Sequence record: SRR20825006_339
Length of the DNA: 21,808 nucleotides
Strand: one strand, 5' to 3'
Shown: positions 1-21,808 of the stretch, one piece after another
How positions within the stretch are numbered: the first letter of the stretch is position 1
How the letters are laid out: every line of letters begins with the position of its first letter
Program-made: the position numbers and the translations under genes
Notes under the pieces: generated by a model
The model's database searches: none
What the model was told of the DNA's origin: nothing
The model's input: only the letters and a program-made list of their open reading frames with translations

Positions 1-1560
1 CTCATTCTAGGTATCACTCTGCTTTTAGCAAGTATATTTGGACCCGATTTCTTGGAAGGGAAACTCAAAACGGCTTTAGAAGCTCAAGTTGTTATCCAAA
101 CTGATAGCAGTTATACGATGGAGTTTCAGGAATTAGATATTTCTCTTTGGGGTAGACGTGTAACTGCCGATTCAATCTCTATTTCTCCAAAAAATGATCG
201 AGAAACCATAAAAAGCATTCAGATCCACTCCTTTGAGATTCAGGAAATAAAATGGCTTAGTCTCATTACCGAAGATTTCCCACAGTTCGGTAAAGTTGTT
301 GTAGAGCAACCCGAGATTGAAATCTATTCCAGACCTTTTACCTCTTCTACATTTAGTAACAATAGTGGCGCTATCACCGACACGTCTTCTAACTCCATTA
401 ACTTTTCCAGTTTTGATTTGAACATAATAGATGGCAAAGCGCGTATGGTTGAACCATCTGGACGAACAGAAGTTATGCTCGAGCATTTTGATTTAAGTGC
501 AACCAAAGTAAATGTAAATCAAATTCTAGATGGCTCTCGTGTCCCCTTTCTAGATGAATTAATCCTGTCGGGTAAAAACTTAACCTGGCGATTAGATGAA
601 AAACTGTATCGTCTTGAAGTTGGGGCGTTTTCTTTTGATCGAGTTCAGAAGCAAGCTTTAGTTCAAAATATCGCGTTAATTCCTGTGTTACCTCGCTATA
701 GATTCTCAGAGATTAAAGGCTATTCCTCTGACCGTGTTGAGCTGAATATTGACAAAATCAATCTCCAAGGTGTCAACCTCGACTCTCTTTATATCCCGAG
801 AATTGAAGTTGAGAAGATTTCCATTGAACAAGGGGCTTTAGCTATGTTCAAAAACAAAACAATCCCATCTAAGACTACCATTGGTTTTAGACCATTATTG
901 AGTGAAGCCATCAGTAAAGCAACCGTTGCGCAAGTTGGATTGCACGAAGTTCTGATTAATAATTTTGATGTCACTTATACAGAACACAAAGAAGGTGTTA
1001 AAGAACCTGGCGAAGTCACATTTAAAGATATTTCAGGATCAATCAGTAATATTTCCACTCCAGGATACCCTACTTTCCTAACTGATTCTCTCGAGCTAGA
1101 TGTTTCGACCTATTTTATGGGTGTTTCTAAACTTGATCTTAAAGCTCGTTACGCTCTTTTCGATAAAGACGAATATCACCGCGTTTGGGGGAGTTTAGGC
1201 TCCATCCACACTTCTGCTTTGAAAAGCCCACTCATTAACCTTGCCAGTATTGAAGCTAAAAGCGGACAGGTTAATTCCCTCGAGTTCCATTTTAACGTAA
1301 ATCGTACCGCTGCAAATGGTCAAATCTTGTTGGATTATCAAGATCTCAATATTTTCTTACTGAAAGACCATGATACTTCGCAAAAACCTTTAGCAAGTCG
1401 TGTTTCTAGCTTTATAGCTAATACATTTATAATAGACGATAGCAACACAGGCTCAAAACTTGAGCCTGCTAAAATTCATTACAAATGGGATAACCTAAAG
1501 GGAGTTTTCGGCTATTGGTGGCAAGCTTTACTTTCTGGCATAAAAGCTACTATCAAATAA
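1..1560 (+). CDS. AsmA/DUF748-like envelope protein, 5'-truncated by the window edge
   Basis: The frame is open from base 1 (LILGITLLLASIFGPDFLEG..., the tail of a hydrophobic anchor), so the real start lies upstream of the window rather than at TTG 52. The body is beta-rich and ends in an amphipathic motif (KGVFGYWWQALLSGIKATIK) of the kind seen in DUF748/AsmA-like proteins of this lineage. Family recognised by eye. Confidence 0.6.
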   Translation, partial: LILGITLLLASIFGPDFLEGKLKTALEAQVVIQTDSSYTMEFQELDISLWGRRVTADSISISPKNDRETIKSIQIHSFEIQEIKWLSLITEDFPQFGKVVVEQPEIEIYSRPFTSSTFSNNSGAITDTSSNSINFSSFDLNIIDGKARMVEPSGRTEVMLEHFDLSATKVNVNQILDGSRVPFLDELILSGKNLTWRLDEKLYRLEVGAFSFDRVQKQALVQNIALIPVLPRYRFSEIKGYSSDRVELNIDKINLQGVNLDSLYIPRIEVEKISIEQGALAMFKNKTIPSKTTIGFRPLLSEAISKATVAQVGLHEVLINNFDVTYTEHKEGVKEPGEVTFKDISGSISNISTPGYPTFLTDSLELDVSTYFMGVSKLDLKARYALFDKDEYHRVWGSLGSIHTSALKSPLINLASIEAKSGQVNSLEFHFNVNRTAANGQILLDYQDLNIFLLKDHDTSQKPLASRVSSFIANTFIIDDSNTGSKLEPAKIHYKWDNLKGVFGYWWQALLSGIKATIK

Positions 1561-3828
1561 CTAGTAGGTAAAAGTATGTGTGTATTTAATCAATACAGAA
1601 CGGCTTTGAACATTTGGTAAACGTGGATACCCAAACTGAAGTGGATCTCTATTCGTGTACTGTTGTTCGTTAAGAACTACCCAAAAATCTCTCCCTTCAC
1701 TAAAGTTATATCTGAACCTAAAATTAGCACCAGCTAACTCAGAGATATTGCTATACTGAACAAATAAACTAGCCGATAGTTTCTTGTTTAAAGCATATTG
1801 TCCTCGTAATTGAGCTAAATGTGCAGTGAATTTCTCTACATCTCTTCCAGCTATTGATGGGAAATCTAGTTTTGTGATTTGGTAACTACCACTTAATTCG
1901 AAATGGATGTTGGCAATCCATTTCGGTTCAACTTTAACTTGCGTTCTCTTGCCATCAAAAATATTGCCATACTCTAAACTGAATTTGCTTTTCAGACTTT
2001 TGTTTTCAGGTGTTTCATAGCTAAAAATAGATTCCACAAAAGCATAATTATCAACTGGAATATAAATTTGACCGACTAATTTAAAAGCTTCATTAGGAAG
2101 TAAGTGCTCTTGATTCAACTTTATTTCTGCGCCAACCTTGCCTGCACTTTTAAATTCTCCATCCCATTGTGCTCCTATAAAACGGCTTCTTAAATCAAAA
2201 CTTTCATTTTCTGAAATGTTATAACTCGAAACCTGAAAAGTATTTTTTTTGAATGCGGAATTGCTTGGAGATAGAATTCCGTAACCTAAACTATAGTAAT
2301 AATCGGATGTATTCTTAGTGCGGTAGAAACCAATACCTGGTTCAAAATCTGCACCTGTTCGGTTTACAAAGAATCTGTAGTACAAGCCAACGGATGCTCT
2401 ACGTTGCCATGTAATTCTGAAGATGCTATTATTATCAATTCCCCAACGTCGCTCATCAGGAACTCGATTATCCATCGTCTGACTAACTTTAGTTTCGATA
2501 TAATCATCTCCAAAAATATTGAAGTCAGTATCAATACCCAGCACCAAGTTCGTGTTCCCTTCTGCATCTAAACGGCTAGTGAGCAATCCACCTACATAAG
2601 AGTTCGAGTTAACCACCTTCTTTTTAAGCCTCAGAACGCTAAAATTTTCTGAATTAAGGTTAGCATTGCTCGCTGTTTGCATGTTGATAAACCCAACATC
2701 TAAATCACCAACTCGGCCCGTTAGACGTGCTCCACCATAAATACGCACAGGATTGCCACTATTGTCTAATCCAACTTTTCGGCTATAGAATAATTTTGTA
2801 TTGCCAAAGCTAAAATCAAATAGCCCCGATCGTTGTTGGAAGAATTGTCTCTTTTCATCGAAGGACAATGAGAACCTTGTTAGGTTTAGTTGCTGGTCGT
2901 CTGCTTCCACTTGAGCAAAATCTGTATTTGCGGTAACATCAAGTGTTAGGTTAGAGGTCACGTTGTACTTCAAGTCGAATCCGATTTCAGCAGCTGTATC
3001 GTCCTTGTAATTGTATTCTGTATTGGTTGAATTAAGCTGATTTTCGCGAGTAAATCCTGTTACTGCATACGGAGTGAAATAAATCGGTTTCTTAGACTCA
3101 ACGCCTGTCAATATTATATCCTGAGCTTGAGAAGGTTTTATATTTCCTTGGTCCCAATTTGGGGGAATAGCTGGAAAGATATAACGCTCGTTATGGTAAG
3201 CCAACCAACGGTAAACAATAAGTCCCATTTCTGCCACGCCATCGCTACTCTGGAATCCAATACTTGAAAGCGGAATTCTAATTTCAGCAAACCATCCCTC
3301 GTCTGTTTCAGTAGTAACCACATCCCAATAGGTATTCCAACTTCCATTCACAGCGTTTGAGCCCGCAATAGAATTTGCATCATTTGAAATAGATTGATCA
3401 AATCGAACACCTGCTGGAGTTGTAAAGAACCTTAATCCATTCTGGTTATCATTAAATGGATCTAAAATAATAGCAAATACATCATCCGAACTATAACGAT
3501 CTCGATACAAACTATTTGCCGCTATTGTTGATGCATCTTTAGTATACATCTTCCCTGCTGCGTAGAAATATTCGTCATCGTAGGCTACACGCACATCCGT
3601 TTTCTCTTGCATTTCGCCCATAAAAACGGGTTCATACTGTACCATTGTGAACGGAGTAATATTTTGCCATGCAGCTTCATTAATCACACCATCTAGCGTA
3701 ATTGGGGAAGTTATTTTGGTAAGTTTAATAGCGTTTTGAGCCTTTGCTTGTACTGCAAAAATTAAAGCGAGTTGTAAAACGAGAAGAGTTCTTAGCAATA
3801 TTCCAATCCAGTATTTTTGAGCAAGCAA
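1561..3828 (-). CDS. DUF5916-family protein (N-terminal CBM9-like domain plus predicted outer-membrane beta-barrel)
   Basis: 755-aa ORF with a signal peptide (LVLQLALIFAVQAKA), CBM9-like motifs (ITLDGVINEAAW, VRVAYDDEYFY, GWFAEIRIPLSSI), the family motif NTDFAQVEAD..LNLTRFSL.FDEKRQFF, and a C-terminal aromatic beta-strand (KYTHTFTY). The TTG start is uncertain. Its stop directly abuts the stop of the convergent gene. Confidence 0.85.
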   Translation of the reverse strand: MLAQKYWIGILLRTLLVLQLALIFAVQAKAQNAIKLTKITSPITLDGVINEAAWQNITPFTMVQYEPVFMGEMQEKTDVRVAYDDEYFYAAGKMYTKDASTIAANSLYRDRYSSDDVFAIILDPFNDNQNGLRFFTTPAGVRFDQSISNDANSIAGSNAVNGSWNTYWDVVTTETDEGWFAEIRIPLSSIGFQSSDGVAEMGLIVYRWLAYHNERYIFPAIPPNWDQGNIKPSQAQDIILTGVESKKPIYFTPYAVTGFTRENQLNSTNTEYNYKDDTAAEIGFDLKYNVTSNLTLDVTANTDFAQVEADDQQLNLTRFSLSFDEKRQFFQQRSGLFDFSFGNTKLFYSRKVGLDNSGNPVRIYGGARLTGRVGDLDVGFINMQTASNANLNSENFSVLRLKKKVVNSNSYVGGLLTSRLDAEGNTNLVLGIDTDFNIFGDDYIETKVSQTMDNRVPDERRWGIDNNSIFRITWQRRASVGLYYRFFVNRTGADFEPGIGFYRTKNTSDYYYSLGYGILSPSNSAFKKNTFQVSSYNISENESFDLRSRFIGAQWDGEFKSAGKVGAEIKLNQEHLLPNEAFKLVGQIYIPVDNYAFVESIFSYETPENKSLKSKFSLEYGNIFDGKRTQVKVEPKWIANIHFELSGSYQITKLDFPSIAGRDVEKFTAHLAQLRGQYALNKKLSASLFVQYSNISELAGANFRFRYNFSEGRDFWVVLNEQQYTNRDPLQFGYPRLPNVQSRSVLIKYTHTFTY

Positions 3829-3953
3829 CCTAATAATTATAATTAAGCTTGATGTTTATAATCACTTTAGTAACTTGGCGGTTGCTTCAATGACATTTAT
3901 CAACCCCCAATCCCCTATTCAATCCATCAATTTTCGTGTAATTATTCATTAAC

Positions 3954-4913
3954 ATGCTAAATACTCTTATACCTCCCACTCTTCTAGAAATTCGAAAAGC
4001 TCTTAAGCTTATCACTGCATTTGCGCATTTAACACCTGTATTAACTTCTTCAAGCGTTAATGAAAGAGCTGAAGCTTCTGTTTTCTTTAAGTGTGAAAAC
4101 TTCCAGAAAGTGGGAGCTTTTAAATTTCGAGGAGCTTGTAATGCGGTAATGAGTTTAAGTGATGTAGAAGCAAGTTTAGGTGTAGCAACACATTCTTCCG
4201 GCAACCACGCCCAAGCTTTAGCTCTGGCAGCCAAATTGCGTGGAATAAAAGCTTACGTAGTTATGCCCGAAAACGCTCCTAAAGTTAAAGTTAAAGCGGT
4301 AAAAGGCTATGGAGCAGAAGTTACATTTTGCGAGGCGACCTTGAAAGCTCGTGAAAGCACCTTAGATGAGGTCGTTCGGAAGACAAAAGCAACGATTATC
4401 CATCCATACAACGACTCCAGAATTATTGCAGGACAAGGAACAGCGGCTTTGGAATTACTTCACACAAACCCTGAACTAGATATCGTAATAACTCCTGTAG
4501 GTGGTGGTGGGCTACTTAGTGGAACTGCTATTGCAACAAAATCATTGAATCCGTCAATTTTAGTTATTGGGGCAGAACCTAAAAAAGCGGACGATGCTTT
4601 TCAATCCTTCCAACAGAAAACATTAATTCCAGCTATCACAACAAATACAATTGCTGATGGACTAAGAACTTCGCTTGGAACGCTCCCTTTTTCTATTATT
4701 ATGAATTATGTTGACGACATTCAAACCGTTGGCGAAGAGGAGATTATTGACGCGATGCGCTTTATTTGGGAACGAATGAATATGATTGTTGAACCCTCTT
4801 CAGCAGTTCCTCTAGCAGCCATTTTTAGAAACCCTCAATTTTATAAAGGGAAAAAAGTAGGCGTTATCATTACCGGAGGAAACTTAGACTTAGGAAGTTT
4901 GCCTTGGCAATAA
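3954..4913 (+). CDS. PLP-dependent threonine/serine dehydratase or serine racemase-like enzyme (fold type II, no regulatory ACT domain)
   Basis: FKCENFQKVGAFKFRGA (PLP lysine), HSSGNHAQA, PVGGGGLLSG phosphate loop, TIADGL, EPSSAV and TGGN motifs in 319 aa. Confidence 0.93.
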   Translation: MLNTLIPPTLLEIRKALKLITAFAHLTPVLTSSSVNERAEASVFFKCENFQKVGAFKFRGACNAVMSLSDVEASLGVATHSSGNHAQALALAAKLRGIKAYVVMPENAPKVKVKAVKGYGAEVTFCEATLKARESTLDEVVRKTKATIIHPYNDSRIIAGQGTAALELLHTNPELDIVITPVGGGGLLSGTAIATKSLNPSILVIGAEPKKADDAFQSFQQKTLIPAITTNTIADGLRTSLGTLPFSIIMNYVDDIQTVGEEEIIDAMRFIWERMNMIVEPSSAVPLAAIFRNPQFYKGKKVGVIITGGNLDLGSLPWQ

Positions 4914-4954
4914 TAAAACTTGGAATAGTGTGAGTTTAAAATTGCTAACAGATA

Positions 4955-4982
4955 TGAAACATTACGTGTGTTTCTATCGTCT
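4955..4982 (+). promoter_or_regulatory. Putative ECF-sigma promoter (TGAAAC-N17-CGTCT)
   Basis: tgaaac at 4955-4960 and cgtct at 4978-4982, ending 23 nt before ATG 5006. Matches the generic AAC-N16/17-CGT ECF promoter pattern (SigW/SigM-like). Confidence 0.6.
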
Positions 4983-5005
4983 TTGTTCAAAATTTAAATA
5001 CTACT

Positions 5006-6073
5006 ATGGCTACACAAAAATTCCGAAACGATTTAAATAACAACGATAACGATGATGACTTTGATTTAGATGCATATATCGAAGAACAAGCACAATCAGC
5101 AGCTGAATCCCCCACCTCAGAGTACTATCACCCATTACCCCCAAAAACATCTACCAAACGAAATTTAATTGCTATACTGCTCTTTATAGTTTTGCCTTCT
5201 TTTTGGTTTATAAAAAGTGACCCTCTTTCAATGTTTAGCTCAAATGATCAAATCACTAATGCTGAAGCAAGTTTTGAAGAACCATTTGAAAGTAGGTTTC
5301 CAGCTCCGCCTCTACCGCCCGTTGTAAATGAGCCTAGACTTACTGGTGATTACGTAGACTACTTAGCTCAAGCTACAGAATTAGGATTTACTGAAAGCTT
5401 CTCTAATAATGGAATTCAAGCCATGTATTCTGGTGGCGTTCCTCTTTCCTATCTTACGGGTTTAGAGAATGCTGACTTCCTAGATGAACTTTCCTACTCT
5501 GCCGTTATCGGTTTATATAACGGTGGTGTTCCCGTTGAATATATTCAGCAACTGGAAGATGCCGACTTTTATGATGACTTATCATACTCTGCTGTCATTG
5601 GATTATATAATGGTGGCGTTCCTAGTACTTATCTTACAAGCTTAGACGAAGCTGGTTATTTGGATGAATTGTCTTATTCCGCGGTTATTGGATTATACAA
5701 TGGTGGTGTATCTATCAACTATCTTAACCAACTTAATGAAATTGGGTATTTAGATGAGCTTTCTTACTCAGCCATTATTGGTTTGTATAACGGTGGCGTA
5801 ACCATTAATTATCTTCGAGGCTTAGATGAGGCTGGATATCTAGACGACCTTTCTTACTCAGCAGTTATTGGATTGTACAATGGTAATGTTCCCATTACTT
5901 ATCTTTCTAATTTAAATGAAGCTGGCTTTCTAGATGATCTATCTTACTCCGCAATCATTGGTTTGTACAACGCCGATGTTCCTGTTGAGTTTTTAACCAT
6001 ATTAGATAATCGCGATTTATACGACGATATGAGTTACTCTGAAATTATACAAGCTTACTTAGCCGACAACTGA
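5006..6073 (+). CDS. Single-pass membrane protein with eight tandem 30-aa repeats, function unknown
   Basis: Acidic N-terminus, then KTSTKR followed by a TM helix (NLIAILLFIVLPSFWFI), a Pro-rich linker (FPAPPLPPVV), and repeats of consensus GGVPxxYLxxLxEAGYLDELSYSAVIGLYN. Confidence 0.9.
   Translation: MATQKFRNDLNNNDNDDDFDLDAYIEEQAQSAAESPTSEYYHPLPPKTSTKRNLIAILLFIVLPSFWFIKSDPLSMFSSNDQITNAEASFEEPFESRFPAPPLPPVVNEPRLTGDYVDYLAQATELGFTESFSNNGIQAMYSGGVPLSYLTGLENADFLDELSYSAVIGLYNGGVPVEYIQQLEDADFYDDLSYSAVIGLYNGGVPSTYLTSLDEAGYLDELSYSAVIGLYNGGVSINYLNQLNEIGYLDELSYSAIIGLYNGGVTINYLRGLDEAGYLDDLSYSAVIGLYNGNVPITYLSNLNEAGFLDDLSYSAIIGLYNADVPVEFLTILDNRDLYDDMSYSEIIQAYLADN
5342..6061 (+). repeat. Intragenic tandem repeat, 8 x 90 bp (first and last units degenerate)
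   Basis: The g(t/a)tt(a/g)ta(t/c)aa motif recurs at 5511, 5601, 5691, 5781, 5871 and 5961, an exact 90-nt period with no indels. In the conserved part, differences are mostly at synonymous positions. Confidence 0.95.
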
Positions 6074-6134
6074 AATCCTTTGCTCTCTTTATCCAAATCA
6101 CGGAATTGAAGCTCATAAGAGTTACTATTGCAGA

Positions 6135-6800
6135 TTACGGGGCTTGTTCATTTTCCGAAACTAATTCCCCCATATCGTAAACCTTCTTACTGATAAGATT
6201 TCCCTTTTCATCCCACTCTTGGAAAGTTCCGTGTTCCACACCATTGGCAAAATGTTCCTCGGATTTCATCTGGCCATTCTCGAACCATCTAACCGATTTG
6301 CCGTGTAATTCTCCATCTTTCAACGGAAAATCAAACAACTGTTGTCCATTTAAGAGCCAACTTTTCATAACAGTTTGATCTTGTTTTACTAACTGAGTGC
6401 CGTCCTCAGCCCAAGTGTGGAACTCTATATAATCTGATAGATCTTTATGGAGAGTTACCATTGTGGGATGGCTAGCTGTGGAGTAGTAGGATGTTTTCAT
6501 CATGCCACGTTCAGTGGAGTAACGGGCCCTTAGTCTCCCGGAGCTATTAAAAATCTCACCCTCCGAAATCATCCCATCCTTGAACGTAAGATCGGCTTGC
6601 ATGGCCCCGTTTTGATAGTTGGAGGTGTAATGCCCGTCAGCAAGTTGTCTGTCATCATCAATATAGAGATTGAGCTCCTCAGAAACGGAAATATCGCTGA
6701 AAATTGCTTCCACAGAACCTATATACTCTTCTGGAATTTCTTGGCTGCAGGCAGCAAATAATAAAAGTATAAATAGTACCGGGCTTAGTGGTTTCATCAT
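6135..6800 (-). CDS. Lipoprotein with MORN-variant (YwqK-like) repeats
   Basis: Lipobox LLFAA-C. Repeats include DGHYTSNYQNGAMQ, HGKSVRWFENGQMKSEEHFANG and HGTFQEWDEKGNL. The start may be either ATG (6800 or 6797). Confidence 0.85.
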   Translation of the reverse strand: MMKPLSPVLFILLLFAACSQEIPEEYIGSVEAIFSDISVSEELNLYIDDDRQLADGHYTSNYQNGAMQADLTFKDGMISEGEIFNSSGRLRARYSTERGMMKTSYYSTASHPTMVTLHKDLSDYIEFHTWAEDGTQLVKQDQTVMKSWLLNGQQLFDFPLKDGELHGKSVRWFENGQMKSEEHFANGVEHGTFQEWDEKGNLISKKVYDMGELVSENEQAP

Positions 6801-6987
6801 CTTGATTTAAGTTTTTGAATAAAGCTTTAGAAGTTAAGTTCTAAGGTTTTAGGCACGCTTAGCATCTAATTGCAGTATGACATAATTACCCGAAAGAGTA
6901 AGAAATTAATTTCCAACGCTCGTATAAAATAGTACTTCCGCTCAATAAGTCAAACTATTACGGCTAAGTCTAAATATAGGACAAATC

Positions 6988-7029
6988 AGATATTAGATGT
7001 ACGTCTTAAATCTTAAGTCATAAATCTAG
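6988..7029. repeat. 7-nt periodic repeat with inverted arms directly behind the ABC transporter stop codon
   Basis: cgtctta-aatctta-agtcata-aatctag at 7002-7029. agatattagatgt (6988-7000) is an imperfect reverse complement (10/13) of acgtcttaaatct (7001-7013). Confidence 0.5.
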
Positions 7030-7031
7030 CC

Positions 7032-8822
7032 CTAGCCCTGCACTTTATCCAAATCCCGAAATTGAAGCTCATACAAGTGACTGTAAAGTCCTTTTTGAGC
7101 TAACAGTTCTTGATGGGTTCCGTCTTCTACAATCTCACCTTCATTAAGAACTAAAATCCTATCTGCATGCTGAATAGTTGAAAGTCTATGAGCAATCACA
7201 AATGTTGTTCTACCTTTCATTAAATGGTATAAAGCTTCTTGAACTTGAGATTCAGAATCTGAATCGAGTGCCGAAGTAGCTTCATCCAACAGTAGAATTT
7301 CAGGATTTTTTAGGATAGCACGAGCAATGGCTAATCTTTGACGCTGACCGCCACTCAACTTCACACCTTTCTCACCAATTGTCGCTTCATAATTCTCCGG
7401 AGTATCCATAATGAACTCATGAGCATTGGCATCTTTGGCAGCTTGAATTATTTCTTCCCGAGTAGCATCTAATCTTCCGTATCTAATATTCTCTTCAATA
7501 CTGGCTCCGAAAAGATGCACATCTTGAGGAACCATCGAAATATGATTTCTAAAGGATTTTACTTTCAAGTCGCGGATATTTTCCCCGTCAACTTTGATGC
7601 TTCCCGAAGTTGGATCATAGAATCTCGGTATCAAATTCAACAACGTAGTTTTACCAGCGCCACTGGGTCCTACTAACGCAATTGTTTGTCCCTGCTTGGC
7701 AACAAAGTTGATATCGTTCAACACCTTTCTTCCTGAATCGTACTCGAAATCTATATGCTCAAAACTGATTTCGCCCTTTACAGCGTCTATTTCTTTTGCA
7801 TGACTTTCATCTTCTATCTCAGGTTTTTCCTCTAACAACTCAAAGATTCTTTCTGAAGCTCCCGCTGCGGTATTCACTGCCGTATACAATCTCGAAATTT
7901 GGCTAATAGAACGTGAAATATTCAACGCATATATGATAAATGCTACGAGGTCACCGGCGGTAAGTCGTTCTGCAAGAACCTCTTTACCACCATACCAAAA
8001 AATAATTACCAGCGTGCCCATAAACATGATGCCAACGCCAGACCAAAACACTTGAGTAAGTACCATCTTCCGGCGAGCAGTAACAAATAGCTTTTCAATC
8101 GCGTTGGAATAGCGACTTACTTCATAGTCTTCGCGTACAAAAGCTTTGACCAAGCGAACGGCTCCTAGTGCATCTTCGGCTACGGCGGTAGAATCAGCCA
8201 AATCATCCTGAATACTCTTAGAAAGTTCTCGGATTTTCTGCCCAAAATAACGTGTAGCTATAGTTATAAAGGGAACCGTTAAAAAGATTACCCCACTTAG
8301 GCGCCAATTCAGAATAACCATTAAGGTGACCGAGCCAATCAAAGAAAAAGAAATCGTAAGTAACTGCGGCAAGGAATCGGTTAAAGCAACTCGGATAGAG
8401 CCAACATCATTTGTTAAACGAGAAGTAATTTCACCTAACCTTCGCTCTGCAAAAAACCGGAAGCCCAACCTGTGAAGATGTTCGTAAACTTGTTTTCGTA
8501 AATCGGTAATAACACGCTCACCAACCCACTCCAGAAAATAATTTCCAGTAAAACTAAAAGCTGCTTGAAGCACAAAAAGTCCCATTAGCCCGAGTGCCAA
8601 CATATTTAAAAGGCTCTCGTCGCCTTTATCAAACACCGCGTCTAGTAATTCCCTCAAGCCAAGAGGAACACTTAACCAAATTAAAGAACCAACGAGAACT
8701 ACTGCTGTAGCCGAATAAAAACGCGTTCTATAAGGTTTGCTGAGCGCAAATATATTAACAAGTGTCTCTTTTAGAGTTGCTACACTGTACTTTTTTTTAG
8801 GGGAAGAGTCTTTTTTTGCCAT
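7032..8822 (-). CDS. ABC exporter with fused permease and ATP-binding domains (MsbA/Sav1866-like)
   Basis: Multi-helix TM N-terminal half, Walker A GPSGAGKTT, Q-loop VPQD, signature LSGGQRQR, Walker B ILLLDEATSALD, H-loop IAHRLST. Confidence 0.95.
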   Translation of the reverse strand: MAKKDSSPKKKYSVATLKETLVNIFALSKPYRTRFYSATAVVLVGSLIWLSVPLGLRELLDAVFDKGDESLLNMLALGLMGLFVLQAAFSFTGNYFLEWVGERVITDLRKQVYEHLHRLGFRFFAERRLGEITSRLTNDVGSIRVALTDSLPQLLTISFSLIGSVTLMVILNWRLSGVIFLTVPFITIATRYFGQKIRELSKSIQDDLADSTAVAEDALGAVRLVKAFVREDYEVSRYSNAIEKLFVTARRKMVLTQVFWSGVGIMFMGTLVIIFWYGGKEVLAERLTAGDLVAFIIYALNISRSISQISRLYTAVNTAAGASERIFELLEEKPEIEDESHAKEIDAVKGEISFEHIDFEYDSGRKVLNDINFVAKQGQTIALVGPSGAGKTTLLNLIPRFYDPTSGSIKVDGENIRDLKVKSFRNHISMVPQDVHLFGASIEENIRYGRLDATREEIIQAAKDANAHEFIMDTPENYEATIGEKGVKLSGGQRQRLAIARAILKNPEILLLDEATSALDSDSESQVQEALYHLMKGRTTFVIAHRLSTIQHADRILVLNEGEIVEDGTHQELLAQKGLYSHLYELQFRDLDKVQG

Positions 8823-8930
8823 ACTATCGATTTAAAACCCATTAGTAACAAAATTAGTGCCAAGTATTTGAGTTTTTTTATGTACAAATTATTATCTACT
8901 AAGTAGACTAATAAATATGAATTTGAGCCT

Positions 8931-9419
8931 ATGGACAGCGAATTATTAACTTGGATTTTTCTGATTGGTGGCATCGTTCTGATGATACTTGAAACTGTAA
9001 TTCCAAGCGGAACTGCGTTTGTTTTGGGGTTTAGTGGAGTAATGGTTGGGCTTCTAAGATTTCTGGGAATTCTTGAAAACCCAATGACTGCAACTATGGC
9101 ATGGCTTTTTATTTCCGTAGGATTAATCATCATGATTCGCCCACTTATTAAAAAGTACTTCGGTGGAGACACATCCTTTAAATACGCTGATGAAGATTAC
9201 GAAGCCATGGACAAAGTTGTTGATGTGCTTGAACCCATTAACGACGAAGACAACAGCGGGCGTATTCGCTTTCAAGGAATTTCTTGGCAAGCTCGCACTA
9301 TAGACGGAACCGTTCCCGCAGGTACACAAGTTAAAATAAAGTATAGAGATAACACCACTTGGATTGTTGAACCTATTGACATTATTGAGCAACCCATTTC
9401 AAATAAACTTAAAGAATAA
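8931..9419 (+). CDS. Short NfeD-family protein (stomatin operon partner)
   Basis: Three hydrophobic helices (W..IGGIVLMILETVIPSG) followed by an OB-fold-like C-terminus (GRIRFQGISWQART...GTQVKI). Lies immediately upstream of SPFH genes. Confidence 0.9.
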   Translation: MDSELLTWIFLIGGIVLMILETVIPSGTAFVLGFSGVMVGLLRFLGILENPMTATMAWLFISVGLIIMIRPLIKKYFGGDTSFKYADEDYEAMDKVVDVLEPINDEDNSGRIRFQGISWQARTIDGTVPAGTQVKIKYRDNTTWIVEPIDIIEQPISNKLKE

Positions 9420-9431
9420 ACAAGGCTAATT

Positions 9432-10373
9432 ATGATTTGGACCCCCACACTTATTGCACTGATATTCCTCTACTTCCTTATTACACGGTTATTCATCATT
9501 GTTGAGATGCGTGAAGAGGTTATACAAGAGAGACTTGGTAAATTCAAGAAGAATCTTAAACCAGGTTTTCATTTTCTCATTCCTCTTGCAGATCGCCCTG
9601 CGTACCGCAGAGAAATGCGCGAGCAAGTATTAGACGTTCCCAGCCAAACATGTATTACCAAAGACAATATTGAAGTTGCTGTAGATGGTTTGGTATACAT
9701 AAAAGTTATGGATGCATACAAAGCGAGTTATGGAATTGCCAACTACCAAGCCGCATCCGTAAACCTTGCACAGACAACTATGCGTAGCGAAATTGGTAAA
9801 ATTACACTTGATGATACTTTTTCACTACGTGAAAAAATGAACGAGAATATTGTTCGTGAAATTGACAAAGCAGCCGATCCATGGGGAATTAAAGTGCTTC
9901 GATACGAACTTAAAAATATCCGCCCTTCCAACGAAATCATTGATACGATGGAGAAACAGATGGAAGCGGAGCGAGAAAAAAGAGCTGAAATAACACACTC
10001 TGAAGGTTTTAGACAATCCAGAATTAACGAGTCTGAAGGGGAACAACAAAGCCAAGTGTTACTCTCTGAAGGTGCACGTCAGCGTCGTATTAACGAAGCT
10101 GTTGGTAAAGCTAAAGAAATTGAGTTGGTTGCTACCGCAACTGCAAAAGGACTTCAACGAATTGCTGAAGCCATGCAAAAACCTGGTGGAGAGTTGGCAG
10201 TTCGAACCAAATTAGTAGAACAGTATATTAACGAGTTTGGCAAAATTGTCAAGAACTCGAATATCTCTGTTCTCCCTACAGAAACGGCTAATCTAAAAAC
10301 ATTTTTTGAAGGAGTTAAAACAGTCAGTAGTCACACTGAAAGTGCTTCTTCAACCAAAATTGGAGGAAAATAA
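9432..10373 (+). CDS. SPFH/band-7 stomatin-like (paraslipin-type) protein 1
   Basis: N-terminal TM, ERLGKF..L.PGFHFLIP, ITKDNIEVAVDG, LAQTTMRSEIGK, WGIKVLRYELKNI and a coiled coil starting MEKQMEAEREKRA. Confidence 0.95.
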   Translation: MIWTPTLIALIFLYFLITRLFIIVEMREEVIQERLGKFKKNLKPGFHFLIPLADRPAYRREMREQVLDVPSQTCITKDNIEVAVDGLVYIKVMDAYKASYGIANYQAASVNLAQTTMRSEIGKITLDDTFSLREKMNENIVREIDKAADPWGIKVLRYELKNIRPSNEIIDTMEKQMEAEREKRAEITHSEGFRQSRINESEGEQQSQVLLSEGARQRRINEAVGKAKEIELVATATAKGLQRIAEAMQKPGGELAVRTKLVEQYINEFGKIVKNSNISVLPTETANLKTFFEGVKTVSSHTESASSTKIGGK

Positions 10374-10375
10374 CG

Positions 10376-11323
10376 ATGGAAATTGTAGAATTAGTCAGCA
10401 AAGTTTTAGTTGGTCTTTTTGGCGTATTTTTAGTGTTCAAAATCATCCAGTCGTTACGTATGGTACCCAACCAATTCGCTTTTATTGTAGAGCGTTTAGG
10501 CAACTATCAGAAAACCTTGGGGCCTGGCTTTCATGCGCTTATCCCCTTTCTGGACAAGGTAGTTTATAAGCAAGATTTACGGGAAGAAACCATTGAAGTA
10601 GAACCCCAAGAGTGCTTCACCAAAGATAACGTAAAAGTTGAAGTTGATGGTGTCATATATCTAAGTGTGATGGATCCTGTAAACGCGAGCTATGGCGTTA
10701 CCAATTATCGCTACGCTGCTATTCAGCTAGCGCAAACAACTACTCGTTCTGTAATCGGTCTCATGGACTTAGATGAAACTTTTGAAGAACGTGCTAAAAT
10801 GAGCAAGAAGGTTGTTGAAGTGCTAAGTGAGATGGAAATACCTTGGGGAATCAAAGTTCATCGTTACGAAATAAAGAACATTGTAACTCCACGTACGGTA
10901 CAAAATGCTATGGAACGACAAATGACCGCAGAACGTGATCGCCGTGCCGTAATTGCGAAGTCTGAAGGGTTTAAAGGTGCCAAAGTAAACGATGCTGAAG
11001 GTTTAAAAACAGAGATGATTAACATTTCTGAAGCCGAGATGCAGCGCCAAATTAACGAAGCTGAAGGTTTAGCTAACGAAATTGAAGCACTTGCCGAAGC
11101 AACAGCGGTATCCATCGAGAAAATTGCTGAAGCTCTTTCTCAACCTATGGGAACTCAAGCCATGCAATTGCGCCTAGCTGAAAAATACCTTGGTACGCTA
11201 TCTGGTCTTGGACGTGAGGAAAACAACATCATCCTCCCTAAAGACATTTCAAACTATGATGCGGTAATGTCTGGCCTTTCATTAGAGGATATCATCATCG
11301 ATTCAAAAAAGGTAAAAAGCTGA
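10376..11323 (+). CDS. SPFH/band-7 stomatin-like (paraslipin-type) protein 2
   Basis: N-terminal TM, VERLGNY..LGPGFHALIPFLDKV, TKDNVKVEVDG, LAQTTTRS, WGIKVHRYEIKNI and MERQMTAERDRRA. GGAGG at 10362-10366 precedes the ATG. Confidence 0.95.
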   Translation: MEIVELVSKVLVGLFGVFLVFKIIQSLRMVPNQFAFIVERLGNYQKTLGPGFHALIPFLDKVVYKQDLREETIEVEPQECFTKDNVKVEVDGVIYLSVMDPVNASYGVTNYRYAAIQLAQTTTRSVIGLMDLDETFEERAKMSKKVVEVLSEMEIPWGIKVHRYEIKNIVTPRTVQNAMERQMTAERDRRAVIAKSEGFKGAKVNDAEGLKTEMINISEAEMQRQINEAEGLANEIEALAEATAVSIEKIAEALSQPMGTQAMQLRLAEKYLGTLSGLGREENNIILPKDISNYDAVMSGLSLEDIIIDSKKVKS

Positions 11324-11381
11324 TAGGTTATTCAGAAACAAATACCTGATTATCAATAAATTGAGAATTAAGGAGATTGGT

Positions 11382-11414
11382 AACTGGGGAGTATTTCCCC
11401 AGTTCTTCTGTTCT
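11382..11414 (+). terminator. Probable intrinsic terminator of the nfeD-SPFH operon
   Basis: Perfect 9-bp stem aactgggga (11382-11390) / tccccagtt (11396-11404), 5-nt loop, pyrimidine-rich tail cttctgttct. Confidence 0.65.
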
Positions 11415-11487
11415 GTAATAATGAATATGTTTTTCACCGCTTTTCTCTTAGCTACAATGTGATGAACAAAAAGATTCTATAAAAAAC

Positions 11488-11532
11488 TGTCTGAACCATG
11501 ATTAATTAATGATTAATTGATATGCTATGATA
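11488..11532 (+). repeat. Left arm of the inverted repeat flanking the GxxExxY gene
   Basis: tgtctgaaccatGATTaattaatGATTaattGATAtgctatGATA. The first 16 nt match the reverse complement of 11947-11962 at 14/16, and the outer 9 nt match perfectly. Confidence 0.8.
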
Positions 11533-12009
11533 AATGAAAATTACAAATACAGTGATTTGACTTCAAAAATTATTGGATTTAGTATGACTGTTCATAATTC
11601 ATTGGGGTGTGGTTTTCAGGAAGTAATTTATCAGCGTGCACTAGAGATAGAAATGGCAGAAGGTGATTTAAATTTTAGTAGAGAGTTTGAAATGCCTGTT
11701 TATTACAAGAACCAACAAATAGGAACCCGTAGAGTTGATTTTTTGGTTGAAGGAAAAATTTCTGTAGAATTAAAAGCCTTAACGAAATTAGAAGATGTCC
11801 ATCTTGCACAAGCAATCAACTATTTAGAGGCATACGATTTGGAAGTTGGTTTACTTGTAAATTTTGGTTCAAAGAGTTTAGAGTTTAAACGCTTATCCAA
11901 TAAAAAGTTTAACCAAAAGAATCAAGGCAATCCTAAAATCAAGTGGAATCAAAGTTCAGACAATAGAGACCCAATACTACTCTTAATCACCCTTCTCATT
12001 CCCCAATGA
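11527..12009 (+). CDS. GxxExxY protein (PD-(D/E)xK nuclease fold)
   Basis: VHNSLGCGFQEVIYQRAL contains the GxxExxY signature. RVDFLVEGKISVELKA is the D...ExK catalytic motif, followed by HLAQAINYL and GLLVNFG. The C-terminal ~30 aa come from read-through of the right repeat arm and beyond. ATGA overlap with the next gene. Confidence 0.95.
   Translation: MINENYKYSDLTSKIIGFSMTVHNSLGCGFQEVIYQRALEIEMAEGDLNFSREFEMPVYYKNQQIGTRRVDFLVEGKISVELKALTKLEDVHLAQAINYLEAYDLEVGLLVNFGSKSLEFKRLSNKKFNQKNQGNPKIKWNQSSDNRDPILLLITLLIPQ
11920..11962 (+). repeat. Right arm of the inverted repeat flanking the GxxExxY gene
   Basis: AATCaaggcAATCctaaAATCaagtggAATCaaagttcagaca, with AATC at 11920, 11929, 11937 and 11947 and terminal gttcagaca at 11954-11962. 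Confidence 0.8.
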
Positions 12010-13028
12010 AAATCCAAACCCTCCTATTCCTTCTTTGCCTCTTCCCTTGTTGGTTACACGCTCAGCTTTTGCCAGGATTTCAAGCTTCGGGTTCTTTTGA
12101 TGAACAACAGCTTCTTATTAAAAGTGAAGAAACCAACACTCGGATTTTAATCAATGCTCCACTAGACGGATTTGAAAAGTCGGATCAGGTTTTGTTAGTA
12201 TTTTATGCCCTTCCGAATGGAAATACCATTGAACAGACTTTCGGAAAGGTTACAACGGAAACCGATGATTGGCATTTTAACATCCAACATATTGGGGCAC
12301 AAACTCGGTTTATAAGAAGAGAAGTAAGTCAAAAAACAGTAGTTGTAGTGTATTTGGAAGCCAATCAAAAAAGCTGGCCTTCTTGGAAAAGAGAAAACCC
12401 CAAATACCTTTCGGATACACAGAAGTTAGTAGATGAAATCACAGCTTTATTCGCTGATTGGGAACCAGAGATTGTGCTAAATTCCCATAGCGGTGGAGGT
12501 CGATTTATCTTCAATTATCTAGATGCGGTTGAACACGTTCCAACATCCATAAAGCGCATTGCTTTCTTGGATAGCGACTATGGTTACGAAGATGAAGCCC
12601 ACGGACCTAAACTCGTTCATTGGTTGAATTCCACTAAAGACGCCAAACTTGCTGTAATCGCCTATAATGATAGTGTGGTAGTTTATAATGGCAAACCTCT
12701 GGTCTCGCCTACGGGAGGAACATGGTACCGCAGCAAACAAATGAAGAACTTTCTGGCAAAGTCTTTTCCTCTGGATGAAGTGAAGCAAGATTCACTGCTT
12801 TGGTATACTTCTCCTCAAAGGAGAATCGAGTTTATCCTAAAAACGAATCCCAATAATAAGATTTATCATTCCGTACAGGTAGAGCGTAATGGTTTTATCC
12901 ACAGCATGCTTAGCGGAACTCCTTTTGAGGAAAAGAATTACCGCTATTTTGGAGATCGAGCTTATTCTAAATTCATCGCAGATAGTGTAATTCTTCCAAC
13001 AGAACACTTAAGCAGTATTCCACGCTGA
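12006..13028 (+). CDS. Secreted hypothetical protein, probable alpha/beta-hydrolase fold
   Basis: Signal peptide (MKIQTLLFLLCLFPCWLHA), nucleophile-elbow-like IVLNSHSGGGR, a downstream IAFLDS strand and a late His (KIYHSV). Confidence 0.65.
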   Translation: MKIQTLLFLLCLFPCWLHAQLLPGFQASGSFDEQQLLIKSEETNTRILINAPLDGFEKSDQVLLVFYALPNGNTIEQTFGKVTTETDDWHFNIQHIGAQTRFIRREVSQKTVVVVYLEANQKSWPSWKRENPKYLSDTQKLVDEITALFADWEPEIVLNSHSGGGRFIFNYLDAVEHVPTSIKRIAFLDSDYGYEDEAHGPKLVHWLNSTKDAKLAVIAYNDSVVVYNGKPLVSPTGGTWYRSKQMKNFLAKSFPLDEVKQDSLLWYTSPQRRIEFILKTNPNNKIYHSVQVERNGFIHSMLSGTPFEEKNYRYFGDRAYSKFIADSVILPTEHLSSIPR

Positions 13029-13076
13029 AGGTGTTTTCAATAGAAAATCGAGCTATACCTAATTGCTTTCTTAGCC

Positions 13077-13889
13077 CTAATAAGCCGAATACTTCTGCCC
13101 TTTTTCTAAGTGACTCACAATACCTTGTTGGGTAGCGAACTTTGTGGGAAGAGTAATATAGCCGCCGCCTTCTTTGGTTTTCATAACTGCAAAGTGTAAA
13201 TGTGGCCCTGTAGAATATCCCGTGTCGCCAGAAAAACCAATTTGCTGGCCTGGTTGAATTTGTTGGCCCAATTGAACAGTCACACCATTTTTTCTAAGAT
13301 GAGAATACACTGCAAAGGTTCCGTCATTATGAAGTACACTTACAAAATTAGCTTCACTCATTAAATTTTTGTCAGTTCCACTCTTTGTGAATTTTTCCTC
13401 TAACTCAATCACAATTCCACTTCTTGCAGCGTAAACAGGAGTTCCAATAGGCATGTTGAAATCCAACGAGTACAGTTCGTCATCTTTATGAGAAAATTCA
13501 CCACCGTAACCTTGATCTAATCTAAAACTTTCTCCTTTTTTAAAAGGAAATCTATAGGCAAAGCTGTCATCATGTTTTGCGTTAATGCTTCCCATGTAAT
13601 AGGTGTAATTATACGAAACACCCCATTTAGCGTTTTTCTTGTTAACAACTAGTGTGGCAATTTTTCTCTCTTCGTTCTTAGAAAGCACTTCTGTAAAACG
13701 CGCCTTCTTATCCGACTTTAAGTTGGTAGCTTCAATTATAACTTCTAGTGTTACTGGGTAAAAATTCTTATTTGTAGCAAAGATTTCCACTCCATCTCTT
13801 GTTTCTTGGTTAGAGAGAATCACGCTTTGATCTTGTGCAAAAAGCGCCGTAGAAATAAATAATCCAACAAAAATTAGTAAACTTTTCAT
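13077..13889 (-). CDS. M23 family metallopeptidase with an N-terminal accessory domain
   Basis: Signal peptide, QGYGGEFSH...YSLDFNMPIGTPVYAARSG, HNDGTFAVYSHL and GFSGDTGYSTGPHLHF (HxH zinc motif). Confidence 0.92.
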   Translation of the reverse strand: MKSLLIFVGLFISTALFAQDQSVILSNQETRDGVEIFATNKNFYPVTLEVIIEATNLKSDKKARFTEVLSKNEERKIATLVVNKKNAKWGVSYNYTYYMGSINAKHDDSFAYRFPFKKGESFRLDQGYGGEFSHKDDELYSLDFNMPIGTPVYAARSGIVIELEEKFTKSGTDKNLMSEANFVSVLHNDGTFAVYSHLRKNGVTVQLGQQIQPGQQIGFSGDTGYSTGPHLHFAVMKTKEGGGYITLPTKFATQQGIVSHLEKGQKYSAY

Positions 13890-13952
13890 ACTCCTATAAT
13901 ATTCAATCTATATAACATTGTGCAATAGTTAATCTTGCTCCTATATTCTAGC

Positions 13953-14537
13953 ATGCAAACAGCAATATTACAACTCATCATACTTTTAGCAACAACGGCA
14001 TCCGATGATATCGACGATCCGGAGTTGCTGCTAGCTATTAAGAACGGTAAACATGATGCCTTCAAGACCTTTTTTGATAAATATCATAAACACTTGTATT
14101 ACTTCTTACTGAAAAAAGGAGCCTCTGAAGACACCTCGAAAGATTTGATACAACAAGCCTTTGTAATGATTTGGGAAAAACGGGCATCCATAGATGAGAA
14201 CAAATCGCTACGATCTTATCTGTTTCGAATCGCCTATACACGACTTCTAAATCTTTATAGAGATTCTGCCAAGTTTGATAATACAGACCACATCGATATT
14301 GAAGACCCTGACAGTACCAAAGAAGAGGAAGATCGCTCTGAAACTCTTAAAGTTGCCATCGAGAATGCAATTTCAAGCATGCCCAAAAAGCGACAAGAAG
14401 TTTTTAGACTGTGTTTCATCCAAGAATTTACCTACAGAGAATGTGCTGAAGTTCTTGATGTTTCCATCAAAACGATAGAAAATCATATGGGACTGGCTCT
14501 TAAAGACCTTCGAGCTTCCCTTGAGAAATATAGATAA
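13953..14537 (+). CDS. ECF RNA polymerase sigma-70 factor (FecI-like)
   Basis: Region 2: AFKTFFDKY...DLIQQAFVMIWEKR...LRSYLFRIA. Region 4: MPKKRQEVFRL...TYRECAEVLDVSIKTIENHMGLALKDLR. ATG 13953 is preferred over TTG 13935. Confidence 0.95.
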   Translation: MQTAILQLIILLATTASDDIDDPELLLAIKNGKHDAFKTFFDKYHKHLYYFLLKKGASEDTSKDLIQQAFVMIWEKRASIDENKSLRSYLFRIAYTRLLNLYRDSAKFDNTDHIDIEDPDSTKEEEDRSETLKVAIENAISSMPKKRQEVFRLCFIQEFTYRECAEVLDVSIKTIENHMGLALKDLRASLEKYR

Positions 14538-14597
14538 ACAGCCAAAAAGGATGTATAACCAATGATTTTTGTTCATAGAAAAAAATTAAACAAAAAA

Positions 14598-14626
14598 TTA
14601 GGGGGATTTGAAAAGTGATGTGTACT
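14598..14626 (+). promoter_or_regulatory. Putative cognate promoter of the FecI-like ECF sigma factor
   Basis: ttagggggat...tgtgtact is a G-rich -35-like element and a TGTGT -10-like element in otherwise A-rich DNA, 50 nt before ATG 14676. It resembles motifs I associate with the region just downstream of FecI-like sigma genes in Bacteroidota. Confidence 0.5.
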
Positions 14627-14675
14627 GAGGATGAATAACACATAAAACCTTTCAATTAAAAAAGAGAAACACATT

Positions 14676-15587
14676 ATGAAAACTTTAACAAATTCCCTTA
14701 AAATAAGTACCGCCATTGCAACATTGGCATTCACAACACTCTTTATAGGGTGCTCTGCAGTAAATAACGACGTAGAATCTTTAACAGACGACGATATCGC
14801 CATTGCCGCTGAAGTTATTGCAGAATCTATGTCGGATGATAACTCTGGCGTGATGAATAGTTTATACGACGCTGTTTCAACTGTTGATAATTCCGGTATC
14901 ACTTATGGAAACCAAAGTCATCAAAAAGCAGGTCCAGAGAATGGTAGAAGTGGCCGTGGTCAAGAGAGAAATTTTACTCACTCCTACGATAGTACTACTG
15001 GAATACACACATCCGAATATAGTAGAAATGTTGTGACCGAATTATTCTCAAAAAATGTAAGCGTTGTAAACACCCATCTTTTCTTAACTCCAGAAAACGG
15101 ATTTGTGGAGTTCCCAAAAGTTGATTACTCAACCATAGAAAGTGTTGATTACACAAGTAATCGTAATGGTAGTTCTACTGCACCAAATAGAACATCTGAG
15201 TTCGCTCGTGCAGATTCTTTCTTTATCTCTGGCTTACATTCCACAAGTAACACGCTAGGAATTAACGGAACGCACGAAAGCACTGGAAATACTTCAGGAA
15301 CCTTTAGAAATGGAACTGAAGCTTCTCGAAATTTCGACGTAACCTTTAAGCTAACTAATGTTAGTATCGCAAAAGATTCAGTATTAGCCTTTGGTAACTT
15401 AGAACAAGGCGTTACTGGCACCATTACTTACAGCATGAATATTACCCGAACCTTGGGTGACGAATCAGATCTGAAAGAAATATCTGGTGAAATTGAATTA
15501 GTTGGTGATGGAACAGCACTCTTGAAATTCAAAAAAATTGCAAAAGTAGTACGTTTCTCACTTAAAGACGGAAGTACAGAAGAATAA
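14676..15587 (+). CDS. Hypothetical lipoprotein, Ser/Thr/Asn- and beta-strand-rich
   Basis: 303-aa ORF with signal peptide and lipobox LFIG-C (Cys27), an acidic helix, then alternating beta-strand patterns. Confidence 0.85.
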   Translation: MKTLTNSLKISTAIATLAFTTLFIGCSAVNNDVESLTDDDIAIAAEVIAESMSDDNSGVMNSLYDAVSTVDNSGITYGNQSHQKAGPENGRSGRGQERNFTHSYDSTTGIHTSEYSRNVVTELFSKNVSVVNTHLFLTPENGFVEFPKVDYSTIESVDYTSNRNGSSTAPNRTSEFARADSFFISGLHSTSNTLGINGTHESTGNTSGTFRNGTEASRNFDVTFKLTNVSIAKDSVLAFGNLEQGVTGTITYSMNITRTLGDESDLKEISGEIELVGDGTALLKFKKIAKVVRFSLKDGSTEE

Positions 15588-15605
15588 TAGATTACCCGAA
15601 AAACC

Positions 15606-15642
15606 GAATTACAGTCTGCGGAAGTAGGCTGTAATTCATTTT
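15606..15642 (+). terminator. Intercistronic 14-bp hairpin (partial terminator or mRNA stabiliser)
   Basis: gaattacagtctgc (15606-15619), GGAA loop, gtaggctgtaattc (15624-15637). The stem has two G-U pairs and is followed by atttt. Confidence 0.75.
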
Positions 15643-15652
15643 AAAAAGAATT

Positions 15653-16621
15653 ATGAGCGCAAATAACCAACTACCCAATAATGATACAGACCTGATGCTT
15701 GCCCGTCAGATTGGGGAGCTATTGGAGTCGCGTTCAAATTTCACATCTTTAAACAATCCGTTTATTGATTCTATTACCACCTTCAAAATGTCTGAACTTG
15801 ATGAGCTAGAAACTACTGAACTTGATTCAGATAGACTTTGGGATCTCATCACTCAACAAACCAAACCCATTCATGTTCCTGTCATACTTCCTTTTTATAG
15901 ACGAAATTCTTGGGCATGGGCTAGTGCAGCCGCTGTGTTGTTAGTTGCTTTTATAGGCATTTTTTGGATGAACACCTTTTCAGAGCCCAAGCTTGTTGCT
16001 GAAAGTATGGCTAGTAAAGTTGAAGTAACCTTAACCGATGGAACCTTAGTTACACTTCGTCCTTATTCAAAACTTTACGAAATTGAATCCTCTGATACGA
16101 AAAGAGCATATCAACTGACGGGAGAAGCCTTTTTACACGTAACCAAAGATCCTACAAAACCCTTTACATTGGATGCCGGAGAAGGCTCCATTACTGTTTT
16201 AGGAACTCAATTCAATGTTAGCACTTGGGGAAATTCAACTTCAGTTTTTCTTGAAGAAGGCAAAATTCAGTTTAGTAATGATAAGCAGTATTCCGTTGTA
16301 TTGAGCCCTGGTGAAAGTGCTTCCCTCCAAAATGGGAAACTTGAGCTAACCGAAATTTCGAATCCTGATGTTTTCAAAGATTGGATAGAATCTCGACTTC
16401 GCCTAGATCAAACACCTATACAAGCTGCTATTTCTGAAATTGAGCAACATTATCACGTAGAAATTGATATCTCTGCTATTGCAAATAGTAGCGAGCTGGT
16501 GAGCGGTTCCATCCCTCTTGATGGCGTAGACAAAACACTTAATGATTTGGGAGTTATACTTGGTGGAACGTTCAAATCTACCAATTCAAATAGCTACCAA
16601 TATATTCCATTATCTAATTGA
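15653..16621 (+). CDS. FecR-family anti-sigma factor / transmembrane sensor
   Basis: TM segment WAWASAAAVLLVAFIGIFW, FecR domain (VTLTDGTLVTLRPYSKL, LTGEAFLHVTKD, ITVLGTQFNV, VFLEEGKI, LSPGE) and C-terminal domain (W...L.LDQTPI....EIEQHYHVEI). Confidence 0.95.
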   Translation: MSANNQLPNNDTDLMLARQIGELLESRSNFTSLNNPFIDSITTFKMSELDELETTELDSDRLWDLITQQTKPIHVPVILPFYRRNSWAWASAAAVLLVAFIGIFWMNTFSEPKLVAESMASKVEVTLTDGTLVTLRPYSKLYEIESSDTKRAYQLTGEAFLHVTKDPTKPFTLDAGEGSITVLGTQFNVSTWGNSTSVFLEEGKIQFSNDKQYSVVLSPGESASLQNGKLELTEISNPDVFKDWIESRLRLDQTPIQAAISEIEQHYHVEIDISAIANSSELVSGSIPLDGVDKTLNDLGVILGGTFKSTNSNSYQYIPLSN

Positions 16622-19242
16622 TGAAACAGACTTACTCAATACTGCTGGCTTGTTTAGTATATCTAGTTATTTCAAACGAGATAAAGGCCCAGCATTTTGA
16701 ATATACAAACGAACCTTTGTTATCTGTAATTCACGATATTGAAGACCAAACTCCTTTTCATTTTTTGTATAGAGAAGCGCTTATTGCCGATATCAAAATT
16801 TCACTTAGTGCCACAAAAGAACGCATTTTTGATACGCTCCAGAAAGAACTTTCGAATCAGAATATTGGCCTAAGACTCGACGAACTTAGAAATCAGGCTC
16901 TACTTTTTACTTCTTCCAAAAAAGAGACTACTAGTTCACTCTCCATTTCAGGATATGTTTTGGATTCCGAAACAGGAGAACGTCTTCCCTACTCAACACT
17001 CGCTTGGCTTGAAAATGGACAACTCACCGGAATTGCAACTTCCGATAATGGCACCTTCTCAACTAAGATTAATTCTTCCCAACAGCCCATTTCAATTTTG
17101 TTTTCTTACACCGGTTATGAAGCAAAAACCATCGATTTTGATCTGAATGAACAACATTCTTGGAACAACTTAGCCATTCGTTTGAATCCCGTTCCTTATG
17201 CTGGACAAGAAATTGTGGTTCGTGGTTTTAATGCCTACACAGCAGCAGACACCGTTTTAAACGGATTGGTTAAAATAGGAACGTTTAGTCCTTTGGGCGA
17301 TCAAAATTCCATCCGATCCCTCCAAGCATTGCCTTCGGTACAAAGTGGTAGTTCTATCACTGGAAATTTGAATGTTAGAGGAAGTCCGCCCGATGGATTT
17401 AGAGTATTGCTTGACGGCCAAACACTGTACAATCAAAACCACCTTTTTGGATTAATCGACGCCCTTAATTCCGATGTTCTTAGAACAAGCGGATTTTATT
17501 ATGATATAACACCAGCATCATTTAAAGCACCTCATGGTGGAATCCTAGCTCTGATTACAAAAACGGGAAACCTTCAAGAGTTTAGCACTTCGTTAGGGCT
17601 CAGTAATACAACAGGAAGCATTAGCGTGGAAGGCCCCATAAAGAAAGGAAAATCCAGCTTCTTAGTTTCAGGGCGACATTCTTACATAGACCAAGCCAAC
17701 TGGCTTAATAATAGTGATATCATCGAATATGGTTTGGATTTAGACCGTCCTTACGACTTTCAGGACCAAGATATAATTCCGCTAATTCAGGTGAGCCGTG
17801 TACCTAAAAATACTTCTGCTTCTTTCTATGATATCAACACAAAACTTTATGTTGAACAAAAGAATGGTGGACAATTCATTTTAAGCGGGTATTTTGGGGC
17901 CGATGAAGCCTCACAAACTTATGAACGTTTTTTCTCACGGTTTATAAGCGCTGATTATAGCACAACAAACGATTGGTCGAGTAATATTTTATCCGCATCA
18001 TATAATAATCAAATTACTCCTCAAACCTCTTCTTCTTCAAGTTTAGGCTGGAGTGATTATTCTGCCAACTATCTAAAAGAAGATTATAGATTTCAAAATT
18101 TGCAGGTTGAAACCGGCAATGGTCAACGAAACGTTTCAGTTTCAACACAATCATTAGTTCTAGATAATAGCCTTAAAGAGTTTAGTGCTAAACAAAGCTT
18201 TTCAACTTCGCTTGAGCGCACTAATATAAACTATGGAATTGATTACAGTGATTTTCAGGTAAGTTATAAAGAGCTTAGCTTGAGCAATGAATCATTCCTG
18301 AGCCGCCGTACAAGCCAACTTGTAGATGTATTTGCCCAGGTAGATTTAAATAACCTTGAAATTGCCCAAGTACAAATGGGAAGCAGATTACATTATTTTA
18401 GTAATGGGCAGTACGTGAAATGGTCTCCACGTTTTAAAGCTCAATTTTATCCAGAAAAGCAGATTTCGAGTGGATTTGGCTATAGTAAAAACTATCAATT
18501 CCTTCACCGTTTAGATTTTTATAACATAAACAGTACCGATTTCTGGATTATTACCAATGAAGATCAACCGCCCTCTTCAAGTGATTATTTTACAACCAAT
18601 CTTAAAATTCGTCCGAGTAGCGATTGGTATTTCCAAATTGAAGGCTATTACAAGCTCTACAAAAACATGCGAATCCATACGCTTAATACCGGGCTTATTT
18701 CAAATACCTTTCAAGAGGAAGAATTGCCTTGGCTATATTCAAATTCTGGTACTGGAAAAGGAGTTGAGTTTTTTGGAAGAAAAAGGATTCAAAGAACAAC
18801 TATTTCTGCTACTTACGTGCTTTCATCCATCAAAATTAAAAACCCACGGCTTAATGGCGGGGAATCTTATTACGCCAACTGGGATCGACAAAATCAGCTT
18901 TCGTTCAACGTAGAAACAACGTTATCCAAAGGGTTTGAACTTTTCGCTGCTTGGAATTATTCCACAGGAACCCCAAACCGAGCTGTAATTGAATCAAACG
19001 AAAGCGATAGATTAGCAGCCTACTCTCGAATTGACCTAAGCCTTCGTTACACTCACATCTCAGAATCAGGCCAAAAAGCGATGCTATCGATTTCAGCATA
19101 TAATCTAACTGATCGCGATAATCCAATCTACGCAGATCTTAAAGTTGGCTTAAATACTTCCACACTCCTACGGGAAACAGCCTTTATAACGGTATACGAT
19201 TTAGGCTTTCAACCTTCACTAAAAGCTTCCTTAAGTTTTTAG
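16621..19242 (+). CDS. TonB-dependent receptor/transducer (STN-like, carboxypeptidase-regulatory-like, plug and barrel domains)
   Basis: Signal peptide, STN-like NEPLLSVIHDIEDQTPFHFLY, ISGYVLDSETGERLPYS...FSYTGYE, plug LQALPSVQ...LNVRGS...LLDG...NHLFG, barrel motifs (WSPRF, YSRIDLS, YNLTDRDN) and C-terminal Phe. ATG 16621 overlaps the fecR TGA. Confidence 0.93.
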   Translation: MKQTYSILLACLVYLVISNEIKAQHFEYTNEPLLSVIHDIEDQTPFHFLYREALIADIKISLSATKERIFDTLQKELSNQNIGLRLDELRNQALLFTSSKKETTSSLSISGYVLDSETGERLPYSTLAWLENGQLTGIATSDNGTFSTKINSSQQPISILFSYTGYEAKTIDFDLNEQHSWNNLAIRLNPVPYAGQEIVVRGFNAYTAADTVLNGLVKIGTFSPLGDQNSIRSLQALPSVQSGSSITGNLNVRGSPPDGFRVLLDGQTLYNQNHLFGLIDALNSDVLRTSGFYYDITPASFKAPHGGILALITKTGNLQEFSTSLGLSNTTGSISVEGPIKKGKSSFLVSGRHSYIDQANWLNNSDIIEYGLDLDRPYDFQDQDIIPLIQVSRVPKNTSASFYDINTKLYVEQKNGGQFILSGYFGADEASQTYERFFSRFISADYSTTNDWSSNILSASYNNQITPQTSSSSSLGWSDYSANYLKEDYRFQNLQVETGNGQRNVSVSTQSLVLDNSLKEFSAKQSFSTSLERTNINYGIDYSDFQVSYKELSLSNESFLSRRTSQLVDVFAQVDLNNLEIAQVQMGSRLHYFSNGQYVKWSPRFKAQFYPEKQISSGFGYSKNYQFLHRLDFYNINSTDFWIITNEDQPPSSSDYFTTNLKIRPSSDWYFQIEGYYKLYKNMRIHTLNTGLISNTFQEEELPWLYSNSGTGKGVEFFGRKRIQRTTISATYVLSSIKIKNPRLNGGESYYANWDRQNQLSFNVETTLSKGFELFAAWNYSTGTPNRAVIESNESDRLAAYSRIDLSLRYTHISESGQKAMLSISAYNLTDRDNPIYADLKVGLNTSTLLRETAFITVYDLGFQPSLKASLSF

Positions 19243-19353
19243 TCTCTTACCATACATCGCTAAAGTAACTCAAGCATCTCGCATTTAGATTTCCGAATCT
19301 TATTTAAAATTTTTGCGTAATTGCTCTCTAATATATATCTAGTAAACCCTTTT

Positions 19354-19377
19354 TATTGAGTATCTTCGCACTCAATA
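19354..19377 (+). promoter_or_regulatory. 8-bp inverted repeat enclosing a Bacteroidota-like -7 promoter element
   Basis: tattgagt-atcttcgc-actcaata. tatcttcg (19361-19368) resembles TAnnTTTG. The repeat ends 34 nt before ATG 19412. Confidence 0.4.
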
Positions 19378-19411
19378 TTATTTTTGAATTCTATACCTTC
19401 ATAGCCAAGCA

Positions 19412-21631
19412 ATGTTTCTTTCCCATACTAAGAATAAAGCTTTTGTTTTAACCCTTTGCGTGCTACTGTGTTCTCCTTATCTGCTTTCTCAGCCGATTGA
19501 AGAACAGAAGCAGCCTGTTACCATTGGTATTGCTCTTAGTGGAGGTGGTGCAAAAGGTTTTGCTCATATTGGTGTATTAAAGGTTTTAGAAGAAGAAGGC
19601 ATTCCGATTCAAGTGGTAACGGGTACAAGCATGGGAAGTATCGTGGGTGCACTCTATGCTATTGGATACAGCCCTGCAATGTTAGAAGAAATTGCTTTAC
19701 GTGATAACTGGATTGATTTTTTTAATGAGAACCCAACTCGAGAAGCTAAATCAGTTTTCCAGCGAACTTTAGAAGACAAGCATATTGTCTCAGTACCCTT
19801 AAACGATGGTAAATTTTCGTTACCTCGAGGATTTCTGGAAGGTCAAAAATTCTCTTTGATGCTTAGTAAGCTCACTCTTCCTTATCATAATGTTGACGAT
19901 TTCACCACCTTTCCAATTCCTTTTGCTTGTGTAGCTACTAACCTGCGAAATGGTGAGGGAAAACGTTTTGTTAATGGCGATCTCGCACAAGCAATCAGGG
20001 CAAGTATTTCATTTCCTAGTGCATTCAAGCCTGTGAAAATAGGTGATGAAACTTACATCGATGGCGGTTTAGTCCGAAACCTTCCCGTTTCAGATGCCCG
20101 AGATTTAGGCGCTACTTTTGTTATCGCTTCAGATGTAGCCAGCGACCTTAAATCGGCAGATAGCTTATCCTCCTTCTTTGACGTAATGAACCAAGCGATG
20201 GGTTTTGCAATGAAGAAATCGGATCTCGAGCAAATTGCCCTTTCAGATTTTTATATTCGGCCACCTGTTGATGACTATACCATTTACGATGTCGGAAAAG
20301 TTCAAGAATTAATAAATGCTGGCGAAGAAGCAACCAGAAAGCAAATTCCAGAGCTAAAAAAACTACTCGAAAAATATTCCTATAGCGCCGACCAATCACG
20401 CTTCAAGGAAATCGAATTAAAAGACATTATCACTTTTGATGAAATTCTTATTGAAGGTATTTCTGGCGATGATAAAATGATTGCTGAGCAGATACTCAAT
20501 TTCAAGTCTAGCTACCAAGTAAGTATTCGTGATTTAGACAAAGCTATAGATAAACTTTACGGTACAGGGCTTTTTAACATGATTACTTACCGCCTTCAGA
20601 ATAAACCCAATAATGAAGGCCAAGAACTTGTATTTATGATTACCAGCTATGACAAGGAGCAATTTGCCTTTGGTGCACGATACGATAGCTTCTACAAAGC
20701 TTCTTTGCTCTTCAGTTTAGATCTGAGTTCGGTATTCTACGAAAATGACCTCCTATTTAGCAACCTTAGAGTAGGCGACCAATTTCAGCTGAAAGTGAAT
20801 TACTTTAAACCGTTCACCTTTTATAGAACGTCTGGTTTAAACTTAATTACGCAGGTGCAGCGCAGCCCATTTAATATCTACACCAATCAGAATTTAAGCT
20901 CCTCGGTAAATGTGGAAGTTCTCTCCCTAGATGTACTTACAGGACTTCAATTTATGAAGAATTTTTCGGTTTCTGCCGGAACTCACTTTGAGGCCTATAA
21001 TATCAACAAAAAAGTGGGCGAAACGCTTCTCTTTGAAGAGATTAACAGTAATGCATCCGCCCAAGTTCTTATTAATGGCGACACATTTGACAGAAGTGTG
21101 TATCCAACCAAAGGCTATAAGTTATTACTTAAAGGCGAGGCTTCACAAAAAGGCTGGGATACAAGCAAACACTTAGGTCAGCTTTCTTTTCTTTGGGATC
21201 AATACGTTCCCTTATCTCCAACATTTTCTATGTTTTCGAAAATTGTTTTGGGTAGAACCGTCCGCAATAACTACAACATACCATTGCATTATTATTATTT
21301 TGCTGGTGGAACTTTGCCCTCCACGCTATTCGAAGAACATCAATTCACTTTTTATGGGCAGAATGTTCAAGAACTTCGGGGACCAAATATCCAGTATCTA
21401 CAATTGGGAGGTCAACTCAACATTGCCAAAGATTTTTATTTACGAGGATTGTTTAACATCGCAAACTTAAGCAATACTTGGGATTGGGATGCGAACTACA
21501 AAAACTTAGAAGACGGTTTCGGTTTTTCTTTTGGTACACCAACCGTTATTGGACCTGTAGAATTGATACTTGATGGCGACGACATAAACGGCCCATTCTC
21601 CCTCCGCATCAATGTAGGCTACACGTTTTAG
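19412..21631 (+). CDS. Patatin-like phospholipase with POTRA and C-terminal beta-barrel (PlpD/type Vd-like)
   Basis: Signal peptide, LSGGGAKGFAHIGVL, GTSMG (catalytic Ser), IDGG (catalytic Asp), POTRA-like DLDKAIDKLYGTGLFNMITY, and a barrel ending PTVIGPVEL...INVGYTF. Confidence 0.93.
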   Translation: MFLSHTKNKAFVLTLCVLLCSPYLLSQPIEEQKQPVTIGIALSGGGAKGFAHIGVLKVLEEEGIPIQVVTGTSMGSIVGALYAIGYSPAMLEEIALRDNWIDFFNENPTREAKSVFQRTLEDKHIVSVPLNDGKFSLPRGFLEGQKFSLMLSKLTLPYHNVDDFTTFPIPFACVATNLRNGEGKRFVNGDLAQAIRASISFPSAFKPVKIGDETYIDGGLVRNLPVSDARDLGATFVIASDVASDLKSADSLSSFFDVMNQAMGFAMKKSDLEQIALSDFYIRPPVDDYTIYDVGKVQELINAGEEATRKQIPELKKLLEKYSYSADQSRFKEIELKDIITFDEILIEGISGDDKMIAEQILNFKSSYQVSIRDLDKAIDKLYGTGLFNMITYRLQNKPNNEGQELVFMITSYDKEQFAFGARYDSFYKASLLFSLDLSSVFYENDLLFSNLRVGDQFQLKVNYFKPFTFYRTSGLNLITQVQRSPFNIYTNQNLSSSVNVEVLSLDVLTGLQFMKNFSVSAGTHFEAYNINKKVGETLLFEEINSNASAQVLINGDTFDRSVYPTKGYKLLLKGEASQKGWDTSKHLGQLSFLWDQYVPLSPTFSMFSKIVLGRTVRNNYNIPLHYYYFAGGTLPSTLFEEHQFTFYGQNVQELRGPNIQYLQLGGQLNIAKDFYLRGLFNIANLSNTWDWDANYKNLEDGFGFSFGTPTVIGPVELILDGDDINGPFSLRINVGYTF

Positions 21632-21691
21632 TTTAGCAGTTAGGATTCTGAGATAGATTTAAGGAAAGCAGTCGTCTTACGTCTTACACCT

Positions 21692-21725
21692 AATCCTGTA
21701 AATCCAATAAATCATAGTTCAGAGA
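21692..21725 (+). repeat. Gene-less copy of the GxxExxY right-arm repeat
   Basis: AATCctgtaAATCcaataAATCatagttcagaga. Positions 21710-21725 match 11947-11962 (aatcaaagttcagaca) at 14/16, with a 9-nt AATC period. Confidence 0.75.
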
Positions 21726-21772
21726 TTAAGTTATTGAGAGATTATGTGTAGGCGTTGATTTTAGCTCTGCCT

Positions 21773-21807
21773 CATTCATAATTTTGAATTATTAATTCTC
21801 AATTCCC
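21773..21807. repeat. Heptamer tandem repeat (AATTnnn x5)
   Basis: cattcat-aattttg-aattatt-aattctc-aattccc, running to the window edge. Confidence 0.6.
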
Positions 21808-21808
21808 C

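What the first reader, a model, noticed from the sequence alone, without database searches (positions are those of the whole stretch)
11488..11962. GxxExxY nuclease-fold gene boxed by structured inverted repeats: candidate transposase-free mobile cassette
Seen: the left arm is tgtctgaac-cat-GATT..GATT..GATA..GATA (tetramers at 11500, 11511, 11519, 11529). The right arm, read on the minus strand, is tgtctgaac-ttt-GATT..GATT..GATT..GATT. The outer 9 bp are perfect, the first 16 nt match at 14/16, and tetramer spacing is similar (11/8/10 vs 10/8/9) while the spacers differ. The 475-bp unit contains just the nuclease core, follows the SPFH operon terminator and has no obvious target-site duplication. 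Known: GxxExxY proteins have a PD-(D/E)xK fold, and I know of no established function for them. Inference: conserved tetramers about one helical turn apart suggest multimeric protein-binding sites, or a bulged RNA/ssDNA stem that loops out the gene. The unit could be a selfish element mobilised or processed by its own nuclease, analogous to REP/RAYT or intervening-sequence elements.
Basis: partly seen in the sequence, partly recalled or inferred. Interest (0 to 1): 0.85.

Follow-up and report, generated by a model that had tools for sequence, protein, structure and literature searches.

The report
Nuclease gene cassette with inverted arms
A 475-base unit holding one small nuclease gene between mirror-image arms is a standard copy of a cassette that recurs, arms included, in many unrelated bacteria, so it looks like an undescribed kind of selfish DNA that here is old and decaying.

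Summary
TGTCTGAAC (11488-11496) and GTTCAGACA (11954-11962) box a GxxExxY/PF13366 gene, and each arm carries four phased GAT(T/A) sites. The 9-bp repeat alone is at chance level. The phased arrays are not (0 of 500 shuffles).

Relatives settle the question. Proteins 73-82% identical, from many phyla, carry the same termini and TGATT/AATCA arrays: 57 (left), 61 (right) and 49 (both) of 76 usable loci, against 5 and 9 of 283 control windows. Unit length is 464-491 bp (window 475). Units sit flush between neighbouring genes in at least 23 different contexts, with no target duplication. Fifty gene-less "mini" copies lie beside 36 of 79 genes.

In this lineage the insertion is old. Sister genomes hold a pseudogene and an 80-bp relic that keeps both ends.

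The arms do not co-vary (0 of 21 changes compensated), which favours protein-binding sites over an RNA stem. RAYT genes in these genomes have different repeats. Mobilisation by the cassette's own nuclease is inferred, not shown.

I found no description in print. Earlier notes of this scan report the same design on other DNA.

The parts
11488..11496 (+). Left terminal inverted repeat TGTCTGAAC. The conserved core is GTCTGAAC.
   Evidence: The same 9-mer (at most 1 mismatch) lies within 120 nt upstream of the gene in 57 of 76 usable relatives, most often 36-39 nt before the ATG (window: 39), against 5 of 283 control windows.
11499..11532 (+). Left array of four phased sites: TGATT 11499-11503, TGATT 11510-11514, TGATA 11518-11522, TGATA 11528-11532. 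The last site overlaps the start codon ATG at 11527.
   Evidence: Relatives show TGTCTGAAC-yn-TGATT-n4-TGATT-aaa-TGAT-n5-ATGATT. Left-arm spacings in relatives are mostly 8-10 nt.
11527..12009 (+). GxxExxY / PD-(D/E)XK nuclease gene, 160 aa. The domain covers residues 10-122. The canonical stop is lost, so the ORF reads through the right terminus and ends on TGA overlapping the ATG of the next gene (12006).
   Evidence: PF13366 E 1.1e-37. TIGR04256 E 2.2e-39. Columns invariant in all 59 sequences: G27 G29 E32 Y35 D71 E81 K83 Q95 L110 N112 F113. AlphaFold2 mean pLDDT 93.6. Best fold matches are Cas4 SSO0001, lambda exonuclease and Hjc. In 38 of 45 relatives the stop lies before the terminus (27 are 139 aa); 7 of 45 read through.
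11920..11951 (+). Right array of four phased sites: AATCA 11920-11924, AATCC 11929-11933, AATCA 11937-11941, AATCA 11947-11951. These are TGATT/GGATT on the - strand. The array also encodes the tail NQGNPKIKWNQ.
   Evidence: Relatives show AATCAAGGyAATCCnAAAATCAAATAAATCAnAGTTCAGACA, with a 9-nt spacing in 58 of 81 intervals. A 10-bp unit AATCAAGTGG is duplicated in G001 and in run X4.
11954..11962 (+). Right terminal inverted repeat GTTCAGACA.
   Evidence: Present (at most 1 mismatch) within 150 nt downstream in 61 of 76 usable relatives, against 9 of 283 control windows. A few of the 61 are a spurious coding match (GTTCAAACA at +14).
11382..11404 (+). Terminator-like hairpin of the SPFH operon. 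It lies outside the cassette, but inside the ~600-bp segment that differs in G014.
21632..21727 (-). Degenerate gene-less relative of the arms: cTCTGAAC-TATGATT followed by phased GGATT sites, a loop and partial AATC sites. There is no right terminus.
   Evidence: It folds only weakly as a hairpin (z -0.7 to -1.0).

Best explanation
Window 11488-11962 is a canonical 475-bp copy of a widespread, horizontally spreading mini-cassette. The cassette has three parts:
- one GxxExxY (PD-(D/E)XK) nuclease gene;
- 8-9-bp terminal inverted repeats, (T)GTCTGAAC ... GTTCAGAC(A);
- four phased TGATT/AATCA sites in each arm, about 9 nt apart. The last left site overlaps the start codon, and the right array doubles as the coding sequence of the protein's tail.

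Most likely mechanism: several copies of the nuclease bind the phased sites on both arms, bring the two ends together and cut at the termini. That would move the cassette, and its gene-less internally deleted derivatives, into the short gaps between genes. There the ends can supply a stop codon for the upstream gene and leave the downstream start codon 0-2 nt away.

Shown here: the unit, its boundaries, its conservation with the gene across phyla and contexts, its gene-less derivatives, and its decay in this lineage.

Inferred: binding of the arrays by this protein, cleavage at the termini, and any transposition chemistry.

In the window's own lineage the copy is an old, vertically inherited insertion with no sign of current activity.
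For: 1. Same arms in relatives. Of 600 candidate stretches, 565 encode relatives, and the best 80 are 73-82% identical. They come from Bacteroidota, Ignavibacteria, CPR groups, Dehalococcoidia, Burkholderiales, Akkermansia and cyanobacteria, whereas paralogues in the window's own genus are only 31-63% identical. Of 76 usable loci, 57 have the left terminus, 61 the right and 49 both, against 5 and 9 of 283 control windows.
2. Fixed geometry. In 27 loci with both termini in the modal position, the unit is 464-491 bp (mode 472; window 475). Arms hold a mean of 3.5 (left) and 4.0 (right) GATW sites per 45 nt, at 8-10 nt spacing.
3. Many contexts. There are 25 distinct left flanks among the 27. The downstream ATG lies 0-2 nt after the terminus in 14 of 14 examined. 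The upstream ORF ends on the TGA inside TGTCTGAAC in 4 of 6 examined.
4. Gene-less derivatives. Fifty elements of 79-164 nt with both termini and both arrays lie in 36 of 79 loci. In G015 the window's own cassette is reduced to an 80-bp relic that keeps both ends plus some 5' coding sequence.
5. An intact, well-folded nuclease. The D71/E81/K83 and GxGxxExxY columns are invariant. pLDDT is 93.6 and the fold is Cas4/lambda-exonuclease/Hjc-like.
6. The arms are conserved as sequence, not as pairs. Of 243 terminal position pairs, 222 are consensus on both arms, 0 are compensated and 21 are uncompensated.
7. Family-level pattern in the genus. Fifteen GxxExxY groups carry their own flanking inverted repeats (404 against 281 +/- 19; 0 of 5000 permutations). 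A sister class is inserted at a junction that is empty (11-18 nt) in 5 other genomes of the genus.
Against: - No biochemical evidence links the protein to the arms.
- No target-site duplication appears in the 27 relatives.
- No clean empty site exists for this copy. G014 differs over about 600 bp (roughly 11382-11980), which is wider than the unit.
- Copy number is low. The terminus-plus-TGATT pattern is at control level outside the locus in G001 and G013-G015 and in 5 cultured genomes.
- Two copies in one metagenome-assembled genome (MAG) are only 72% identical in DNA, so no recent jump within a genome is seen.
- Four environmental contig runs all carry the cassette in place, with no joint that skips it.
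- Twelve of 15 examined neighbour genes of relatives are type I restriction-modification subunits or genes typically embedded in such operons. Part of the cross-phylum spread could therefore be hitch-hiking with mobile defence loci.
- By itself the window's inverted repeat is weak: 12% of mismatched control pairings score as high.
Confidence: 0.6

Rival explanations
1. The arms are operator or translation-control sites for the gene, and the nuclease has a cellular or defence role, for example linked to type I restriction-modification. On this reading the cassette spreads only passively, by transfer and recombination of the islands that carry it, and not by its own cutting.
For: - Twelve of 15 examined neighbours of the close relatives are HsdR or HsdS subunits, or genes commonly embedded in such operons: YhcG, Fic, RhuM, Schlafen/AlbA.
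- Copy number per genome is low.
- No target duplication is seen.
- The last left site overlaps the start codon and the right array is coding.
- No recent intragenomic copies are seen.
Against: - The same termini sit at different junctions (hsdS|hsdR, hsdR|hsdS, hsdS|rhuM, SPFH|p340 and others), with 25 distinct left flanks among 27.
- Fifty gene-less elements keep both termini and both arrays although there is no gene to regulate.
- The terminal 9-mers lie outside the ORF and form an inverted pair, which a promoter or terminator does not need.
Confidence: 0.2
2. The cassette and mini-elements are moved in trans by another enzyme, such as a RAYT or other transposase. The GxxExxY gene would be a passenger or an accessory factor.
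For: - G001 and G014 encode Y1/RAYT-like genes.
- Mini-elements outnumber genes locally.
Against: - All 7 RAYT loci examined are flanked by GC-rich hairpins of a different kind. In G001 and G014 these read GCTCC-n3-4-GGAGC. None has a GTCTGAAC/GTTCAGAC terminus nearby, apart from 2 one-mismatch hits.
- G028 has the cassette but no PF01797 match.
- The arms travel with the GxxExxY gene across phyla.
- Each GxxExxY group in the genus has its own arm class.
Confidence: 0.1
3. The two arms pair in the transcript (or in single-stranded DNA) into a bulged stem that is processed. This would loop out the gene, as in ORF-bearing rRNA intervening sequences.
For: The minimum-free-energy and centroid RNA folds of 11470-11980 pair the termini and the GAUU/AAUC sites.
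Against: - The fold is not better than shuffles (z -1.27; 12 of 100 shuffles fold as well).
- Of 21 substitutions in the terminal 9-mers of 27 relatives, 0 are compensated.
- Identity between the left arm and the reverse-complemented right arm beyond the terminus is 0.49, against 0.41 for arms of different loci.
- No Rfam family matches in 7 sources.
- The unit is not in an rRNA gene.
Confidence: 0.07
4. The inverted repeat is a chance match in AT-rich DNA.
For: Nine-base inverted repeats with 14 of 16 extension are as frequent in shuffles (4 observed, 2.3 +/- 2.2 expected).
Against: - The phased arrays reach the observed count in 0 of 500 shuffles.
- The same termini and arrays are conserved in 49 of 76 relatives from other phyla.
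Confidence: 0.01

Closest known systems
REP/REPIN elements with their RAYT genes (REPtrons).
   Same: A small single gene is bracketed by inverted copies of a short repeat. Gene-less hairpin-like doublets (left arm plus right arm) carry the same repeat. Different gene subgroups have different repeat classes.
   Different: The gene is a PD-(D/E)XK nuclease, not a Y1 HUH transposase. The arms are 8-9-bp termini plus four phased 5-mers, not GC-rich REP hairpins. The true RAYT genes of these genomes have such hairpins and lack these arms. Copy number is low rather than tens to hundreds.
Terminal-inverted-repeat insertion sequences and their MITE derivatives (general knowledge; nothing read here).
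   Same: Terminal inverted repeats and several subterminal binding-site-like repeats are present. Internally deleted gene-less derivatives keep both ends. The elements occur in many contexts.
   Different: No DDE or other known transposase is present (Pfam finds only PF13366). No target-site duplication is seen in 27 loci. At about 470 bp it would be smaller than any autonomous IS I know of. No recent multi-copy expansion is seen.
Free-standing homing endonuclease genes, including PD-(D/E)XK homing enzymes (recalled; not tested).
   Same: A lone small nuclease gene sits precisely between neighbouring genes without disrupting them. Its distribution across relatives is patchy.
   Different: Homing genes need no inverted termini or arrays and leave no gene-less copies with both ends. 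No cleavage of empty sites has been tested.
ORF-bearing intervening sequences of 23S rRNA (recalled and mentioned in earlier notes).
   Same: A short ORF is enclosed by inverted arms that could pair.
   Different: The unit is not in an rRNA gene, shows no compensatory changes and carries a different protein family.
Cas4 / RecB-type and lambda-exonuclease PD-(D/E)XK nucleases, and Hjc resolvase (structural neighbours).
   Same: The predicted fold and the D...ExK active site are shared. Foldseek gives 4ic1 at E 6.7e-5 with TM 0.51-0.59, and Hjc 1gef with target TM 0.54.
   Different: The similarity is only at fold level (9-20% identity). The protein is 125-139 aa, with no Fe-S cluster module and no sequence-level PDB match (best E 0.99).

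Membership tests
GxxExxY protein family (PF13366 PDDEXK_3 / TIGR04256) | Profile match above the curated cut-offs | tested here: met
   PF13366 scores 129.4 bits against a cut-off of 22. TIGR04256 scores 134.4 bits against a cut-off of 35.
GxxExxY protein family (PF13366 PDDEXK_3 / TIGR04256) | GxxExxY motif and a D...ExK catalytic signature on a PD-(D/E)XK fold | tested here: met
   G29, E32, Y35, D71, E81 and K83 are invariant in 59 sequences, the window's among them. The AlphaFold2 model has pLDDT 93.6. Fold matches are to Cas4, lambda exonuclease and Hjc. Catalysis itself was not tested.
TGATT-class GxxExxY cassette (defined here from relatives L072-L150) | Terminal inverted repeat (T)GTCTGAAC / GTTCAGAC(A) at about -37 from the ATG and after the tail | tested here: met
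   The window has both termini perfect, the left one at -39. They occur in 57, 61 and 49 (both) of 76 relatives.
TGATT-class GxxExxY cassette (defined here from relatives L072-L150) | Four phased TGATT/AATCA sites per arm and a unit length of 464-491 bp | tested here: met
   The window has 4 + 4 sites with spacings 11/8/10 and 10/8/9 and a length of 475 bp.
TGATT-class GxxExxY cassette (defined here from relatives L072-L150) | ORF stops (TAA) inside the right array, before the terminus | tested here: not met
   In the window the canonical stop is replaced (AAG TGG) and the ORF runs to 12009. Of 45 relatives, 38 stop before the terminus and 7 read through.
REP/RAYT (REPtron) | The bracketed gene is a Y1 HUH (PF01797) transposase | tested here: not met
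   The gene matches only PF13366. PF01797 genes lie elsewhere in G001 and G014 and have different flanks.
REP/RAYT (REPtron) | Many dispersed gene-less copies of the flanking repeat in the same genome | tested here: not met
   Outside the locus the pattern is at control level in G001 and G013-G015. A shorter core gives 5 extra hits in those four genomes, against 0 for the control. Counts are at or near control level in 5 cultured genomes; exact matches lie in a single cluster in four of them and are absent from the fifth.
TIR insertion sequence / MITE system | Terminal inverted repeats and gene-less derivatives with the same ends | tested here: met
   and the G015 relic.
TIR insertion sequence / MITE system | Target-site duplication | tested here: not met
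   No consistent direct repeat lies outside the termini in 27 loci.
TIR insertion sequence / MITE system | Recognised transposase (DDE, serine, tyrosine, HUH) | tested here: not met
   The ORF gives a Pfam hit only to PF13366.
TIR insertion sequence / MITE system | Demonstrated transposition or excision | not testable with these tools
   Only contig-level runs were available, and no joint skipping the unit was seen.
ORF-bearing rRNA intervening sequence | Located in an rRNA helix, with arms kept complementary | tested here: not met
   The unit lies between protein genes. Of 21 changes, 0 are compensated. Rfam finds nothing.

The most novel reading that the evidence does not exclude
GxxExxY cassettes are a new class of autonomous mobile element, and at about 470 bp would be the smallest I know of in bacteria. 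A single 125-139-aa PD-(D/E)XK nuclease would serve as its own 'transposase'. It would recognise phased 5-mer arrays in both arms and cut at the GTCTGAAC termini. It would insert without target duplication into gene junctions, donating a stop codon and sparing the next start codon. It would also spawn MITE-like gene-less copies. The window holds a canonical but ageing member.
Probability: 0.45. Interest if true: 0.9.

Novelty: new variant of a known kind. Interest (0 to 1): 0.75.

Why it matters
GxxExxY/PF13366 is a large family, present in 21 of 23 genomes of this genus alone. I found no assigned function for it in print. The 2012 PD-(D/E)XK survey lists it as 'Unknown' (passages of PMC3424549).

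If the nuclease mobilises its own inverted-array arms, three things follow:
- it would define a new enzymatic route to DNA mobility;
- it would explain thousands of 'hypothetical' small genes wedged into operons and restriction-modification loci;
- it would provide a compact, sequence-programmed nuclease and site pair that can be tested at the bench.

It also matters for annotation. The arms create read-through ORFs, apparent fusions, and donated stop codons in neighbouring genes.

Tried and rejected
- Whole genome of the window: not held. I worked from the nearest genome, G001, and the genus instead.
- Homodimer prediction: no verdict.
- Sequencing runs: no RNA holder listed.
- Four contig runs laid on 10900-12600: all carry the cassette in place and none shows a joint that skips it. 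They are contigs, so rare excised forms could not be seen.
- Rfam at gathering threshold on the window and 6 loci: no match.
- PDB by sequence: nothing below E 0.99.
- A 6-mer counting scheme for arm motifs: too noisy, so I dropped it in favour of alignment-based scores and direct reading.
- Ungapped and gapped inverted-repeat scores for the window alone: only the 7% and 12% tails of the mismatched controls, so not significant on their own.
- DNA folds of the gene-less copies in the window's clade: no better than shuffles, so these are degenerate solo arms, not clean hairpins.
- Search for recent duplicates: the two copies in one MAG are 72% identical. The only pairs above 90% share flanks or come from related bins.
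- Literature: only incidental mentions. I read passages of two papers (10.1101/2021.01.26.428298; PMC3424549). The others I saw only as search listings. One search failed on a term's syntax and was re-sent. Supplementary files were not consulted.
- I considered and rejected the 883-896-aa 'open frames' as intein-like in-frame insertions. In G002 the frame is a cassette ORF that lacks a stop and runs into recQ.
Full report
**1. What is in the window**

- TGTCTGAAC lies at 11488-11496 and GTTCAGACA at 11954-11962.
- GATT/GATA sites start at 11500, 11511, 19 and 29 of the 115xx range (11519, 11529) on the + strand.
- Four GATT sites lie on the - strand within 11920-11950.
- The repeat finder reports the 16-nt arms at 88% complementarity (pair I3).

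The enclosed ORF 11527-12009 (160 aa) is a GxxExxY protein. It matches PF13366 at E 1.1e-37 over residues 10-122 and TIGR04256 at E 2.2e-39.

Upstream lie NfeD and two SPFH/Band_7 genes, followed by a terminator-like hairpin at 11382-11404. Downstream lies a 340-aa gene with no Pfam or NCBIfam match (here called p340), then a convergent M23 peptidase gene.

**2. Is it more than chance?**

The inverted repeat alone is not.
- Inverted 9-mers with 14 of 16 extension, 100-1000 nt apart, occur 4 times in the window. One hundred dinucleotide shuffles give 2.3 +/- 2.2.
- One search lists 24 inverted pairs in 901 nt.

The phased arrays are.
- Four GAT[T/A] sites with 4-7-nt spacers occur exactly twice in 21.8 kb, at the two arms and on opposite strands.
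- Shuffles give a mean of 0.016, and 0 of 500 reach two.
- That pattern was written after seeing the arms, so the independent test is conservation in relatives (section 4).

**3. The protein**

I aligned 59 sequences: the window, 39 of the 78 stop-free close relatives (every second one), and 19 paralogues from the genus.
- Invariant columns are G27, G29, E32, Y35, D71, E81, K83, Q95, L110, N112 and F113. These are the GxGxxExxY helix and a D...ExK site.
- AlphaFold2 on this alignment gives mean pLDDT 93.6 and the topology helix-helix-strand-strand-strand-helix-strand-strand.
- The best Foldseek matches in the PDB are Cas4 SSO0001 (4ic1, E 6.7e-5, TM 0.51-0.59), lambda exonuclease, other Cas4 proteins, MGME1 and the Holliday-junction resolvase Hjc.
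- No solved structure matches by sequence; the best E-value is 0.99.

The PD-(D/E)XK fold claim is therefore supported. Activity is untested.

**4. The decisive comparison**

The search for related loci in species-representative genomes found 565 relatives among 600 candidate stretches.
- The best 80 are 73-82% identical (plus one at 99%, L071, titled as an uncultured Balneolaceae MAG).
- Their record titles name Chitinophagaceae, Saprospiraceae, Bacteroidales, Ignavibacteria, Dojkabacteria, Gracilibacteria, Dehalococcoidia, Burkholderiales, Akkermansia, Pseudanabaena and others.
- Paralogues within the window's own genus are only 31-63% identical. This gene lineage has therefore crossed phyla.

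Their flanks carry the window's arms.
- Upstream: (T)GTCTGAAC-yn-TGATT-n4-TGATT-aaa-TGAT-n5-ATGATT.
- Downstream: AATCAAGGyAATCCnAAAATCAAATAAATCAnAGTTCAGACA.

Counts in the 76 usable loci of the 80 (4 lie too near a contig end; L071 is included):
- a left terminus with at most 1 mismatch within 120 nt upstream in 57;
- a right terminus within 150 nt downstream in 61 (a few of these are a spurious coding match at +14);
- both in 49.

Of 283 displaced control windows from the same loci, 5 hold a left-like and 9 a right-like match.

**5. Geometry and junctions**

In 27 loci with both termini in the modal position (at most 2 mismatches), one search shows:
- The unit is 464-491 bp with a mode of 472. 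The window's unit is 475 bp.
- GATW sites number 3.5 (left) and 4.0 (right) per 45-nt arm.
- Spacing is 8-10 nt on the left and 9 nt on the right (58 of 81 intervals). The period is nearer 9 than a full helical turn.
- The outside flanks are different in almost every case (25 distinct left flanks) and show no consistent direct repeat. The absence of a target-site duplication is thus a family trait.

The base after the right terminus is A in 25 of 27. The downstream gene's ATG starts 0-2 nt after the terminus in 14 of 14 loci for which I could call it. The upstream ORF ends on the TGA inside TGTCTGAAC in 4 of 6.

The right array is coding. In 38 of 45 relatives the ORF stops before the terminus, and 27 of these are 139 aa ending ...NQGNPKIK. 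Seven read on through the terminus. The window belongs to that minority: the canonical stop is replaced, and the frame runs to 12009, overlapping the next gene's ATG.

**6. Gene-less derivatives**

Within 1.5 kb of the 79 relatives' genes there are 50 elements of 79-164 nt. Each has a left terminus, 2-4 TGATT sites, a short loop, 2-4 AATCA sites and a right terminus. They lie in 36 loci, usually abutting the gene.

The window's own lineage shows how such copies arise.
- In G015 the orthologous cassette is reduced to an 80-bp relic. It keeps both ends, part of the left array and about 20 nt of 5' coding sequence.
- The window itself holds a degenerate gene-less relative at 21632-21727.
- The core TCTGAACYWTGATT occurs 14 times in 7 of 23 genomes of the genus. 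Eleven of these are in the window's clade (6 at the locus, 5 elsewhere), against 3 matches of the control pattern.
- The extra copies sit in composite repeat clusters and do not fold as clean hairpins.

**7. History of this locus**

SPFH2 is present in 23 of 23 genomes of the genus. In 16 of them the convergent M23 gene follows directly. p340 is present in only 4 of the 23.

| Genome | State of the cassette | Source |
|---|---|---|
| Window | Intact | |
| G001 (96% DNA identity) | Intact, with a 10-bp duplication (AATCAAGTGG) in the right array that shifts the tail's frame | |
| G013 | Stops, a 1-bp deletion, and an 11-bp unit missing from the left array | |
| G015 | 80-bp relic only | |
| G014 | An unrelated 139-aa gene with a signal peptide occupies about 600 bp (window ~11382-11980) | |

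No clean empty site therefore defines this copy's ends. The gene looks dispensable.

Four environmental contig runs carry the cassette in place. One of them has the 10-bp duplication.

**8. The same design around other GxxExxY genes of the genus**

PF13366 matches 64 places in 21 of 23 genomes, with 0-9 per genome. I examined 27 loci: 26 of the 30 loci fetched, plus the window. They fall into 15 groups at 80% protein identity.
- Own upstream-against-downstream inverted-repeat scores sum to 404, against 281 +/- 19 for permuted pairings. None of 5000 permutations reaches the observed sum.
- Five groups have long inverted repeats beyond the 1% tail. The window's own score is only in the 12% tail.
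- The arm classes differ by group: CACAGAG, GGATT/AATCC, CGCAAAG/CTTAGCG, CACGAA and GCGGAT.
- CACAGAG doublets occur 58 times in 13 genomes, against 0 for the control pattern.

The CACAGAG-class cassette sits between a conserved gene and scpB.
- Five genomes (G004, G007, G008, G020, G023) have an empty junction of 11-18 nt there.
- G022 has an 89-nt gene-less relic.

**9. Rivals tested**

- RNA or single-strand stem. The minimum-free-energy fold pairs the arms but is no better than shuffles (z -1.27). Of 243 terminal position pairs in 27 relatives, 222 are consensus on both arms. Twelve changes are on the left only, 8 on the right only, 1 is on both without matching, and none is compensated.
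- RAYT. Y1 genes exist in G001 and G014, but all 7 loci examined have different, GC-rich hairpin flanks and lack these termini.
- Passive spread with defence loci. Of 15 neighbour proteins of relatives that I scanned, 4 are HsdR, 5 are HsdS, and 3 are genes often embedded in such operons (YhcG, Fic, RhuM). One more is a Schlafen/AlbA protein. Hitch-hiking with type I restriction-modification loci could explain part of the spread. It does not explain the different junctions or the gene-less copies.
- No sign of recent jumping. Copy number is low, and two copies in one MAG are 72% identical.

**10. Mechanism**

Shown: a discrete cassette with conserved ends and arrays; its transfer with the gene across phyla; flush insertion at gene junctions; gene-less derivatives; and decay in this lineage.

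Inferred: the nuclease binds the phased sites on both arms as a multimer, pairs the ends and cuts at GTCTGAAC. The homodimer prediction gave no verdict.

I put 0.6 on this reading as a whole. I am far more confident about the cassette being a real unit than about the enzyme's role.

**11. Novelty**

Full-text searches for GxxExxY, PDDEXK_3, PF13366, TIGR04256, and PDDEXK together with 'inverted repeats' and 'selfish' returned only incidental mentions. Passages were read; supplements were closed.

Earlier notes of this scan report the same design on other DNA: 121 findings in at least 113 genomes match the search words. I treated these as leads and tested the claims again here.

Relative to print, this is a terminal-inverted-repeat/MITE-like or REP/RAYT-like system built around a nuclease family with no assigned function. 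I therefore class it as a new variant of a known kind. The window's copy is an ordinary, ageing member of it.

Noticed in passing
L174 (G002:C17:472300-477300) 2381-3000; also the rows with 883-896-aa open frames: A GxxExxY cassette between carB and recQ lacks a stop codon, so its frame runs straight into RecQ and gives an apparent fusion of more than 848 aa. RecQ's likely own ATG lies inside the right AATCA array. This is the same read-through effect as in the window.
   Followed up: partly
L072-L143 (relatives): The TGATT-class cassettes sit mostly inside type I restriction-modification loci. Of the 15 neighbour proteins scanned, 4 are HsdR, 5 are HsdS, and one each is YhcG, Fic, RhuM and Schlafen/AlbA.
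   Followed up: partly
L041 (G012), just downstream of SPFH2: At the position where the window has its cassette, G012 carries a gene-less hairpin array of CTTAGCG/CGCAAAG units. The same class flanks G012's own tandem GxxExxY genes (L020/L036). The SPFH 3' end may be a repeated landing place.
   Followed up: no
L054 (G016) and L056 (G009), between SPFH2 and M23: Inserts of 390-470 nt lie between the convergent genes. In G016 the insert is a 77-aa membrane ORF framed by inverted CCAACAAGGAATATTCAAT-like sequences, which may be a split bidirectional terminator.
   Followed up: no
window 21728-21808 and L061, L063, L070: Composite intergenic repeat clusters hold GAATT-type arrays, then the TCTGAAC-TGATT arm, then TAAGAY arrays. 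In L070 they sit next to REP-like GCTCC...GGAGC hairpins of the RAYT class.
   Followed up: partly
window 12006-13028: The 340-aa gene next to the cassette has a signal-peptide-like N-terminus and no Pfam or NCBIfam match. It occurs in only 4 of 23 genomes of the genus.
   Followed up: partly
L140 and L144: MAGs titled Saprospiraceae and Candidatus Gracilibacteria carry 100% identical cassette genes with identical flanks. This could be very recent transfer or a binning error.
   Followed up: no
L032 and L017 (G004, G003): A CACGAA-class GxxExxY cassette sits between what look, by eye only, like a succinate dehydrogenase membrane subunit gene and sdhA.
   Followed up: no

What the first reader, a model, noticed from the sequence alone, without database searches (positions are those of the whole stretch)
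21692..21725. Solo copy of the same right arm 9.8 kb away, with no nuclease gene next to it
Seen: (AATC-N5)2-AATC-ata-GTTCAGAGA downstream of the patatin gene reproduces both the terminal 16-mer (14/16) and the ~9-nt AATC period of 11920-11962, in the same orientation. No tgtctgaac left end is visible just upstream, only a weak GATT-containing stretch at 21643-21660. Inference: the arm belongs to a dispersed repeat family, such as a scar, non-autonomous derivative or target site of the GxxExxY cassette. This second copy makes a chance match at 11.5-12 kb less likely.
Basis: partly seen in the sequence, partly recalled or inferred. Interest (0 to 1): 0.7.

Follow-up and report, generated by a model that had tools for sequence, protein, structure and literature searches.

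The report
Orphan arm of a nuclease-gene repeat family
The short repeat after the patatin gene is a real, gene-less, one-armed copy of the repeat that brackets a small nuclease gene 9.8 kb away, and it belongs to an intergenic repeat family tied to that nuclease family that I could not find described in print.

Summary
AATC starts at 21692, 21701 and 21710 (9-nt period) and GTTCAGAGA follows. The 16-mer matches each arm of the GxxExxY (PF13366) gene at 14 of 16 positions.

It is not chance. A profile built only from six gene-less copies ranks the two cassette arms second and third in the window. The 14-mer AATCATRGTTCAGA occurs 6 times in 31 related genomes (control 0). All six are cassette arms or gene-less modules.

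It is one-armed: the candidate left end and the hairpin are no better than shuffles. The family is small in the nearest genome (8 profile hits) and larger in one congener (38). It is intergenic and built from ATC words 9 nt apart with a sharp outer end.

GxxExxY proteins whose flanks carry this arm type form one well-supported clade. Y1-transposase loci carry none.

The site varies between strains. In the closest genome, sequence identity stops at the patatin stop codon.

Best reading: an orphan arm of a nuclease-plus-word-array repeat system that resembles REP/RAYT. Action by the nuclease on the arms is inferred, not shown. Earlier notes of this scan describe such arms on other DNA. Six searches of the held papers found no description.

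The parts
19412..21631 (+). Patatin-like phospholipase fused to an Omp85-type barrel; the gene in front of the solo arm
   Evidence: Pfam PF01734 E 2.9e-37 and PF19143 E 1e-13. ORF listed.
21645..21691 (+). Inner part of the gene-less module. It holds GTCTTAC twice (21674-21687) and a weak, non-significant candidate left end at 21647-21661.
   Evidence: Shared with gene-less copies in G001, G009 and G033. The inverted-repeat test was not significant.
21692..21725 (+). The solo right arm: three AATC words 9 nt apart, then ATAGTTCAGAGA
   Evidence: Profile R1 scores 49.2 bits here; this copy is one of the six the profile was built from.
21720..21772 (+). Next mosaic module (GAGATT / TGAG words), also dispersed in G001
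   Evidence: Similar stretches on G001 contig 27. Part of the partial matches.
21773..21808 (+). High-copy dispersed repeat (TTGAATTATTAATTCTCAATTC core). The window ends inside it.
   Evidence: At least 15 places in G001 at 89-97% identity. Summed contig depth is 10-25 times that of the patatin gene (table 2).
11488..11521 (-). Left arm of the GxxExxY cassette (TGTCTGAACCATGATT, then GATT words)
   Evidence: R1 hit at 11490-11533 (-), 15.3 bits, E 4.3e-4.
11527..12009 (+). GxxExxY / PDDEXK_3 mini-nuclease gene. Its reading frame runs through the right arm.
   Evidence: PF13366 E 1.1e-37. TIGR04256 E 2.2e-39. D71, E81 and K83 are invariant in 29 sequences. Cas4-like fold.
11920..11962 (+). Right arm of the cassette (four AATC words, then AAAGTTCAGACA)
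   Evidence: R1 hit at 11930-11960, 7.8 bits, E 0.094. G001 has one extra 10-nt word here.

Best explanation
The element at 21692-21725 is a one-armed, gene-less member of the repeat family whose inverted copies form the two arms around the window's own GxxExxY mini-nuclease gene. Its conserved module runs from about 21645.

Shown:
- The arm is an array of ATC-containing words spaced 9 nt apart, ending in a sharp outer boundary, A(T/C)AGTTCA(G/A)A.
- The same arm type occurs next to GxxExxY genes of one protein clade and as gene-less copies in intergenic repeat clusters of the same genus.
- It is not associated with Y1 transposase genes.
- Copies differ by whole words.
- The site after the patatin gene differs between close strains.

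Inferred:
- The arm is a protein-recognition array, not a base-paired structure. The fixed words, variable spacers and lack of a significant hairpin point that way.
- The cognate binder is probably the GxxExxY nuclease.
- Gene-less arms are non-autonomous offshoots that spread or are reshuffled among repeat clusters, much as single REP sequences relate to RAYT genes.

In this lineage the copy is probably an old resident. A truncated homologue sits at the same site in G009.
For: 1. Homology to the cassette arms.
- Profile R1 was built from 6 gene-less copies only. After the solo copy itself, it ranks the cassette left arm second (E 4.3e-4) and the right arm third (E 0.094) in 21.8 kb searched on both strands. 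The next hit has E 0.66.

2. Specificity of the 14-mer.
- AATCATRGTTCAGA has 6 hits in 3 of 31 genomes, with a control of 0 in all 31.
- Three hits are cassette left arms and three are gene-less modules.

3. Link to the gene family.
- R1 gives 95 hits at E <= 0.1 in 18 of 23 genus genomes.
- At least 8 of these lie within 250 nt of a listed PF13366 match. My rough estimate of the chance expectation is about 0.07.
- R1 gives 19 hits on 4 of 4 GxxExxY loci of the clade and 0 hits on 6 of 6 Y1_Tnp loci.

4. Gene and arm type travel together.
- In a tree of 33 GxxExxY domains, the window's protein groups with G001, G018_C16, G019_C22 and G019_C31 (support 97/93).
- These are the copies whose flanks carry AATC words plus the GTTCA(G/A)A end.
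- A 20-row sister group has other words such as CACAGAG or CGCAGAG.

5. The repeated unit is the arm itself.
- Among 20 gene-less G019 arms, mean pairwise identity is 0.70 in the 45-nt arm and 0.27 and 0.29 in the two flanks.
- 90 of 157 ATC spacings are exactly 9 nt in 51 copies.

6. Location.
- 26 of 29 copies lie outside ORFs of 80 aa or more.

7. Turnover.
- G001 is 100% identical up to the patatin stop codon and unrelated after it.
- Contigs of runs X1 and X3 continue as G001 does.
- At the DEAD-box helicase locus, G001 and G033 have the module while G009, G002 and G019 do not.
- Copies differ by whole 9-10-nt words.
Against: - No activity, binding or movement has been shown for any GxxExxY protein. 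Pfam family PDDEXK_3 is listed as 'Unknown' in PMC3424549 (passage seen).
- I found no clean filled/empty site pair, no target-site duplication and no significant terminal inverted repeat for the gene-less copies. Differences between genomes look like replaced mosaic blocks, which recombination between repeat clusters could produce without any dedicated enzyme.
- Copy number does not track the cognate gene cleanly. G033 has no gene of this clade but 11 R1 hits. G009 has a deleted cassette and 8 hits. G018 has one such gene and 2 hits. G019 has two genes and 38 hits.
- The strict AAATC-array pattern is at control level in G001, G002, G009 and G033.
- In G019 and G018 the arrangement is arm, arm, gene, arm, which differs from the window's arm, gene, arm.
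- The window's own genome is not held, so counts come from relatives.
Confidence: 0.6

Rival explanations
1. In-situ relic: the solo arm is what remains of a full cassette or paired hairpin that once sat after the patatin gene and lost its gene and left arm by deletion. It was never dispersed as a one-armed unit.
For: - Cassettes decay in this clade. G002 has a 1-nt deletion in the gene, and G009 has lost nearly the whole gene but kept both arms.
- G009 keeps a truncated homologue of the module at the same patatin site, so the module is old there.
- A weak left-end candidate exists at 21647-21661.
Against: - There is no trace of GxxExxY coding sequence here. The module starts 14 nt after the patatin stop codon.
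- The gene-less copies share about 30 nt of extra sequence (GTCTTAC words) that the cassette arms lack. They share it at several different loci: G001 C2, C23 and C9; G009 C2; G033 C11 and C9. They therefore descend from one another and are not independent scars.
- 0 of 8 gene-less copies of the window's clade have a significant inverted partner.
Confidence: 0.2
2. Host cis-element: the phased ATC-word array is a binding array or RNA 3'-end element for a host factor that acts on neighbouring genes. On this reading its link with GxxExxY genes is secondary.
For: - It sits just after a stop codon.
- G019, whose patatin 3' end is 70% identical, also has AATC arrays and AATCATAGTTCA motifs downstream of its patatin orthologue.
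- In G019 and G018 an arm lies 25-40 nt upstream of the GxxExxY start codon. In the window the right arm lies 44 nt upstream of the next gene.
Against: - No terminator-like site was found in 21400-21808.
- The fold is no better than shuffles: z -1.07 as DNA and -0.69 as RNA.
- Orientation relative to neighbouring ORFs is not consistent.
- The closest genome, and the contigs of runs X1 and X3, lack the element at this site while the patatin gene is 95-100% identical.
Confidence: 0.12
3. REP of a RAYT: the arms are REP-type repeats served by one of the Y1 (IS200/IS605-like) transposase genes of these genomes. On this reading GxxExxY genes only tend to land among them.
For: - These genomes carry 3-6 PF01797 matches each.
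- REP sequences are likewise intergenic and are often found singly (abstracts listed).
Against: - R1 found no hit at E <= 1 in any of the 6 Y1_Tnp loci fetched. It found 19 hits in the 4 GxxExxY loci of the clade in the same search.
- The solo arm shows no palindrome.
Confidence: 0.04
4. Chance or composition: the likeness to the cassette arms is a coincidence of AT-rich, low-complexity intergenic DNA.
For:
- The strict AAATC-array pattern is at control level in four genomes of the clade.
Against: - The window has 3 matches against 0.06 expected.
- The 14-mer has 6 hits against 0 in the control across 31 genomes, all in the two expected contexts.
- The profile ranks both arms directly after the solo copy itself.
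Confidence: 0.04

Closest known systems
REP / REPIN sequences with RAYT genes (Bertels and Rainey 2011, PMC3116915, and later work; I saw only the listing and abstracts)
   Same: - Short intergenic repeats occur singly or as inverted pairs.
- A small, low-copy gene is itself flanked by the repeats.
- Repeat type and gene lineage go together.
- Inheritance within a lineage is largely vertical.
   Different: - The flanked gene is a PD-(D/E)XK, Cas4-like mini-nuclease, not a Y1/HUH transposase. The Y1 loci of these genomes carry none of the arms.
- The repeat is an array of words at 9-nt spacing with a sharp outer end, not a 20-40-nt palindrome. The solo copy forms no significant hairpin.
Bacterial interspersed mosaic elements (BIMEs) of enterobacteria (recalled from my own knowledge, no call)
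   Same: Intergenic clusters are built as mosaics of several short repeat modules in varying order and orientation, and they differ between strains.
   Different: The modules here are word arrays, and one module type is tied to a nuclease gene family. There is no sequence relation to the BIME modules.
23S rRNA intervening sequences carrying a small ORF (for example the Coxiella IVS, PMC4990558; abstract seen)
   Same: A tiny ORF of unknown role is boxed between inverted repeats as a compact insert.
   Different: The element here lies between protein-coding genes, not in rRNA. The ORF family differs (PF13366). The solo arm has no ORF and no partner arm.
MITEs (miniature inverted-repeat transposable elements; recalled from my own knowledge)
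   Same: Gene-less short derivatives occur alongside gene-bearing relatives. G019 has paired, gene-less forms of 86-121 nt.
   Different: I saw no target-site duplication and no clean insertion boundary. Most gene-less copies are one-armed.
Cas4 / RecB-type PD-(D/E)XK nucleases (for the gene, not the arm)
   Same: - The model has mean pLDDT 91.
- The best PDB match is Cas4 SSO0001 (4ic1), with Foldseek E 2.6e-4 and TM 0.59 normalised to the query.
- The D...E.K triad is conserved.
   Different: - The protein is about 125 aa, roughly 60% of the length of Cas4.
- It has no sequence match in the PDB.
- There is no CRISPR context.

Membership tests
GxxExxY / PDDEXK_3 protein family (gene at 11527-12009) | Match to PF13366 and TIGR04256 above the curated cut-offs | tested here: met
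   PF13366 scores 129.4 bits against a cut-off of 22. TIGR04256 scores 134.4 bits against a cut-off of 35.
GxxExxY / PDDEXK_3 protein family (gene at 11527-12009) | G-x-x-E-x-x-Y motif and the PD-(D/E)XK catalytic D...E-x-K | tested here: met
   G29, E32, Y35, D71, E81 and K83 are invariant in 29 aligned sequences that include the window's.
AATC-word / GTTCA(G/A)A-end arm family (solo copy at 21692-21725) | ATC-containing words at 9-nt spacing | tested here: met
   AATC starts at 21692, 21701 and 21710. Across the family, 90 of 157 spacings are 9 nt.
AATC-word / GTTCA(G/A)A-end arm family (solo copy at 21692-21725) | Outer end motif AATCA(T/C)(A/G)GTTCA(G/A)A with a sharp boundary | tested here: met
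   The window reads AATCATAGTTCAGA. In G019, identity falls from 0.70 in the arm to 0.29 beyond the end motif.
AATC-word / GTTCA(G/A)A-end arm family (solo copy at 21692-21725) | Profile-level likeness between gene-less copies and gene-flanking arms | tested here: met
   R1, built from gene-less copies only, hits the cassette arms at E 4.3e-4 and E 0.094. It also hits the flanks of 4 of 4 clade genes.
GxxExxY cassette (gene boxed by inverted arms) | An inverted partner arm and a GxxExxY gene between the arms | tested here: not met
   There is no significant partner. There is no room for a gene, because the patatin gene ends at 21631. No relative has a GxxExxY gene at this site. The solo copy is therefore an orphan arm and not a cassette.
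REP/REPIN-RAYT system | The repeats flank a Y1 (PF01797) transposase gene | tested here: not met
   0 of 6 Y1_Tnp loci have an R1 hit at E <= 1.
REP/REPIN-RAYT system | The repeat unit is an imperfect palindrome able to form a hairpin | tested here: not met
   The DNA fold has z -1.07, and 28 of 200 shuffles fold at least as well. The inverted-repeat score is not above shuffles.
MITE | Terminal inverted repeats plus a target-site duplication at a clean insertion | tested here: not met
   The inverted repeats are not significant for the solo copy. Comparisons of filled and empty sites show replaced blocks without duplicated flanks.
Intrinsic terminator | G+C-rich stem-loop followed by a run of T | tested here: not met
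   0 terminator-like sites in 21400-21808.
Any Rfam RNA family | Match at the gathering score | tested here: not met
   0 matches in the whole window.

The most novel reading that the evidence does not exclude
GxxExxY mini-nucleases and their word-array arms form a nuclease-and-repeat partnership that I could not find described. It would be analogous to RAYT/REP but built on a Cas4-like PD-(D/E)XK enzyme. Each protein clade would read its own 9-nt-phased word and end motif. One-armed orphans such as 21692-21725 would be half-sites that the enzyme copies, cuts or recombines in trans, driving the fast turnover of intergenic repeat clusters in these genomes.
Probability: 0.35. Interest if true: 0.8.

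Novelty: new variant of a known kind. Interest (0 to 1): 0.6.

Why it matters
GxxExxY genes are found in 79 of 121 genomes sampled from this order. The one paper in the held library that lists the family gives its function as unknown.

If gene-less arms really are serviced by these nucleases, this would be a second class of gene-plus-intergenic-repeat system beside REP/RAYT, with a different enzyme and a different repeat design. It would help explain part of the mosaic intergenic repeats that break assemblies and differ between close strains.

This locus supplies what a bench test needs:
- an apparently intact gene;
- its two arms;
- an orphan arm with the same words and end motif, 9.8 kb away.

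Tried and rejected
- Own genome. The window's own genome is not held, so all genome-wide counts come from relatives.
- Loosened motif.
- Strict word pattern. AAATC-N3-5-AAATC-N3-5-AAATC is at control level in G001 (4 vs 2), G002 (2 vs 1), G009 (0 vs 2) and G033 (3 vs 2). It is enriched only in G008 (11 vs 0).
- Left arm. I suspected by eye that the solo copy has a degenerate left arm at 21647-21661, matching the position of left ends in G019. The tests do not support it, so I keep 'one-armed'.
- Clean empty site. I looked for one for the cassette and found none. G033 has a different small gene there, and the replaced block is larger than the arms.
- Clean insertion boundaries. I looked for them around the gene-less module at the patatin and DEAD-box helicase loci. 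I found only mosaic block differences.
- Databases. Rfam gave 0 matches at the gathering score. A sequence search of the PDB gave 0 matches.
- Terminator. The scan found none.
- Expression. No RNA holder was listed.
- Laid contigs. No contig of the 4 runs covers 21650-21751. Run X4 has one contig joining 21632 to 21779, but with only 29 letters on the shorter side, so I treat it as weak.
- Literature. Six searches of the held library found no paper on repeats flanking this gene family: 'GxxExxY' (3 papers), 'PDDEXK_3' (1), 'PF13366' or 'TIGR04256' (2), intervening sequence / 23S rRNA / four helix bundle / inverted repeats (14), and 'REPIN' plus 'RAYT' (32). I saw listings and abstracts, plus two passages. 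I read no full text and saw no supplements.
- Automatic word detection around cassettes was noisy. The word types I name come from reading.
- The count of exact inverted repeats of 9 nt or more around 26 of 28 gene copies has no shuffle control.

Full report
**1. The observation**

Window 21692-21725 reads AATCctgtaAATCcaataAATCataGTTCAGAGA. AATC starts at 21692, 21701 and 21710, exactly 9 nt apart.

The last 16 letters match the right arm of the GxxExxY cassette (11947-11962, +) at 14 of 16 positions. They match the reverse complement of its left arm (11488-11503) at 14 of 16 as well.

The pattern AATCNNNGTTCAGASA, with up to one mismatch, occurs 3 times in the window against 0.06 expected. 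None of 100 shuffles reached 3.

The ORF at 11527-12009 is a GxxExxY / PDDEXK_3 protein (PF13366 E 1.1e-37; TIGR04256 E 2.2e-39). The ORF at 19412-21631 is a patatin-like phospholipase fused to an Omp85-type domain. The description and coordinates are correct.

**2. Is it truly solo?**

By eye there is a candidate left end, TCTGAGATAGATTTA at 21647-21661, at about the distance where left ends sit in a congener. The tests do not support it:
- Its alignment score of 15 is reached by 266 of 2000 shuffles and by 153 of 1388 real 60-mers of the window.
- The 91-nt module folds no better than shuffles, with z -1.07 as DNA.
- The whole 177-nt tail has z -0.69 as RNA.

I tested 50 arm copies from the genus for an inverted partner upstream.
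- 20 have a partner with z above 2. 15 of those 20 lie in the two G019 neighbourhoods that hold GxxExxY genes.
- 0 of the 8 gene-less copies of the window's own clade pass.

**3. Relation to the cassette arms**

I aligned six gene-less copies: the window, three in G001, one in G009 and one in G033 (alignment A1). I built a sequence-only profile, R1, from them.

In the window, R1 scores:
- the solo copy itself at 49.2 bits;
- the cassette left arm second (11490-11533 on the minus strand, 15.3 bits, E 4.3e-4);
- the cassette right arm third (11930-11960, 7.8 bits, E 0.094);
- the next hit at E 0.66.

The arms were not in the model.

The exact 14-mer AATCATRGTTCAGA has 6 hits in 3 of 31 related genomes, and the reversed-pattern control has 0 in all 31. 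Three hits are left arms of the orthologous cassette (G001, G002, G009). Three are gene-less modules (G001 contigs 2 and 23, G009 contig 2).

Chance and base composition are therefore excluded as the explanation.

**4. The family in relatives**

No genome is held for the window itself. The nearest, G001, shares 61% of sampled 31-mers.

- G001 has one PF13366 gene.
- R1 finds 95 hits at E <= 0.1 in 18 of 23 genomes of the genus: G019 38, G033 11, G001 8, G009 8, G035 5, G002 4, and fewer in the others.
- At least 8 hits lie within 250 nt of a listed PF13366 match. They are in G019 contigs 22 and 31, G016, G018, G035 and G001. By my rough estimate, chance would give about 0.07.
- In G019 the two GxxExxY genes on contigs 22 and 31 sit among paired, gene-less hairpin elements of 86-121 nt, TTTGAACTRTGATT...AATCAYAGTTCAAA. 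I found 7 of these.
- Elsewhere in G019 there are about 20 one-armed copies in repeat-rich, gene-poor stretches.
- In those 20 copies, mean pairwise identity is 0.70 in the 45-nt arm and 0.27 and 0.29 in the flanks on either side. The repeated unit is the arm, and it ends sharply at GTTCAAA.
- Across 51 copies, 90 of 157 spacings between successive ATC words are exactly 9 nt. The same measure downstream of the end motif is flat.
- 26 of 29 copies lie outside ORFs of 80 aa or more.
- Copies differ from one another by whole words. G001's right arm has one more 10-nt word than the window's, which changes the tail of the reading frame (151 against 160 aa). G033's gene-less copy has one more word than G009's.

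**5. Gene and arm type go together**

PF13366 genes occur in 79 of 121 genomes sampled from the order, at 1 to 9 matches each.

Reading the flanks of the fetched copies shows that most are bracketed by inverted arrays of short words ending in AACC.../...GGTT. Different words are used at different loci: CACAGAG, CGCAGAG, GGATGGG, CGCAAAG, GATT and others. An exact inverted repeat of 9 nt or more was found for 26 of 28 copies, but I ran no shuffle control for that count.

I built a maximum-likelihood tree of 33 GxxExxY domains. 10 of 41 sources gave no row, because the copy failed my motif filter or had a stop in the 118-codon window; exact duplicate domain sequences were also removed.
- The window's protein falls in a clade of five (support 97/93) with G001, G018 contig 16, and G019 contigs 22 and 31.
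- These are the copies whose flanks carry AATC words plus the GTTCA(G/A)A end.
- The next larger clade of 10 (99/98) has other GATT/AATC-type words, for example the GATCRCT ends in G008.
- The remaining 20 rows have none of these words.
- A crude 'AATC-rich' label needs 4 changes on the tree, and 4 of 500 shuffles do as well. Kin share labels, so this shows co-inheritance and not recognition.

R1 finds nothing at E <= 1 in 6 of 6 loci with Y1 transposase genes (PF01797). It finds 19 hits in the 4 GxxExxY loci of the clade in the same search.

**6. The protein**

With a 29-sequence alignment, the model has mean pLDDT 91 and pTM 0.84.
- The best solved-structure match is Cas4 SSO0001 (4ic1, Foldseek E 2.6e-4, TM 0.59 on the query).
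- Other matches include another Cas4, lambda exonuclease and the Hjc resolvase.
- G29, E32, Y35, D71, E81 and K83 are invariant.
- There is no sequence match in the PDB.

The gene is decaying in part of the clade. G002 has a 1-nt deletion. G009 has lost all but about 30 nt of the gene between intact arms. G033 has another small gene at the site and no arms.

**7. The site after the patatin gene**

- G001 is 100% identical to the window up to the stop codon at 21631 and unrelated after it. It carries a GGATTAT array and other repeat modules, then a 200-aa ORF with no Pfam match.
- Contigs of two metagenome runs, X1 and X3, follow the patatin gene to 21631 and then continue with the same letters as G001.
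- G009, 92% identical in the gene's 3' end, has a homologous but truncated module at the same place. It keeps the GTCTT... and AATC words but lacks the GTTCAGA end, and it has an extra block of about 110 nt.
- G002 and G033 (80% identical) share only other modules.
- G019 (70% identical) has several AATC arrays and AATCATAGTTCA motifs there.
- The next genes are NYN plus OST-HTH (G009, G002) or a GNAT acetyltransferase (G033). None is a GxxExxY gene.
- At another locus, upstream of a DEAD-box helicase gene, G001 and G033 carry the module while G009, G002 and G019 do not. The boundaries are not clean there either.
- The last 36 nt of the window belong to a different, high-copy repeat with at least 15 places in G001. 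This probably explains why the sequence ends there.

**8. Interpretation**

Shown: the solo copy is homologous to the arms of the window's own GxxExxY cassette. It belongs to an intergenic family whose type is tied to one GxxExxY clade and not to Y1 transposases. The family's unit is a phased word array with a sharp end. The family's sites turn over between close strains.

Inferred:
- Fixed words, variable spacers, a 9-nt phase and the lack of a significant hairpin fit a protein-recognition array better than a base-paired structure.
- The flanked nuclease is the obvious candidate binder.
- One-armed copies would then be non-autonomous offshoots, comparable to single REP sequences beside a RAYT gene.

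Against a simple transposon model:
- I found no target duplications, no clean empty sites and no significant terminal repeats for gene-less copies.
- Copy number follows the presence of a cognate gene only loosely.

Recombination among repeat clusters could account for much of the turnover. My confidence in the overall reading is 0.6. My probability that the nuclease acts on these arms is about 0.35.

**9. Prior knowledge**

The only paper I found that lists PDDEXK_3 gives its function as unknown (PMC3424549; passage seen). Six searches of the held library returned nothing on repeats flanking this family. I read listings, abstracts and two passages only. I saw no supplements.

Earlier notes of this scan describe GxxExxY genes boxed by word-array arms, and orphan arms, in other genomes. 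I reached the arm pattern before reading those notes. Here I tested the leads they offered: the REP/RAYT analogy (not a member) and the Cas4-like fold (confirmed).

Noticed in passing
window 21773-21808: The window ends inside a high-copy dispersed repeat (core TTGAATTATTAATTCTCAATTC). It has at least 15 places in G001 at 89-97% identity. Summed contig depth in the laid runs is 10-25 times that of the patatin gene.
   Followed up: partly
window 21720-21772; G001 contig 27 (L009): Further word-type modules (GAGATT and TGAG words, AATTCTC heptamers) form mosaics with the AATC arm. G001 contig 27 (7.8 kb) is almost entirely such repeats. I did not test whether these belong to other GxxExxY or four-helix-bundle cassettes.
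   Followed up: no
window 11907-12009: The GxxExxY reading frame runs on through the right arm and overlaps the start of the next gene (ATGA at 12006-12009). In G001 an extra 10-nt word shifts this tail (151 vs 160 aa), so the tail is probably not a conserved part of the protein.
   Followed up: partly
L026 (G002 contig 7), L028 (G009 contig 4), L027 (G033 contig 10): The orthologous cassette is frameshifted in G002 and internally deleted in G009, where both arms remain. It is absent in G033, where a different small ORF of about 140 aa lies between the Band_7 gene and the 340-aa gene.
   Followed up: yes
window 5391-5979: Five tandem copies of a 90-nt unit (61-71% identity) lie inside the ORF at 5006-6073, which suggests a protein built of 30-residue repeats.
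   Followed up: no
window 8931-11323: Three consecutive ORFs share short direct repeats about 960 nt apart: 8931-9419, 9432-10373 and 10376-11323. The last is a Band_7/SPFH gene, so these may be tandem paralogues.
   Followed up: no
G001 contigs 13 and 8; G019 contigs 64, 10 and 15 (L147-L152): These genomes carry several small Y1 transposase (PF01797) genes of 134-196 aa, which may be RAYT-like. They lack the AATC arms. I did not check whether other repeat families of these genomes flank them, for example the ggaagctcctgcttcc hairpin.
   Followed up: partly
G019 contig 2, 120520-121543 (L114): Two tandem GxxExxY genes are each boxed by arrays of CGCAAAG/CTTTGCG words. So one genome holds at least two different gene-and-word families.
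   Followed up: partly
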